This document shows, piece by piece, positions 1-64,000 of a DNA stretch of 64,000 nucleotides. Location of the stretch: NCBI GenBank assembly GCA_963578805.1, contig CAUZDY010000015.1, forward strand, positions 542 through 64,541. Reading direction: 5' to 3'. The translations under genes were made by a program, and so were the position numbers. This stretch comes from Vicinamibacteria bacterium. Its GTDB lineage: Bacteria > Acidobacteriota > Vicinamibacteria > Vicinamibacterales > UBA8438. The number at the start of each line of letters is the position of its first letter. The stretch's first letter is position 1. The notes under the pieces were generated by a model. That model was not told the origin of the DNA. It saw nothing but the letters and a program-made list of their open reading frames with translations, and made no database searches.

Positions 1-1
1 G

Positions 2-1681
2 ACGACCTTCCGACGCAATGGCATGGATGCCGCCGGAGATAGCGCTAAGTACGACCGTGAGAGCGACATCCTGCGTCTGTTGAGCAACGCGCAGGTCGAC
101 TTGACAACTGACACAACCAGCACGCGTATTCTGTCTCGGGCCGCGACCTTGGCGCAGAGCGACCTATATATGGAGTTCAGTGACGACGTTAATATCGAGA
201 CCGATAACGAGCGGATGACGGCTGGGCGCGCTCGAGCTACGCTTCAAAATGCGGGAACAACCGTTGAGTCGCTCAACCTGATGCGCGACGCACGGATTGT
301 CGGCATCGCCCCCCAGGCAGGGAACCTCCGGGAAATGACTGCGCGCGCTATAGGGCTCGTCTATGACGATACTGGTGTAGCCCTCGAGACCGCGGTGTTG
401 ACTGGCGGGTCGCAGATCGAGATGGCCGGTGCCGATGGCTCGGCCGGCAGCACGATCCATGGCCGCTCGATACGACTCTTGTTTGCCGGCGACGGTATTG
501 AGGTGGTCGAGCTAGTGGCTCGAGCTGGCGTGGTGTTCAGACTTTCGACACCTTTGGACGAGGTAGCACAGACGATCAGTGCCGATTCCCTAACCGTGAG
601 CAGGCAAAGCGACGGTGAACCCGAACAGGCGCGGTTCGAGGGCGACGTAACATTTCGAGAGGTCTCGTTAGACGACAACGGCCTCCAGGTCGAGATGGTC
701 ACCCATGCGGACCGTCTGGATTGCACGCTGATAGACGAGATGACAAAAATTGGCGAGACACGCTTTCTTGGAAATGTGAGGTTCGAAACCAGAGACCTGG
801 TCGGGGTAACCGACGAGGCGATCTATGCACTCGAGGAGGGTCGGGTCGAGCTGATAACCAGCGATCGAGCCGGTCGTACGCCACGAGTCAATGATAGTCG
901 GGGTTCGGTGCAGGCTAACCTGATTTCTCTCAGCTTAAACCAAAGCGAGATCACAGCCGAAGGGGAGGTCGAGAGCGTACTAGTGACCGATCCGGCGAAA
1001 ATGGAGACGGAGGGCCTGGCACGCCGACCGGGCTTGCTCGAACCAAGCGAACCGACCTATGTCACTGCTGGTCGGCTTGTCTACGGCGGAATGACGAACA
1101 CAGCGGTTTATTCGCAGGGTGCACGACTGTGGCAGGCCGCGACCGAATTTGTGGCCGACACGATTGTGCTAGACGAGGACAACGGAAACATCACTGCTGA
1201 CGGTGATGTCCGGACTCGCTCGATGATCAAGCAAGTCAACGATGAAACGGGACTTCAAGAAGAATCGATCAACACCGGGAGGGCTAATGAGTTCATGTAT
1301 GATGACACCCTTCACCAGGCGATCTACACAACGGATGCCAGTCTTCTCGGTCCTCGTGGCGATCTGACGGCTGACAAAATTTCTCTGTTCCTCATGTCTG
1401 ACAGCCGAACGCTCGAGCGCATCGAGGCGATTGGCCATGTTGAGCTTGCCATGCCAGGGCGGTCCATAACCGGCGAAACACTGGTGTACCACGATGCCGA
1501 AGGACGGTACGAGATGGAGGGTGAACCAGTTCATATCATTGAAGAGATCGACCAGCAGTGTCGAGAGACCACCGGTCGTACGTTGACGTTCTTCCTGACC
1601 GATGACGCCGTCTCGGTTGATGGGGAATCCGAAGAGCGTACGGAGACTCTTCGGGGTATCTGTTCAGCCCTTGTTCCGTAA
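2..1681 (+). CDS. LptA/OstA-family periplasmic LPS-transport protein, unusually long; 5' end probably outside the window
   Basis: Reading frame is open from nt 2 (first ATG at 23). Several repeats of the OstA/LptA beta-jellyroll pattern (ADSLTVSRQ..FEGDVTFRE; HADRLDCTL..FLGNVRFET; TADKISLFLM..IEAIGHVEL). Stop at 1681 abuts the lptB ATG at 1682, matching the conserved lptA-lptB-rpoN order. Confidence 0.6.
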   Translation, partial: TTFRRNGMDAAGDSAKYDRESDILRLLSNAQVDLTTDTTSTRILSRAATLAQSDLYMEFSDDVNIETDNERMTAGRARATLQNAGTTVESLNLMRDARIVGIAPQAGNLREMTARAIGLVYDDTGVALETAVLTGGSQIEMAGADGSAGSTIHGRSIRLLFAGDGIEVVELVARAGVVFRLSTPLDEVAQTISADSLTVSRQSDGEPEQARFEGDVTFREVSLDDNGLQVEMVTHADRLDCTLIDEMTKIGETRFLGNVRFETRDLVGVTDEAIYALEEGRVELITSDRAGRTPRVNDSRGSVQANLISLSLNQSEITAEGEVESVLVTDPAKMETEGLARRPGLLEPSEPTYVTAGRLVYGGMTNTAVYSQGARLWQAATEFVADTIVLDEDNGNITADGDVRTRSMIKQVNDETGLQEESINTGRANEFMYDDTLHQAIYTTDASLLGPRGDLTADKISLFLMSDSRTLERIEAIGHVELAMPGRSITGETLVYHDAEGRYEMEGEPVHIIEEIDQQCRETTGRTLTFFLTDDAVSVDGESEERTETLRGICSALVP

Positions 1682-2407
1682 ATGGCCATTCTTCGAACTG
1701 ACAGGCTAATCAAGTCCTATGGCGGACGGACCGTCGTCCGTGAGGTGAGTCTCGACGTGCACTCCGGTGAAGTGGTGGGACTTCTCGGGGCTAACGGAGC
1801 CGGGAAGACCACGATCTTTTATATGACCGTGGGGCTGACAACTCCGGACTCAGGCTCCGTAATTCTGGACGGCGTCGACGTAACAGATGCGCCGATGTAT
1901 GTGCGAGCCAGGAAGGGAATCGGCTATCTGCCGCAGGAACCCTCGATCTTCAGAGGCTTGACGGTCGAGCAGAACATCCTGGCCATTCTAGAGACGCTGA
2001 ACCTGGGACGCACTGAGCGTCGTGAACGCGCCGCGGCACTGCTAGACGAGCTCAATTTGACGCCACTCGCCAAGTCGCCAGCACATACCCTATCGGGTGG
2101 AGAGCGGCGTCGGGTTGAAATCACCCGGGCGTTAGTCATGTCCCCCTCCTTTATTCTTTTAGATGAACCTTTCGCCGGCATTGACCCCATTGCCGTCACC
2201 GATATTCAAGCCATTATTTCTCATCTCAAGGAACGCGGCATCGGTGCTTTGATCACAGATCACAACGTCCGAGAGACACTTCGGATCACCGATCGAGCCT
2301 ACATTGTCCACGACGGAACCGTGTTCCGAAAAGGAACGCCAGCCGATCTTGCGAGCGATGACGAAGTCAAGAGGATCTACTTGGGCGCAGATTTCCACTT
2401 GGACTAG
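1682..2407 (+). CDS. lptB: LPS export ABC transporter ATP-binding protein LptB
   Basis: Walker [13 protein letters not shown] signature LSGGERRR, Walker [13 protein letters not shown]. Located between the lptA-like gene and rpoN. Confidence 0.9.
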
Positions 2408-2492
2408 AATGGAATTTTGTCTGGTTTGATCAAAAAGACTTATCACGCGTTGAATTGAAAGAGCAGCGTGGTGCTCGGGATCCGGACACGAA

Positions 2493-3926
2493 ATGGCATT
2501 AACTCAGAGGCTCGAGACACGGTTATCCCAGAAGCTCATTCTGACGCCATCGCTGCAGCAGGCTATAAAGTTGCTGCCGATGACGACGCTCGAACTGATG
2601 GACAAGTTGAACCAGGAGGTGGTCGAAAACCCTCTGCTGGAGGAAGTGACCACAGAGGAGCTTCAACAGGTCGATAGCGAAACTCAAATAGAGAGTCTTG
2701 AAGCTGCACCTGAGGCGTCAAGTGAAAAACAAGACACGTGGGATGACGCGGACTACGAGTACTTCTTTGGCGAATATCTCGACGAGCGATACCGTCCGAG
2801 AATTCCTAGAGAGGTCAAGAATCTTCCACTAATCGAAAATACATTGTCCGCCGGTGGGTCGCTTTCCGAGCACCTGATGTGGCAGCTTTCGGCGGTGAGC
2901 GATGGCGACCTGACTCGAACCATTGGCATTGCCATTATCGGCAACATTGATGACGACGGCTATCTGGTGGCTTCGACCGGCGAGATCCTTGCCATGGGTC
3001 CGTGGTCCAAGTCAGATGTGGAACGAGCACTGGCTATCATCCAAGGATTTGACCCCGTAGGGGTCGCCGCGCGTGATCTTAGAGAATGTTTACTCCTTCA
3101 GCTCAGGCACCTCGGAATGGAGAACACGCACAGCGAGACGATCATTCGCGACCACATTACGCTACTCCAACAGCATAAGCTACGAGAATTGGCTGGCCAC
3201 CTCGACGTAACGATCGACGAAATTAAACAGCACATCGACATCATTCGCCGTCTCGACCCTAAGCCGGGGATGCGGCATAGCCCGTCGCAGTCGCAGTACG
3301 TAATCCCGGACGTTTATGTTGCAAAAATAGAAGATAAGTATGTGGTGACGCTCAACGAAGAAGGGCTGCCGCAGTTACGGATCAGTCCGGTCTATCGCCG
3401 GATGCTGGACAAGAACAGCAAGAACAGCGATGAAACCCGCTCGTATGTTAGAGAGAAGTGTCGGGCAGCTCTCTGGTTGATTAAGTCGGTCAATCAGCGT
3501 CAAAAGACCATTCAGAAGGTGGCGACGAGCATTATCAACTTCCAACGCGAGTTCCTCGACCAGGGCATCGAGTACCTGCGTCCACTGGTCCTTCGTGATG
3601 TCGCCAATGACATCGGGATGCACGAGTCGACCGTGAGTCGGGTCGTTAACAACAAGTACATGCACACACCTCAGGGTGTGTTCGAGATGAGATATTTTTT
3701 TCACAGTGGGATCCATAGCTCCTATGGGGAAAGCATTTCGTCGGTAACGATTAAGCAGCGGATTAAAAAGATTATTAAACGCGAGGACCCAGAAAGACCC
3801 TTGAGTGACTCTCGTATCGTGGGTATTCTACAAGGAGAAGGTTTAGCTCTCGCACGACGGACTATTGCGAAATATCGCGAAGAACTAAAGATTCCGCCAT
3901 CAAGTCAACGAAAAGTTATTTACTAG
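2493..3926 (+). CDS. rpoN: RNA polymerase sigma-54 factor RpoN
   Basis: Region I MALTQRLETRLSQKLILTPSLQQAIKLL, acidic region II, C-terminal HTH (ESTVSRVVNNKYM) and RpoN box (ARRTIAKYRE). Confidence 0.95.
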   Translation: MALTQRLETRLSQKLILTPSLQQAIKLLPMTTLELMDKLNQEVVENPLLEEVTTEELQQVDSETQIESLEAAPEASSEKQDTWDDADYEYFFGEYLDERYRPRIPREVKNLPLIENTLSAGGSLSEHLMWQLSAVSDGDLTRTIGIAIIGNIDDDGYLVASTGEILAMGPWSKSDVERALAIIQGFDPVGVAARDLRECLLLQLRHLGMENTHSETIIRDHITLLQQHKLRELAGHLDVTIDEIKQHIDIIRRLDPKPGMRHSPSQSQYVIPDVYVAKIEDKYVVTLNEEGLPQLRISPVYRRMLDKNSKNSDETRSYVREKCRAALWLIKSVNQRQKTIQKVATSIINFQREFLDQGIEYLRPLVLRDVANDIGMHESTVSRVVNNKYMHTPQGVFEMRYFFHSGIHSSYGESISSVTIKQRIKKIIKREDPERPLSDSRIVGILQGEGLALARRTIAKYREELKIPPSSQRKVIY

Positions 3927-4194
3927 TATTCCGTGTGCGGGCGAGCCGCCAGGCCTGACCGCTCGCGGAGCCCGTGAGCAATGCAGACAATGGCTACCGG
4001 ATGTCACGTTGAGATTCGAGCCGATTTGCAGGAGTTAATGTGCTGTGAGCTCAAGTGTACCCTGAACAACACTGAGGTCTTGGCTTACCCTATTTCAAAA
4101 CTTAGGCATTTCTCCTTCCCAGCGGGACTTGCGCTGCATGCCTGTGGCGTGCACATAGTACGCGGCGATTTCACCAGGCCGTCAGTCATTATTC

Positions 4195-5097
4195 ATGAAC
4201 AGTAGCCACCGCACGACGAACCTGATCGGCAAGGAGGCTCGTTTCGTCGTACTCACGGGGTTATCTGGTTCCGGGAAGTCCGAAGCGATTAGAGCGCTAG
4301 AGGACTTGGGTTACTTCTGCGTCGATAACCTACCTACCTCCCTCATGGAAACCTTTGCCGACATGTTGGGTCGTCGGGACCAACCGATCGGACATGCCGC
4401 GGTGGTCGTCGACATGCGTGATCCGCAGTTTCTCCGCCAGTTTCCTCGTGGCCTCCGAAACCTCCGTCGCCGGAAAACACTGGGAACCGTCGTGATCTTC
4501 CTGGAGGCGAGCGATGCCGCGCTGGTCCGACGTTTCTCTGAGACCAGGCGGCCGCATCCAATCGGTGCTGACCAGATCCTTGACGGTATTCTTCAGGAGC
4601 GATCACGCCTTGAGTCCGTCAAGCAGCTGGCCGACAAGGTGTTCGACACATCCGATCTCACGGTGCACGAGTTGCGACGGGGTTTCATGGAACTCTCATA
4701 CGGTGGAACCGACAAACAGCTTGTCGTGACGCTGTTTAGTTTCGGCTACAAACAAGGTATTCCGCTGGAAGCCGATTTGCTCCTGGATGTGCGGTTTTTG
4801 CCAAATCCGTATTTTATCCCGGCTCTTCGGGCGCTCACCGGACGTGACCAGGACGTCCAAGAATATCTCGACAAAGCGGAGGCCACCGGGACGTTTCTCG
4901 ACAAAACTATCGAGCTGCTCAATTTTTTACTCCCTCAGTATTCGAGCGAGGGAAAGAGCTATCTGACGGTCGGTATTGGATGCACGGGTGGGCGTCATCG
5001 ATCTGTCGCGATCGCTGAACGGTTACGACGACGATTACCCAGGATCAAGGGGATTCGACTCCGAGTAAAACATCGAGATATCTTCCTAGAGTCGTAG
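4195..5097 (+). CDS. rapZ: RNase adapter protein RapZ (YhbJ family P-loop protein)
   Basis: GLSGSGKS P-loop followed by ALEDLGYFCVDNLP; C-terminal GCTGGRHRSV motif; rpoN-linked position typical for this family. Confidence 0.88.
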   Translation: MNSSHRTTNLIGKEARFVVLTGLSGSGKSEAIRALEDLGYFCVDNLPTSLMETFADMLGRRDQPIGHAAVVVDMRDPQFLRQFPRGLRNLRRRKTLGTVVIFLEASDAALVRRFSETRRPHPIGADQILDGILQERSRLESVKQLADKVFDTSDLTVHELRRGFMELSYGGTDKQLVVTLFSFGYKQGIPLEADLLLDVRFLPNPYFIPALRALTGRDQDVQEYLDKAEATGTFLDKTIELLNFLLPQYSSEGKSYLTVGIGCTGGRHRSVAIAERLRRRLPRIKGIRLRVKHRDIFLES

Positions 5098-5114
5098 ACC
5101 CAGAGAGGAAAACC

Positions 5115-5477
5115 ATGGCCGAAGCGAACACGATACGAGTTGAGAAACCGTGGGGCTACGAGTTGCACTGGGCCAAGACGGACCGCTACGTCGGAAAGGT
5201 CATTCACGTCGATGCCGGGCAGGCACTTAGTCTGCAGTATCACAATGTGAAGGATGAAACGATTCTGCTGTGGAGCGGTCGCCTGGAGTTTGAGATCATT
5301 CACGATGGAGTAACGACCACCTTTGAGATGAAACCGGGCGAACGTATCCACATCGCCCCAAAGACCACCCATAGAATGACCGCTATTGAGGACTGCAATA
5401 TTATCGAGGTCTCCACTCCGGAGCTTGACGATGTCGTGAGGCTTGAAGATCGCTACGGTCGCGCCGACCCGATCTAG
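5115..5477 (+). CDS. small cupin-domain protein (type II phosphomannose-isomerase C-terminal-like)
   Basis: 120-aa single cupin barrel with WGYELHW..GQALSLQYHNVKDET..HRM pattern. GAGAGGAAAACC precedes the ATG. Confidence 0.6.
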   Translation: MAEANTIRVEKPWGYELHWAKTDRYVGKVIHVDAGQALSLQYHNVKDETILLWSGRLEFEIIHDGVTTTFEMKPGERIHIAPKTTHRMTAIEDCNIIEVSTPELDDVVRLEDRYGRADPI

Positions 5478-5553
5478 TTCAACCTCCAGCCAGATTCAAA
5501 GTCCATCGGGCCGATGTCGCAGCGATACAGTAGGTGAGGAGAGGAGCTCGCGA

Positions 5554-6006
5554 CTAGAAGGGAATATCGTCCTCGGTTAACTCAGACGGTTCACTGGGTT
5601 GGTTCGAGCCACTAGGTTGAGAGGACAGGGTGGGATCATCAGTGTCGTCGCCGCGAGATACCCCACCACCGCCACCACGTCCGCCTAGCAGTACGACTCG
5701 ATCGGCGCGAGTCTCTGTGGTGTATCGCTTATTCCCGTCCCGATCGTCCCACTGTCGAGTCTGAAGACGTCCCTCGACATAGATCTGTCGGCCCTTGAGC
5801 AGATACTCCTGAAGTGTCTCGGCCGTCTTACCCCATAGCACGACCCGATGCCATTCCGTCTTTTCCTGCCGCTGCCCGCCCTTGTCGGTCCAGACATCAG
5901 TCGTGGCGAGACTCAACGTGGCGACTGCAGTCCCGCCGGAGGTGTGTCGGACCTCGGCATCACGGCCGAGGTTGCCCACAAGGATGACCTTGTTCACGCT
6001 GCCCAT
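5554..6006 (-). CDS. ssb: single-stranded DNA-binding protein
   Basis: OB-fold N-terminus [25 protein letters not shown], Gly-rich linker, acidic tip DDIPF. Confidence 0.95.
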
Positions 6007-6019
6007 TAATCTCTGCTTT

Positions 6020-6865
6020 CTAGGGTTGGCTTATTCGGTCGAGTGCCTGTTCTGCCAGTGTGGCCATCGTACTGTCTGGATAGTTGGTGAAAACGAGCTC
6101 AAACGCTTGGCGGGCGCGCTCTGTTTCGCCCAATCGGTCGAGAGCCAAACCTCGTTTGTAGGAGGCTTCGGGAACAACATCACCGTCTGGATAGGTCAAG
6201 ATAACCTGTTCGAATGCCATTACCGCTTTACGAAACTGTCCGTCAGCGTAATGCGTCTGCCCGATATAGAACTGCGCGTCATCCGCAAACTCTGACCGCG
6301 GGAACGTCTTCAGGTACGCCTCGAAGCCCTCAACGGCCAACACCCACTGCCCGTTCGTATAGTCAGCCCAAGCAGTGTCATACATGCGACGCGGTGACAC
6401 GCCCGCGCTGACAGGCACCACGGGTGGCGGCTCGATCGAATCAGCAGGAGTCTCGAGGGGTAAACCTGTCTCTGGGTCGATCAATAAATGGGTCACAGGG
6501 ATCGACATCGGCGGTATCGCCACCCGGAGCGCCTCAACCTCCTGTGACATCGACGAAATACGCACGTTCGTATCGTCAATTTTCTCGCGTAGAATTCTCA
6601 CATCGCCCGCGACCCCATCCACAAGAAGTCGCTGGTCGGCAAATGCTCGCACCGTCTCTTCAGCCTGTGTGGCCAGTTGCGTCGTCAAGCTCTGGAGCGA
6701 TTCGTCAAGCGCGGAGATCTGAAGCTGTAGCCGCATGGTCTGCTCGTGCAACATGCGCAGGTCGGCCATTATCTGCTGACGCTCGCGGTTTTGGCCGTTG
6801 ACCCGTCCCGGAAACGTCACAAGCATTGCCGCCATTAGCCACGGGACGATAACGCTCCGCGTCAC
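6020..6865 (-). CDS. cpoB: Tol-Pal system protein CpoB/YbgF (coiled coil plus TPR)
   Basis: Signal peptide, N-terminal coiled coil, C-terminal TPR repeats ([31 protein letters not shown]). Directly downstream of pal. Confidence 0.75.
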
Positions 6866-6921
6866 TGTATATGCCTCATCTGATCCAGATTAACGCAAAC
6901 CGCTACGCCGTGAAAGTCGGA

Positions 6922-7506
6922 CTACCGATTAGTGATAACAAAATGGGCCCGTCGGTTACGTTCCCACGCTTCGGGTGTACTCCCCGGGTCGAACGGGAAT
7001 TCTTTTCCGTAGCTCACGGTGTTGATCCGATCGGCACTGATTCCCATCACGACTAGATACTCCTGAGCCGTCAACGCCCGGCGCTCACCAAGAGATAAGT
7101 TGTACTCCGGGCTCCCACGCTCATCACAGTGCCCTTCGATCGTGATCACCCAACTTGTATATTGTCTGAGAATCTCGGCATTGGCCTGTAGAACCGATTG
7201 CCCCTGCAGGCTCATGTTGAATTGATCGTACTCAAAAAACACCGGTTGGAGTGGTGACTCTCGGTTTAGATCTTCTAAGCTTCGTGACGTAAACCCATCC
7301 TCATTGACAATCGTTGGTGGCGTCTGCGGCTCCTGGGGGGGCGCTGGAGGAGGTGGTGGTGTGCGGATCGTCTGATTCGTCGGAGGGGGAGGCGGAGGAG
7401 CATCAGGCTCGACCGGCGGAGGGTTTCGGGCGCAGGCCGCTAAGACAATGCCGGTCAAGCCAATCCCAAGGAGGCGGGTCACTGATATCGATCTGATAGT
7501 ACGCAT
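6922..7506 (-). CDS. pal: peptidoglycan-associated lipoprotein Pal (OmpA-like domain)
   Basis: Start moved to the internal ATG at 7506, which gives a signal peptide with lipobox VLAAC. Pro-rich linker. OmpA-like C-domain (ITIEGHCDERGSPEYNLSLGERRA). Confidence 0.85.
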   Translation of the reverse strand: MRTIRSISVTRLLGIGLTGIVLAACARNPPPVEPDAPPPPPPTNQTIRTPPPPPAPPQEPQTPPTIVNEDGFTSRSLEDLNRESPLQPVFFEYDQFNMSLQGQSVLQANAEILRQYTSWVITIEGHCDERGSPEYNLSLGERRALTAQEYLVVMGISADRINTVSYGKEFPFDPGSTPEAWERNRRAHFVITNR

Positions 7507-7627
7507 CGAATTTCCCTTGTGAAACGTTACCGCGAGACAATGTTTCATGCTTCCTCGTAGATTGCTTGATTATTACCCCGTCAGTGCACCGAAGACTGAG
7601 ACCGTTCTGCAAGGTCTCCACACTTAA

Positions 7628-9001
7628 TCACGGTGACCAGCTTGGCATCTCGTTGTTCCCCACGCTCGTGATGCGACGGAGCCCTCGTCCATCGCGTCCG
7701 ATTATCCAAATCTGCTTCGTTCCGCTCCCGCGGGTAGACGAGAACGCGACGTGTCGACCGTTGGGCGAATAGCTCGGACTCTCGTTCGTTCCGAGACCGA
7801 ATGTGAGTTGTCGTGTTTCGTTTGTTGCCAGGTCGAGCACCTTGATGTCATGCCCAGGGCCGGTTTGAGACGAATATGCGATCTCGTTGTACGGCGCAGG
7901 CGACCAAGTCGGACGATCGCAATGCGATTCGAACGTTAGCCGTCGCAGGCCCGTGCCGTCAGCGCCGACCACGTACACCTGCGGTGAACCCGTGCGATCA
8001 GAGACGAAGGCTAATTGATGCCCCTGCGGCGACCAGGTTGGGCTAGTGTCGATCCCGGGATGATTTGTCAACCTGCGCAACTCACTCCCGTCAGCATTGC
8101 TGACATAGAGCTCTGGCTGTCCGTCGCGATTGGATGTGAACGCGAGCTGGGTCCCATCCGAAGACCATGCGGGCAGCCAGTTCTGGTTGTCCCAGGTGCC
8201 ACTCGCGGGAGATTCGAGACGCCCCTGATAGATATGAGAGACAAGCACATCCATATACGGGCGCCACGCCGTGTAGGCGATCGAACGTCCGTCCGGAGAC
8301 CAGGCCGGATTGTTGTTAAGTGCCCGACTGATGGTGACCCGTCTGACGTTGACGCCGTCATAGTCGGAGAAATACACCTCCTTCGTTGCGCGGTTCTCGA
8401 CGAGGCCGAGCATTGATTCGCTGTCACGATCCGAAATGTAAGCGATCTTCGACCGCGCGACGCCTCGGAGACCACGCTGATGGCGGTGAATCTCGTCAGA
8501 GAGTTGGTGGGCATACGTTCGGACGTTGCCCATTGACCCGGTGTACTCCACGCCGAATGGCGAGGTCATCGACCGCACATTGAACAACCGGGCCGTCACC
8601 CTGAGTTGGTCGTCGCCAACTCGTTCGACAGAGCAGCTCACGATGCCCTCGGCGCCGAGCTCGCGCCAGGCATTCAGGGGTAAATCGGTGAGAGACCGCG
8701 CCTGGGGAACTGATTCGTAAGTGTCACGGGCCACCATTCTGAATTCACGCTCAAAGTCCAGATCGTCCCAAAGCACCTCCGCGACAGTCTCCGCAATGGC
8801 CTTCGTCTCGGCACCGCCAGAGGGGGCGAGGCAGTCAGGTACCGCCATTCGCGGTTGGGTGCCAATACGGTCGCCGATGATCAGTGAAACTTCTGAGCGT
8901 GGACGCGGCAGTTGGGGAGCCTCATTCGGCTGTTGAGCGGACACGAGAACAGCGGTACTGAATAGGCTGACAGCCAGCACGCTGCGAAGAATTCGGCTCA
9001 T
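7628..9001 (-). CDS. tolB: Tol-Pal system beta-propeller protein TolB
   Basis: Signal peptide; repeated propeller blades with PAWSPDG / PTWSPQG / PSYSPNG / PSWSP motifs. Confidence 0.9.
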   Translation of the reverse strand: MSRILRSVLAVSLFSTAVLVSAQQPNEAPQLPRPRSEVSLIIGDRIGTQPRMAVPDCLAPSGGAETKAIAETVAEVLWDDLDFEREFRMVARDTYESVPQARSLTDLPLNAWRELGAEGIVSCSVERVGDDQLRVTARLFNVRSMTSPFGVEYTGSMGNVRTYAHQLSDEIHRHQRGLRGVARSKIAYISDRDSESMLGLVENRATKEVYFSDYDGVNVRRVTISRALNNNPAWSPDGRSIAYTAWRPYMDVLVSHIYQGRLESPASGTWDNQNWLPAWSSDGTQLAFTSNRDGQPELYVSNADGSELRRLTNHPGIDTSPTWSPQGHQLAFVSDRTGSPQVYVVGADGTGLRRLTFESHCDRPTWSPAPYNEIAYSSQTGPGHDIKVLDLATNETRQLTFGLGTNESPSYSPNGRHVAFSSTRGSGTKQIWIIGRDGRGLRRITSVGNNEMPSWSP

Positions 9002-9783
9002 CGTCGGTACTCGAATGTCAGGCGAACGGTCAGGCTCTCTTCCGTAAACAAGCTCGGCAAAGGCGGGAGCTCGCGAGTTAAAAGAATCGCGCGACGAGCA
9101 CTCTGATCGAGCGCGATATAGCCGCTAGTTCGGTCGACGCCCACTGCATCGATCCTGCCATCGCGTCGGACCGTGAAACGAACAACAGCCGCCCCTGCGG
9201 TTTCCTGATTTGAGTCCCATCGTTCCCGGATCAGTGACACCATGGTCGCAAGATACTCGGGACAGCAGAAGTCACTTAGACTCAGCTCGGAGCCGCTGCC
9301 CCCAAGACCGCCGGCGGACAATCCAACACCGATCCCATCGACGCCGGTGTCGGACATGGCGTTGCCTTCCTGTAGCTGTGGGCCACGCGTCAGCTGTCGC
9401 CCCCGAGCCTCGTCAAATGCGGTTTCGACCTCGCTCTCTGGTTCCACGCGCGGCGCATCCTCGACCGGAATCACAACCTCTGGAGCGGTGTCCGCTGGTG
9501 GCTGAATCCACTGTGGTCTCCGTAACTCCATCAGCGGGATGACCTGCTGGATCGGGCGTGCTCCCAGTGGCGTTAGGCCTCCTTTTCCTGGGCCGTCTGG
9601 ACCTCCAAGTCGAATACTCATTGAGGCTGGCTCCTCGTCTACCCTGTCGAGGAACGTTCCCGGTGTGGCTAAAAGAGCCCCGACTGCGACAAGATGCACT
9701 ACCACCGACACGGCGAGAGTTCGCTCTAAGCCGTCGGTTTTCCCGGCACGCTCGGACAGTAACTGTGAAGCTGTTTTTCTCAC
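8998..9783 (-). CDS. tolA: TolA/TonB-family energy-transducing protein
   Basis: N-terminal membrane anchor (LAVSVVVHLVAVGALLA), Pro/Gly-rich spacer, TonB/TolA-type C-terminal domain. Sits between tolR and tolB and overlaps tolB by 4 nt. Confidence 0.6.
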   Translation of the reverse strand: MRKTASQLLSERAGKTDGLERTLAVSVVVHLVAVGALLATPGTFLDRVDEEPASMSIRLGGPDGPGKGGLTPLGARPIQQVIPLMELRRPQWIQPPADTAPEVVIPVEDAPRVEPESEVETAFDEARGRQLTRGPQLQEGNAMSDTGVDGIGVGLSAGGLGGSGSELSLSDFCCPEYLATMVSLIRERWDSNQETAGAAVVRFTVRRDGRIDAVGVDRTSGYIALDQSARRAILLTRELPPLPSLFTEESLTVRLTFEYRR

Positions 9784-9812
9784 GACGCTAGTGATCTCTG
9801 TGCGACCTCAAA

Positions 9813-10271
9813 TCAACGCGCCGTGATCTCGGTGACAAGTCCGACCTCGTTGACTCCTCCAGCCTTGAGTTCATCCATCACGCTGATTAACTCTTGATAG
9901 GTGATTTCCCCGTCGCCACGCACGAAGACCTGGCGGCTATTCTGGCTCTCCATGACCTGTTGTATTAAGTCGCGTAACACCTCAAAGCGGATCGGATTGT
10001 CGTCCAGGTGAAGGACGCCGTCGGTACGAAAGCTGACGGGAATAGTGACGAAGATCCGTTCGGAGCTGATCTGGTCGGCGCGGCGCGATTCAGGAAGGCT
10101 TACGTCTAGACCCCGTTGCATCATTGGTGCCGCGATCATGAAGATGATCAGCATAACCAGCATGACGTCGACGAGCGGCACGACATTGATCTCCGACAGA
10201 GCCGTTCCAACGCGCGGACCACGATATCTCCGTCCAATGCCGTGGCTAGCCTGCGGTTGAACGCTTGGCAT
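9813..10271 (-). CDS. tolR: biopolymer transport protein TolR/ExbD
   Basis: Single TM INVVPLVDVMLVMLIIFMI plus ExbD-type periplasmic domain; downstream of tolQ. Confidence 0.8.
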   Translation of the reverse strand: MPSVQPQASHGIGRRYRGPRVGTALSEINVVPLVDVMLVMLIIFMIAAPMMQRGLDVSLPESRRADQISSERIFVTIPVSFRTDGVLHLDDNPIRFEVLRDLIQQVMESQNSRQVFVRGDGEITYQELISVMDELKAGGVNEVGLVTEITAR

Positions 10272-10280
10272 TATTCTGTC

Positions 10281-11054
10281 CTACGAAAAGTTCCTCTCGG
10301 CGATATTAAGGAACTCTAGTGAAAAGTCGTCAAGCGATGCAGCCATCTCTTTCACCTTCTGGGTGAGGTGATTGTAAAAGTATACGGCTGGAATCGCGGC
10401 GAAAAGTCCTGCGGCCGTAGCGACGAGGGCTTCGGCAATCCCTGGAGCCACGACCGCAAGATTGGTCGAACCGGTCTCCCCTATTCCCTGAAAGGCGATG
10501 ATGATCCCCCAGACGGTGCCCAGGAGCCCGATAAAAGGCGTAATGCTGGCCGTCGTGGCCAAGAACGGGACCCGGTGTTCCAGTTTTGCGACCTCCGTAG
10601 TCGACGCTCTTAGTAGGGTGCGGTCAAGGGCATCAAAGCTTTTCAGGCTCGGGCGTACCGCCGAATCGTCAGATTGCCGCGCCGACTCTTTTGAGGGGTC
10701 TTGCTGCCGGAGTTGTGTGTTGAGCTCAATATACCCTGCCTGAAACACACCGGTCAGCGGACTCTTGGGCAGCGACCTGCACACCGACTGGACTTCTGAG
10801 AACTTTCCACTTCGGCGGAAGACTTCGATAAAGCTAGAGTTTTGACGCTCGATCGACTGGAACTGTATGAGCTTGAGTAAAATGACGGCCCAAGAAACGA
10901 TCGAGAAAACGATCAGGATAAAAAGAACAACTTGAGATGGGAGGGAGGCCCTAAGTATCAATCCAAGAACGCCGCCGCTAAACCCTTCTCCCGACGCTTC
11001 GACGACACCTGGCGTCTGAAGAAAGGAAAGGGCGTAGAAGAAAACATTACGCAC
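10281..11054 (-). CDS. tolQ: MotA/TolQ/ExbB proton-channel protein TolQ
   Basis: Three TM segments; conserved GLLGTVWGII and IAEALVATAAGL stretches. Confidence 0.85.
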   Translation of the reverse strand: MRNVFFYALSFLQTPGVVEASGEGFSGGVLGLILRASLPSQVVLFILIVFSIVSWAVILLKLIQFQSIERQNSSFIEVFRRSGKFSEVQSVCRSLPKSPLTGVFQAGYIELNTQLRQQDPSKESARQSDDSAVRPSLKSFDALDRTLLRASTTEVAKLEHRVPFLATTASITPFIGLLGTVWGIIIAFQGIGETGSTNLAVVAPGIAEALVATAAGLFAAIPAVYFYNHLTQKVKEMAASLDDFSLEFLNIAERNFS

Positions 11055-11200
11055 CTAATCCCCTCCGAAGTGCCACTGGTGCGCCCTGGGATAGCGCAGT
11101 TTTGTGAAGATGCCATGCCATCTGAATGCTGTCAAATGTATGATAGCATGGAAGTTCTTCTCTTAGTTCTAGTCACCGCTCGCGATCAGACTAACGGCCT

Positions 11201-12871
11201 ATGATTCAATTCCTCAGCATTCAAAACCTAGCGGTGGTGGATGAGTTGGAGTTAGATCTTCATCCTGGCCTGACGGTTCTGACTGGTGAGACCGGGGCGG
11301 GAAAATCAATTATCCTTGGCGCGCTAGGGCTCCTTGTCGGCGGTCGCGCCACGAGCGACCTCGTTCGAACGGGTCAGGTTCGTGCGCGAGTTCAAGCAAC
11401 GATCGAGGACGACAAGGGACAGGAAATAATCCTCAGGCGAGAAGTGACGGCTCAAGGTCGGAGTCGTGGGTTCATCGGCGACACTCTGGCGACGGCAAGC
11501 GCGCTTAAGGAACTGGGCCGCCGGCTTGTTGACCTTCACGGCCAGCATGACCATCAGGCGCTGCTTGACCCGGCGAACCATTTAGCGCTGCTGGACGCCT
11601 ATGCTGGCCTGGATAAGGAGACTTCTGTTGTGGGCGAAGCGTATCGCATGTGGCGCGCGGTTCGGGGGCGACTCGAGCAGCTACAGCGCAACGACCAGGA
11701 CAGAACTGACCGAGTCGCACTTTTAGCATTTCAGTACCAGGAGATCAAAAGCATCGCTCCAACGGTGGGGGAGGACACGACACTGCACGACACTCGCCAG
11801 AAACTTGTGAACTCCGATCGACTGGCCTCGTTATGCGCCGAGGCCTATACCGCTTTGTATGAACGAGACGACTCCATCCTTTCTAATCTCGGTCAAATGT
11901 GGCGACAAATCGATGAACTGGTCGAGCTGGACCAACAGTTTTCCGTTCACGCGGACGGTCGAACGGCCGTGGAGTCGCAGCTTGAAGATTTAGCTTTTTT
12001 CCTTAGGTCGTACGCCGCGAAGATCGAGACCTCTCCTGAGAAACTGGCGGCGGTCGAGGGGCGATTGGCTGAGCTGGAGGATCTCAAGCGGAAATATGGG
12101 CCGAGTCTTGAAAAGGTGGCGGAGCACAGGAAACAGGTCGAGGATGAACTCGCGGAGCTGACAACGGGGAACCAGAAACTAGAAATACTGCTGCGGGAGG
12201 AGGAGGAACGACGGGCCACCTTTGAACGTGTAGCGGAGAGGCTATCCAGCAGTCGACAGGCCGCGGCTCCAAGACTAATAGAGGGGCTGCAACGAACGCT
12301 CGCAGACCTGGCTGTCCCTGATGCTCAACTAGAAGCGCGATTCTACCGAGGTCCGGTGGCCGACCGTCAGTGGACCGAACGTGGTGTCGACACGGTGGAA
12401 TTCTTCTTTTCTGCCAATCCAGGCGAGCAGGTTCGGCCGCTTGCCAAGGTGGCGTCTGGTGGTGAACTTTCGCGGGTGATGCTTTCGCTTAAGAGTCTAG
12501 CCACCACCGACAGGCTGGGTAAAACGCTGGTGTTCGACGAGATCGATGCGGGAATCGGAGGTGCTGTTGCAGATCGCGTAGGCGCGATGTTGAAACGGCT
12601 TAGCGAAGAATATCAGGTTATCTGTGTGACCCATCTGCCGCAGATCGCGGCCTACGCAACATCTCACCACCACGTATCAAAAGTCGTCCGGAAGGGCAGG
12701 ACGGTTACACGGATCGAGGAGCTGGCCGAAGAGGCTCGAGTGACAGAGCTAGCGCGGCTGATGACTGGTGCAGATTCGATTGGGGCCCGCGCAGGTGCGA
12801 GAGAAATGCTAAGAGGCAAAGAAAAGACGAAAGGCGAAAGCGAAAGGCGAAAGGCGAAGGTTGGTGGCTAG
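11201..12871 (+). CDS. recN: DNA repair protein RecN
   Basis: Walker A GETGAGKS, long coiled coil, SMC signature SGGELSRVMLSLK, Walker B LVFDEIDAGIGG. Confidence 0.95.
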   Translation: MIQFLSIQNLAVVDELELDLHPGLTVLTGETGAGKSIILGALGLLVGGRATSDLVRTGQVRARVQATIEDDKGQEIILRREVTAQGRSRGFIGDTLATASALKELGRRLVDLHGQHDHQALLDPANHLALLDAYAGLDKETSVVGEAYRMWRAVRGRLEQLQRNDQDRTDRVALLAFQYQEIKSIAPTVGEDTTLHDTRQKLVNSDRLASLCAEAYTALYERDDSILSNLGQMWRQIDELVELDQQFSVHADGRTAVESQLEDLAFFLRSYAAKIETSPEKLAAVEGRLAELEDLKRKYGPSLEKVAEHRKQVEDELAELTTGNQKLEILLREEEERRATFERVAERLSSSRQAAAPRLIEGLQRTLADLAVPDAQLEARFYRGPVADRQWTERGVDTVEFFFSANPGEQVRPLAKVASGGELSRVMLSLKSLATTDRLGKTLVFDEIDAGIGGAVADRVGAMLKRLSEEYQVICVTHLPQIAAYATSHHHVSKVVRKGRTVTRIEELAEEARVTELARLMTGADSIGARAGAREMLRGKEKTKGESERRKAKVGG

Positions 12872-14270
12872 AAAAGTATGCATTGAAACGTTCGGGTGCC
12901 AGATGAACGTTCACGATTCAGAGCGTGTCGGAGGACTCCTGGAACAAGCTGGATACGAACTCACGAATGACGTCGAAGAGGCGGACCTCGTAGTTGTCAA
13001 TACTTGCAGTGTCAGAGAGCGCGCCGAAGACAAGCTCTTTAATCGAATAGCCGTACTTAGCGCCAAGCGATCACCAGGCACTAAACCGATGGTCGCCGTT
13101 ATCGGTTGCGTCGCCCAGCAAGAGGGTAAAAACATCTTTGCTCGCGCCCCTGGGGTCGACGTGGTTGTCGGCACCCAAGCACTCGAGAGACTGCCGGTAC
13201 TTATCGCGGAGGCCGAGCTCTCAAAAACTCATCGGTTGGACATCAACCCCTACGACAATGTGTCTTTCCCTCTCGGTGTCGCTGTCAGACACGATCCAGT
13301 ACGGGCCTTCATTACGATCATTGAGGGCTGCAATGATTTCTGCTCATTCTGTGTCGTACCGTACACTAGGGGCCATGAACGAATGCGACCCGCAAAAGAG
13401 ATCGTCGAAGAGGTCCGTCAGGCAGCAGACCGTGGCCATGTCGAAATCCACCTACTGGGGCAAATCGTCAACCACTACCAGGCACCCGATCTTGGAGATT
13501 GCGACTTCGCCAAGTTACTTGAACTCGTCCACGATGTACCTAATGTGGAGCGCATTCGTTTCGCCAGCCCACATCCACGCCATGTCACCGGGCGGATGCT
13601 GGACGCAATGCGTGACCTGCCAAAAGTCTGCCGACATCTACACCTCCCGGTACAATCTGGATCCACTGAGGTCCTCCGAGCTATGCGCCGGAGGCACAGC
13701 CGAGGGGACTATCTGCGACTCGTAGAAAAAATTCGAAGAGCTATCCCGAATATCGCTCTATCGACCGATATGATCGTTGGGTTCCCAGGTGAGACACAGG
13801 AGCAATTCGAGGAAACTCTCTCGTTGACCGAAACGGTTCGCTATCACAGCATGTTTTCCTTTAAATACTCGGAACGACCTAACACCTTGGCCTCACACCG
13901 CCTTCCAGACAATGTGCCAGAATCTGAGAAGACCGCTCGAATCATGGAACTCCAGGCAATTCAGAAGTCGATCCAGACCTCACTACATAAGCGGAAAGTG
14001 GGTCAGTCGGTGAGAGTTCTGGTCGACTCAAGGAGTCGAAAGAGACATGAGGAGCTTTCTGGACGAACCAGCCAGAATACCGTTGTCAACTTTCCAGGTG
14101 AGGCTGAGTGGATTGGGCATACTGTAGACGTGTCTGTATTCAGAGCGGGTCCAAATAGCCTCTCAGGAAAGGTATTAGCCTTGGATGCTCATCGGTCAAA
14201 GACATCAGAGAACCTGCCTGCTGCGGAAGTAGAACTAAAACCCCATGAGGAAGAAACCAGGCCATGCTAA
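12861..14270 (+). CDS. miaB: tRNA-i6A37 methylthiotransferase MiaB
   Basis: UPF0004 domain (IETFGCQMNVHDSE), radical-SAM cluster CNDFCSFCVVPYTRG, C-terminal TRAM domain. Non-ATG start (TTG 12861 or GTG 12864) overlapping the recN stop. Confidence 0.9.
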   Translation: MVARKVCIETFGCQMNVHDSERVGGLLEQAGYELTNDVEEADLVVVNTCSVRERAEDKLFNRIAVLSAKRSPGTKPMVAVIGCVAQQEGKNIFARAPGVDVVVGTQALERLPVLIAEAELSKTHRLDINPYDNVSFPLGVAVRHDPVRAFITIIEGCNDFCSFCVVPYTRGHERMRPAKEIVEEVRQAADRGHVEIHLLGQIVNHYQAPDLGDCDFAKLLELVHDVPNVERIRFASPHPRHVTGRMLDAMRDLPKVCRHLHLPVQSGSTEVLRAMRRRHSRGDYLRLVEKIRRAIPNIALSTDMIVGFPGETQEQFEETLSLTETVRYHSMFSFKYSERPNTLASHRLPDNVPESEKTARIMELQAIQKSIQTSLHKRKVGQSVRVLVDSRSRKRHEELSGRTSQNTVVNFPGEAEWIGHTVDVSVFRAGPNSLSGKVLALDAHRSKTSENLPAAEVELKPHEEETRPC

Positions 14271-14749
14271 TCGAGATGACAATTAAGGGTCTAATGGTCG
14301 ACCCGATCACAAATATGCCAATCGTTATCCTTCGCGACGAGGATGGGAAACGGGTTTTACCGATCTGGGTCGGGGTCTTCGAAGCGAACGCGATCGCACT
14401 TCAGATCGAGAACATTGAGACCCCACGGCCGATGACCCATGATCTGCTTCGTAATGTCATTACAGACCTCAACGCTGACGTCGACAAGATCACCTTGTGT
14501 GACCTCAAGGAGAACACTTTCTACGCCCTTATCCATCTCCGCCTCGGCGGGGAAGTTGTCGCTATCGACGCACGTCCAAGCGATGCCATCGCGCTCGCGC
14601 TCCGTGTACGCGCGCCAATTCTCGTTGAAGAAACCGTCATTGACGGCGCAAAAACACTTAACTTCTCGCCAGGTAAGGCCGATTCTGAGCAGCTTTCCAA
14701 GTGGCTTGAAGGCCTCGCCCCTGAAGAGTTCGGCAAATATAAGATGTAA
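14264..14749 (+). CDS. bifunctional nuclease family protein (DUF151)
   Basis: Pattern PIVILRDEDGKRVLPIWVGVFEANAIAL..ARPSDAIALALR. Overlaps the miaB stop by 7 nt. Confidence 0.75.
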   Translation: MLIEMTIKGLMVDPITNMPIVILRDEDGKRVLPIWVGVFEANAIALQIENIETPRPMTHDLLRNVITDLNADVDKITLCDLKENTFYALIHLRLGGEVVAIDARPSDAIALALRVRAPILVEETVIDGAKTLNFSPGKADSEQLSKWLEGLAPEEFGKYKM

Positions 14750-14755
14750 CGTCTC

Positions 14756-14781
14756 AAATTGTCGGCCGGCCGACAATTTTT
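14756..14781 (+). terminator. intrinsic terminator after the recN-miaB-DUF151 unit
   Basis: Perfect 24-nt palindrome AAATTGTCGGCC/GGCCGACAATTT running into a T5 tract, 7 nt after the stop codon. Confidence 0.6.
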
Positions 14782-14853
14782 ACAAGCTATTCATTATCAA
14801 TGACTTAGCCAACCTGCTTAACTCGTGTTGGCCACTCCATACTTCGCTCGTTC

Positions 14854-14882
14854 TTGACAGGTCTCCCGTGCGTTCCTAAAAT
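14854..14882 (+). promoter_or_regulatory. near-consensus sigma-70 promoter for parAB
   Basis: TTGACA, 17-nt spacer, TAAAAT, about 68 nt upstream of the parA ATG at 14950. Confidence 0.45.
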
Positions 14883-14949
14883 ATCACAGTTCTATATCAG
14901 TACTGGCACTCTTGTTCCGCTCAAGTATCACTCTGGGCACAGCGCTCCC

Positions 14950-15708
14950 ATGATCGTCGCGATAGCCAACCAGAAGGGCGGAGTGGGTAAGACCACGACC
15001 GCTATAAATTTGGCGTCAGCTCTTGCGCTTCGAGGGCAACCAACCCTTCTGATCGATCTCGATGCACAGGCTAATAGCACCCTGTCGTTCATCGAGCGCG
15101 AAACGGTTAAACAGAGCGTCTACGACGTGATCGCAGATCCATCGTGTGGGCTCTGCGACGTCATCAGACCTGCAGCTAATCAGGACAATCTCTGGATAGC
15201 GCCGGCACAGATATCGCTCGCCAAACTTGAGGCGAGGTTGATCGGAGAACTCGACTCACATTTCAGACTTAAAGACCGTATCGAATCGGTTCGTGAGCGA
15301 TTCCCGTTTGTGGTGATCGACTGCCCACCAACCCTCGGACTGCTTACGGTGAACGCTCTTGTCGCCGCAACGCATCTTCTTATTCCGATTCAATCATCGT
15401 ACTTCGCCCTGGAGGGGACCGACGACCTTCTTGAGACTGTTGAAAAGGTTCGATCGAGGGCTAATACAAGTCTGCAAATTTTAGGTGTTTTGATTACGAT
15501 GCACGACCGCCGGACGTCATTAGCACGTGATATTCAACATCAAATTCAAAAAGTGTTCGGCGCCAAAGTGTTCGATACTGTGATCTCAAAGAACGTTCGG
15601 CTCGAGGAAAGTCCCGCGTATCGGGAGGCAATATTTAGCTTCGCGCCAGACTCAACAGGCGCTGCAGACTATTACAGACTCTGTGAGGAGGTGATGGACC
15701 GTGCCTAG
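14950..15708 (+). CDS. parA: chromosome partitioning ATPase ParA/Soj
   Basis: Start moved to ATG 14950: MIVAIANQKGGVGKTTT (deviant Walker A). Walker B VVIDCPP. Followed by parB. Confidence 0.85.
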   Translation: MIVAIANQKGGVGKTTTAINLASALALRGQPTLLIDLDAQANSTLSFIERETVKQSVYDVIADPSCGLCDVIRPAANQDNLWIAPAQISLAKLEARLIGELDSHFRLKDRIESVRERFPFVVIDCPPTLGLLTVNALVAATHLLIPIQSSYFALEGTDDLLETVEKVRSRANTSLQILGVLITMHDRRTSLARDIQHQIQKVFGAKVFDTVISKNVRLEESPAYREAIFSFAPDSTGAADYYRLCEEVMDRA

Positions 15709-16519
15709 ACGCGGACTACCACAGACTGTCGGAATGCGTCATGACGCACACTATGTGGAGGCATTGGCAGCCTCGTCAGGAGCGCCAGTTGGGCGACTGA
15801 TCCGTATCGAACAGCTCGACCCAAATCCCGATCAGCCACGACAAGTAATGGGTGACCTGTCAGAGTTGATGGCTTCGATCGCCGAGAAGGGCATTATCGA
15901 ACCACTTATTGTTCGGCAGCGCGGTGAGCGGTTTCAAATTATTGCCGGCGAACGGCGCTACCAAGCCGCCAGCCAGGTCGGTATTCGAGAGGTTCCGGTT
16001 ATCATCAGAGATGTCGATGACGGTGAGTTGATAGAGATTGCGCTGATTGAGAATATTCAACGGAAGGATCTGACGGCATTGGAGGAATCGGAAGCGATTC
16101 ACTCTCTCGGCGACACGTTTAGCTACACTCACGAAGAACTTGCCAGAAGACTTGGAAAATCACGCACGTCGATTACGGAATCGCTTACGCTCAATGCAAT
16201 ACCTGAGGCGATTAAGAGCCTCTGTCGTCTGGCGGAGATCGAGTCGAAGTCCATACTCGTTCAGGTTGCCAGGCAACCTGATGAGAAGGCGATGACGCAA
16301 TTTGTGGAGCGGATCGTTCTCGCCGGTGGTATTACAAGGGCCGAGGCCAGAAAGGTCACTGCCACTAGGTCGCGAAGACGGTCGAGGCCATACGTGTTTA
16401 AGTACTCGGCGCCATCGAAGGCTTTTAAGCTGCAGCTCAACTTCCGGAAGGCTGAGGTCGGAAGAGCAGAACTCATTAAGACCCTCGAGGGTATTCTCGA
16501 CGAGCTCCGTTCAGGCTGA
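15701..16519 (+). CDS. parB: chromosome partitioning protein ParB/Spo0J
   Basis: ParB N-domain with GERRYQAA arginine patch; HTH (EELARRLGKSRTSITESL). GTG start overlaps the parA stop. Confidence 0.85.
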   Translation: MPRRGLPQTVGMRHDAHYVEALAASSGAPVGRLIRIEQLDPNPDQPRQVMGDLSELMASIAEKGIIEPLIVRQRGERFQIIAGERRYQAASQVGIREVPVIIRDVDDGELIEIALIENIQRKDLTALEESEAIHSLGDTFSYTHEELARRLGKSRTSITESLTLNAIPEAIKSLCRLAEIESKSILVQVARQPDEKAMTQFVERIVLAGGITRAEARKVTATRSRRRSRPYVFKYSAPSKAFKLQLNFRKAEVGRAELIKTLEGILDELRSG

Positions 16520-16714
16520 AGAGTTACAAGTTAACATAACATGTATTATCAGACTCTAATAATACGGGGATCTATGCAGCTTGAATGAACGAGGTGCACT
16601 TGTTCCTACTAACTGCCCCGCTTCTCCAGGCGCCTCGCCTCGACCTAAAGACCGTGTCTGATTCAGATTTTCCTCTATCGGACCGCGTTAGAATTAACCC
16701 AGACATCATCGGAC

Positions 16715-19039
16715 ATGCTACGTATCATTGACCGCTACATTCTTCGGGAGATCATCCCGCCATTCTGTCTGGCGGTCTTCGTGCTTACGTTCCTACTCAT
16801 GATTCCTCCAGTAATGGGGGTGGCTGAGGATCTAATCGCGAAGGGCGTTGATACCATCACGATTCTTCAACTGATGGGAACCTTAGTTCCGCAGGGCCTC
16901 GGCATCACGATCCCGATCGGCTTGCTACTCGGCGCCCTGATGGGATTGGGTCGACTTTCAAGTGATCGGGAAATGGTCGCGTTCCAGGCCTGCGGCGTGA
17001 GCCTGTTCAGGATACTCGCTCCGCTCACAGCGCTCGCTGTAGTGTCGACGTTGGCGACAGCCTATGTTCTGATCACGCTGCTTCCCAACGCGAACCAAGC
17101 GTTCAGAGAGATAACGTTTCGAACGGTAGCTAATCGGGCGGAAGGCGAAATTAAACCACGTGTATTCGACGAGTACTTTCCAGGCGTCGTACTGTACGTG
17201 CGGGAAGTCTCAACAGCTAATGAAGGTTGGTCCGATGTCCTAGTCGCCGATACGCGAAGATCGGAACAACCTGACATCTATGTGGCCGAACGTGGTCGCC
17301 TGATACTTGACCAAAAGCAGCGTCGAGTCGATATCGTTTTAACCCAGGGGACCGGACATCAAGTTGACCCCTTGCAGCCTGAAACCTATGAAGCGCACGA
17401 ATTTGACGAAATCGTGATCGGGCTTGACTCAGACACGGTCTTCCCACTTACCGGTCCGCAGCGCGGCTACCGTGAGCTCACCATATCGCAATTACGGAGT
17501 GAGGCGGATCAAATGACGGCTGCTGGTTTGTCGGCTCACCCACCGATCATGGAGATTCATCGAAAGTTCGCGATTCCGGCGGCGTGTCTCGTCTTCATAT
17601 TGATCGCTTTGGGACTGGGTGTAACGAGCCGAAAAGACGGAAAGCTTGCCAGCTTCGCACTGGGTACCTGTGTCGTATTTGGCTACTACGTCGTTATGTA
17701 TGGCGCGGAGGCAATGGCCAAAGGTGCGTTGGTATCCCCGCAACTAGCGATGTGGCTGCCAAATATAGTGCTCGGGCTCTTTGGGGTTGGTCTTGTAGTT
17801 TTACGATCGCGGTCGGTTGAGAGGCGGGTCCTCCCTTCGTTCTTTTCTAGAGGAATACCGGTGGTGTCTAAAGAGGCAGCTAAAACCAAAGAGAAAGCGA
17901 ATACTGCGCCTTTAGGTTTTAACTCTCCGCGTCTGGGTCCATTTAGACTACACATCCTCGACTGGTATGTTGCGAGGACGTATCTGGGTGTCGTCGGTCT
18001 CGCTTTTGTCGGTCTGCTTGGGATCTTCTATATCTCGACCTTCATCGACCTTTCGGACAAGTTATTCAAAGGTGAGACAAGCGGCTTCCGTCTGCTGGAG
18101 TATTTCTGGTACGCCACTCCACAGTTTGCGTATTACGTCCTTCCGATTGCCGCACTCGTCGCCACTTTAGTAACGGTGGGACTGCTTACGCGAAACAGTG
18201 AGCTCACGGTGATGAAGGCGTGCGGAGTGAGTCTCTATCGAGCAGTGTTGCCTATCTTTTTGATCAGCCTTCTCTGGAGCGGCGTACTGTTTGGCATGAG
18301 CGAAAGTATTCTTGCGCGCGCCAACCGTCAGGCCGAAGCGATCAATCACGAGATTCGGATCGGCAGACTTAGTACCATCAACGTGATGAACCGCCGATGG
18401 ATCGTCGGCAAGAACGGGTCAATTTATCACTATCTGTCGTTTAAGCCAGAGCGTGACGAATTCGAGAATCTATCGGTTTATGAATTTGGCGGAAGACCCT
18501 GGGAGCTAGAGCGACGAACATTTATCGAGAAGGCTACCTTTGAGGCAGAACCGGCCACTTGGAAGGGCCAAGGGGTCTGGGTGCGTGATTTAACCTCGAC
18601 CGCTGAGGACGGCAGTGCTCTCGTCACCGCCGCCGTGCAATTCCTGCCACTCCTCGAGTCTCCCGACTATTTCAAAACCGAGCCGCCGGACGCGGAACTG
18701 ATGAACGTGCGTGAGCTTGACACCTATGTCGATGAGCTGAGCGCAAGCGGTTTCGACGTCGTACAACTTGTCGTGGCATTGCACCGCAAGATTTCATTTC
18801 CGTTCGTCACGCTGGTATTCACACTGATTGCCGTTCCTTTCGCCGTCACCATGGGTCCACGTGGCGCCCTCTACGGTGTCGGTGTAGGAATCTCCCTCGC
18901 CTGTAGCTACTGGATCGTGATGAGTGTGTTTGGGGCGATTGGCACCGCCGGGTTACTAGCGCCGATACTGGCAGCATGGGCACCTAACCTTCTTTTTGGA
19001 GCATCCGCTACATACCTGCTGCTGACGGTGCGAACCTGA
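16715..19039 (+). CDS. fused LptF-LptG LPS export permease (two YjgP/YjgQ modules in one polypeptide)
   Basis: 774-aa uninterrupted ORF. First module starts MLRIIDRYILREIIPPF. Second starts near nt 17950 with HILDWYVARTYLGVVGLAF. A Lys/Ala-rich linker (SKEAAKTKEKANTAP) joins them. Confidence 0.8.
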   Translation: MLRIIDRYILREIIPPFCLAVFVLTFLLMIPPVMGVAEDLIAKGVDTITILQLMGTLVPQGLGITIPIGLLLGALMGLGRLSSDREMVAFQACGVSLFRILAPLTALAVVSTLATAYVLITLLPNANQAFREITFRTVANRAEGEIKPRVFDEYFPGVVLYVREVSTANEGWSDVLVADTRRSEQPDIYVAERGRLILDQKQRRVDIVLTQGTGHQVDPLQPETYEAHEFDEIVIGLDSDTVFPLTGPQRGYRELTISQLRSEADQMTAAGLSAHPPIMEIHRKFAIPAACLVFILIALGLGVTSRKDGKLASFALGTCVVFGYYVVMYGAEAMAKGALVSPQLAMWLPNIVLGLFGVGLVVLRSRSVERRVLPSFFSRGIPVVSKEAAKTKEKANTAPLGFNSPRLGPFRLHILDWYVARTYLGVVGLAFVGLLGIFYISTFIDLSDKLFKGETSGFRLLEYFWYATPQFAYYVLPIAALVATLVTVGLLTRNSELTVMKACGVSLYRAVLPIFLISLLWSGVLFGMSESILARANRQAEAINHEIRIGRLSTINVMNRRWIVGKNGSIYHYLSFKPERDEFENLSVYEFGGRPWELERRTFIEKATFEAEPATWKGQGVWVRDLTSTAEDGSALVTAAVQFLPLLESPDYFKTEPPDAELMNVRELDTYVDELSASGFDVVQLVVALHRKISFPFVTLVFTLIAVPFAVTMGPRGALYGVGVGISLACSYWIVMSVFGAIGTAGLLAPILAAWAPNLLFGASATYLLLTVRT

Positions 19040-19055
19040 GGCCAGATATTCCACA

Positions 19056-20768
19056 TCACCAGCTCTCAAGACGGAGCCGCCGGACCGTCACCATCGCCAT
19101 ACTCCCGGGTTGGGCGTTGACGAGTTCAGCTCCTAGCAGCAGCGAATCAGTTGCGGCAAGATCGACCGCTCCGTATCGGTCTGGCTCGACCGATTTGAAC
19201 TCATCAAAAGCGATTCTTACCCGGCGTCGAGTGGTATCGGCGTAAAATGACGACCGCCAGCGCTGCTCCGAGGCTAACGCCCCGGCCCGGAGGTACACAA
19301 AGAGTCGCAGTGGTCGATCGGCGACGACATCAAATGCCACCGCATCGAATGACTCCAGCTCAACACCACGGACCGGTCGCCTCGCCACCGCATATGGACT
19401 GTCCGCCGCCGAGTCGGAGAGCCGATAACGAAACCTCAACTGACGTGACTCGATCATTACCTCCGCGTCGCTGTTTGGATCGTGCTCAACGGACCAAATT
19501 CCACCTCGAGCCCTGGTTCGTCCCATCAGCGACCGCCTCGCGGTTGGTCTACGAGCCGCGACAGAAGGGACAATCGGCGAATTACCCACGGTGATCGGGT
19601 TGCTAACAATCCACGGCACAGGAGACTTCCCTGCCACCCCTCTCACGCGAACCTCCACCCGATAGACCGCCGGTTCTTCTACACGATACCGAAGCTCAGC
19701 ATCGGTAACGGTGTGAACGGTCAAGCCATTGGCCAAGAGCACGATATCGGTGCGCGGTGGTGCCACCGTAGCCGCTCGAAGTTCTACAGCAGTTCCGGTG
19801 GGGACCCTCTCCCCCATCGAATAGTTTTGAGCCGATCCGATCGCCTCAAACTCAAACGCTGCCGGCGAAGCAAGCGCATCGACGACCGTGAACACGCGCC
19901 CGGCACGGATGGCATCCAACAAAAGCTTGGAGTCCTCCTCCGCGTCACCAGTGAACTGACGGCCAACGTCGACACGCAACGAGAAGGTCCGAAGGAGATG
20001 TACGTAATCTGGAAACGTCAATCCAAGTGACACGGGTTGTTTTTCATGGGTTCCGGTCACAACTAGCCCGTGGGCATCGTGGCCCGCCAGTCCGACCGTC
20101 TGACGATCCCAGGATGCTCGATCCCACATAGCCAGAGCATCATCCGGCCGATCTAGCAACGAAGCCAATGTCACAGTGGGTCGGAACGGATATCGCAGAA
20201 CCGTGGTCAATAAATGCACAGTCGATTCGTCCCGCCACTGACTGTCGGCGTTCAGCCATTCGACCGCGTCCACAACCAACTCCGGGTCCCGCCAGTTTAA
20301 ACCGCTCTTCGGTGATGTCGGATGCGCGACCACCCCGAACCCACCCAACCGACGAACGTCCTCGACGACCGTGTCCGGTTCACCGCCTAGCGGATACGGC
20401 GTTTGCGGGAGACCAATGGCGATGTAATGACCACCGGAAGTGCTAATTTCGACACTGTCAAGTGTCAGGACGCCAGACCGATATTGGGGAGGTTCTGGGG
20501 GGCGTGTGCCGTCACCATGATCGGTGACGATCAGGAACTGGAGCCCCGCTTCCCCGGCGGCGCCAGCGACCTCGTCCATCGGTGCTCCGCCATCGGACCG
20601 TGTCGTGTGGACGTGAAAGGCTCCAGCCACCGTTGACTTCGACCCGATCGACGAGTCAGACCGGTCGACCACCCGGGGGTTAGCCGGAAGCGTCAACAGT
20701 ATCCAGGCAATCGCGGCAACGAGCCCACAGACGACCGCCGTCAGGACCGACTTGCCCTGGGTGTCCAT
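19056..20768 (-). CDS. membrane-anchored PHP-domain metal-dependent phosphoesterase (CehA/McbA-like)
   Basis: N-terminal TM segment, then PHP motifs FHVHTTRSDG, LIVTDHGDG, VVAHP. The C-terminal ~350 aa have no motifs I recognise. Confidence 0.6.
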   Translation of the reverse strand: MDTQGKSVLTAVVCGLVAAIAWILLTLPANPRVVDRSDSSIGSKSTVAGAFHVHTTRSDGGAPMDEVAGAAGEAGLQFLIVTDHGDGTRPPEPPQYRSGVLTLDSVEISTSGGHYIAIGLPQTPYPLGGEPDTVVEDVRRLGGFGVVAHPTSPKSGLNWRDPELVVDAVEWLNADSQWRDESTVHLLTTVLRYPFRPTVTLASLLDRPDDALAMWDRASWDRQTVGLAGHDAHGLVVTGTHEKQPVSLGLTFPDYVHLLRTFSLRVDVGRQFTGDAEEDSKLLLDAIRAGRVFTVVDALASPAAFEFEAIGSAQNYSMGERVPTGTAVELRAATVAPPRTDIVLLANGLTVHTVTDAELRYRVEEPAVYRVEVRVRGVAGKSPVPWIVSNPITVGNSPIVPSVAARRPTARRSLMGRTRARGGIWSVEHDPNSDAEVMIESRQLRFRYRLSDSAADSPYAVARRPVRGVELESFDAVAFDVVADRPLRLFVYLRAGALASEQRWRSSFYADTTRRRVRIAFDEFKSVEPDRYGAVDLAATDSLLLGAELVNAQPGSMAMVTVRRLRLESW

Positions 20769-20796
20769 CTCCTGTTCCCTACCACTGAGAGCCAGT

Positions 20797-21948
20797 CTAT
20801 AAGCCGGCCGCGGTCCGGAGCGAGTCAGCTTTGTCGATCTTCTCCCACGTGAACTCCGGCTCGGTTCGACCGAAGTGACCGAACGCGGCGGTCTGGCGAT
20901 AGATCGGTCGTCGAAGATCCAACGATTCGATAATCCCCTTTGGCGTCAACGCGAAGTGCTCCCGCACTAGGTCCGAAATCGTTGCCTCGTCAATACGACC
21001 CGCACCGAACGTTTCCACCAAGACCGACACCGGGTCGGCAACACCGATCGCGTAGGCGAGTTGAACTTGGACCCGATCAGCTAACCCGGCCGCTACGCAA
21101 TTTTTGGCGATATAGCGAGCCATATAGGAAGCCGACCGGTCCACTTTTGTTGGGTCTTTTCCGGAGAAGGCCCCGCCGCCGTGCGGTGCCATGCCACCGT
21201 AGGTATCAACGATGATCTTTCGACCCGTCAGTCCGGAGTCGCCATGCGGGCCACCTGTCACAAAGCGGCCGGTGGGGTTTACATAGATTTTTGTATTGGC
21301 ATCGAGCAGGTCCATGGGCACGATTTTCTTAATGACCTGTGTTGTGATTTCTTCCCGAATCTGTTCGATTGATACGCTCTCACTGTGTTGAGATGAGACG
21401 ACGACAGCGTCGATTCGAATTGGTACATTACCCTCGTATTCAACCGTCACCTGAGATTTTCCGTCTGGGCGCAGATAGTCGAGCTCGCCGGTCCGCCGCG
21501 CCTCGGACAGACCACGCACGAGGCGATGAGAGATCATGATCGGCAGGGGCATCAGTTCCTTCGTCTCGGAGCAGGCATACCCAAACATCAGACCCTGGTC
21601 GCCCGCGCCACCAGGGTCAACCCCCATGGCAATGTCCGGCGACTGTCCGTGCAAAGCGGACAACACAGCGCACGTGTCGGCATCAAAGCCAAACTTGCCG
21701 CGAGTGTACCCAACTTCACGCACCGCCTCGCGTGCGACATCGCTAAAATCACAAGCGTGACTCGAGGTAATTTCACCGGCCAACACGATCAACCCTGTCG
21801 TGAGCAACGTTTCACAGGCGACACGTCCCATCGGATCGCGGCTCAACACGGCATCGAGAACCGCGTCCGACACCTGGTCGGCAATTTTGTCCGGATGGCC
21901 TTCAGTAACGGACTCGGACGTAAATAGATAACGACCTGTACGACGCAT
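20797..21948 (-). CDS. metK: S-adenosylmethionine synthase
   Basis: [45 protein letters not shown] signatures. AAGGAG Shine-Dalgarno upstream. Confidence 0.97.
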
Positions 21949-22043
21949 GCGAAGAAAGCTCCTTTTAGGTTAAGCGTTTGGGTAGAGCCGTCGACCTAAA
22001 GTCTGTGATGCTCGATATCAGAATGGCCCTGGATCGCAACATT

Positions 22044-22070
22044 AAAAACCGAACCAGGCCCAGATTCCGG
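22044..22070 (-). terminator. weak intrinsic terminator-like hairpin between xerD and metK
   Basis: Minus strand CCGGAATCTGGGCCTGGTTCGG followed by T5. The stem is only about 5-6 bp including wobbles. Confidence 0.3.
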
Positions 22071-22165
22071 GTAACGGTAGCAGAGGTACAACGAACCGGT
22101 CAATTAATCTGGAACCTTAGCGAACTATCCATGTGACCCATTCGTCGCGTTTTACGAGATACTAT

Positions 22166-23053
22166 CTAGGAACGCGGATGAAACTTATCGTAAGCCGCTT
22201 TTAAACGCGCCTCGAGAATATGTGTATAGATCTGGGTCGTCGAGAGGTCCGCGTGACCTAATAGGGTCTGGATCGAGCGGAGATCGGCACCCCGCTCGAG
22301 GAGGTGAGTGGCAAACGAGTGGCGTACGACATGTGGACTTAATTGGTATGGTAGGCCCGCCTGCTTGCCATACTTCTTCAAGATCTTCCAGAAACCTACC
22401 CGGCTAAGTGGTCCTCCGCGTGCGTTGACGAACAGCCATGGCGAGTTAGACTTAGCGAGGATTGGACGTGAAGTACGCTGATACTGACGAATCCATTTCA
22501 CCGCAGAGCGGCCAATCGGAACCAGACGCTCCTTTGATCCCTTCCCCATACACGTGAGATACCCACCTTTCAAATTAAGATCCAGCGGCTTAACGGAAAC
22601 CAGTTCAGACACCCGCATGCCGGTGGCATAGAGTAACTCGAGCAGTGCCCGGTCTCTTAGTCCGATAGCTGTCGAAGGATCAGGCTCATCGAGTAATTGC
22701 TCCACCTGATCACACGAGAGAAACTTTGGAAGACTCGGCCATGCGCGCGGAGCCCTGATCTCGTGGGCTGGGTTCTCCCGAAGATGACCGTCACCAACCA
22801 GGAATCGGAAGAAGCCGCGCAGACACGCCACCGCCCGAGCAACCGAGCGCGGAGATAGACCGGTTGCCATCAGTTGTCGAACGAATACTTCGAGATCCGA
22901 CCGTGTCAGCGTCACGATCCGTCGCCGAGCGGCGAAACGCAACAATCCTTTCAGATCCCGGTGGTAGCTCTCGACCGTGTTCGCCGATAGCCGGCGAACG
23001 CCGCGAAGCTCGTCGAGATACGCGTCCACCAACGCTTTGTTCGGACCAGCCAT
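22166..23053 (-). CDS. xerD: site-specific tyrosine recombinase XerD
   Basis: LLELLYATGMRVSELV, GKGSKERLVPIG, LSPHVVRHSFATHLLERGADLRSIQTLLGHADLSTTQIYTH with catalytic Tyr. Collinear with my recollection of E. coli XerD. Confidence 0.8.
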   Translation of the reverse strand: MAGPNKALVDAYLDELRGVRRLSANTVESYHRDLKGLLRFAARRRIVTLTRSDLEVFVRQLMATGLSPRSVARAVACLRGFFRFLVGDGHLRENPAHEIRAPRAWPSLPKFLSCDQVEQLLDEPDPSTAIGLRDRALLELLYATGMRVSELVSVKPLDLNLKGGYLTCMGKGSKERLVPIGRSAVKWIRQYQRTSRPILAKSNSPWLFVNARGGPLSRVGFWKILKKYGKQAGLPYQLSPHVVRHSFATHLLERGADLRSIQTLLGHADLSTTQIYTHILEARLKAAYDKFHPRS

Positions 23054-23189
23054 AGACTCTACGGTACACGAGGACTCACTGCGGGTACCGGCATTGCATC
23101 CTAAGATCTTGGAGCTGTATACTCATTTTTGAGTCAATTATCACAATTTTCGTCGGCTAACGCGCCACCTGCCACCGGGACGGAGGAGT

Positions 23190-24443
23190 ATGGTTCGACC
23201 GAGACCTCTCAGTGCAGTTTTTGGCTGGCTTTGCCTCTTCCTGTCGCCTGCCTGCGTGAGCCACCAGACCCCCGAGACTGTTCCTGCTCTACCCTCAATA
23301 ACTCCAGGGGATTTGGACACTCAAATCGCGCAATACGTTGGCGTCCAGACGGCATTGGCAGCCGATGACTTTGACGACGCGAAAAGCGCATTTCAACAGC
23401 TGCTACCGATTGCAGACGCCAGGACATCACCATTGATTCGGGCCGCGGCCAGTGCCGGGGACATCGCCACGATGCGCGCTCGCTTCAAACCGCTCTCAGA
23501 GTACCTGGCTGCCCAGGACCTCCCATCGGGCTACGCCCGTGCATATTGTCCGATGTATGACGGTGGCTCGACCTGGGTTCAAACTGATGGTCCGGTCCGT
23601 AATCCGTACTACGGCTCGGTGATGCTCACTTGTGGTGTTGTCGATGCTGCGCCCGGGGCGCACATGGACCACTCACCACGACATGGGGGAACCGTCTTCA
23701 TGGCACCAGACAGTTTCCACCATGTTGAAGGTACGTATCCAGAGGCGGGAATCTTCCGGCTCTACGCCACCGACAACTACCGCAACCCGGTCACGTTGAG
23801 CGAGTGGGGGGGGCGGTTGGTTCTAGAAGAGGAGTACAACGCCGACACCGACGAGTTCACAGAACTTACGGCTTTTAACCTTATTCCTAGCGTGGCAGGA
23901 GAGTATCTTGAGGCGGTGGTGGGAGACCTGGCACCGCCGGCGGAGTTTATTGCCAAAGTAATTTTTGGCGTCGATGGCGAGCAATTTCCGGAAGAGCGCT
24001 TCGACTTTATCTTTTCGGATTACTCCAGCAATACAGCGCCGCCGGCGCTGAGCCTGACAGCTGAAATAACCGAGGCGGCGGTCCCGCTCGCCACCCGTAT
24101 TCAGCCGGAGATTCCAGAGCTTACTATCGAGCTGGTATCTGAGATCGGCGTCCGCGCTCAGCAGCTACAGGAGCTCGTCACCGCCGGACGTTTTACCGAG
24201 ATCTTCGTTCCGGCCCTTCAGGGGAAAGCCCTGGCGCTAGAACTGGACAGACGGTCAGATCTCGAAAACCTGCCAGCGAGACGACAAAACGAATTACGGA
24301 TAGCCGTCCGTCATCTTGTCCGCGCGGCATACCTCCTAGACTGGTATGGCGACCTTGGCAACAAGCAACAGGTCGGTGGTGCCTACGATATTTTTTTTGC
24401 TTCGGTCAACGAGATCGTTCGAGCGTATGAGGGTGCGCCCTGA
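23190..24443 (+). CDS. lipoprotein with N-terminal DUF3347-like domain and an uncharacterised His-rich C-terminal region
   Basis: Lipobox LSPAC. DUF3347-like pattern (QYVGVQTALAADDFDDAKSAF .. RARFKPLSEYL .. AYCPMYDGGSTWVQ..VRNPYYGSVMLTCG). Then HMDHSPRHGG and FHHVEG. GGAGGAG Shine-Dalgarno. Confidence 0.5.
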   Translation: MVRPRPLSAVFGWLCLFLSPACVSHQTPETVPALPSITPGDLDTQIAQYVGVQTALAADDFDDAKSAFQQLLPIADARTSPLIRAAASAGDIATMRARFKPLSEYLAAQDLPSGYARAYCPMYDGGSTWVQTDGPVRNPYYGSVMLTCGVVDAAPGAHMDHSPRHGGTVFMAPDSFHHVEGTYPEAGIFRLYATDNYRNPVTLSEWGGRLVLEEEYNADTDEFTELTAFNLIPSVAGEYLEAVVGDLAPPAEFIAKVIFGVDGEQFPEERFDFIFSDYSSNTAPPALSLTAEITEAAVPLATRIQPEIPELTIELVSEIGVRAQQLQELVTAGRFTEIFVPALQGKALALELDRRSDLENLPARRQNELRIAVRHLVRAAYLLDWYGDLGNKQQVGGAYDIFFASVNEIVRAYEGAP

Positions 24444-24482
24444 CGGTATCGGGGAGCGGACGAAACTTCTGGGGTAGTCGAC

Positions 24483-25715
24483 ATGCAACGGAGATGGTGG
24501 GTGGGCGTTCTAGTTGTGGGTGTTCTCGGCGTGATGGAGTCAAGCCCTCACGGTCACACACCAATCGCATCACGATGGAATTTTAACGAGCACCTCTACC
24601 CGGTGTTCAGAGACCGATGTAGTAGTTGTCACGTAGAGGGTGGCATTGCGCCGATGTCACTGCTTGATTACCGATCGGCATTTCCATGGGCACAATCGAT
24701 CCGAGAAGAAGTTTTGGGTCTGCGCATGCCGCCATGGCAGGCCGAGGATGGATTCGGCGACTTTCAAAACGGTCACGCTCTGACGGCAACCGAGATAGAT
24801 ATGATTCTCGAATGGTCAGCTGGTGGGTACCCGCAAGGTCCTCTGGCCAAGACCCCGATCTCAGTCACCTCGGTCGAGGATTGGACTCTTGGAGAACCCG
24901 ATCTAGTAATTGAGGTTCCGGAGGCCTTTCTGCTCGATGCGGATACGAGTGAGACAGTCCACTATTTCGTAATGCCGTTTGGTCTCAGCGAGGAACGCGT
25001 GCTCATTGGCGCGGAGTTCAAGCCGGATGCACGTGCCGTCGTGCGCGGTGCCGCTATTTTTATCGACTCAACCGGCACGGCCCGCGCCCTCGACAACGCG
25101 GACACTGGCGTAGGCTTTAGCCAGACCGATGAGCACAGATTTCCCGCTGTCCCACCAGTGGCGATCTGGACACCTGGACAGTCGTCGATCCTGAACGAGG
25201 TTGGTGGATATCTCGTGCCGACTGAAGCCGATATTGTGGTGCGGATACACTACAAAAAGACGTGGATCACGGAAGGGGCTGACTTCTCCGATCAGAGTCA
25301 AGTTGGTCTGCATTTCGCTGACGGCGACGCGGCGACCATCGAGTCGATACTCGTGTCATCACCGGGCGTGAACACCGGAGACCCCGTCATGTTCAGTCAC
25401 AATTTCGACACCGATATGACGGTTTTGGCTCTGTTCCCAGAAGTCGACATCGAGTCCTCACAGCTCCAGGTTGAAGGAGTGACACCCGGTGGCGACCGGA
25501 TACCTATGCTCTGGCTGCGCGAGCCGGACGCGGGATGGCCGACCCGCTACTGGTTCAACACGCCCATTGCGTTGCCTGCGGGAAGTCAGATCGAAGTGAG
25601 AGCTGTGCTCGACCCAGCCGCGCAGCGTCTGGAAAAGTCCACATTACTCGGTGATGACACCGCGCCGATCCGTGTCTCCGTTGAGTACGTTAGAGGGCTG
25701 CTGACGGCCGATTGA
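24483..25715 (+). CDS. periplasmic/membrane-anchored protein with one CxxCH heme-c motif (planctomycete-type cytochrome c-like N-domain) and a beta-rich C-terminal domain
   Basis: N-terminal hydrophobic segment. FRDRCSSCHVEGGIAPMSLLDY..RMPPW resembles the PSCyt1-type module often fused to copper monooxygenase-like domains. Confidence 0.5.
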   Translation: MQRRWWVGVLVVGVLGVMESSPHGHTPIASRWNFNEHLYPVFRDRCSSCHVEGGIAPMSLLDYRSAFPWAQSIREEVLGLRMPPWQAEDGFGDFQNGHALTATEIDMILEWSAGGYPQGPLAKTPISVTSVEDWTLGEPDLVIEVPEAFLLDADTSETVHYFVMPFGLSEERVLIGAEFKPDARAVVRGAAIFIDSTGTARALDNADTGVGFSQTDEHRFPAVPPVAIWTPGQSSILNEVGGYLVPTEADIVVRIHYKKTWITEGADFSDQSQVGLHFADGDAATIESILVSSPGVNTGDPVMFSHNFDTDMTVLALFPEVDIESSQLQVEGVTPGGDRIPMLWLREPDAGWPTRYWFNTPIALPAGSQIEVRAVLDPAAQRLEKSTLLGDDTAPIRVSVEYVRGLLTAD

Positions 25716-25751
25716 TTTCGCACCGGCCAAGCCAGGCGTCGAGGTTGGTAG

Positions 25752-26804
25752 TTAGTCGAGTAGGCCGTCTGTCTTCATCAACTCAGCGTTGAGAATTGCG
25801 GCACCCGCGGCCCCTCGAACCGTGTTGTGCCCGAGCACAACCAACTTGTAGTCCAGTAAGTTGCAGGGCCTTAGGCGGCCCACGGTTACCGCCATTCCCC
25901 CTTCCCGATTAACATCGAGTCGAGGTTGCGGTCGGTCGCGAGCGGTCATATAGACGATCGGCTGGGACGGCGCGGTCGGCATTTGCTCGATTTGCGGACG
26001 CCCAACAAACTCGCGAAACGCCGTCAAGATCTCATCGGGTTTCGGCGCTGTGTCAAATCCAACCGACAGCATCTCCGTATGTCCCTCAATTACCGGAACT
26101 CGGGTCGTATGGGCGCTGACCACGACGGGATGGAGTTCCACGTGTCCATCGTTGAGCCGCCCCAGGATTTTCTTGGTCTCGGTCTCGAGTTTTTCTTCTT
26201 CACCCTCTATATAAGGGATTACGTTGCCGACGATATCCATGGACGCGACACCTGGATAACCGGCACCTGAAACAGCCTGGAGTGTGGTCACGTTGACCGT
26301 CTTTAGACCGAACTGGCACAGGGGGGCCAAGGCCATCGTTAACATGATGGTAGAGCAGTTGGGATTTGTCACGATTCGTCCCGGCCATTCTCGCTCCGAC
26401 GCCTGGGTAGTAAGTAATGCCAGGTGATCTGCGTTGATCTCCGGCACGAGAAGCGGGACGTCAGGTTCCATCCGGTGGTTACGTGCGTTACTCACGACAA
26501 TGTGACCCGCTTCGGCAAACACCCCCTCGGCTTCGCCGGCCACGGTCGAATCGAGCCCAGAAAAAACCAGTCGCGGAGCCCGACCCGGTGCAACTAAATC
26601 GACGACCATATCCGACACCTCATCCGGACAGGGTTCCGGCAACCGCCACGCCGTGGCCTCGCCATAGCGCCGCCCCTCCGAGCGATGGCTCGCCGCCACC
26701 CACGTCAATCTAAACCATGGATGTGTGGCTAGCTGGGCGACGAACTCCTGCCCCACCGCTCCCGTGGCTCCGAGCACTCCGACCTCAATCCGCTTCCGCG
26801 CCAT
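25752..26804 (-). CDS. asd: aspartate-semialdehyde dehydrogenase
   Basis: Start moved to ATG 26804 (MARKRIEVGVLGATGAVGQEF Rossmann motif). Active-site NPNCSTI. Overlaps the lysC end by 20 nt. Confidence 0.9.
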   Translation of the reverse strand: MARKRIEVGVLGATGAVGQEFVAQLATHPWFRLTWVAASHRSEGRRYGEATAWRLPEPCPDEVSDMVVDLVAPGRAPRLVFSGLDSTVAGEAEGVFAEAGHIVVSNARNHRMEPDVPLLVPEINADHLALLTTQASEREWPGRIVTNPNCSTIMLTMALAPLCQFGLKTVNVTTLQAVSGAGYPGVASMDIVGNVIPYIEGEEEKLETETKKILGRLNDGHVELHPVVVSAHTTRVPVIEGHTEMLSVGFDTAPKPDEILTAFREFVGRPQIEQMPTAPSQPIVYMTARDRPQPRLDVNREGGMAVTVGRLRPCNLLDYKLVVLGHNTVRGAAGAAILNAELMKTDGLLD

Positions 26805-28089
26805 GTCCAATTCTACGATTACCTTTTGCCTTGGCAGTCTTCTCAGATGGAGGAAAAAACTCGTTGTGCACCGCTCGTACTGCATGGTCGAGATGCTCGG
26901 CACCGATCACGCAGGCGATCTTCATCTCGGAGGAACTAATACAGTCGATGTTGATACCCTCCCGCGCCAGTACGGAGAACATCCTGGCTGCGAGACCAGG
27001 AGTCGATACCAGCCGAGACCCCACGATCGAAATCTTAGCGACATCGTGTTCCACAACCGCGTCTCCGCAGATTTTCTCGCGCTTCCACCGCTCCGTCAGC
27101 CGCGCCGTGGGTTCGCTGTCTGCGTTGTCCAGCACAAATGTAATCCGCCCACGGCCGTCAGAGCTTGCGCTCTGGATAATCAACCGCACGCTGAGGTTCT
27201 CGGCCGCAAGGTCCCCGAATACCCTTGCCGCAAGACCCGGAGAATCGGGGACGTCGAGCAAGGTCACCTTCGCGATTTCCTTCTCGCTGCTAACGCCTAC
27301 GACCGCGGCCTGCTCCATTACCATTTCCTCGCCTTTCCGGATCCATGTCCCATCCGTCGCCTTGAAGCTCGACCGCACGTGGATAGGCACTTGGTATGCC
27401 ATGCACACTTCTGCTGCACGCGGGTGCAACACCTTAGCGCCACTCGACGCCATTTCAATTGCCTCTTCGTAGCTGATCTCAGGCCACATGTGTGCAGAAG
27501 GCACGATGCTCGGGTCGGCCGAGAAAACACCGTCAACGTCGGTGTAGATTTCACACACTTGGGCACCGAGCGCGACGGCCAGGGCCGCCCCGGTGATGTC
27601 GCTCCCTCCCCGCCCGAGCGTCGTGATTTCGTGATCATGGCTGATACCCTGAAAGCCTGTCACAATAACCACTCGGCCGGCCTTCAATTCCTGCATGATT
27701 CTTCGAGTGTCGATCGATTCAATTCTCGCGATATTGAAGGCGCTATCGGTTCGAATCCCGCACTGCGAGGCTGTTAGTGACACGGCTGGAATTCCCAGAT
27801 CCTGCAGGGCAAGGCCGAGCAACGACACCGAGATCTGCTCTCCAGTGGCTAAGAGAAGATCCATCTCTCGCCCTGCTGGATCATGCGTTACAGCGTGGGC
27901 GAGTGCGACCAGCTGGTCAGTGGTCTTTCCCATCGCGGAAAGGACGACGACCACACGAGGAGAATCCTTCAGACATCGCCCCACGCGCTCAGCGATCGCA
28001 CAAATCCGGTCGGTAGTACCGACCGACGTCCCACCGTATTTTTGAACAACAATCGGGACTGACGCCGAATCTGATTGGCCTACGATCAT
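26785..28089 (-). CDS. lysC: aspartate kinase
   Basis: VQKYGGTSVG N-terminus, kinase core, two C-terminal ACT domains. Confidence 0.92.
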   Translation of the reverse strand: MIVGQSDSASVPIVVQKYGGTSVGTTDRICAIAERVGRCLKDSPRVVVVLSAMGKTTDQLVALAHAVTHDPAGREMDLLLATGEQISVSLLGLALQDLGIPAVSLTASQCGIRTDSAFNIARIESIDTRRIMQELKAGRVVIVTGFQGISHDHEITTLGRGGSDITGAALAVALGAQVCEIYTDVDGVFSADPSIVPSAHMWPEISYEEAIEMASSGAKVLHPRAAEVCMAYQVPIHVRSSFKATDGTWIRKGEEMVMEQAAVVGVSSEKEIAKVTLLDVPDSPGLAARVFGDLAAENLSVRLIIQSASSDGRGRITFVLDNADSEPTARLTERWKREKICGDAVVEHDVAKISIVGSRLVSTPGLAARMFSVLAREGINIDCISSSEMKIACVIGAEHLDHAVRAVHNEFFPPSEKTAKAKGNRRIGHGAEAD

Positions 28090-29351
28090 AACCTGGTGGC
28101 CGCCACCTGAGTCGCTGCTTTATCATCCGCCGTTGCAAGTTGAGTCGACAGCTGGTGAAGAAAGAGGCCAACGTCGGTTACAATTCCGACTGTCTGCGAG
28201 GATCCGCGATCACCGAGCTTGGTAACTACGGCCGGATTAATGTCGACACACACGACTCGGACATGCGATGGAAGCATGTTACCAACGCCGATACTATGCA
28301 GCATCGTCGAAAGCATTACGACCATGCTGACATCCTGAAGTGCTTCGGCATACCGATCCTGCGCATTAACCAGATCCATTACCGTGTCGGGAAGGGGTCC
28401 GTCGTCTCGAATACTACCGGCCAGAACATAATCCACGTTTCGTACGATCACGTCATGCATGATGCCGGAGCGGAGTACGCCTTGCGCTACCGCCTCGCGC
28501 AGCCCACCAGCTCTTCGAATGACGTTAATTGCCCGCATGTGATTCCGGTGACCTTCCTTCACCGCGACACCTGCGTCGAGATCAACTCCGAGCGACGTTC
28601 CATACAAAGCACGCTCTACGTCATGAACAGCCAGCGCGTTGCCTGACAACAACAAATCCACGTAGCCTCGATCTACGAGATCGCAGAAGTAATCGACGCC
28701 ACCGCTATGCACCACCACCGGACCGGCCACAAACGCTATCCGGCCGCCTTCGGACTTAACGTGCTGCATCATCGTCACTACCTTGGCAACGCTTACCTCG
28801 ACCCGCCGCTCGGTCGAGACATCACTGGTCATGAAGGCAAAGCCGAACCGGTCGCGCTCTCTGAATTCAGGCGATACACGAATGCCATCCACACCGCACA
28901 CCACTTGCTCACCTTTCCGGACGTCGCGTAGCTTTCGGCAGGATGCACGGCCGCCGTCGACGACGATCACGCCGTCCATTCGCGGAGCCGAGACCGCCAC
29001 CCACTGTCCACAATGCCGAACATGGGTGTGGTGGTTCGTTGTCGAGTAAAAATCGGAGGCCACGACACCATCTACCTCGGCCGGTCTCAGCTCAGCGTCA
29101 TGCTCCGGGGCCGGATGAGCGCCGAGGGGCATGAGGTCCTCGAGCAGCTGATGAAGTCCGGCCTGGTCGGACACCGTGACTTTCATCTTCAGGTGAGAGA
29201 ATGCCTCATTTGTCCGCCCCAACTCAAATTGAAGAACGTCAAACTCTCCACCCCGCTCGATCACTTTGTCAAAAATGGCATTGAGTAGTTGAGAATCGAC
29301 AAGATGGCCGGTGGCTTCAATGATCTCTGTGTATTCCGTCGCGCGAGTCAT
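28086..29351 (-). CDS. LOR/SDH conserved-region family protein (TIGR00300-type; ornithine-cyclodeaminase-like)
   Basis: Start at ATG 29351 (or 29360), immediately after the thrC stop. EIIEATGHLVDSQLLN N-domain. AGPVVVHSGG..LLSGNALAVHDVERALYGTSLG core, which I associate with this family. Confidence 0.65.
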   Translation of the reverse strand: MTRATEYTEIIEATGHLVDSQLLNAIFDKVIERGGEFDVLQFELGRTNEAFSHLKMKVTVSDQAGLHQLLEDLMPLGAHPAPEHDAELRPAEVDGVVASDFYSTTNHHTHVRHCGQWVAVSAPRMDGVIVVDGGRASCRKLRDVRKGEQVVCGVDGIRVSPEFRERDRFGFAFMTSDVSTERRVEVSVAKVVTMMQHVKSEGGRIAFVAGPVVVHSGGVDYFCDLVDRGYVDLLLSGNALAVHDVERALYGTSLGVDLDAGVAVKEGHRNHMRAINVIRRAGGLREAVAQGVLRSGIMHDVIVRNVDYVLAGSIRDDGPLPDTVMDLVNAQDRYAEALQDVSMVVMLSTMLHSIGVGNMLPSHVRVVCVDINPAVVTKLGDRGSSQTVGIVTDVGLFLHQLSTQLATADDKAATQVAATRL

Positions 29352-29352
29352 C

Positions 29353-30606
29353 TCACTCATCCGCCTGATGCTGCTCGTGGCAACGAGCAAAGAACTCTTT
29401 AAACTCCTTAAGCGATCGTCCCAGCTCCGTCGGTTTACGAAGTGAGTCGGCCATGACAGTCGACGTCTTGTAACCGTTCCCCGTAATGCAGACAACCACC
29501 GACTCATTCTTCTGAATCACTCCGCGTTCAACGAGGGAGATTGTGGCCGCAAGCGTCGCACCTCCAGCCGGCTCGGTGAAAATTCCTTCAGTACAAGCGA
29601 GTAAATGAATCGCATCAATCATCTGAGCGTCCGTCGCGGTTGCGCCTGATCCTCCGGTCTCACGCACGGTCTTCACCACCTGGAAGCCATCCGCCGGGTT
29701 GCCGATGGCGATCGACGATGCGATCGTATTGGGTTTCACGGGATCCGGATGCGCAAGACCCTCGTCGAGTGCATGGATCACCGGCGCGCATCCCTCAGCC
29801 TGCGCCGCATGGATTTTTGGCAGATCACCGCTAACCAAACCCGCTTCCCGAAACTCTCGAAATCCTCTACCGATACGTGGAAGCAAGGTGCCACCAGCTA
29901 CCGGTGATACCACGTGCTGCGGAAACCGCCACCCATACTGCTCGACAATTTCGAATCCAAGCGTCTTCGCTCCCTCCGCATAGTAACTGCGCAAATTGAT
30001 ATTAGCGAAACCCCAGCCATATCGGTCTCCAACCTGCGTACAGAGTCGATTGATGTCGTCATAGGTGCCGTCGACTGCCACCACGTGTGGCCCTGGTACG
30101 GCTGACCCAAGAATCTTTGCCGGTTCCAGGGTTCGTGGAATAAACACGTAACACTGGAGGCCCAGGCGCGCCGCATGTGCCGCCACACTATTACCTAGAT
30201 TGCCCGTCGACGCGCAGCCGAAAATCTTTATGCCCAACTCGACAGCGCGGGTCGCAGCGACCGACACTACCCGGTCTTTGTAGGACAGCGTCGGATGGTT
30301 AATGGAGTCATCTTTAAGGTAAAGCTCCGACAACCCAAGCTCTCGAGCCAGACGATCGGCTCGAACAAGCGGCGTGAATCCAGAAAAGAAACCAGTCCTC
30401 GGCTCCCCCTCAATAGGAAGAAACTCGCGATACCGCCACAGGTTCGGCGGTCGCCTTTCGATCAACTCTCGGCTCACACTTGCCCGAATTTTCGCGACAT
30501 CATAGGTCGCCTCCAGCGGGCCCAAACACTGATCACAAACGTAAAGAGCCTCGGCGGGAAAAGTGGTTCCGCACATCGAACACTGTAAACCGGTGAAATA
30601 ACTCAT
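29353..30606 (-). CDS. thrC: threonine synthase with N-terminal zinc ribbon
   Basis: CSMCGTTF..CDQCLGPLE ribbon, PLP-lysine region HPTLSYKDR, GNLGNSVAAHA. Overlaps hom by 4 nt. Confidence 0.92.
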   Translation of the reverse strand: MSYFTGLQCSMCGTTFPAEALYVCDQCLGPLEATYDVAKIRASVSRELIERRPPNLWRYREFLPIEGEPRTGFFSGFTPLVRADRLARELGLSELYLKDDSINHPTLSYKDRVVSVAATRAVELGIKIFGCASTGNLGNSVAAHAARLGLQCYVFIPRTLEPAKILGSAVPGPHVVAVDGTYDDINRLCTQVGDRYGWGFANINLRSYYAEGAKTLGFEIVEQYGWRFPQHVVSPVAGGTLLPRIGRGFREFREAGLVSGDLPKIHAAQAEGCAPVIHALDEGLAHPDPVKPNTIASSIAIGNPADGFQVVKTVRETGGSGATATDAQMIDAIHLLACTEGIFTEPAGGATLAATISLVERGVIQKNESVVVCITGNGYKTSTVMADSLRKPTELGRSLKEFKEFFARCHEQHQADE

Positions 30607-31895
30607 TGACGGCGTTCTCCCAACACCAGAACGGGCATCCAGAGAGGTGGACGCACGTTAAAATCGAGCGCTGAAGATTCCTGCAAGATTCGCTCGACCG
30701 TGGACGACTCACACGCTTCGAGAGTCACGACGAACGGAAGTTCCGTTTTTGACCACCCTGGCTCCTGTAGCACCGCATCGATGTTGACTCCGTGAGCGGA
30801 AAAGACATCGGCAAGAGCCGCAATGATTCCCGGACGGTCAGTGACCACAAACCGGAGGTAATGTGGCGCCACGAAGTCGCGTATAACAGCGGCTCTCCTA
30901 ATACCGCGGTAGCTCTGTATGTCACCCGCGCCACGCGCAATCGCCTCAAGATCTGACACCACGGCCACGCCCGTCGGGTCACCGCCCGCACCGGATCCTG
31001 AAAATACAGATTCTCCGCCAAATGTACCCTCTACGACCACAACGTTTCGACCTCCCACAACACGCGCCAGTGCAGACGACCGCGGAACCAAAGTCGGGTG
31101 CACCGAGGCACGCACTCCGTCACCCACGCTACTATCCGCATCCGCGCGCGCCACCTGCCGGATCGTGTATCCGAGTCGCTCGGCATACAGAAAGTCAACC
31201 GATTCGATCGTTCTTATCGTTTGCAGTGGAATATCACCCACATTAATCTGTCGGCCTAATGCCACCGCCGATAGGATTGCAATTTTCGCCTGTGCGTCGA
31301 GGCCGTCGACATCGGCCGTTGGATCAGCTTCGGCATATCCCAACACCTTTGCTTCGCGAAGTGCTTCGCTAAACGTCACCTTGTCAGCTTCCATCCGTGT
31401 CAGAATGTAGTTGCACGTACCATTTAGAATCCCAAGGACGCGAGTTAGGGAGTCGCCGGCCAGGCCTTCTCGTACGCCGTGAATAATCGGAATTCCTCCG
31501 GCCACCGCCGCCTCAAAATAAAGATGCACCTTTTGTTCAACCGAAACGCTTATCAACTCGGGCCCATGGTGCGCAATGGCCTGTTTATTTGCGGTGACCA
31601 CTGATTTACCTGCCCGTAAAGAGCGCCGAATCCAGTCTGTAGCGGGATCGATGCCCCCGATCAACTCCACCACAACATCAGTATCGGAGGACAGGACAGC
31701 GTCGATGTCGTCGGTCCAGACGACATCGGAGGGCACCCAGTCTGCCTCCGTCCGTTTGCTATCGATCCGCCTATTGCAGATATGGGTGAGACGTAGCGAA
31801 GAACGGTCGCTCGCGCATACGATTTTGGCAACCGACCGCCCGACCGTCCCGAACCCCACTATTGCAACTCCAAGCGAGCTGTGCTGCTCCGTCAC
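30603..31895 (-). CDS. hom: homoserine dehydrogenase
   Basis: GVAIVGFGTVG Rossmann motif, catalytic domain, C-terminal ACT domain. GTG start preceded by GAGGAGG. Confidence 0.9.
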   Translation of the reverse strand: MTEQHSSLGVAIVGFGTVGRSVAKIVCASDRSSLRLTHICNRRIDSKRTEADWVPSDVVWTDDIDAVLSSDTDVVVELIGGIDPATDWIRRSLRAGKSVVTANKQAIAHHGPELISVSVEQKVHLYFEAAVAGGIPIIHGVREGLAGDSLTRVLGILNGTCNYILTRMEADKVTFSEALREAKVLGYAEADPTADVDGLDAQAKIAILSAVALGRQINVGDIPLQTIRTIESVDFLYAERLGYTIRQVARADADSSVGDGVRASVHPTLVPRSSALARVVGGRNVVVVEGTFGGESVFSGSGAGGDPTGVAVVSDLEAIARGAGDIQSYRGIRRAAVIRDFVAPHYLRFVVTDRPGIIAALADVFSAHGVNIDAVLQEPGWSKTELPFVVTLEACESSTVERILQESSALDFNVRPPLWMPVLVLGERRQ

Positions 31896-31932
31896 GGACC
31901 TTCAACCTCCTCAGTTGTTTTCGACGCTAATG

Positions 31933-31965
31933 AAAAAAGCCATCACCCGGATTCGGATGATGGCC
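31933..31965 (-). terminator. strong intrinsic terminator inside the hom leader (candidate attenuator)
   Basis: Minus strand GCCATCATCCG-AAUC-CGGGTGATGGC (11 bp, one G.U) followed by T6. Ends 38 nt upstream of the hom GTG. Confidence 0.65.
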
Positions 31966-31995
31966 TTGCTAACCCCTATGGCACAATCGGCTACA

Positions 31996-32109
31996 TCATC
32001 CGCCACATGTCTCCGGCCCGGTTGAATTGGTCGGATCGGTCATTTCCCAAGTGGGGGTCACGAACATGACACGTATGAGTGCGATATACCAATTAGACAT
32101 GGTGGTCAT
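31996..32109 (-). promoter_or_regulatory. candidate Thr-rich leader peptide ORF (37 codons)
   Basis: MTTMSNWYIALIRVMFVTPTWEMTDPTNSTGPETCGG has 8 Thr and 2 Ile. Its TGA stop lies inside the 9-nt antiterminator arm CGGATGATG. No clear Shine-Dalgarno. Confidence 0.3.
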
Positions 32110-32130
32110 TTGACCGAAAGCCAGTTTTAA

Positions 32131-32160
32131 CTTATACAGCGGGCCCCGCGATGAAGTCAA
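32131..32160 (-). promoter_or_regulatory. candidate sigma-70 promoter for the hom operon leader
   Basis: Minus strand TTGACT, 18-nt spacer, TATAAG. Confidence 0.35.
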
Positions 32161-32366
32161 ACGTCCGGCCTGACCCGACAACAGTATCTCGTTGAACAAT
32201 ACCGCCGCATTATGTCGAAGTCGCCGAAATGGAACGGCCTTCAGCCCGATGACACGTACGCTGCAGTCTTGTCTCTACTCAAAAAGGCCTATCAATCGGC
32301 TCGAGCCATTGCAGGCGAGGATGTCGAACCAACATTCAAAGGACTACCGCGCAGTCGTTGACAGAA

Positions 32367-33902
32367 ATGCATCCACTCGATTTAGTCGTACTCTGCGTGT
32401 ATTTGGTAGCGATGGTCGCCTTCGGTGCCTGTTTCTCCAGTCAGCAGCGGAATGTTCGAGACTATTTTCTATCCGGTAAACAGGTTCCATGGTGGGCGCT
32501 TCTGGGATCAATTGTTGCAACCGAAACTAGTACAGTCACCCTAATCAGCGTCCCGGGCTATGCCTTCGGGGGTAATCTTACATTTCTTCAGTTAGCGCTC
32601 GGTTATATCCTCGGCCGGATCGTGGTTGCCAGCGTACTCATTCCTCGCCTTTTCCGTGGCAATCTCATGACTGCGTATCAGCCACTCGCAGCTCGGTTCG
32701 GTCCTGAGCTGGGACGACTCAGCGCGTCGATCTTTTTGTTGACTCGCTCAGTGTCAGATGGATTTCGTCTTTTCGCAACTGGACTTGTGCTGGCGGCGTT
32801 TCTCTCCACTCTTCCGGCGAATGGAATCGTCTCTCACGGTGCTTTCCTTGGAATCAATGGCGCCACCGGTTTGCTGGCTCTTTCGATCGGTCTGGTCGGC
32901 GCGACCACGCTTGCGTACACTCTGCTCGGTGGTATGGCGGCCGTGATTTGGTCCGATGTTATTCAACTAATTGTTTACATGTTAGGTGCGTTAATCGCTG
33001 GTTTCATTTTACTCATGGAAATTCCAGGCGGATGGAGTGAGTTAATAGCTCTAAGTCAGCCTGCTGGCAAGCTCACCATCTTCGACTTTGCCTTCGACCC
33101 AACCCAGAGCTACACGTTCTGGTCTGGACTGGTTGGTGGGATGTTTCTGACGGCCGGAACACACGGTACCGATCAGATGTTCGTCCAGCGATACCTCTGC
33201 GCTCGCACCTCACACGACGCACGCCGAGCACTGGTTTGGAGCGGTGTGGTGATCTTCTTTCAGTTTGCTCTATTTCTTGCGATTGGACTAATGCTTTGGG
33301 TGTATTACACGACCTACGCCCCGGACGACCTCGCAACTATCACAGTGGACGGTGTCGTTCAGACCGACCGTATCTTTCCGTTGTTTATGATGGCTCATCT
33401 ACCGGTCGGCATTCGCGGACTAGTTGTCGCCTCAATCGTTGCGGCCGCGATGTCAACACTATCCTCTTCTCTTAATTCCTCTGCCGCCTCAACCGTGGGT
33501 GACTTTTATATACCAATAACCAGTGCAACCCGATCCGACCGGCACTATCTCTGTGCTGCTCGCTGGGCCACGGTCGTATGGGCTGTTGTTCAGATAGCGG
33601 TGGCGATTATCGCTGTAGCATTTTCGAAACGTGTTGTTGACGAAGTATTGGGAATTCAGTCTTTCACCGGAGGTCTTCTCCTTGGCGTGTTTTTGCTGGC
33701 TCTCTCTTCAGTTCCCCGAAGTGCCGCACCTGTAATCGGCATGATGGTTGGTACTGCAGTGCTGGTCGCGCTCAAACTTCTGACCGCGGTATCGTGGCAG
33801 TGGTATGTGCTTGTTGGAGCGCTCACGACTTTCGGGATTGGTTGGGTGCTCGGCCAAGTCGTACCCAATATTCCATCAAAGACGGATCCAACGACGCAAT
33901 GA
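32367..33902 (+). CDS. sodium:solute symporter family transporter
   Basis: Multi-TM protein. DYFLSGKQVPWWALLGSIVATETSTVTLISVPG is typical of the SSF family. Start is ATG 32367 or TTG 32358. Confidence 0.85.
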   Translation: MHPLDLVVLCVYLVAMVAFGACFSSQQRNVRDYFLSGKQVPWWALLGSIVATETSTVTLISVPGYAFGGNLTFLQLALGYILGRIVVASVLIPRLFRGNLMTAYQPLAARFGPELGRLSASIFLLTRSVSDGFRLFATGLVLAAFLSTLPANGIVSHGAFLGINGATGLLALSIGLVGATTLAYTLLGGMAAVIWSDVIQLIVYMLGALIAGFILLMEIPGGWSELIALSQPAGKLTIFDFAFDPTQSYTFWSGLVGGMFLTAGTHGTDQMFVQRYLCARTSHDARRALVWSGVVIFFQFALFLAIGLMLWVYYTTYAPDDLATITVDGVVQTDRIFPLFMMAHLPVGIRGLVVASIVAAAMSTLSSSLNSSAASTVGDFYIPITSATRSDRHYLCAARWATVVWAVVQIAVAIIAVAFSKRVVDEVLGIQSFTGGLLLGVFLLALSSVPRSAAPVIGMMVGTAVLVALKLLTAVSWQWYVLVGALTTFGIGWVLGQVVPNIPSKTDPTTQ

Positions 33903-34945
33903 TCGATTTCAAGCTAGCCCGGCAGGTGATTTCGAGGGCAGTACCCACTGCATTTCCTGCAGCGGTGGTCAATGTCGGACACCACGATGAGGTTCTCTGG
34001 CAAGAGCCATTCGGTGTACTGAGCCACAAACCTGAGGCGCCGGCGACACGACTTGAAACCATTTTTGATCTCGCCTCGTTGACGAAAGTACTCGCCACGG
34101 CGACCGTCGCGATGACCGCAGTCGACAACCGGCGGCTCGCGCTTGAGGATCCCGTGAGTCACTGGATCCCAGGATGGCGTAGTCAAGACCGAAAGGTCGT
34201 TAACGTTGGCGACCTCTTAGCGCACGCTTCCGGCTTAACAGGACACCTGCCCTTTTATCGTGACCATCGGGGACGGGCTGAGTTTGAAGATGCTATCTGC
34301 ACATTGCCGCTCGAATATGTCCCGCGGTCACGGTCAATTTATAGTGACCTCGGGTTCATTCTTCTTGGTTTCCTTCTCGAAGACGCCGGCGGAACCTCTC
34401 TGCAGGCGCAGTTCGATCAACTTGTGAAAGATCACCGATGGGGTGAGCTCTGTTTTAGGCCAAATGTTACGTTCCGTGACCGTATTGCACCGACGGAGGT
34501 TGACTCCTGGCGCGGTCGTCTCCTGATTGGAGAGGTCGATGATGAGAACACTTGGGCACTGAGCGGCGTCGCCGGTCATGCTGGCCTATTCGGAACGGCG
34601 CTTGCGGTCGGGAGATTCGCGCAAACAGTTCTACAGCAGGCCAGAGGCGGCACGCCGCTCTCGCAGTCAGAAACTTTTCACCGGTTTATCACCCGTACCA
34701 CCGTGCCTAAGAGCTCCCGCGCACTCGGCTGGGACACCATGTTGCCGACCTCGTCATGCGGGACCCGAATGTCAACCACTGCAATCGGACACACCGGCTT
34801 TACAGGAACCTCACTGTGGATCGATATCGAGGCCGACCTGTATGTGGTGCTGTTGACGAATCGAGTCTGCCCTTCCCGTACGAACGACGCTATTCTTGAT
34901 GTCCGGCCGGCATTTCACGATGCCGTTATCGCCGCGCTCATCTGA
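33899..34945 (+). CDS. serine hydrolase, beta-lactamase/transpeptidase-like (class C-related esterase family)
   Basis: SxxK (ASLTKV), YSD, HTG (IGHTGFTG) motifs. ATGA overlap with the upstream symporter and TGATG overlap with the downstream one. Confidence 0.85.
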   Translation: MIDFKLARQVISRAVPTAFPAAVVNVGHHDEVLWQEPFGVLSHKPEAPATRLETIFDLASLTKVLATATVAMTAVDNRRLALEDPVSHWIPGWRSQDRKVVNVGDLLAHASGLTGHLPFYRDHRGRAEFEDAICTLPLEYVPRSRSIYSDLGFILLGFLLEDAGGTSLQAQFDQLVKDHRWGELCFRPNVTFRDRIAPTEVDSWRGRLLIGEVDDENTWALSGVAGHAGLFGTALAVGRFAQTVLQQARGGTPLSQSETFHRFITRTTVPKSSRALGWDTMLPTSSCGTRMSTTAIGHTGFTGTSLWIDIEADLYVVLLTNRVCPSRTNDAILDVRPAFHDAVIAALI

Positions 34946-36672
34946 TGCGTCTTACGCTTCTCGATTGGTTCGTGCTCATAGCGATGCTCGCGATCCCGAT
35001 GGTTGTCTCGCTCTGGCATTACCGGCGCGCCGGCTCAGACCTCGGGCAATTCTTTCTTTCTGGACGCGACCTCCCATGGTGGCTAGCCGGCACGTCAATG
35101 GTAGCGACGACGTTCGCGGCCGATACCCCACTGGTCGTGACGGGTCTTGTCGCGACAAACGGCATATCCGGGAACTGGCTCTGGTGGAACGCGGGGTTGG
35201 GCAGCATGTTGACCGTCTTTTTCTTCGCGAGGCTCTGGCGTCGCGCCGGCATCGTAACCGACATCGAGTTTACAGAGCTGCGATACACCGGTCGCCTGGC
35301 AGCACTCCTTCGTATTTTTCGTGCGTTTTATCTGGGCCTACCACTCAACTGCCTGATCATTGGGTGGGTCAACCTGGCCATGTCAAAGGTTTTATCAATC
35401 ACGCTTGGATGGGATCAGTTCACAGCAGTCTTCCTGGGTCTGGCGGCCACGGGTCTCTACGCCTCTCTGGCCGGCCTACGAGGAGTGGTGATAACGGATT
35501 TCATACAGTTTGGCTTCGCGATGGCTGGCTCCGTCGCCCTCGCTTGGTTTGCACTGACTCATGCTGACGTCGGGGGCCTCGACGGACTGATAGCCCGGTT
35601 ACCCTCATCAACTTTTGAGCTTCTCCCCCGAATTGCAGTCGGCGGCTCGGCGAGCGAGACACTTGCATTACCGGTCGCTGCATTCATGGCCTACCTGGGA
35701 GTCCAATGGTGGGCCAGTTGGTATCCCGGCCAGGAACCCGGCGGCGGGGGTTATGTCGCCCAGCGGATAATGTCGACACGAGACGAGCGTCACTCCTTGT
35801 TTGCAATGCTGTGGTTTACCGTAGTCCACTACTGCATCCGACCATGGCCGTGGGTGCTTGTGGCGCTCGCGTCTCTCGTGCTCTACCCTGGCCTGGTTGA
35901 TCCAGAGTCTGGATACGCTCTGGTCATGCGTGATCACCTTCCGATCGGATGGCGCGGGTTGTTGGTCGGTGCCTTCTTTGCTGCCTACATGTCGACGGTC
36001 TCCACCCAGTTAAACTGGGGCGCCTCGTATCTTGTGAATGACATTTATTCGCGGTTTCTCCATCGTGCGGCATCCAGCCTAGAGCTCGTACGTGCGTCTC
36101 GGATCGCTACGCTGGCGATCATGGCTCTCAGTGCCGTCGTAACGTTCTACTTGGAGAACGTCCGCCAAGCGTGGGAGTTCGCCTTAGAATCGGGGGCAGG
36201 GGTCGGGCTCGTTCTGATTCTTCGATGGTACTGGTGGAGGATCAATGCTGCGTCAGAGCTCTCGGCGCTCCTCGCGGCGGCAATCGGATTTGTCGGGCTT
36301 CGCGTGTTTACGGATATCCCGTTTCCCGATTCACTACTCTATCTCGTGCCATGGACAACGGCCTGTTGGCTCACCGTTACCTGGTTGACCCCTGCCGAAC
36401 CTATGTCGCATCTCGCTGCCTTCTACACCAAGGTCAGACCGGCTGGCCCAGGATGGGCTCCGGTCGTTGCGGTCGTAAATGGAGGCTCTCCCAGACCTGA
36501 GTCACTGACTCTGATGTGGCTGGACTGGGTGGCTGGATGCATCGTGGTATACGGCATGCTCTTCGGCGTAGCCGGTCTCTTGTTCGGTTCGCCGGCTCGG
36601 GCGAGCGGAGCGCTCTTCGGAGCATTTCTCGCCGGCATCTGGCTGTATCGAGACCTGACAACGAAGAATTAA
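34945..36672 (+). CDS. sodium:solute symporter family transporter (second, divergent paralogue)
   Basis: Multi-TM protein with QFFLSGRDLPWWLAGTSMVATTFAADTPLVVTG. Confidence 0.85.
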   Translation: MRLTLLDWFVLIAMLAIPMVVSLWHYRRAGSDLGQFFLSGRDLPWWLAGTSMVATTFAADTPLVVTGLVATNGISGNWLWWNAGLGSMLTVFFFARLWRRAGIVTDIEFTELRYTGRLAALLRIFRAFYLGLPLNCLIIGWVNLAMSKVLSITLGWDQFTAVFLGLAATGLYASLAGLRGVVITDFIQFGFAMAGSVALAWFALTHADVGGLDGLIARLPSSTFELLPRIAVGGSASETLALPVAAFMAYLGVQWWASWYPGQEPGGGGYVAQRIMSTRDERHSLFAMLWFTVVHYCIRPWPWVLVALASLVLYPGLVDPESGYALVMRDHLPIGWRGLLVGAFFAAYMSTVSTQLNWGASYLVNDIYSRFLHRAASSLELVRASRIATLAIMALSAVVTFYLENVRQAWEFALESGAGVGLVLILRWYWWRINAASELSALLAAAIGFVGLRVFTDIPFPDSLLYLVPWTTACWLTVTWLTPAEPMSHLAAFYTKVRPAGPGWAPVVAVVNGGSPRPESLTLMWLDWVAGCIVVYGMLFGVAGLLFGSPARASGALFGAFLAGIWLYRDLTTKN

Positions 36673-36728
36673 AACCAGCAGTCAGAGCCCCTGAATCGTT
36701 CCGGCTGTCACCCTCAGGGTTGTAGCGG

Positions 36729-37451
36729 TTACCTATCGATCAATCCCGACGTCCCGACGTCTCTCGACCCTCTAGCTCGATCGGCTTCTCTGATTCCATC
36801 AACGCCTCGACCCGGACGAAATAGTGAGGCTTCTGCCTCCGATCCGGTTCTACCCGATCCGCGCCGAGATGGTTGAATTCCGGTGTCCAAGACACCGGTG
36901 TCAGGTTCAGTCGCACTCGGTGCGTAGACAAAGAACCACTCGTCGTATTGCTCTTGATTGTTATAGCTCCGCAAAGATGCCTCCTCGCTCAGACTGACCA
37001 CTCCGACCACGCCACCTGAGCGGTCCTCTCCGAATTGGCTCCGTTCGGTGCTTTGCGCTCCGCCACCGGTATCGCCTAGTGACTCACCGGGCCGGTCGCC
37101 CGTTGCCGGCACATTTCGTATGTCTGCTATTTGAGAGAAATAAACGACGCGAAAGTCTCCGCCATCGGTCATCGGATCGGCATAGAGCTTTCGAAGGAAT
37201 CTTCGCTCGACGAGGGTCTCAAAATCTGACGGATTGGCTCCGACGTAGCGCCGCTGGTATAGCTCTACCGCTCGTGCGTACTGCTCGCCTCGAAAGATTA
37301 ACTCAGCTTCACGTTCACGTTTCACTGTTTGATTCCACACCGGTAGGAGGATTGACGACAGGACTCCCATCATTCCAAGCAGAACAAGAAGTCCTGCCAT
37401 GGCGTACCCTCTCGCGTCACGCAATCGTCCCCGTACCAAAAGTCGACACAT
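36729..37451 (-). CDS. atypical GspG-like pseudopilin lacking Glu+5, with a low-complexity C-terminal tail
   Basis: Start chosen at ATG 37451 (leader MCRLLVRGRLRDARG, then YAMAGLLVLLGMM). EAELIFRGEQYARAVELYQRRY..LYADPMT resembles the two upstream GspG-like genes. Alternative starts at 37529 and 37403. Confidence 0.5.
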   Translation of the reverse strand: MCRLLVRGRLRDARGYAMAGLLVLLGMMGVLSSILLPVWNQTVKREREAELIFRGEQYARAVELYQRRYVGANPSDFETLVERRFLRKLYADPMTDGGDFRVVYFSQIADIRNVPATGDRPGESLGDTGGGAQSTERSQFGEDRSGGVVGVVSLSEEASLRSYNNQEQYDEWFFVYAPSATEPDTGVLDTGIQPSRRGSGRTGSEAEASLFRPGRGVDGIREADRARGSRDVGTSGLIDR

Positions 37452-37510
37452 GTCTATAGAATGAATCTCAATCTTCCGAATGTCGGGAGCGCTGGCCGTG
37501 TTCGCCGCAT

Positions 37511-37906
37511 ATGCGATTTTCTTTTTCATGGTCCGCTCTTGCGCTCATTCTGGCCTACCTGTTCGGTGTGCAGGGCTGCGAGAACCTCCCACTCTTGGCG
37601 CCGACTGAATCGACGATCATTGTCGTGGTCAGCGATCCCGTGATCCCTGTCGATGGAGAAGCGGTCATCACGGCGGTAGTGACGGAATCGGTCGGTACGC
37701 CGGTACAAAATGACACCCTAGTGACCTTCTCGACCACGCTCGGAACCGTGAATCCGCAGGAGAGCCAAACCCAGGACGGTCGGGCCACGACCCGACTATT
37801 GGATGGGAAGACGGTCGGCACCGCTACGGTTACCGCGTTCTCCGGTCAATCGATATCCAGAGCTGTATCGGTCCGAATCGGACCGATACCCCCTCCCTCG
37901 CCGTAG
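37511..37906 (+). CDS. small lipoprotein with a bacterial Ig-like (Big_1, invasin/intimin-type) domain
   Basis: Signal peptide with lipobox FGVQGC. EAVITAVVTESVGTPVQNDTLVTFSTTLGTV..DGRATTRLLDGKTVGTATVTAFSG. Confidence 0.6.
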   Translation: MRFSFSWSALALILAYLFGVQGCENLPLLAPTESTIIVVVSDPVIPVDGEAVITAVVTESVGTPVQNDTLVTFSTTLGTVNPQESQTQDGRATTRLLDGKTVGTATVTAFSGQSISRAVSVRIGPIPPPSP

Positions 37907-37926
37907 ACCGAGCACACAGCTGCCCG

Positions 37927-38334
37927 CTACCAGTCTACGTACACCGTTCCGTCGAGCGCCGTTCCCTCGTAGGTCGTCTTGACATCGAAGACACCCTGCG
38001 CCAGCGGATCGTTCGGATCCAGTTCGGCCAGAATTGGCTCCCACGTGTCCTCTGAGTTTGTGAATGGATCAAGCGGCATCGCCCGTAAATACCCATCGGT
38101 CACCAGCGTCCCTAGAGCGGAAGGATATTGTTGCTTATCGGCGTAATACTGATCGATCGCGTCACGCATCTGAAACAGGTCTACCTTAAGCACCGCCTCG
38201 CGCGAACGAGTAATTGCGTTACGATAGCCGGCCACGGCGATAGTCGACAGAATAACAATCAGCGACATGACGACCGTCAGTTCGACGAGCGTAAACCCAC
38301 CGTGACGGCGTGCCCAGCAGTGCGCTGCTACCAC
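37927..38334 (-). CDS. GspG-like type II secretion pseudopilin
   Basis: GTG start at 38334 gives a short basic leader ending RRHGG, then FTLVELTVVMSLIVIL (prepilin motif with Glu+5). DLFQMRDAIDQYYADKQQYP..YLRAMPLDPFT. Confidence 0.8.
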   Translation of the reverse strand: MVAAHCWARRHGGFTLVELTVVMSLIVILSTIAVAGYRNAITRSREAVLKVDLFQMRDAIDQYYADKQQYPSALGTLVTDGYLRAMPLDPFTNSEDTWEPILAELDPNDPLAQGVFDVKTTYEGTALDGTVYVDW

Positions 38335-38828
38335 TCCCGATACCTCGTCCCATCTAGCGCCGTTCCGCGTGCTCGAGAATAGACGTCGTACACATTTCCT
38401 CCGCCCCACGCGGTCGCCGTCGGGGAGTCTTGATAGGATCTTAGCCCCCAATCAGTGCTCTTCGTGACCGGGTCGATCGGCATGCGACGCAAGAATTTGA
38501 TCTTCCGCCCGGTAGCGTCGTTTCTAGCTTCGACCCCCTCGACGAGAATATCCAAATCAGGTGGGTACCCTTCACTTTCTGAGTCCACGTTTGTCCCGCC
38601 GATCACTCCTAAGTCGTCAGCGTCCTTGTAAGCATCGATCGCCGTTCGTATTTCGCGGAGCGCCCGACGCAGTTCAGATTCCCGTTGGCGTTGAACTGTG
38701 AGCTGGCTCAGGGGAACAATTACAGAAGCAAGAATCAAAAGAATTACGGTGACGACCAGTAGTTCAACGAACGAATAACCGCGCTCGCTCGACGAGTGGA
38801 AAGACCGGGGCCGAAAATGTAATGTCAT
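38328..38828 (-). CDS. GspG-like type II secretion pseudopilin
   Basis: Leader ..SSERG, then YSFVELLVVTVILLILA. ALREIRTAIDAYKD..FLRRMPIDPVT. Confidence 0.8.
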   Translation of the reverse strand: MTLHFRPRSFHSSSERGYSFVELLVVTVILLILASVIVPLSQLTVQRQRESELRRALREIRTAIDAYKDADDLGVIGGTNVDSESEGYPPDLDILVEGVEARNDATGRKIKFLRRMPIDPVTKSTDWGLRSYQDSPTATAWGGGNVYDVYSRARGTALDGTRYREW

Positions 38829-38848
38829 CCCATCATGCGGCTAGTCAG

Positions 38849-41134
38849 TCAGCGTACGCTCACGGTCGTCGGTTTAAAGCTCAACATCAACGGAGCTCCC
38901 GTCGATGTCAACCCAAGCCCGCTCGTCGACAGGATGGATACGCCTTGCGCGACCGGTTTAAACATCACACGAGCAACCAGTCCTGATCCCGCCGCCCCCG
39001 TTCGATCACCCATTCTTGTCAGCGCTAAATCTATTCGTCCTGTTTCAGGATTTACGTCCTGGGCGAAAGTGACGTCCACACTTCCCTGTTTCATAAAGCT
39101 TCCTTCCTCGATTGTACTTACGCGAAGCACCTCGGGATCGAACGTCAAACTGAGGCTTAACGTGGACAGTTGAGACGCTCCGCTAATTGAGATCGGAACC
39201 GTGTAGTTCCCGCTTCCGAGTGTTACCTGAGTTCCGGCCACGGGCACAATCTCGACCTGTGGCCGAAGCGTCGCAGGGTCAGCTCCAAATACAAGTCCAG
39301 GCGTCGGTGTCGCGGTGACGTCATCACCTCCAGAATCAATCGGGTCAGGAGCCGCACCATCCGCTGGTGAGATGAGCGGTGGCGGTCCAGTGACACCCAT
39401 GTTTTGTTGTGTTCCGATAAAAATCGGACTGACATCCCGTTGTGTCACCTCATGGGTTCGAACAATTCTCGGTGTTAGCAGCATAATTATGTCGGTCGAG
39501 CTGATCGACTGGTCGTTCGACGAGAAAAGCTGCCGGATGAGCGGCAAATTCAGTATGCCAGGAAATCCGCGTAACGAGCGGCGATCCTCTTCCCGCAGCA
39601 ACCCGGCCAAGAGATTCGATTCGCCGTCTCTCAGCCGGAGCCGAGTGATCACGCGACGTGTCCCAAATGTTGGCAGCGCCTGTCCGGCCACATCGATATT
39701 CGCGCCCAGCGTGCTGTTCTCGACCTCCAGGTCCAGGATGATCTCATTATCGTAGGTCACTCGAGGTGTCATGAGCAGATTCACACCGACGGATCGATAC
39801 TCAAATGACGTCAGCGGGTTAACTGCCACACCACCGGTTGCGATCGCGGTGAACGACGTCGACGGCACCGGGATGTCGTCACCAAGGTTCAGCGTGAGTT
39901 GAGTCCCTTCCTGTCCTCGTAACTGCGGCTTTGCGACCAATCTTGTTTCTGAATCCGATTCCAGAAAATTGATAATCGCGGCTGGTACTGCGAGGTAGAA
40001 ATCGGACGGGCTGATTCCATTCGAGAGCAGGTTTGCATTAAATGGCGACGACGCCACCGCATTCGGTGCGGTTCCGGTTGACCGCACGGACGCGGGCGAA
40101 AACAGCCCACCAATCGAGTACTGCGTTAGATCGAGTCCAAACTCCCGTGCGCGTTCGCGGTTCACCTCCAAAATCTGAACGTCAACCACCACTTCTGCTC
40201 GTGGTTTGTCGTTCGCCGCAATCACCTGCTCGATGATGGCCGCGACCGGAGTCGTAGCTCGAACTGTGATGGTGTTGGACGTGGTATTTGGAACGATCTG
40301 TGGTTGGATTGCCAGCGTTGGGGCCCGGACAACCTGGGTCAGAAGCGTTGCCAGTTCAGCGACGTCGGCGTGCGACACGTAGAACGTGCGAATCACCTGT
40401 TCTTCATATTGCGCCCTCTTTTGGGGTGTGTCGGGCACAATGATCACACTTCGTTTGTTAAGCACCTTGTAAAAGTGCTGATTAGCCCTCAAAATCTGGT
40501 CTAACGCTTCTTCGATCGTTACCTCTTCCAATTGAACCGTGTACGCACGGTCTTGAAACTGCTGGTCATAGGTCACATTGATTCCTGTAGCGCTACCGAT
40601 GAAATCTAAGATATCCCGAAGGCTCGCGTTGTTGAATTGAAAACCCAGGAGATCACCGGACGCCGGATCCAAGAGTGGAGGTTCTGAGTCTACCCGCGCC
40701 TGTTCGCGCAGAAGCTCCATCGCCGAAGGCGGTCGCAACGATTCGACGAGGCTTCGAATTCGTCGTTCAAGAGACGCCACGATGGCGATGAGCTGGCCAT
40801 TCGTGGGATCGAACCGGCTTGCGCGGCGATATTCAGCCAACGCCTCTGGGAGCTCATCACGGCTGTCGTGCTCACGAGCCCGCGCGAAATGTACCGCCGC
40901 CGCGCGTTGCATCGCCCGTTCGAGAGCGATTCGATACCGGGGGTCACCGGGTTTATCCTGGAGAGCCTGCCTGTAGAACTCGACGGCCGCTTCCCAATTT
41001 TCGAGGTCTGCTGCGGCGTTACCCTCCCGAAATGCTCCCGCTGAAGCGCAGCCAGAGAGTAACGTCACCGCCAATAGCAAACCAGTCAGGCGAGCGAGCG
41101 ATCCGCACCGAAGATGTCGCCCCAGGTTTCTCAC
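38849..41134 (-). CDS. secretin (GspD/PilQ family) with N-terminal lipobox plus TPR module and C-terminal cohesin-like domain
   Basis: GTG 41134 preceded by AGGAG. Signal peptide with lipobox LLSGC. TPR-like helices. N0/N1 domains (NASLRDILDFIGSATGINV..). Secretin core (LVAKPQLRGQEG..GFPGILNLPLIRQLF..IIMLLTPRIV). The last ~150 aa are cohesin-like (YTVPISISGASQLSTLSLSLTFDPEVLRV..GLVARVMFKPVAQG). Confidence 0.85.
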   Translation of the reverse strand: MRNLGRHLRCGSLARLTGLLLAVTLLSGCASAGAFREGNAAADLENWEAAVEFYRQALQDKPGDPRYRIALERAMQRAAAVHFARAREHDSRDELPEALAEYRRASRFDPTNGQLIAIVASLERRIRSLVESLRPPSAMELLREQARVDSEPPLLDPASGDLLGFQFNNASLRDILDFIGSATGINVTYDQQFQDRAYTVQLEEVTIEEALDQILRANQHFYKVLNKRSVIIVPDTPQKRAQYEEQVIRTFYVSHADVAELATLLTQVVRAPTLAIQPQIVPNTTSNTITVRATTPVAAIIEQVIAANDKPRAEVVVDVQILEVNRERAREFGLDLTQYSIGGLFSPASVRSTGTAPNAVASSPFNANLLSNGISPSDFYLAVPAAIINFLESDSETRLVAKPQLRGQEGTQLTLNLGDDIPVPSTSFTAIATGGVAVNPLTSFEYRSVGVNLLMTPRVTYDNEIILDLEVENSTLGANIDVAGQALPTFGTRRVITRLRLRDGESNLLAGLLREEDRRSLRGFPGILNLPLIRQLFSSNDQSISSTDIIMLLTPRIVRTHEVTQRDVSPIFIGTQQNMGVTGPPPLISPADGAAPDPIDSGGDDVTATPTPGLVFGADPATLRPQVEIVPVAGTQVTLGSGNYTVPISISGASQLSTLSLSLTFDPEVLRVSTIEEGSFMKQGSVDVTFAQDVNPETGRIDLALTRMGDRTGAAGSGLVARVMFKPVAQGVSILSTSGLGLTSTGAPLMLSFKPTTVSVR

Positions 41135-41163
41135 TACATGTCTCCTACCCGCACACCTGATGT

Positions 41164-41706
41164 CTAGGAATCGCCGAGTCTCAATACCTGCCGACGACCG
41201 TCGTCCACAGATTCGACTTCCACCCACGTCGGACCCAAACTCACAATCCGGTAGCGGCCTTCAAGAATCTCTCCCTCACGCCCGTGAAATACGACGTCAC
41301 CATCAGTCAATACAGCGATGCGTTCGCCGGTTCCTAGCCCGTCGACGAGACCGATCATGCGCAGCCTATCACCGGATACGACCTCGGCGACGGAAGAGGC
41401 CGTTACCACTGGTTCACCAGTCCCTGACGGTAGCGCTTGATCCAGAACGGACGGTGCGGACAAACTCGATCCACCCAATCGAAACGGGTTCCGAGGCCGC
41501 AGCGACATCTGCGGGCGGACCTGATCGATCGCCTCAAGCTGCACGGCCAGTTCAGCCTGCTCCACTGTATCCTGTGACGACCCACTGCTTATGTCAGTTT
41601 GCTCCATTGGAGCACCCAGAGTCGAGTCGACCTGCACGTCCTGACACGCTCCGCACACAAGAAACATCGCACAGGAGGTCACGACCCGTGTCCATGGCAT
41701 TTTCAT
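41164..41706 (-). CDS. PilP/GspC-HR-like periplasmic (probable lipo)protein
   Basis: Signal peptide ending CGAC, NPF motif, C-terminal beta domain (LRMIGLVDG..RIAVLTDGDVVFHGREGEILEGRYRIVSLG). Position between the pilO-like gene and the secretin. Confidence 0.5.
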   Translation of the reverse strand: MKMPWTRVVTSCAMFLVCGACQDVQVDSTLGAPMEQTDISSGSSQDTVEQAELAVQLEAIDQVRPQMSLRPRNPFRLGGSSLSAPSVLDQALPSGTGEPVVTASSVAEVVSGDRLRMIGLVDGLGTGERIAVLTDGDVVFHGREGEILEGRYRIVSLGPTWVEVESVDDGRRQVLRLGDS

Positions 41707-41718
41707 CGTTAGTTCCGG

Positions 41719-42288
41719 TCAGGCTCCGAGCGCAGCCCGATAGTAAGTCGACACACTGAGGGTTAGCCCCAAGGCTGCTTCCTCCTCACTTTGAATGAGC
41801 ACGATTTCGTGAATGACGATGAACTCCGAGGCTTCTTCAACCGCCGCGATGAACGCACGAATGTCTGCCCACTCGCCGGTCAAAAGCATTGTCAGGCGTA
41901 AACGAATCAAGTTGCTGCCTTCCTCGTGATCAGACGAACCGTTGCGTCGCTCTATCCGAAGGTCGTGTGCGCTCGCAAATGCGGCGAGTCTTGCGTACGT
42001 GATTTCACGAGCACTTGCCAGGTCTCGCGGGAGAATCTCAGTATAGAAGCGCTCAAGTTGTTCACTGGTAACACTCATTTCGTCCGTCGTCCCTCGCGCA
42101 GCCCGGTAACTCCGCTGAGCCGTCGCGAGAGTCTGTGCCGAGGCTGCTTCGCGCTGACGTGCCTGAGCCGCACCAATCGTCAGGGGATATACTGCGAGCA
42201 CGTGCAAACCCACAACCGCAGCGACCGACACTGCGACCGCTAAGAACGCAAGCCGCTTCTCAGCGACGATCCTGCGAAGCTGAATCAC
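41719..42288 (-). CDS. PilO/GspM-like inner-membrane alignment protein
   Basis: Single TM (LAFLAVAVSVAAVVGLHVLAV), coiled coil, C-terminal alpha/beta domain. 4-nt overlap with the pilN-like gene. Confidence 0.5.
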   Translation of the reverse strand: MIQLRRIVAEKRLAFLAVAVSVAAVVGLHVLAVYPLTIGAAQARQREAASAQTLATAQRSYRAARGTTDEMSVTSEQLERFYTEILPRDLASAREITYARLAAFASAHDLRIERRNGSSDHEEGSNLIRLRLTMLLTGEWADIRAFIAAVEEASEFIVIHEIVLIQSEEEAALGLTLSVSTYYRAALGA

Positions 42289-42881
42289 TGCGTCACCCCC
42301 TCGAGCGCTTCACCGTCGAACGCCTCACTGGGTATCGGTACATACTGTCCATAGAGAACCGCTCGGTAGAGGCCGTCGTCCGTTACTTCCTCCTCGCGGG
42401 ATAAAACGTCAGTAAACGCGCCGGTCCCCTCCAGTCGCTCGATAAATTGGCCAATCGCATCGACGCTCTGACTGACAATACCCACCTGCGCACCGACAGT
42501 GCCGTCGATTACATCAGGACGCACGGATGTCAGCATGACATCGTTCGGAAGTGTGGCCTCGATTTGATTAAGGAAGCCAGTCCACGAAAACATCCGCTGG
42601 TCGATCAGGAGATTCACTTCAAGAGAGGCAGCGACAAGCCGGTAGAGCTCCGTTGTTCCCGCCCCGCGCTTGAGTATCGCCGTCTGGTTAAGGATCTCCT
42701 GCGTCCGCTCCTCATTCGATTTGGACGCCTCTATCAGAGCTGCCCGCTCCTGGAGCAAATCAGACAACGCTATCCAGCCAGTCATCAAAAAAAATGCTGC
42801 GACTAGGGCGATGCTCCATAAGACCACGTGGATCGCTCTCTCGTTGTAGAACGGTCTCGTCGCAAGATTTGTCCGCAACAT
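42285..42881 (-). CDS. PilN-like inner-membrane alignment protein
   Basis: N-terminal LRTNLATRPFYNER, then a TM segment and coiled coil. Downstream of the pilM-like gene. Confidence 0.55.
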   Translation of the reverse strand: MLRTNLATRPFYNERAIHVVLWSIALVAAFFLMTGWIALSDLLQERAALIEASKSNEERTQEILNQTAILKRGAGTTELYRLVAASLEVNLLIDQRMFSWTGFLNQIEATLPNDVMLTSVRPDVIDGTVGAQVGIVSQSVDAIGQFIERLEGTGAFTDVLSREEEVTDDGLYRAVLYGQYVPIPSEAFDGEALEGVTQ

Positions 42882-42914
42882 CTCAGAATCAGATTCGCCG
42901 TCTATTCACGCCGC

Positions 42915-43871
42915 CTACAGCCGTTGGCGCATCACGAGTCCGATCGGTGCAGCCAACGAATCAAGTTTGATCGGATTGACGTTCAATGACGACGTCACCT
43001 GTGGCGAAGCCAATTGCTCGACCTTGATACCAAGACGCTCTCCCAATGTTTGACGTGCGGCATCGGACGCCATCGGCGTATCGGCGCTTACCACCAGAAC
43101 TGTTCGCCCCATGCCTTGTCCCTCAAGCCGGTCTTCGTAGTACATCGCGCTCTGATGCACAAGATCGCTCACATCGCTTTCGCTCAGCGTTGGACAGTTC
43201 CGAAAAAAAATAAGGTCGGGTCCCCTCATGATGGCTAATGTGCTGTCATAACGCGAGATATGTAGGAGAAGCCAATCGGAGTCCGTGTCTGGTGCCATGA
43301 CCAAGGCGACGTTAACTAGGTTGAAAGTGGCCAAATCGACCAGACCGGCGTAGGCGCCCGCGGCCGAACAGACTTCCTCATACTCCTCCACGATGTCACG
43401 GCGAGCCACCGCCACGACGAACTCTCTTCCTCCGTTTCCCCCGAGAGTACCCGGGGTATAAGCAAGCTGCGCGTCTTCTACACGAAACGGAAGCGATTTA
43501 CGAATTTGCCACCCGACGAGACGGGCAAGGTCATCCGGTCGAGACGGCAGCTCGTCGAAGCTAACGAATGACACTTTTGCGATACGGTCTGGCACCACGA
43601 GACCGATTCGTGTCGTCCGGCGTGGTAGCTGCCTGAGCACCTCACGAACGGCCTCGACGACAACGTCCCGTTCGATCATGTTAGCCGCCACCGCGGTAGG
43701 TTCAAGGGCACCGCCTGGGAGGTCAATCCGGACGTGGCTGATCAGTTTTGGTGTCGAGTTGACCCAAGTAAGAGCAGCGCCTGTCACACCGTCTGCAGCA
43801 ATCTCGACTCCAACCGATGGCCCCCCGGTCGATATCGCAGTCCGGAGAAAACGGCCCAACTTACTCAACAA
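42915..43871 (-). CDS. PilM-like actin-fold assembly protein
   Basis: VGVEIAADGVTGAALT N-terminal phosphate-1-like strand. Size and position typical of PilM. Confidence 0.55.
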   Translation of the reverse strand: MLSKLGRFLRTAISTGGPSVGVEIAADGVTGAALTWVNSTPKLISHVRIDLPGGALEPTAVAANMIERDVVVEAVREVLRQLPRRTTRIGLVVPDRIAKVSFVSFDELPSRPDDLARLVGWQIRKSLPFRVEDAQLAYTPGTLGGNGGREFVVAVARRDIVEEYEEVCSAAGAYAGLVDLATFNLVNVALVMAPDTDSDWLLLHISRYDSTLAIMRGPDLIFFRNCPTLSESDVSDLVHQSAMYYEDRLEGQGMGRTVLVVSADTPMASDAARQTLGERLGIKVEQLASPQVTSSLNVNPIKLDSLAAPIGLVMRQRL

Positions 43872-45555
43872 AAGTCACCTTGTTGATCTCTCGGAGCGTC
43901 GTCACGCCTGCGAGGACACAGTCAACGGCCGTCTCTCGCAAGAAACGCATCCCCTCCTCTCGCGCCGCCTTCTTGATCTCCGAAGTAGCCTTTCGGTCCA
44001 AAATCATCTCTCGGATGGTGTCGCTAAGATCAAGGAGCTCACAAACGGCCGTACGTCCCTTGTAGCCCGTCCCGCCACATTCGATGCAGCCACCGCCCTC
44101 GAAGAACGTATACCGGTCAGTCCACTCAGGATCGAGACCGGCTTCGATGAGCTCACTGCGCTCAATCTGGACGCTATGCTTGCACTCCAAGCAGATCGTC
44201 CGGACTAATCGCTGAGCTAAGACACAGTTGAGCGCCGACACGAACTGGTATTCCTCGACACCCATATTCAGGAAGCGACCCAACACATCAACAACATTGT
44301 TGGCATGCACCGTCGTAAACACCAGGTGTCCCGTGAGCGCCGACTGGATCGCAATTTGTGCCGTCTCGGGGTCACGAATCTCACCCACCATGATCTTGTC
44401 GGGGTCGTGACGTAGAATCGAACGGAGACCACGAGCGAAGCTCAGACCCTTCTGCTCGTTGATCGGAATTTGTGTAATGCCTTGTAGTTGATACTCTACT
44501 GGGTCTTCAATCGTTATAATCTTGTCTTCAGACGACTGGATCTCTGACAACGCGGCGTAAAGCGTCGTGGTCTTTCCACTTCCCGTCGGTCCCGTCACGA
44601 GTACCATCCCATACGGCTCGGCGATGTATTTTCTGAACCGCTTGAGTTCATCGTCTGGAAAGCCCAAAATATCCAGACGTAACTCACGAAATTGCTCGCT
44701 GATTAATTCCTTATCAAGGATCCGAATGACGGCATCTTCTCCGTGAATGCTCGGCATAATCGACACGCGACAATCAACCGCCTTCCCGGGCAGCCGCACT
44801 TTAAACCGGCCGTCTTGAGGAACGCGCTTCTCGGCGATGTCGAGTTCTGCCATCACTTTGATCCGGGACAGGATCGGACTATGGAACTGCTTGTCGATCG
44901 GTCGCATGGCCGATTGCAGGACCCCGTCGACGCGATACTTGACGTAGACTGCGTCATCCTGTGTTTCCACATGAATATCGCTGGCCCGTCGCTGGATCGC
45001 GGTGTAAATCATCGAGTCGATTAAACGGATTATCGGACTGATGTCACTCGTTAGTCGCTCTACACTCAGGCTGTCTTCGCTCGATTCGTCATCGTGTAGA
45101 AGCTGGATCTCGAAACCCTCGGTCGCCTCATCCAGGACTCGCTGGGAACCTTCGCTCTTCTTTAAAATAGACTCGATCAAAGACGGGGTCCCAACGGTCA
45201 CCTTTATCGCTGAGCCCAACAACAGGGGTAACTCGTCTAGTTTGGGCACGTCGGTCGGATCGGCAACCACGACCACTAGCGTTCCGCCCTCGCGCCGATG
45301 CGGGACGAATCCGTATCGCAACATCACGTCGGTCGGAATCGAGCGAAACAACTCCTGATCGATGTAAAACCGATCCATGTCGACATATTCAAGTCGATAT
45401 CGCTCGGCGAGTCGTCGTGCGTGGGCTACCTCGTCATCGCTGTTACGTCTTTGTTCAGAAAGGTCTGGATCGGTCGGCGCTGGTGTCGAGCTTGTGAGCT
45501 TGACGACGTCCGGCCTGGTTGGCACGGACGTCTCGGTACTCCTTGAATCCGGCAT
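43861..45555 (-). CDS. GspE/PilB-family secretion/assembly ATPase
   Basis: T2SSE N-domain, Walker A GPTGSGKTTTLYA, Asp box, Walker B, His box, tetracysteine CLECK..C..CGGTGYKGR. Confidence 0.92.
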   Translation of the reverse strand: MPDSRSTETSVPTRPDVVKLTSSTPAPTDPDLSEQRRNSDDEVAHARRLAERYRLEYVDMDRFYIDQELFRSIPTDVMLRYGFVPHRREGGTLVVVVADPTDVPKLDELPLLLGSAIKVTVGTPSLIESILKKSEGSQRVLDEATEGFEIQLLHDDESSEDSLSVERLTSDISPIIRLIDSMIYTAIQRRASDIHVETQDDAVYVKYRVDGVLQSAMRPIDKQFHSPILSRIKVMAELDIAEKRVPQDGRFKVRLPGKAVDCRVSIMPSIHGEDAVIRILDKELISEQFRELRLDILGFPDDELKRFRKYIAEPYGMVLVTGPTGSGKTTTLYAALSEIQSSEDKIITIEDPVEYQLQGITQIPINEQKGLSFARGLRSILRHDPDKIMVGEIRDPETAQIAIQSALTGHLVFTTVHANNVVDVLGRFLNMGVEEYQFVSALNCVLAQRLVRTICLECKHSVQIERSELIEAGLDPEWTDRYTFFEGGGCIECGGTGYKGRTAVCELLDLSDTIREMILDRKATSEIKKAAREEGMRFLRETAVDCVLAGVTTLREINKVTFVE

Positions 45556-46760
45556 CAGACGATCGACCCGAGCTGAATAAGCGGCATGTACAATGCAAGA
45601 AGCAGGCCCGCGATGATAATCCCCATAATTACCAAGAGCAGCGGTTCCACTAAAGTCATAAAACGGGACAGCGCGGTTTCGATTTCTTCATCGAAGAAAT
45701 CCGCAACACTGGTCAGCATCTGCTCCAGCGCTCCGGTTGACTCGCCGACCTCGACCATCTTGACCGCGACCGGTGGAAAGATGCCGTGTTTCGACAATGT
45801 TGTCGACAGAGACTGTCCTTCCCTCACCTCCCGAGACACGGTAACGAGCTGCTGAGAGAAATACCGGTTACCAATTGACTCACCGGCAACATCAAGCGCG
45901 GTGACGAGCGGAATCCCACCCCTTAGTAACGTGGACAGTGTTCGCGCCAGCTGAGAGGTTGCAAATTTCCGAGCAATGCTTCCGACACCCGGTATCTCCA
46001 ATAGAACGTGGTCAAGTATGGCTGGACTGCCTGACTTTCGCAGCCACGCCCACCCGAGTGCCGCGCCTGAAACCATGACGACCACAATGGTTAGAAGATT
46101 TTGATGCAGTGCTTCGGATGTTGCCACGATGGCACGGGTACTCAACGGAAGCTCGGCACCAAGACCGTCATAGAAGTTCCCAAATTCTGGGACGACGCGG
46201 AGCACAATGATTCCGACTACGACGGTCGACAACGCCAACAGAATCGCCGGGTAGATCAGAGCCGAGACCGTCTTACGACGGACGGTGCCGATGACACGCG
46301 AATAGGCAATATACCGCTGGAGGACCTCGTTCAGGCTTCCGCTCTTTTCTCCAGCCAGCAGCGACGCTGTATACACCCCAGGGAATAGATCTCCGTGCGC
46401 TGCGAAGGCATCAGACAGAGCCACCCCGCTTCGCACCCGGTCGTGTACATCATCGAGGACCAGCTTCAGTACCGAGTTTTCGACCCGCTGGCGGAGAATG
46501 TCGAGTGATTGGACCACCGGTATGCCAGCATTTAGCAGGGTCGCTAATTCCTGGTTAAAAACGATGAAATCACGGGCTTTAACCCGCCGCCCCTGTGAAA
46601 GCGACCGCGCGAGTGAGCTAAACGTCCCTTTTCGCTGGAGAGATAGGACACACAGGCCCTTCTCGTTCAGCTGTTGTCGGAGCTTCGCCTCGTCCTCGGC
46701 GATGTAGATCCCCTGAACAATCTCACCGCCAGACGAGCCGAGTCGACAGTGAAACTCCAT
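45555..46760 (-). CDS. GspF/PilC-family inner-membrane platform protein
   Basis: Two repeated GspF domains (FNQELATLLNAGIPVVQSL.. and FATSQLARTLSTLLRGGIPLVTAL..), three TM segments. Confidence 0.9.
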   Translation of the reverse strand: MEFHCRLGSSGGEIVQGIYIAEDEAKLRQQLNEKGLCVLSLQRKGTFSSLARSLSQGRRVKARDFIVFNQELATLLNAGIPVVQSLDILRQRVENSVLKLVLDDVHDRVRSGVALSDAFAAHGDLFPGVYTASLLAGEKSGSLNEVLQRYIAYSRVIGTVRRKTVSALIYPAILLALSTVVVGIIVLRVVPEFGNFYDGLGAELPLSTRAIVATSEALHQNLLTIVVVMVSGAALGWAWLRKSGSPAILDHVLLEIPGVGSIARKFATSQLARTLSTLLRGGIPLVTALDVAGESIGNRYFSQQLVTVSREVREGQSLSTTLSKHGIFPPVAVKMVEVGESTGALEQMLTSVADFFDEEIETALSRFMTLVEPLLLVIMGIIIAGLLLALYMPLIQLGSIV

Positions 46761-46924
46761 ACTCGCTCCCCCGTCGCGGTCCCAGTCTATTTGTCCGACA
46801 ATAGATTATCGGCGCCGACCCTGTAACAATACGGATCCGAACGCCTTAAACAACACGTTTCCTTGCGGTTACGAGTGAGTATGTCGATGGCGATCTTGAT
46901 ACGCCTGGTTAAGTTCGAACCTAA

Positions 46925-47602
46925 TTAGTCACTCTGATTGGCTTCGACTAGGTCCAAGACCTTGGCGACATAGCGACGGGTTTCTGGAAACGGGGGCACC
47001 CCTGCAAACTTCCGAACCGATCCTTCACCAGCATTGTATGCAGCCAGCGCTCCGGCGATACCGAATTTTTCAATTAGGCGACGCAGGTGACGGGTTCCGG
47101 CTTCGATATTCTGAACCGGATCAAATGGATCGCCAATGGCATACTCGTCAGCTACGGCCGGTGTCAGCTGCATCAGCCCCATCGCTCCGCGGTGCGATAG
47201 CGCTCTCGAACGGTAGCTGGACTCCGCTTCGATCAGTGCGTGGATAAGGTATCGATCTACGCCATGACGCTTCGACGCCCCCTGAATCAGGGCACCATAC
47301 GGTCGCTCCAGCATCCGCAGACCTGAGTTTTGTGTGGGTGAAACCGCCACGACGAGTTCCTGATCGCTGCGTGGTGTCTCATCCAGTTCGATCCGATCGA
47401 TTAACAAGGGATCGCAGCGCACCGACCCACCTCCGTGAAGCTCAAGCACGATGGTTTGTCCGTCGACATGATGCCTAGCAATTGTCATCACACGACCAGA
47501 CGCAAAGTGTACAAGTTCGAAGCCGGTTGGTGCTGCAGCAGGAGCGCTGAAACAAGCCACGGCCAAGAAGCCCGCCAAGGTGGTGGTTCGAAGTGTAGCC
47601 AT
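46925..47602 (-). CDS. lytic transglycosylase (SLT domain)
   Basis: Start moved to ATG 47602 (signal peptide MATLRTTTLAGFLAVACFSAPAAA). Catalytic region IHALIEAESSYRSRALSHRGAMGLMQL and AYNAG. Confidence 0.8.
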   Translation of the reverse strand: MATLRTTTLAGFLAVACFSAPAAAPTGFELVHFASGRVMTIARHHVDGQTIVLELHGGGSVRCDPLLIDRIELDETPRSDQELVVAVSPTQNSGLRMLERPYGALIQGASKRHGVDRYLIHALIEAESSYRSRALSHRGAMGLMQLTPAVADEYAIGDPFDPVQNIEAGTRHLRRLIEKFGIAGALAAYNAGEGSVRKFAGVPPFPETRRYVAKVLDLVEANQSD

Positions 47603-47645
47603 TCTATCGAACGTAGCACAGGTCGAACGACCTTCACAAACTGAC

Positions 47646-48539
47646 CTAGGGTGACAGGGGTTCCAGAAACGCGTAAAAGACTCGTGCGCCAAGACTTCTC
47701 AGATCTGCACTCAAACCGCCTGAAACCGATTCCGGCACAAATGTCTGATCGACATACAGATCGATTGTGACAGAATCGGCGTCGCCTAACTGCGCGACAC
47801 CTAGCGGAATCTCGTGGAATTGATTCTCCAGACTGTCGAGCCTAATCTCATAAATCACTTGCTCACCGATCCGAATCTCGACTTCCTGGGGGGTCTCAAA
47901 ATAATCGAAACGGCCAGAGAGCTCAAGATAAAACACGGCGTCTGACCTAGGGTTTCGAAATGAGAAACTAGCCTTCTCGGTTGTCCAACGCCACATCACC
48001 TTGGTCTCTGGGTCGGTCTCGTTGCCGTGCCAGCCATCCTGATAGTAGACAAAACTACTCTCCGCTTGGGGTGCGATAGCGACCGACGTGGCTCGATAGG
48101 CTTTCTCGCCGATCGAATCACCTGTCAACGCCCACCGCTCTCCCGTGGCCGGCGAGTACAACCCGACCGTCACTATCGAGTCACCAACATAGGGATACAT
48201 CGGGATCCGTTCCCGTCGTGTGTACGAGATTGTCTGGCCAGGCTGCCACTGACTGGTCGGCACGGACGGCTCATGGTCGGCAGCCCACATCATGTCTCCG
48301 TTCACATCAAGAAAGTGCACCATCACCCACAGGTCTTCCTCAAGCGGTTTCAGATCCGGTGACACGACGAACTGAATTGCCATCTTGACCGGTCCACCGA
48401 GCGGTACGACTTTCCGGTCCAGCTGAAGGGTCACAACGGCCACGGGATCGTCGGACAACCCCGAACTACAGGCTATCATCGCGATACCGACGGCAGCCGG
48501 CGCGAGCCGGGACAGCCAGCGGCGCGGTAAACAGGCCAA
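47646..48539 (-). CDS. uncharacterised lipoprotein
   Basis: TTG at 48539 preceded by GAAGGAGGA at optimal spacing. Signal peptide with lipobox AMIAC. Beta-rich mature part without motifs I recognise. The upstream 216 codons of the tracked 513-aa ORF are discarded. Confidence 0.55.
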   Translation of the reverse strand: MACLPRRWLSRLAPAAVGIAMIACSSGLSDDPVAVVTLQLDRKVVPLGGPVKMAIQFVVSPDLKPLEEDLWVMVHFLDVNGDMMWAADHEPSVPTSQWQPGQTISYTRRERIPMYPYVGDSIVTVGLYSPATGERWALTGDSIGEKAYRATSVAIAPQAESSFVYYQDGWHGNETDPETKVMWRWTTEKASFSFRNPRSDAVFYLELSGRFDYFETPQEVEIRIGEQVIYEIRLDSLENQFHEIPLGVAQLGDADSVTIDLYVDQTFVPESVSGGLSADLRSLGARVFYAFLEPLSP

Positions 48540-48683
48540 TGTGTAGAATCCTCCTTCGCTCGGAACTACGTTGGGATAAGTGTCGCCATGGTAACGTGTT
48601 GTCGCACTTACGGCAATATGGTACGCTTCCGGCGCATTTGACTGCAGACGCGGTTGCGCCCTTCCGCCGCGGAGGACCATCGA

Positions 48684-48974
48684 ATGACGCTTGAAGCACT
48701 TGGTATGGTAGAGACGAAAGGCTTGGTCGGTTCGATTGAAGCGGCCGACGCGATGGTGAAGGCCGCCAATGTCGTCCTCGTTGGCAAGGAGTACATCGGT
48801 GCGGGTTACGTCACGGTTATGGTGCGCGGAGATGTGGGTGCGGTCAAAGCCTCGACCGACGCCGGTGCCGCAGCGGCCAGGCGTGTCGGCGAACTCGTCT
48901 CCGTCCACGTTATTCCGAGACCTCATAGTGAGGTCGAAAAAATTCTCCCGAAGGCTAAAGACGCGTCGAAGTAG
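48684..48974 (+). CDS. bacterial microcompartment shell protein, BMC-H (PduA/EutM type)
   Basis: [75 protein letters not shown] is collinear with canonical hexamer proteins. GGAGGA lies 7 nt before the ATG. Confidence 0.93.
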
Positions 48975-48986
48975 CACCGAGAGGGC

Positions 48987-50702
48987 ATGAGCCAACCCTC
49001 CTCTCTCTCCTCTTCGCTGGATCGCGATCTCATCTCGATCAGTGAGGCTCGTGCGCAGGCGCGCCGGGCGAAGGCGGTCCAGCCTCAGCTCGAACAACTT
49101 ACACAGAAGCAGATCGATACGATCGTTGACGCGATGGCCACTGCCGTCACGGGCGAAGCTGAGTCGCTCGCGGCGCTCGCCGTTCACGAGACCGGATTCG
49201 GTGTGGTTGCCGACAAGGTCCAGAAGAACCTATTTTCGGCCCGAACCGTGCACGAGTTTATCCGTCCGATGAAGACGGTTGGAGTTATTCGCTCCCTCAG
49301 TGACCGACGAGTACTGGAAATTGCTCAACCGTTTGGTGTCGTTGCGGCCGTCGTCCCGTCCACTAATCCAACGTCGACAACGATCTACAAAATTTTAATC
49401 GCGATCAAGGCGCGGTGTGCTTTGGTGATCAGCCCACACCCTGCCGCCGTCAGGTGTATCACGCAAACCGCTGAGTTGATGAATCGCGCGGGTCTCGGTG
49501 CCGGGCTCCCTGATGGTGCAATCAGCTGGATGCAGACCGTGACCCTCGAAGGCACCCAAGAGCTGATGCGGCATCGCGACGTCGCGGTGATTCTGGCCAC
49601 TGGTGGCATGGGTTTAGTGCGGGCCGCCTACTCTGCCGGGAAACCAGCTTACGGCGTCGGTCCGGGAAACGCACCGGCCTACATCGAACGTTCCGCCGAC
49701 TTACCCAAGGCGGTGCAGGATATCGTAGCCGGTAAGACATTCGACAACGGGTTGCTCTGCTCTTCGGAGAACTCGGTGGTGGTAGACCGTGTGGTCGCCG
49801 ACGATGCAAAACGTGAGTTCAAAAACAACGGAAGCTCTTTTCTCTCTGCCGCCGAATGTGAGGCTTTGGCTAAGGTCCTCGTTACATCGGAACGGCTACC
49901 CAACCCGACCCTGGTCGGGAGGCCCGCCACGGAGATAGCGGCTGCGGCAGGAATTACGGTGCCGACCGACACTCGTGTGTTAATCGCTCCACTCGACGGG
50001 GTTGGTCGTGATTACCCGCTATCGATCGAGAAACTGTGCCCCGTCCTCTCGTTTTATGTCGTCGACGACTGGAACGAGGGGTGCGAACGATGTATAGAAA
50101 TTCTCCGGCATGGCGGCATGGGACATACCATGTCAATTCACTCCCGTGACGAAGGAATCATCTTAGAGTTTGGCCTTAGGAAGCCGGCGTCTCGAATTGT
50201 CGTCAACACCCCAACGACTTTGGGGTCAATTGGAATGACCACCGGTCTCGACCCATCCATGACGCTTGGCTGTGGAGGCTACGGTGGAAATATTACGTCG
50301 GACAATATCTCGCCGATGCATTTACTCAACATAAAACGTCTTGCTTACGAAACCCGCTCCGTAGCCGACCTTCGAACCTCGACAATGACACCAGCGGAGA
50401 CACCCCGGGCCGAGAAGCCTGCCATTGACCCAGTGACGCTGGCGCAGCGAATCGATCTTTTCTTATCGACGAGAGGTGTGACCAAGACACAGGAAGCCGC
50501 CCCTCCACCAATCTCCCAGGCGAAACCATCAGAGCCGCAGGCGACACCGGTTGAATTTGTGTGTGAGGACGATGTACGCGAGGCGATCGAAGGCGCTCAG
50601 TCGATCGTCATCAACGATAAGACGATCGTTACACCGTCCGCACGCGACCTTGCTGAGCTCCATCACGTGTTCACCTACACTGGTCTCTCCACGAGGCACT
50701 GA
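48987..50702 (+). CDS. CoA-acylating aldehyde dehydrogenase (EutE/PduP family) with ~115-aa C-terminal extension
   Basis: VVPSTNPTST, GGMGLVRAAYSAGKPAYGVGPGN, catalytic FDNGLLCSSENS, GGMGHT. Tail after about aa 455. Confidence 0.88.
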   Translation: MSQPSSLSSSLDRDLISISEARAQARRAKAVQPQLEQLTQKQIDTIVDAMATAVTGEAESLAALAVHETGFGVVADKVQKNLFSARTVHEFIRPMKTVGVIRSLSDRRVLEIAQPFGVVAAVVPSTNPTSTTIYKILIAIKARCALVISPHPAAVRCITQTAELMNRAGLGAGLPDGAISWMQTVTLEGTQELMRHRDVAVILATGGMGLVRAAYSAGKPAYGVGPGNAPAYIERSADLPKAVQDIVAGKTFDNGLLCSSENSVVVDRVVADDAKREFKNNGSSFLSAAECEALAKVLVTSERLPNPTLVGRPATEIAAAAGITVPTDTRVLIAPLDGVGRDYPLSIEKLCPVLSFYVVDDWNEGCERCIEILRHGGMGHTMSIHSRDEGIILEFGLRKPASRIVVNTPTTLGSIGMTTGLDPSMTLGCGGYGGNITSDNISPMHLLNIKRLAYETRSVADLRTSTMTPAETPRAEKPAIDPVTLAQRIDLFLSTRGVTKTQEAAPPPISQAKPSEPQATPVEFVCEDDVREAIEGAQSIVINDKTIVTPSARDLAELHHVFTYTGLSTRH

Positions 50703-50951
50703 GCTTGACTCCTCGGGCCGGTTGAGACGTTCCTTCCCGACACCCAAAACACTCCGCATCTGGGATGCTTGATATCTGCGTAAACTGCAGAACAATAATC
50801 GAGGTGGTCGCGCGGTCGCTAAATGTCGCAGAGTATAAAGCGAAGAGTTTTCAACTCTATATACTCTTCGTGACCGTCGAAATCCGTTCTCTTTCCATGT
50901 AAACAACGGTGTGTTAGACTCCGTTGTCAGCTTGCTGCGACACTCCCCTAC

Positions 50952-51842
50952 ATGTTTCGAACCCGGTACTCTTTCCTCATCGCGAATCGCACAACCGGCG
51001 CAACGAGCCGATTCACGGTTGGTCTCGGACCAGCCTGTGTTCTGTTTTTGGCGCTTTTCGTACTGCCGGTGACTCTCTTGGTTTACGCGGAACGGATCCA
51101 GTCACTCGCTGTCACGCGTCTCGAACTCCAGAACGCTCGTCTCGAGCTTGAAAATGTTGACTATCGAGCGGCCGCAAACGAAGTGGCTAGCCATCTGTCT
51201 GGACTCGATGACGAGATGCTTGAGTTGACCGGGCGAGTCAATATGGATCCGTCCATGCTACGGTCGATGTCGAAATTACCAGACAGCCTACGACTCGACG
51301 TGCCGCGAACTGTTAGCGAGGTGGAAGGGCAACTGGATGCGTTCGGCCGGTTGCGACTCCTTTTCGATTCGTTTACCGCGCGATTGGCGCGTGTTCGGCG
51401 AGCTGTGGCCTATCGGGAAGCGCTGGCTTCGGCGACACCGATCATCTGGCCATCCGATGGGTGGATATCTGCGACGTATGGCTATCGGACAGACCCATTT
51501 ACCGGGAAGCGTAACTTCCATCCCGCGGTTGACATTTCCACTCAAAAAGGACAGCCCGTGTACGCAACGGCAACCGGCCGGATTATTTCTGCTCAACGGA
51601 ATGGAGCGTACGGCAATCTCGTCGAGATCGACCATGGATTCGGACTGACAACACGATACGGCCACCTGTCAAAGTTTGGTGCGTCGGTGGGCGATACGAT
51701 CCAGCGTGGCGACGTGATCGGCTACGTGGGTGCAACTGGTCGCGCTACCGGGTACCACGTGCACTACGAGGTTTGGTCGAACGGTCGTACGATCAATCCG
51801 AAGCAGCTGTTACTAGAGCGCCCTGCGACCGCTGCCAACTAG
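50952..51842 (+). CDS. M23-family metallopeptidase (LytM domain) with N-terminal TM and coiled coil
   Basis: HPAVDIS (HxxxD), GYGNLVEIDHG, ATGYHVHYEV (HxH). Confidence 0.85.
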   Translation: MFRTRYSFLIANRTTGATSRFTVGLGPACVLFLALFVLPVTLLVYAERIQSLAVTRLELQNARLELENVDYRAAANEVASHLSGLDDEMLELTGRVNMDPSMLRSMSKLPDSLRLDVPRTVSEVEGQLDAFGRLRLLFDSFTARLARVRRAVAYREALASATPIIWPSDGWISATYGYRTDPFTGKRNFHPAVDISTQKGQPVYATATGRIISAQRNGAYGNLVEIDHGFGLTTRYGHLSKFGASVGDTIQRGDVIGYVGATGRATGYHVHYEVWSNGRTINPKQLLLERPATAAN

Positions 51843-52111
51843 CGTCCTGAGTCCGCACAGCGCCATGCTGCACCGATTGCCGTGACGCTTCGCCACGTCG
51901 GTTGGTGGATCCGATCGAGTGTCAAAGCTTTTGTCCCCGCGTACTCCGGAAGGAACGGGTTGCGTATCGCAGAGACGGGACACTAGAATCATCGAATAGC
52001 TGCACTCATCAGACCCAACCTTATGAGTCACAGCACAAGCACTCGGTGCCGGCGACCTTGCGGTTGCATAATCTACCCGGATCTCGCGGTCATTATTTCC
52101 TGTCCACTCTG

Positions 52112-55012
52112 ATGCTCGATACCATCCTGAAGAAGATCTTCGGCACCCAGAACGAGCGCGAGCTCAAACAGCTATGGCCCTTGGTCGCTGAGATTAACTC
52201 GCGCGAGAGCCGTATCCAGGCGCTTTCCGACGCTGAGCTTCAACGCCAGACAGGTGACTTTAAAGCACGGGTCGAGCAGGGAGAGTCACTCAACGATCTA
52301 CTGCCCGATGCCTTTGCCGTCGTCCGTCAGGCAGGATGGCGCACGCTACGCATGCGCCACTTTGACGTTCAGTTGATCGGAGGGATGGTGCTTCATGCTG
52401 GCCAGATTGCTGAGATGAAAACCGGAGAGGGCAAGACGTTGGTCGCCACGCTTGCAGCCTACCTTAACGGACTTTCTGGCAAGGGTGTTCACGCAGTGAC
52501 GGTCAACGATTACCTCGCCCGGCGCGACTCGGAATGGATGGGGCGAATTTACCGTTTCTTAGGCATGACAGTCGGCGTGATCCAGCACGACCTGCGGGAT
52601 GCCGAGCGGACGGCAGCCTATGCGTGCGATATTACATACGGAACCAACAACGAGTTTGGCTTCGACTACCTGCGCGATAACATGAAGTTTGATATTTCGC
52701 AGTTCGTCCAGAGGCCGCACAACTTCGCAGTCGTAGACGAAGTAGACAGTATCTTGATTGACGAGGCAAGAACGCCGCTTATAATCTCTGGGCCCGCCGA
52801 GCAGTCCACCGAACTCTATAACGAGGTCAACCGGATCATTCCGAAACTCCAGGCCGGTGCCGTAACTCAAGGCAATGTTCCTGCCGAGGAGCGCGAGGCT
52901 CTCGAATCGACCGGTGACTTTCTCAAAGACGAAAAGCACAAAACCGTCGCGCTTACCGAGAGCGGTATTGCTAAGGTCGAGCAGCTGCTCAAAGCGCGCC
53001 TTCAACCCGGCGGCCTCTATGACCCCACGAACATGCCGCTTCTTCACCACGTCAACCAGGCCCTGCGTGCGCACAGCCTCTTTCGGCTCGATGTTGACTA
53101 CATGGTTAAGGATAACCAAGTGGTCATCGTCGATGAATTCACCGGTCGATTGATGCCGGGGCGACGCTGGGGCGACGGCCTGCACCAGGCGGTGGAAGCC
53201 AAGGAGAAGGTCAAGATCGAGCGAGAGAATCAAACGCTCGCCACCATCACGTTTCAGAACTACTTCCGCAAGTACGACAAGCTCTCTGGCATGACTGGCA
53301 CCGCCGAGACGGAAGCCCAGGAATTCGCCAAGATTTACGACCTAGACGTTATCGCGGTTCCGACCAATCGCGAACTATTACGTGTCGAAGGACCCGACGC
53401 TATCTACCGCACCAGCGATGAAAAATACCTAGCGATCGCAGAAGATATAGAGGAAAAGCAGAAACTTGGCCGGCCGGTTCTGTGCGGTACAGTCTCGATC
53501 GAGAAATCGGAGCGCCTCGCAAAGCTGCTGAAGCGCCGCGGCGTACGACACGTCGTCCTCAACGCCAAGTATCACGAGCAGGAGGCGGAAATCGTTGCTC
53601 AGGCGGGTCGAAAGGGCAACATCACAATAGCGACAAACATGGCCGGGCGAGGCACCGATATTCTCCTTGGGGGTAACGCCGAGTATATGGCCCGGAAACA
53701 AGCGCTTAAAGAAGAGGCGGCGGAGGAGATTGCAAAAACAGAGTTTCGCGTAGTCGACGACGAGACGTACGTCTATTTTTCTCACGGCGATCGCTACTAC
53801 CGAATACCCCGAGAGGCCTGGCAGCGTGTCCTTTCGTTTTTTACGCAGAAGACCGACTCCGAGCACGCCGAGGTAGTCTCCGCGGGAGGACTCCACATCA
53901 TTGGCACCGAGCGCCACGAAGCACGCCGTATCGACAATCAACTGCGCGGGCGAGCGGGTCGACAGGGCGACCCCGGTTCATCACAATTCTATCTCTCGCT
54001 TGAGGACGACCTGATGCGAATCTTCGGATCCGAGCGCATCTCAGGCCTAATGGAACGTCTTGGGATGGAAGAAGGTGTACCGATCGAGCACAAGATGGTC
54101 ACCCGTGCGATCGAGCGAGCCCAGAAGCAAGTCGAGGCGCAGCACTTTTCGGTCAGAAAGCACTTGCTCGAGTACGACGACGTAATGAACAAGCAGCGCG
54201 AGAGCGTCTACGGCTTGCGCCGGGAACTGCTAGAGGGTCGAATCCAAATCGAGGACGAGACCGAAGAATCAGGTAGCAAAACCATCGATCTCCGAGCCTA
54301 CCTGATGACGCTGGCGGAGGAACAAGTCGACACCCTTGTTGAGTCCTATTGTGGCGAGGAGGTCGAGCCAGAGGACTGGGATCTCGGCGCACTCAAGCTA
54401 TCCTCTGGAAAAACATTTGGGTTGGGCACCGACCAACTTTCATCGATCGACCTCGATAAGAAGACCATCGATGAAATGCACGAAAACATCTGGAATACAG
54501 CCCGTACGACATACGCTGAGAAGGAGACCGCGATCGACGAGGAGGTCCTTCGGCGTGTCGAACGCGACGTCATGCTTCAGGTCGTTGATGTGCAGTGGAA
54601 AGACCATCTATACAGCCTGGACCACCTGAAAGAGGGCATCAACCTTCGAGGCTACGGCCAGCGAGATCCCCTCGTTGAATACAAGCGCGAAAGCTTTGGA
54701 ATGTTTCAGGCTATGAAGGAGCGGATCGACGAGGAGACAGTCAAGTATCTCTGGCGACTGCGTCCGGTGGTCAGAGAGGGTGACAACGCCTCTTTCCAGC
54801 CACAGATTCGCCGTACTACACCGCTTTCATACAACGAGCCTCAGCCAGCCGCGGGGAGACTGGCTGGAGTCGGCAGCGCGCCTCACCCTGCGCGGGTCGG
54901 CGGCGACGACGCCTCGGTGCGGACTGTCCGACGGGATGCCGCCAAGGTTGGACGCAACGACCCGTGCCCGTGTGGAAGCGGTAAGAAATACAAGAAATGT
55001 CATGGGGCTTGA
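52112..55012 (+). CDS. secA: preprotein translocase ATPase SecA
   Basis: Start at ATG 52112 ([18 protein letters not shown]). MKTGEGKT Walker [21 protein letters not shown]-terminal zinc finger [14 protein letters not shown]. Confidence 0.97.
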
Positions 55013-55014
55013 TC

Positions 55015-56547
55015 ATGCAAACCAAAACTGAGGGGACGGCAACATCATCCGCATTATCCATCAAAACCGCCTTGACATTCGACGACGTCTTGCTTGTACC
55101 ACGCCATTCACGGATCTTGCCAAGCCGCGTTGACGTCTCGACCCAAGTCACGCGTAACATCTCTCTGACCGTACCGCTGATGAGCGCCGCCATGGATACC
55201 GTCACAGAGTCTCGAATGGCGATCGCCATGGCTCAACTCGGTGGTATGGGCGTCATCCACAAAAACCTCAAGATCGCCGACCAGGCAGCTGAAGTCGACC
55301 GGGTTAAACGGTCAGAGAGTGGCATGATTGTCAATCCGATCACCTTGTCACCTCAGAGCAGCATCTTTCAAGCACTCGATCTGATGCGGAAGTATCGAAT
55401 CTCTGGTGTGCCTATTACCAACGACGGCCGTAACGAAGGACGCCTTGTCGGCATCCTGACCAACCGTGACCTGCGCTTCCAGGGTGATGTGCACCGTCCC
55501 ATATCAGAGGTAATGACTCGCGAGAATTTAATTACAGTGCCGGTCGGAACGACGCTCGATGAAGCCAAGGCGATTCTCCACCGACATCGCGTTGAAAAAC
55601 TGCTGGTCGTGGATGGAGACTTCAATCTCCGCGGACTAATCACCGTGAAGGACATACAGAAAGCAATTAAGTACCCAAACGCCTGTAAAGACCGCTTAGG
55701 GCGTCTAAGGGTCGGAGCGGCAGTCGGGATCGTCAGCGACACAATGGAGCGGGCCGAGGCACTCGTGGCCGCCCACGTGGACGTGCTCGTACTCGACAGC
55801 GCGCACGGTCATTCCCAGAACGTTCTCGACACTGCCAAGCGTCTTCGCCGCGCGTTTCCGTCGGTAGATCTAATTGCTGGGAACGTAGCCACTGCAGAAG
55901 GAATGGAGGCCTTGATCGAAACCGGAGTGGACGCCGTGAAGGTTGGAATCGGCTCAGGGTCGATCTGTACCACTCGTGTGGTGGCCGGCATCGGTGTGCC
56001 GATGATGACCGCTATCGCTGATTGTGCGGAGGCTGCGGCCCACCACGACATCCCGATTATCGCCGACGGTGGCGTAAGATTCTCGGGAGACATCACCAAG
56101 GCAATCGCCGTAGGCGCCAGTGCCGTGATGATAGGGAGTCTGTTTGCAGGGACTGACGAGGGACCCGGCGAGCTCATCCTGTATCAAGGCCGTAGCTTCA
56201 AGGAATACCGGGGGATGGGCTCGATTGGCGCGATGCGCCGCGGAAGTCGTGACCGATACTTTCAGGAGGAATTCGACCTCGACGGTCAAGTTTCGAATGA
56301 CGACACGAGCCAAAAACTTGTACCGGAGGGGATAGAGGGTCGAGTGCCGTACAAGGGGTCCGTCGGTGCGATGATCCATCAGCTGATCGGAGGCTTCCGG
56401 GCTGGAATGGGTTACTGTGGTGCTGAAACGATCCCCTTGCTTCGGCAGAACGCGCGACTCATCCGAATCACGCCAGCGGGCATCCGTGAAAGCCATGTGC
56501 ATGACGTGATCATTTCAAAGGAAGCTCCAAACTACCATAGCGAATAA
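55015..56547 (+). CDS. guaB: IMP dehydrogenase
   Basis: [10 protein letters not shown], tandem CBS domains, catalytic [11 protein letters not shown]. Start is ATG 55015 or 54997. Confidence 0.95.
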
Positions 56548-56569
56548 CAAAACAGCAGAAACGACCGTG

Positions 56570-57025
56570 TTAGCGAGTGACAACCGGGTCAAGAGCCTCG
56601 ATGTCAGAGCCACTCGTGTTGATTCTAATCTCCCGTTTGTCAGCCCCCTGGTCATCAATATGGACGGCGACCGACCTCACCGGCACCAGCGGTAGTCTGT
56701 CAGCCCACTCAATCGCAACGAGTGCTAACGGTGTCGCGAGTTCGTCCAGGCCCAGCTCGTCAACCTCGAAAGATGTCACCCGGTAGAGATCGACGTGGTG
56801 CACGGTCAGGCGTCCTGCGTACGGCTGCAGGAGCGTAAACGTCGGACTCGAGACGTCGTCTGGGTTTCCTCCAGCACCTTCAACCAAGCCTCGAACAAAC
56901 GCCGTCTTCCCGGCGCCAAGCTCGCCGAACAGAAGAATCGTCGTCCCACCCTCCAGCTCAGCTACCAGCTGACGGGCGATCCGGATCGTTTCCTCCTCGC
57001 TATGACTTAGGTAGAAAGTATCCAC
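56570..57025 (-). CDS. tsaE: tRNA t6A37 biosynthesis ATPase TsaE
   Basis: GELGAGKTAFVRG P-loop, SPTFTL, HVDLYR. GTG start preceded by AGAGGA. Confidence 0.85.
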   Translation of the reverse strand: MDTFYLSHSEEETIRIARQLVAELEGGTTILLFGELGAGKTAFVRGLVEGAGGNPDDVSSPTFTLLQPYAGRLTVHHVDLYRVTSFEVDELGLDELATPLALVAIEWADRLPLVPVRSVAVHIDDQGADKREIRINTSGSDIEALDPVVTR

Positions 57026-57278
57026 GTCCTCTATGGGCCATCATCACATCTAGAACTCTGATTCCGGCTCGCTGAAAGTCACACCGACCTCTTCGCAGTC
57101 GGCTCCACGAGCAGCACACGGAACTCTAACACCGTACAACAGAGCTGCTGATTTGTCGGCAGGCGAAAACGCCACAAGACGAACCCCGCAGTTCAATTCA
57201 TTGCCTCAATCACCGCAAGAACCATGCACGCGTTACGGCGCGTAGCCTGCGCGCGAAAGTCCTCCCGACAGGAGGCTT

Positions 57279-58847
57279 TCAGTCGCTGACTGATGGTTCG
57301 GTCACCTCGCGCGACGCCTGACCCAAGTGGGCAACCAGATCAGATGCCACCAGAGCTATTTCTCCGCGCTCATCGGCTGCCAAGTCACCGGCTAGGCCGT
57401 GAAGAAAGACAGCGACTTGACAGGCGTGTTCTGGCCGCCTCAACTGTGCGAGCCATGCAGCCGTCATGCCGGTCAGCACGTCACCCACACCGCCGGTCGA
57501 CATCCCAGGATTTCCGGTAAGATTGATCCACATAGCCCCTTCTGGATCAGCAATGACGGTTCCAGAGCCTTTAAGCATTACAAAAATCTGGTGCTCCGTG
57601 GCAAAGCGACGCGCAGTATTCAATCGGTCAGCCTGAACCTCAGCCGAAGTGACTTGACAGAGTCTCGCCATCTCACCAGGATGCGGAGTGATGATGATCG
57701 AAATGCCGTCACGACCCGCGAGACGGCTCGGATCCATCTCAAAGACGTTGAGTGCATCGGCATCGAGAACCAGCGAGACACTGGATCGCTCGACGAGTCC
57801 ATGAACTAGAGCCGACACCGCATCCGACGCCCCAAGTCCTGGTCCCACCGCAATCGCGTCGCAGTCAAACTCGAGAATCATCTCGAGGGCCTCGGCAGCC
57901 ACTGTGCCTTCTTCGTTCTCTGGTAACGGCAGTGTCATATACTCCGGCACCGCTGTCGATACCGACGTGACGCAGCCACACGGAGTCGCCACGGTCACTA
58001 ATCCTGCGCCCGACCGCAACGCGCCCAGACCAGCCAACACCGCAGCCCCGGACTTACCCACACTGCCAGCCACCACAAGGACGTGACCGAACTGGCCTTT
58101 GTGCGTGTCGTCAGGTCTAGGAGGTATGAGAGATTCGACCTCCTCAGGTATGAGGAGCTCCAGTTGTTTCCCTGGCACGGCATCGATCACTCCAGCCGGA
58201 ATGCCGATATCGGCTATCACTACGTCACCCGCCAAGGACTTAGCCGGAGCTAATAACAGTGCCAGTTTTGGGGCGGCAAGCGCCACAGTAACATCGGCCT
58301 TGATTGCCTCGCCGATCGGATTGGTTAGGTCGGCCGACAGCCCACTGGGCAGGTCGATGGCGACCACGGGCACGTCCTGCGCATTAACGTCTCCGACCAC
58401 CAAGCTTGAGAGACCGTCAAGCGGTCGGTTCAGCCCGGTCCCGAAGATGGCATCGACCAGCACTTCGCATTCGTCAATCCCAGACCGCGCGCCATACCAG
58501 CTGTCACGATCCGGAACCTCGATGATTGACAACCCGAGGTTCTCAGCGGCATGTAGGTTCTTGCCGGTGTCTCCCACGACGTCTTCGGCTCTGCTCAGTA
58601 GAAATACGCGGACGGTCAATCCCTGCTGCGACAGCAGTCTGGCTACTACAAGACCGTCACCGCCGTTGTTGCCACGTCCACAAATAATCCCGACGCACCG
58701 GCGCTCCAAGTTGTCGATCGTCGCGTTCATTGCCGAGACGATCTGGCGCCCGGCATTCTCCATCAGCGCCATTGACGGGATCCCGACCTCCTCGATCGTC
58801 CGTCGATCAGCCTCCCGCATCTGTTCCGACGTAAGCACCCTCATCAC
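57279..58847 (-). CDS. nnr: bifunctional NAD(P)H-hydrate repair enzyme Nnr (epimerase plus ADP-dependent dehydratase)
   Basis: YjeF-N domain (CGRGNNGGDGLVVAR) fused to a carbohydrate-kinase-like domain (KGQFGHVLVVAGS.., GMSTGGVGDVLTG). Confidence 0.9.
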   Translation of the reverse strand: MMRVLTSEQMREADRRTIEEVGIPSMALMENAGRQIVSAMNATIDNLERRCVGIICGRGNNGGDGLVVARLLSQQGLTVRVFLLSRAEDVVGDTGKNLHAAENLGLSIIEVPDRDSWYGARSGIDECEVLVDAIFGTGLNRPLDGLSSLVVGDVNAQDVPVVAIDLPSGLSADLTNPIGEAIKADVTVALAAPKLALLLAPAKSLAGDVVIADIGIPAGVIDAVPGKQLELLIPEEVESLIPPRPDDTHKGQFGHVLVVAGSVGKSGAAVLAGLGALRSGAGLVTVATPCGCVTSVSTAVPEYMTLPLPENEEGTVAAEALEMILEFDCDAIAVGPGLGASDAVSALVHGLVERSSVSLVLDADALNVFEMDPSRLAGRDGISIIITPHPGEMARLCQVTSAEVQADRLNTARRFATEHQIFVMLKGSGTVIADPEGAMWINLTGNPGMSTGGVGDVLTGMTAAWLAQLRRPEHACQVAVFLHGLAGDLAADERGEIALVASDLVAHLGQASREVTEPSVSD

Positions 58848-58900
58848 CGGTTACCCATCATCGGTCGGATTATATGTCCGTCTAGGCGATAATAGAGGAC

Positions 58901-59797
58901 GTGGAAGAATCACCGTTCAACTCAACGGTTTACGTGAATGGGACGATTAGCGATGGCGCAGTCGCAGTGGTTCCGGTGTTCGATCATGGATTCCTGTACG
59001 GCGAAGGGGTCTACGAAACCCTCCGAACCTACCGTCAGTCTCCTTTTCTCCTGGACCGGCATCTGACTCGTCTCAGAACTTCTGCATCACTCATAAACCT
59101 GACAATCCCGCAAGACGACTCCGAATTAGCCGCTGCGATCACCACGACAATGCGTCACGCAGCGCTCAAGGGTGAACAGTATGTTCGACTTATCGTCACC
59201 CGCGGCGTTGGCGACCTTAGCTACGATCCGGCCGGCTGTCCCACACCGACGGTAATAATCATCGTCAAGACCCATCGCGAAACTTCTCCAGAAAACATGG
59301 AGAACGGGATCCGGATCATCATTTCATCAATCTTGCGGAATCATCCCGAGGCTGTTAACCCTCGAATCAAGTCCAATAATCTCTTGAACAGCGCCCTCGC
59401 CATGCAGGAAGCGATTCAAGCGGGCGCCCAGGAGGCTCTTATGCGCAATTACCGAGGCGAGCTCTCAGAATGCTCGCAGTCCAATATCTTCCTTGTTAAG
59501 GAGAGTAAGGTTCTCACACCATCCCTCGAATCAGGTCTCTTGGAAGGGGTTACGCGGAACTTTGTTTTCGAGATCGGTGCCCATACCGGCTTCACGGTTC
59601 GCGAGACAGTCTTAGGAGACTCGGATGTGCACGAGGCTGACGAGATCTTCATTACGAGCACGACTCGTGAAATCCTTCCCGTAACACGCGTAGAAGACCG
59701 CACCGTTGGATCAGGTGCACCGGGGCCGGTAACGCTAGCCCTAGCGGCTGCGTTTCGTCGTCAGGCAGAGCTTCTCTCAGGTGGCTCAGACCCGTAA
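58901..59797 (+). CDS. class IV (branched-chain/D-amino-acid) aminotransferase family protein
   Basis: FDHGFLYGEGVYETLRTY, fold-type IV pattern IKSNNLLNSALA.., ITSTTREILPV. GTG start. Confidence 0.8.
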   Translation: MEESPFNSTVYVNGTISDGAVAVVPVFDHGFLYGEGVYETLRTYRQSPFLLDRHLTRLRTSASLINLTIPQDDSELAAAITTTMRHAALKGEQYVRLIVTRGVGDLSYDPAGCPTPTVIIIVKTHRETSPENMENGIRIIISSILRNHPEAVNPRIKSNNLLNSALAMQEAIQAGAQEALMRNYRGELSECSQSNIFLVKESKVLTPSLESGLLEGVTRNFVFEIGAHTGFTVRETVLGDSDVHEADEIFITSTTREILPVTRVEDRTVGSGAPGPVTLALAAAFRRQAELLSGGSDP

Positions 59798-59805
59798 ATG
59801 GGTGG

Positions 59806-62739
59806 CTAGCTGACTTCCTGGGTGTCGGCATATACGTCAGTCGGCGGACAGGCGCAGATGAGATGGCGGTCGCCGTGCGCATCGTCAATCCGGCTTATCG
59901 GTGGCCAGTACTTACGCCCACGGACAAAAGGGAGTGGAAACGCCGCCTGCTCCCGTGAATACGGATGGGTCCACTTTGTCGCGGTGAGCTCTTCAGCGGT
60001 GTGAGGAGCATTTCTGAGCACGTTATCCACCCGGTCTGCAGCACCGTCGATCACGTCTTGGATTTCTTGCCTGATCCGAATCATCGCGTCACAGAACCGG
60101 TCGAGTTCCTCCAGCGGTTCGCTCTCTGTCGGTTCAACCATTAGCGTGCCAGGGACAGGAAACGATACCGTCGGTGCGTGAAATCCAAGGTCCATTAATC
60201 GCTTGGCCACATCCTGCTCGGTAACATCCGCCGCTGAACGGAAGGGCCGCAAATCAAAAATAACCTCATGCGCCACTCTACCGTTCGCACCTGTATAGAG
60301 CACGTCAAAGGATGATTCGAGCCGTGACTTCATGTAGTTCGCACTGAGCATCGCCACGCTCGTCGCCTGAGTCATGCCCTCCGCACCCAACAGACAAATA
60401 TACGCGTGAGAGATCAAGAGAATACTGGCACTACCCCACGGGGCCGCCGCAATCGGCCGGATCGGATCTGACCCGCCAGTCGGCACCACCGGATGGCCGG
60501 GCAGATAGGGAGCAAGGTGAGCAGCGACGGCGATCGGGCCCATGCCCGGCCCTCCGCCTCCGTGAGGAATCGCGAACGTCTTGTGGAGGTTAAGGTGGCA
60601 CACATCGGCGCCGATGGCCGCCGGGTTGGTTAGTCCCACCTGTGCGTTCATGTTGGCTCCGTCCATATACACCTGACCACCCTCGGCATGAACGGTGGCA
60701 CAGATCTCCTTGACCGACTCCTCGAAGACACCATGGGTTGACGGGTACGTAATCATCAACGCGTTAAGTCGGTCACCATGTTCCGCTGTTTTCGCCTTCA
60801 GATCGTCGACATCGACATTACCGTTCTTGTCGCAGGCAACTATCACGATTCGCATACCGGCCATCGCTGCGCTCGCCGGATTTGTCCCGTGGGCTGACGA
60901 GGGGATCAAGACCACATCGCGCTGCTGGCCACCGTGGGCGTAATGGTAGGCGCGAATGACCATCAGCCCAGCGAATTCGCCCTGTGCGCCCGAGTTTGGC
61001 TGCAATGAGACAGCGGGCAACCCAGTGATCTTTTGGAGCGCTGCCTCCAACTCAGCAAACAGTTTCCCATACCCCGCGGCCTGTTCCGGCGGAACATACG
61101 GATGAAGTTCACCGAATTCAGCCCACGTAAGCGGCCGAAGCTCTGTTGCAGCGGTCAGTTTCATTGTGCATGACCCGAGTGGGATCATCGATGTATCCAG
61201 CGCGAGGTCTTTGCGCTCCAATTGCTTCAGATACCGCATCATCTGAAGCTCTGAGTGATACATATTAAAGACCGGATGACTGAGGAAATCGCTGGTGCGG
61301 CGAACGGTCACCGGTAGCTCCGATGGTCCACTCGCGGGCACCCCAGCAGAGACTCCATGCTCTCCGCCGAAAACGGCAAGGATCGCATCTACGTCGGCTA
61401 TCGTTGTAGTCTCATCGAACGAAATTCCGATCTCGCTCTCAGCGAAGTACCTGAAGTTCATCCCTGCCGCCTCCGCCACACGTCGGACCCGGTCAGCGGC
61501 ATTAACCGACTCCATCGACAGGTGTAAGGTGTCGAAGAAGCACTCGTTTCGCTGCGCAATACCCAGCGCCGATAACCGACCGGCCAGCTCTGCCGCAAGT
61601 CCGTGAACTCGGCGCGCAATGACCCTCAATCCCTCCGGCCCATGGTAGACCGCGTAAAGACCAGCCATGTTGGCCAGTAACGCCTGCGCTGTACAGATAT
61701 TCGACGTTGCCCGTTCGCGGCGGATGTGCTGTTCGCGCGTCTGTAAAGCCATCCGATACGCACCGCGCCCGCGTCGGTCGACAGAGACACCGATTAGCCG
61801 GCCCGGCAGTTGGCGTACATAATTTTTTCGGCTCGCGAAAAACGCAGCATGCGGTCCTCCATATCCCATGGGAACCCCGAAACGCTGTGCGCTACCGAAA
61901 ACGATGTCCGCACCTAACTCACCCGGTGGTTTAATCATTGTAAGGGCCAACAGGTCGGTTGCCACCGCCACCAACGCCCCGGTCTCATGGGCGCTTGCGA
62001 TTGCATCCTCAAGCGGTCGAACCGCTCCATTAGCATCCGGATACTGGAGTAGGACACCAAACGTTTGGTCGTCAACCGTGAGCACATCACCCGACTGCAC
62101 GACCACCTCAACCCCGAGTGGCTCGGCGCGTCCGCGCACAAGTTCGATCGTCTGTGGGAAACACGTATCACTAACCACAAAGCGATCACCACGTTTTGTC
62201 CCTTGGGATCCAACTCGATGCAGGAGCGCCATCGCCTCCGCCGCGGCTGTCGCCTCGTCGAGTAGAGAGGCGTTGGCCACCTCCATCGCCGTCAAGTCCT
62301 TGACCATCGTCTGAAAATTCAACAACGCCTCGAGACGTCCCTGCGCCACCTCGGCCTGGTAGGGCGTGTAGGGCGTGTACCATCCTGGATTCTCTAGCAC
62401 GTTGCGAAGGATAACGCTCGGCGTGATCGTGCCGTAGTACCCCAGCCCGATGAACGAGTGGTAAACCGCGTTACAACTGGCCATGGCCTTCATCCGTGCC
62501 AGGTATTCCGACTCCGACTCGGCCGGCGGAAGTTCAAGTGACGCCTCACAGCGAATCCCGGCCGGGACAACCTCGGCCATCAAAGCGCTCAGCGAAGACG
62601 CACCGACCACGCCCAACATGTCGCCAATATCATCCTGACCGGGCCCGATGTGACGACGAGCGAACGTGTCGCTGGGTCGAAAATCGATCCTCGTAACATC
62701 CGGTGATGCTTTTGGCGGGTGGGACATTCCAGACCCCAA
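59806..62739 (-). CDS. gcvP: glycine dehydrogenase (decarboxylating), single-chain P protein
   Basis: 977 aa. PLP-lysine region HLNLHKTFAIPHGGGGPG. Follows gcvH. Confidence 0.97.
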   Translation of the reverse strand: MGSGMSHPPKASPDVTRIDFRPSDTFARRHIGPGQDDIGDMLGVVGASSLSALMAEVVPAGIRCEASLELPPAESESEYLARMKAMASCNAVYHSFIGLGYYGTITPSVILRNVLENPGWYTPYTPYQAEVAQGRLEALLNFQTMVKDLTAMEVANASLLDEATAAAEAMALLHRVGSQGTKRGDRFVVSDTCFPQTIELVRGRAEPLGVEVVVQSGDVLTVDDQTFGVLLQYPDANGAVRPLEDAIASAHETGALVAVATDLLALTMIKPPGELGADIVFGSAQRFGVPMGYGGPHAAFFASRKNYVRQLPGRLIGVSVDRRGRGAYRMALQTREQHIRRERATSNICTAQALLANMAGLYAVYHGPEGLRVIARRVHGLAAELAGRLSALGIAQRNECFFDTLHLSMESVNAADRVRRVAEAAGMNFRYFAESEIGISFDETTTIADVDAILAVFGGEHGVSAGVPASGPSELPVTVRRTSDFLSHPVFNMYHSELQMMRYLKQLERKDLALDTSMIPLGSCTMKLTAATELRPLTWAEFGELHPYVPPEQAAGYGKLFAELEAALQKITGLPAVSLQPNSGAQGEFAGLMVIRAYHYAHGGQQRDVVLIPSSAHGTNPASAAMAGMRIVIVACDKNGNVDVDDLKAKTAEHGDRLNALMITYPSTHGVFEESVKEICATVHAEGGQVYMDGANMNAQVGLTNPAAIGADVCHLNLHKTFAIPHGGGGPGMGPIAVAAHLAPYLPGHPVVPTGGSDPIRPIAAAPWGSASILLISHAYICLLGAEGMTQATSVAMLSANYMKSRLESSFDVLYTGANGRVAHEVIFDLRPFRSAADVTEQDVAKRLMDLGFHAPTVSFPVPGTLMVEPTESEPLEELDRFCDAMIRIRQEIQDVIDGAADRVDNVLRNAPHTAEELTATKWTHPYSREQAAFPLPFVRGRKYWPPISRIDDAHGDRHLICACPPTDVYADTQEVS

Positions 62740-63111
62740 CTAAGCCACCAACTCGGAATACGTGTCGGCGTCGAGTAACCTTGACAGCTCGTCGGGATCG
62801 GATAGCTTAATGGCGATCAACCACGTCTCGTGTGCCTGTTTGTTCACCGACTCAGGGCTTTCGCTTAGGACCGTGTTAAGTTCGACTACTTCGCCGGATA
62901 CGGGGCAGTACAGATCGGAGACCGCCTTCACCGACTCAATTGACCCAAACTGCTCTCCCTGCTTAAAACTCCTACCGACGTCCGGTAGCTCAACGTAGAC
63001 CACATCCCCCAGTTGTTGCTGTGCGTAGTCCGTAATTCCGACACGCCCAATTTTACCGGTTACGCTGATCCATTCATGGTCCGTGCTGTACTTTAAATCC
63101 GCAGGGTACAT
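62740..63111 (-). CDS. gcvH: glycine cleavage system H protein
   Basis: HEWI, lipoyl-lysine motif ESVKAVSDLY. Confidence 0.95.
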   Translation of the reverse strand: MYPADLKYSTDHEWISVTGKIGRVGITDYAQQQLGDVVYVELPDVGRSFKQGEQFGSIESVKAVSDLYCPVSGEVVELNTVLSESPESVNKQAHETWLIAIKLSDPDELSRLLDADTYSELVA

Positions 63112-63157
63112 ACAAATTGACTCCTCACCAGCAGGACATACTGCTCAGTAAAACTTC

Positions 63158-64000
63158 TTACGTGCGTTTGTAGAATGGCATCTTCACCACCTGAGCCGTG
63201 ACATGTCGATCTCGAACCGCGACCGCGATCTCGGTTCCCACTACACTTGCCTCAACCGGCACATACGCCATCCCGATTGCCTTCTTGAGATACGGCGTTC
63301 TCGTGCCGCTGGTGACTGCTCCGACCTTGTCACCGCCGACGTAGACCGCATACCCATGGCGTGCGATCCCTCGATCGACCATTTCGAACCCGACGAGCTT
63401 TCGAGATACGCCTTCAGCTCTCTGTTTCATCAACGCCTCGCGACCGTTAAATAATGGTTTATCCCACCCAACCACCCAGTCCAGTCCGGCTTCAAGAACG
63501 GTTGTTTTTTCATCAATGTCGTTTCCATGAAGACGCATGGAAGCTTCCAATCGCAGCGTGTCACGGGCTCCAAGTCCGACCGGTTTAATCCCTGCCGAGT
63601 GTCCGGCCGCGAGCACGGCATCCCACACCTGCTCCACCGACTGCGGTGACACAAACACCTCAAATCCGTCCTCACCCGTATAGCCAGTCCTAGAAATGGT
63701 CGCACGAGCACTCGCCACTTCTCCCGATGCAAACCGATAGTATCCAATGGAGTCGAGTTCCACGCCGGTCAGCGGTTGGAGGACGTCGCGTGCTAGAGGC
63801 CCCTGCACCGCAAGCAGCGCATAGCGACTACTCGAATTGACCGAAACCGCATCGCCGAACGACGCGATCTCCTGTTTAATCCATCCTGCGTCTTTCGCGA
63901 TGTTCGCCGCGTTGATCACGAGGAGATAGTGGGCATCCGCCAACCGAAACACAAGTAGGTCGTCGACACACGTACCATCATGAGCCGTCAACACCGAATA
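63158..64000 (-). CDS. gcvT: glycine cleavage aminomethyltransferase (T protein), N-terminus outside the window
   Basis: Frame is open to the window end. RTGYTGEDGFE, GLGARDTLRLE motifs. gcvT-gcvH-gcvP order. Confidence 0.9.
   Translation of the reverse strand, partial: YSVLTAHDGTCVDDLLVFRLADAHYLLVINAANIAKDAGWIKQEIASFGDAVSVNSSSRYALLAVQGPLARDVLQPLTGVELDSIGYYRFASGEVASARATISRTGYTGEDGFEVFVSPQSVEQVWDAVLAAGHSAGIKPVGLGARDTLRLEASMRLHGNDIDEKTTVLEAGLDWVVGWDKPLFNGREALMKQRAEGVSRKLVGFEMVDRGIARHGYAVYVGGDKVGAVTSGTRTPYLKKAIGMAYVPVEASVVGTEIAVAVRDRHVTAQVVKMPFYKRT

Follow-up and report, generated by a model that had tools for sequence, protein, structure and literature searches.

The pair of genes described here, a BMC-H shell protein followed directly by a CoA-acylating aldehyde dehydrogenase (AldDH), is most probably a satellite locus of an ACI-type microcompartment (BMC) in a marine member of the Vicinamibacterales (Acidobacteria subdivision 6). 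The stretch of DNA analysed, which we call the window, is 64,000 nucleotides long, and the pair within it is of a kind already known: it matches the ACI satellite in the catalogue of Sutter, Melnicki, Schulz, Woyke & Kerfeld (2021, Nat Commun 12:3809; main text and Supplementary Data 2), and most likely represents a normal outlying portion of a larger organelle. On the authority of that catalogue, a main ACI locus would be expected elsewhere in the same genome (PMC8217296). The ACI type comprises 125 loci, exclusively from Acidobacteria and mainly from subdivisions 4 and 6; its AldDH is always on a satellite locus, with a BMC-H "occasionally found... with an AldDh", and carries close to its C-terminus an encapsulation peptide (EP), behind which lies a ~50-aa domain with no assigned function (PMC8217296). 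A first-pass annotation of the window had titled the pair an orphan and had offered two readings of it, a satellite or a scaffold built by the shell protein without pentamers. The satellite reading agrees with the published ACI description in taxon, in pairing and in the tail of the AldDH, with the main locus supplied by the literature, while neither the word orphan nor the pentamer-less scaffold has gained any positive support.

The gene pair and its shell protein

The BMC-H gene (48684..48974, plus strand) encodes 96 aa with a single PF00936 domain (E=3.6e-28, residues 5-80 covered), which bears out the shell-protein identity first proposed for it. Its top NCBIfam model is EutM (130.9 bits) and its nearest solved structure is PduA (7mmx, 147 bits), to which roughly three-quarters of its residues are identical in an alignment judged by eye. 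Collinear over its entire length with the basal hexamers of the PduA/EutM kind, the protein has their single ~90-aa BMC domain and their KAAN and (P/A)RPH inter-hexamer motifs, here KAANV and IPRPH; these interface motifs and the pore loop, GKEYIGAG, are conserved among orthologues. The IGAG of the pore, remarked upon in the first-pass annotation, stands where E. coli EutM has IGGG and S. enterica PduA has IGSG, and most orthologues keep its alanine (62 of 77 have GKEYIGAG).

Between the stop of this gene and the start of the AldDH gene (571 aa; 48987..50702, plus strand) lie 12 nt (48975..48986, plus strand; CACCGAGAGGGC) with a Shine-Dalgarno-like GAGAGGG, a GAGG-like ribosome-binding site, just as had been read there before, and by this layout the two genes are one operon. 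Its presumed promoter and 5' leader occupy the intergenic region at 48540..48683, on the other side of which a divergent ORF of 344 aa begins on the minus strand. Pfam has no match to that ORF, whose N-terminus resembles a lipobox (AAVGIAMIAC); we considered it as a part of the module and rejected it as a lipoprotein-like envelope protein without a BMC link. A promoter scan marked a single weak sigma-70-like site at 48452-48479, just upstream of 48540, which is at chance level, and the promoter and terminator scans as a whole were set aside as uninformative because their counts equal the chance expectation.

The two proteins differ markedly in constraint. Mean identity of the BMC-H to 75 species orthologues is 90.2%, against 65.7% for the AldDH across those species, and such a stronger constraint on the shell protein would be expected of a tile that fits a multi-protein lattice.

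The aldehyde dehydrogenase and its C-terminal extension

The AldDH matches Pfam Aldedh (E=4.7e-28), and its catalytic motif, FDNGLLCSSENS, already recognised in the first pass, contains a cysteine, Cys258, that is invariant across 54 aligned family members. Matches to Pfam, TIGR02518 and PDB entries place the catalytic core at residues 1-455 (48987..50351, plus strand), and its family membership indicates that the enzyme would be a CoA-acylating aldehyde dehydrogenase. The original label, "EutE/PduP-type", is right as to this chemistry and wrong as to clade. With 605.3 bits the enzyme falls just under the equivalog cut-off of TIGR02518 (620.1 bits), followed by 520 bits for the AdhE N-terminal half, whereas for PRK15398, the EutE/PduP family, it has 237.1 bits where the subfamily cut-off is 403. 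Among solved structures, the Listeria ALDH 3k9d (492 bits) and 5j78 (474 bits) come out far above those of PduP (139-144 bits; 5jfl 144). The catalogue places the ACI AldDH phylogenetically close only to that of MIC3 of Planctomycetes (PMC8217296), and the window AldDH, at 31-38% identity to its counterparts in HO/SPU-like BMC loci, appears to belong to a clade of its own, consistent with that statement.

The most informative part of the enzyme is a C-terminal extension of ~115 aa that the first-pass annotation had passed over. PDB 3k9d (464 residues) aligns to residues 11-463 only, so that the nearest structure leaves this extension uncovered; its anatomy is drawn here from column conservation among 121 family members and from AF2 models. 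An Ala/Pro-rich linker of low conservation and pLDDT <50 (residues 456-478; 50352..50420, plus strand) and a second, Pro-rich linker that is likewise variable and disordered in the model (residues 498-520; 50478..50546, plus strand) enclose a conserved island, residues 479-497 (50421..50477, plus strand; AIDPVTLAQRIDLFLSTRG), with the family consensus GIDxxTLAxRIDxFLxxRG. AF2 predicts a helix at 482-495 with disorder on both sides, and we regard the island as an encapsulation-peptide-like helix, which would match the "EP close to the C-terminus" of the ACI AldDh.

Behind the second linker follows a small conserved domain of 46 aa (residues 521-566; 50547..50684, plus strand; PVEFVCEDDVREAIEGAQSIVINDKTIVTPSARDLAELHHVFTYTG), in which F524, C526, E527, D529, V530, A533, I547, T549, P550 and A552 are invariant among 54 members. 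Modelled alone with AF2 (pLDDT 88), it is predicted to be a small alpha/beta fold in the order strand-helix-strand-strand-helix-strand, to which Foldseek found no fold match in the PDB at E <0.2. Pfam gave no match to a 53-aa query of the domain and one weak, sub-threshold match to the 100-aa tail (PF24470, E=0.017). The NCBIfam matches are to BMC proteins without exception (TIGR02536, 9e-4; EutQ, 0.022; PduM, 0.05 and 0.088), BLASTP aligns the domain with residues 3-40 of E. coli EutQ (E=6e-5), and hhalign returns weak probabilities of 52% for a EutQ/PduM-like motif and 13% against Listeria TIGR02536. When the domain was sought in other architectures, the best 150 matches were AldDH fragments or chimeric assemblies, with no second architecture among them.

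What the domain has in common with the N-terminal H1/H2 of EutQ and with the C-termini of PduM and TIGR02536 is a pattern of the form (I/V)-x-(E/A)-x-D-(V/I)-R/E, then a hydrophobic strand, then (I/L)-T-P-x-A-(R/K)-(D/E). In EutQ and PduM the motif is part of a cupin or structural protein, whereas here an enzyme carries it at its C-terminus. The H1/H2 of EutQ binds the EutM/EutL shell interface (PMC12487888), and the N-terminus of EutQ is required for pull-down of EutM (PMC4827028). Judged by sequence, the domain at 521-566 weakly resembles this shell-binding N-terminus, and also PduM and TIGR02536, and may itself bind the shell. We tentatively propose, at slightly less than even odds, that the ~50-aa domain which the catalogue leaves without a function in ACI AldDHs is homologous to EutQ H1/H2 and serves to bind the shell. 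If true, this would account for the joint inheritance of the enzyme with one BMC-H, and a docking module of the EutQ/PduM type at the C-terminus of ACI AldDHs would offer a testable handle on cargo attachment in the as yet uncharacterised ACI organelle of abundant soil and marine Acidobacteria.

The tail also bears on the suggestion that the AldDH acts in the cytosol as a normal acetaldehyde dehydrogenase, with the BMC-H beside it a functionless leftover. The core of the enzyme is indeed near free-standing acetylating acetaldehyde dehydrogenases and the N-terminal half of AdhE, but the BMC-H is much more constrained than the enzyme (90% versus 66% identity) and keeps all of its interface motifs, conservation of the EP and the C-terminal domain extends over 121 members, and the pair is intact in each of the 76 related species loci with upstream DNA, all of which makes a relic very improbable.

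Chromosomal setting and the search for other shell genes

Among GTDB species genomes, 301 relatives of the AldDH were found, of which we compared the best 80. Nearly all of these 80 are labelled as Acidobacteriota/Vicinamibacterales MAGs, including one Luteitalea sp.; two are labelled Bifidobacteriaceae. Vicinamibacter and Luteitalea belong to Acidobacteria subdivision 6, and the window organism is accordingly an acidobacterium of one of the two subdivisions in which ACI loci are mainly found. Of the 80 loci examined, 76 extend far enough upstream to be informative; in every one of these a single BMC-H gene immediately precedes that of the AldDH, and within 10 kb to either side of these 76 there is no second BMC domain and no EutN-like gene. 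The flanking envelope housekeeping genes named in the first-pass annotation, for an SLT transglycosylase, an M23 peptidase and SecA, proved to be what they had been called, and the survey of synteny that it had proposed finds the same neighbourhood around the head-to-tail pair in the relatives. For more than 20 kb, the window and its relatives share one gene order (T2SS/T4P genes, SLT, lipoprotein, the pair, M23, SecA, IMPDH, TsaE), a fixed housekeeping position that fits an old, vertically inherited satellite.

The earlier statement that the window holds no other BMC genes stands, and extends to the flanks. With 15 E. coli Eut proteins as phmmer queries (EutN, M, K, L, S, D, G, B, C, Q, P, T, J, A and E), nothing besides the pair was found in the window or among the ORFs of the related loci. 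The 30 window ORFs of at least 120 aa at 1-38.5 kb have Pfam matches to housekeeping families or none, gene tables for ~38.7-60.4 kb of the window contain housekeeping families only, and matching public contigs that continue ~7.5 kb past its left end and ~9 kb past its right end have no BMC genes. The canonical metabolosome set of pentamer, phosphotransacylase, alcohol dehydrogenase and signature enzyme is absent from the window and these flanks, ~82 kb in total.

Searches aimed at a main ACI locus in public sequence led back to satellites or to other organisms. The best 120 matches to the BMC-H protein were all >90% identical, and the four of them that could be mapped are satellite copies; the contexts of two BMC-H sequences at 20 places were satellites in every case. 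An alignment of BMC-P proteins had no match among viral contigs, and among metagenome contigs it retrieved loci that are HO/SPU-like, with a EutE-type AldDH of their own, or of unknown type, none of them ACI. No Acidobacteria appeared in a tblastn search of plasmids with BMC-P, nor among the best 120 matches to a lineage-neutral "green-clade" BMC-P consensus, where every match that names an organism is from Myxococcota/Deltaproteobacteria.

Such results could be taken to mean that the pair is autonomous, with neither pentamer nor main locus, the BMC-H forming sheets, tubes or open shells that scaffold the AldDH by way of its C-terminal tail. No BMC-P or other shell gene occurs in ~82 kb around the pair, a main locus was seen nowhere in the DNA examined, the two genes are invariably linked, and the AldDH itself carries two elements that may dock onto the shell. 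Against this, 82 kb is too small a part of a genome of roughly 5-6 Mb for the absence to carry much weight, and the distal position is as published for ACI: the catalogue has this type of AldDH as a satellite in genomes whose main locus includes a BMC-P triplet (PMC8217296). An encapsulation peptide, moreover, implies a lumen as its target. We consider an autonomous minimal module unlikely.

It is also conceivable that the pair is a satellite of a different, non-ACI type of BMC, recruited to another pathway in the marine lineage. The main locus is unseen and its type unverified, the closest relatives of the catalogued AldDH are in MIC3 of Planctomycetes (PMC8217296), and the window lineage is divergent: it is marine and of lower GC (56%), its AldDH is ~63-71% identical over full length to those of the related species genomes compared, most of which are MAGs from soil and groundwater. 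What genes the lineage has is not to be assumed. Orthology and synteny with the Vicinamibacterales loci are nonetheless unbroken and the architecture of the AldDH tail is that of ACI, so that we see little probability in a recruitment of this kind.

A proposed role and comparison with known systems

As a satellite of an ACI organelle, the pair would contribute both a shell component and a cargo enzyme. The BMC-H hexamers would tile shell facets together with shell proteins encoded by a main locus in another part of the genome, and the co-transcribed AldDH, a predicted CoA-acylating aldehyde dehydrogenase, would be brought to the shell by its tail, through the amphipathic encapsulation helix at 479-497 and the ~45-aa module at 521-566 that resembles EutQ H1/H2. 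Inside, an aldehyde released by an aldolase, probably lactaldehyde or another short hydroxy-aldehyde of that kind, would be converted to acyl-CoA with reduction of NAD+. In the published ACI gene set, the main locus encodes a BMC-H, three BMC-P, a class II aldolase with an EP and a 2-hydroxyacid dehydrogenase, together with three unknown proteins; no PTAC is listed for it, and the AldDH is distal (PMC8217296).

The pair is one more case of a locus type that has been in the catalogue since 2021, which hundreds of public Acidobacterial MAGs possess, and its use is modest: it documents that the BMC-H/AldDH pairing is invariable across a whole order, at a fixed chromosomal position, and that constraint on the BMC-H far exceeds that on the AldDH.

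Of the known systems, the ACI satellite locus is the closest. It is found in the same phylum and subdivision, and in both cases the AldDH lies away from any pentamer gene with a BMC-H gene adjoining, ends in an EP followed by a ~50-aa domain (here 479-497 and 521-566), and belongs to a clade apart from other BMC AldDHs; in the catalogue the ACI BMC-H falls in H_fuchsia or H_royalpurple and the AldDh in the ACI/MIC3 clade (PMC8217296). The BMC-H partner, on the other hand, is "occasional" in the catalogue and present in 76 of 76 loci of this order, and the lineage may for that reason deviate in some details from the genomes sampled in 2020; in addition, the window comes from a marine organism with 56% GC, and no main locus was seen in the DNA read here. 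The nearest curated family and nearest structure to the AldDH are those of the Firmicute EUT2 type (TIGR02518; Listeria 3k9d), and in the Listeria eut operon, too, the TIGR02518-type AldDH gene is flanked by BMC-domain genes, but there it sits within a complete eut locus that has a pentamer, a lyase and a phosphotransacetylase. The MIC3 metabolosome of Planctomycetes, which we compared by description only, has by published statement the only AldDH that is phylogenetically close to that of ACI, in another phylum and with another shell inventory.

The hexamer gene and its dehydrogenase partner

Both genes of the pair lie at exactly the positions reported by the first-pass annotation. The upstream gene (48684-48974, forward strand) encodes a canonical BMC-H protein of 96 aa with a single BMC domain (Pfam PF00936, E=3.6e-28), for which EutM is the top NCBIfam match at 130.9 bits, slightly below the cut-off of 133, and PduA (7mmx, 147 bits) is the nearest solved structure. 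The co-oriented gene for the aldehyde dehydrogenase, AldDH (48987-50702, forward strand, 571 aa), follows after a 12-nt spacer that contains GAGAGGG, and its product is a predicted CoA-acylating enzyme of the ALDH family (Pfam Aldedh, E=4.7e-28) carrying the FDNGLLCSSENS motif, whose catalytic Cys258 is invariant among 54 aligned relatives. The BMC-H pore loop, GKEYIGAG, is retained in most orthologues; PduA of S. enterica has Ser where this loop has Ala. Product names in JGI data are swapped in both directions, with PF00936 hexamers called 'CcmL/EutN' (proteins P0151 and P0168) and PF03319 pentamers called 'CcmK/EutM' (P0408 and many others).

The earlier description of the enzyme as 'EutE/PduP-type' needs correction at the level of family: the EutE/PduP model PRK15398 scores only 237 bits, against 605 bits for the top curated match, TIGR02518 (acetylating acetaldehyde dehydrogenase, cut-off 620), and 520 bits for the N-terminal half of AdhE. 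Among solved structures, a Listeria ALDH (3k9d) scores 492 bits and PduP (5jfl) 144 bits. Identity to the AldDHs of HO/SPU-like loci from metagenomes is 31-38%, a low value that fits a separate clade. The core of the enzyme ends at about residue 455. Within residues 399-479 (window 50181-50423), the last ~55 core residues are highly conserved yet score below 50 in AlphaFold2 confidence; they may form an oligomerisation element, which a model of the monomer alone would be unable to position. Gene calls on one JGI contig (L102, 598-2299) break AldDH into two ORFs of 475 and 105 aa, a frameshift or assembly error that splits the core from the tail.

Co-inheritance and chromosomal setting

Among GTDB species, each represented by one genome, 301 AldDH relatives were recovered; of the best 80, almost all carry an Acidobacteriota or Vicinamibacterales label, among them a Luteitalea sp. 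MAG. Vicinamibacter and Luteitalea represent subdivision 6 of the Acidobacteria in culture. Two of these 80 loci (L083 and L086) come from 'uncultured Bifidobacteriaceae' MAGs that contain this Acidobacterial locus, and their label or binning is almost certainly wrong. Proteins identical to the window pair are present on marine-looking metagenome contigs from ENA, JGI and Logan.

The pair is strictly co-inherited: a single BMC-H gene stands directly upstream of AldDH in all 76 species loci whose sequence extends far enough upstream, and no second BMC domain or EutN-like gene was found within 10 kb of the pair in those loci. Mean identity to the window protein over 75 species loci is 90.2% for BMC-H versus 65.7% for AldDH, and BMC-H keeps its KAAN and PRPH facet-interface motifs across species loci. 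Constraint on the hexamer so far above that on the enzyme is what one expects of a shell tile that must fit a lattice with multiple partners. One MAG (DASUGH01, SMAG_U1400) has a BMC-H/AldDH pair on each of two contigs, which may reflect duplication, strain mixing or bin contamination.

The chromosomal setting is fixed, running from T2SS/T4P genes through an SLT transglycosylase and a lipoprotein to the pair, then M23 peptidase, SecA, IMPDH and TsaE; the SLT, M23 and SecA genes that the first-pass annotation had recognised beside the pair are thereby confirmed. Soil relatives (L088-L097, ~12070-14460) carry a family-2 glycosyltransferase gene on the opposite strand and a Mg-chelatase/ComM-like AAA+ gene between AldDH and M23, an insertion absent from the window lineage. 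Transposase insertions interrupt the otherwise fixed neighbourhood in L089 (7583-8140, DDE_3) and L096 (15586-16014, Y1_Tnp). The lipoprotein-like ORF between SLT and BMC-H (47646-48680, reverse strand) is transcribed divergently; its N-terminus resembles a lipobox, and it belongs to no Pfam family. Relatives have it too, in versions of 226-344 aa, and its called start, only 3 bp from that of BMC-H, is probably over-extended.

No other microcompartment gene occurs in the window, as first proposed, and phmmer, Pfam annotation and gene tables all agree on this. Fifteen authentic Eut proteins of E. coli (from NC_000913), used as phmmer queries, matched only BMC-H and AldDH in the window. Pfam annotation of every ORF of at least 120 aa at 1-38.5 kb (30 ORFs) found housekeeping genes only and no microcompartment family. 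The families comprise Lpt, RpoN, RapZ, SSB, Tol-Pal, RecN, MiaB, ParAB, LptFG, MetK, an integrase/recombinase-family protein, aspartokinase, homoserine dehydrogenase and two SSF symporters. Of the 30, four lack a Pfam match at E<=0.001 (570 aa, 19056-20768, reverse; 417 aa, 23190-24443, forward; 410 aa, 24483-25715, forward; 266 aa, 36729-37529, reverse). The rest of the window holds the T2SS/T4P cluster and the genes around the pair through to TsaE, followed by YjeF, an aminotransferase and glycine cleavage genes. Neither tRNA genes nor Rfam matches occur in the window. Matching public contigs extend the flanks by ~7.5 kb past the left end and ~9 kb past the right, again with no microcompartment gene. 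About 4-6 kb past the right end, one such contig (L188, 4509-6290) carries a lactate permease (PF02652) and a small cupin near the glycine-cleavage genes.

A conserved C-terminal tail

The first-pass annotation was right about the presence of the enzyme and missed its conserved C-terminal tail, the remaining 115 residues, whose architecture is conserved among 121 family members. A variable Ala/Pro linker after the core leads to a conserved segment, GIDxxTLAxRIDxFLxxRG (residues 479-497), and a variable Pro-rich linker (between 497 and 521) leads to a highly conserved terminal domain of 46 aa, PVEFVCEDDVRxAIxxGxxIVIxxxTIVTPAARDLxExHxVF (residues 521-566, window 50547-50684), which has an invariant Cys, C526. 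From the family alignment, AlphaFold2 predicts a lone helix at 482-495 with a disordered linker on either side; for the terminal domain it predicts a small alpha/beta fold (strand-helix-strand-strand-helix-strand; pLDDT 88 when modelled alone).

In a scan of 18,950 NCBIfam models with a permissive cut-off, four models matched the 53-aa domain query, all of them for microcompartment proteins: the ethanolamine-utilisation protein TIGR02536 (E=9e-4, at the model's C-terminus), EutQ (positions 5-41 of the model, E=0.022) and, again at the C-terminus, two PduM models (E=0.05 and 0.09). The 100-aa tail query returned the first three. Weak support comes from BLASTP against E. coli EutQ (residues 3-40, 38% identity, E=6e-5), a stretch reported to be shell-binding, and from hhalign (52% probability), and the Listeria TIGR02536 protein weakly shows the same ITEQDV...TPLAKD pattern. 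At the N-terminus of EutQ, H1/H2 binds the shell at the EutM/EutL interface and H3/H4 binds cargo peptides (PMC12487888), and capture of EutM in pull-downs required this N-terminus (PMC4827028). On this evidence there is close to an even chance, at best, that the 'domain of unknown function' on the AldDH of the Acidobacterial microcompartment type, ACI, is a shell-docking module of the EutQ-like kind; if so, the linkage of the enzyme to a BMC-H of its own would be accounted for. The suggestion is limited because Foldseek found no solved relative of the terminal domain and because, among the best 150 matches of a profile search of 1.84 billion representatives, the domain occurred only on AldDH C-termini or in evident chimeric assemblies. 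Four proteins (P0268, P0286, P0296 and P0357) join the AldDH tail to unrelated N-terminal domains (Macro, N-acetyltransferase, NDK, DUF2229) and look like chimeric metagenome assemblies, not genuine architectures.

A likely main locus and the probable ACI satellite

Searches for an Acidobacterial main locus returned satellites or other lineages. The matches listed for BMC-H were near-identical proteins only, the four that could be mapped onto related loci being satellite copies, and the genomic context of two BMC-H sequences was a satellite in all 20 places. An alignment of BMC-P sequences taken from the PDB had no match in viral contigs and, in metagenomes, matched only HO/SPU-like or unclassified loci; a BMC-P search of plasmids gave no Acidobacterial match. 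Among the best 120 protein matches to a lineage-neutral consensus BMC-P, the named organisms were all Myxococcota or Deltaproteobacteria, with no Acidobacteria. Three high-GC metagenome loci (L131, L160 and L167) encode a protein of 215-227 aa starting ...RTY(I/C)FLD(S/A)LQPQ..., followed by BMC-H and a single BMC-P, with AldDH absent nearby.

Two interpretations had been offered, a satellite of a main locus elsewhere and an orphan scaffold lacking pentamers. The former is upheld by its match to the ACI catalogue and the latter is not; that the marine lineage of the window has a pair entirely without pentamers is highly improbable, and on the strength of the literature this organism very likely has a main locus. 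As part of such a satellite, BMC-H would co-assemble with shell proteins of the main locus and the tail of AldDH would recruit the enzyme, which would take the aldehyde released by an encapsulated class II aldolase and oxidise it to an acyl-CoA. Judging from the PVM and GRM5 aldolases, this aldehyde is probably lactaldehyde or similar, and a 2-hydroxyacid dehydrogenase possibly recycles the cofactor.

The ACI type was defined by Sutter et al. 2021 (PMC8217296) as confined to Acidobacteria, chiefly subdivisions 4 and 6, with AldDH always encoded on a satellite locus and bearing an encapsulation peptide close to its C-terminus and then a domain of ~50 aa. Additional ACI BMC-H proteins occur 'with an AldDh' according to Supplementary Data 2 of that study. 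The window pair and the ACI satellite have in common the taxon, the distal position, the BMC-H partner and an unusual AldDH tail. Because of these shared features, together with an AldDH that fits a separate clade, the pair is very probably the ACI satellite locus, already catalogued.
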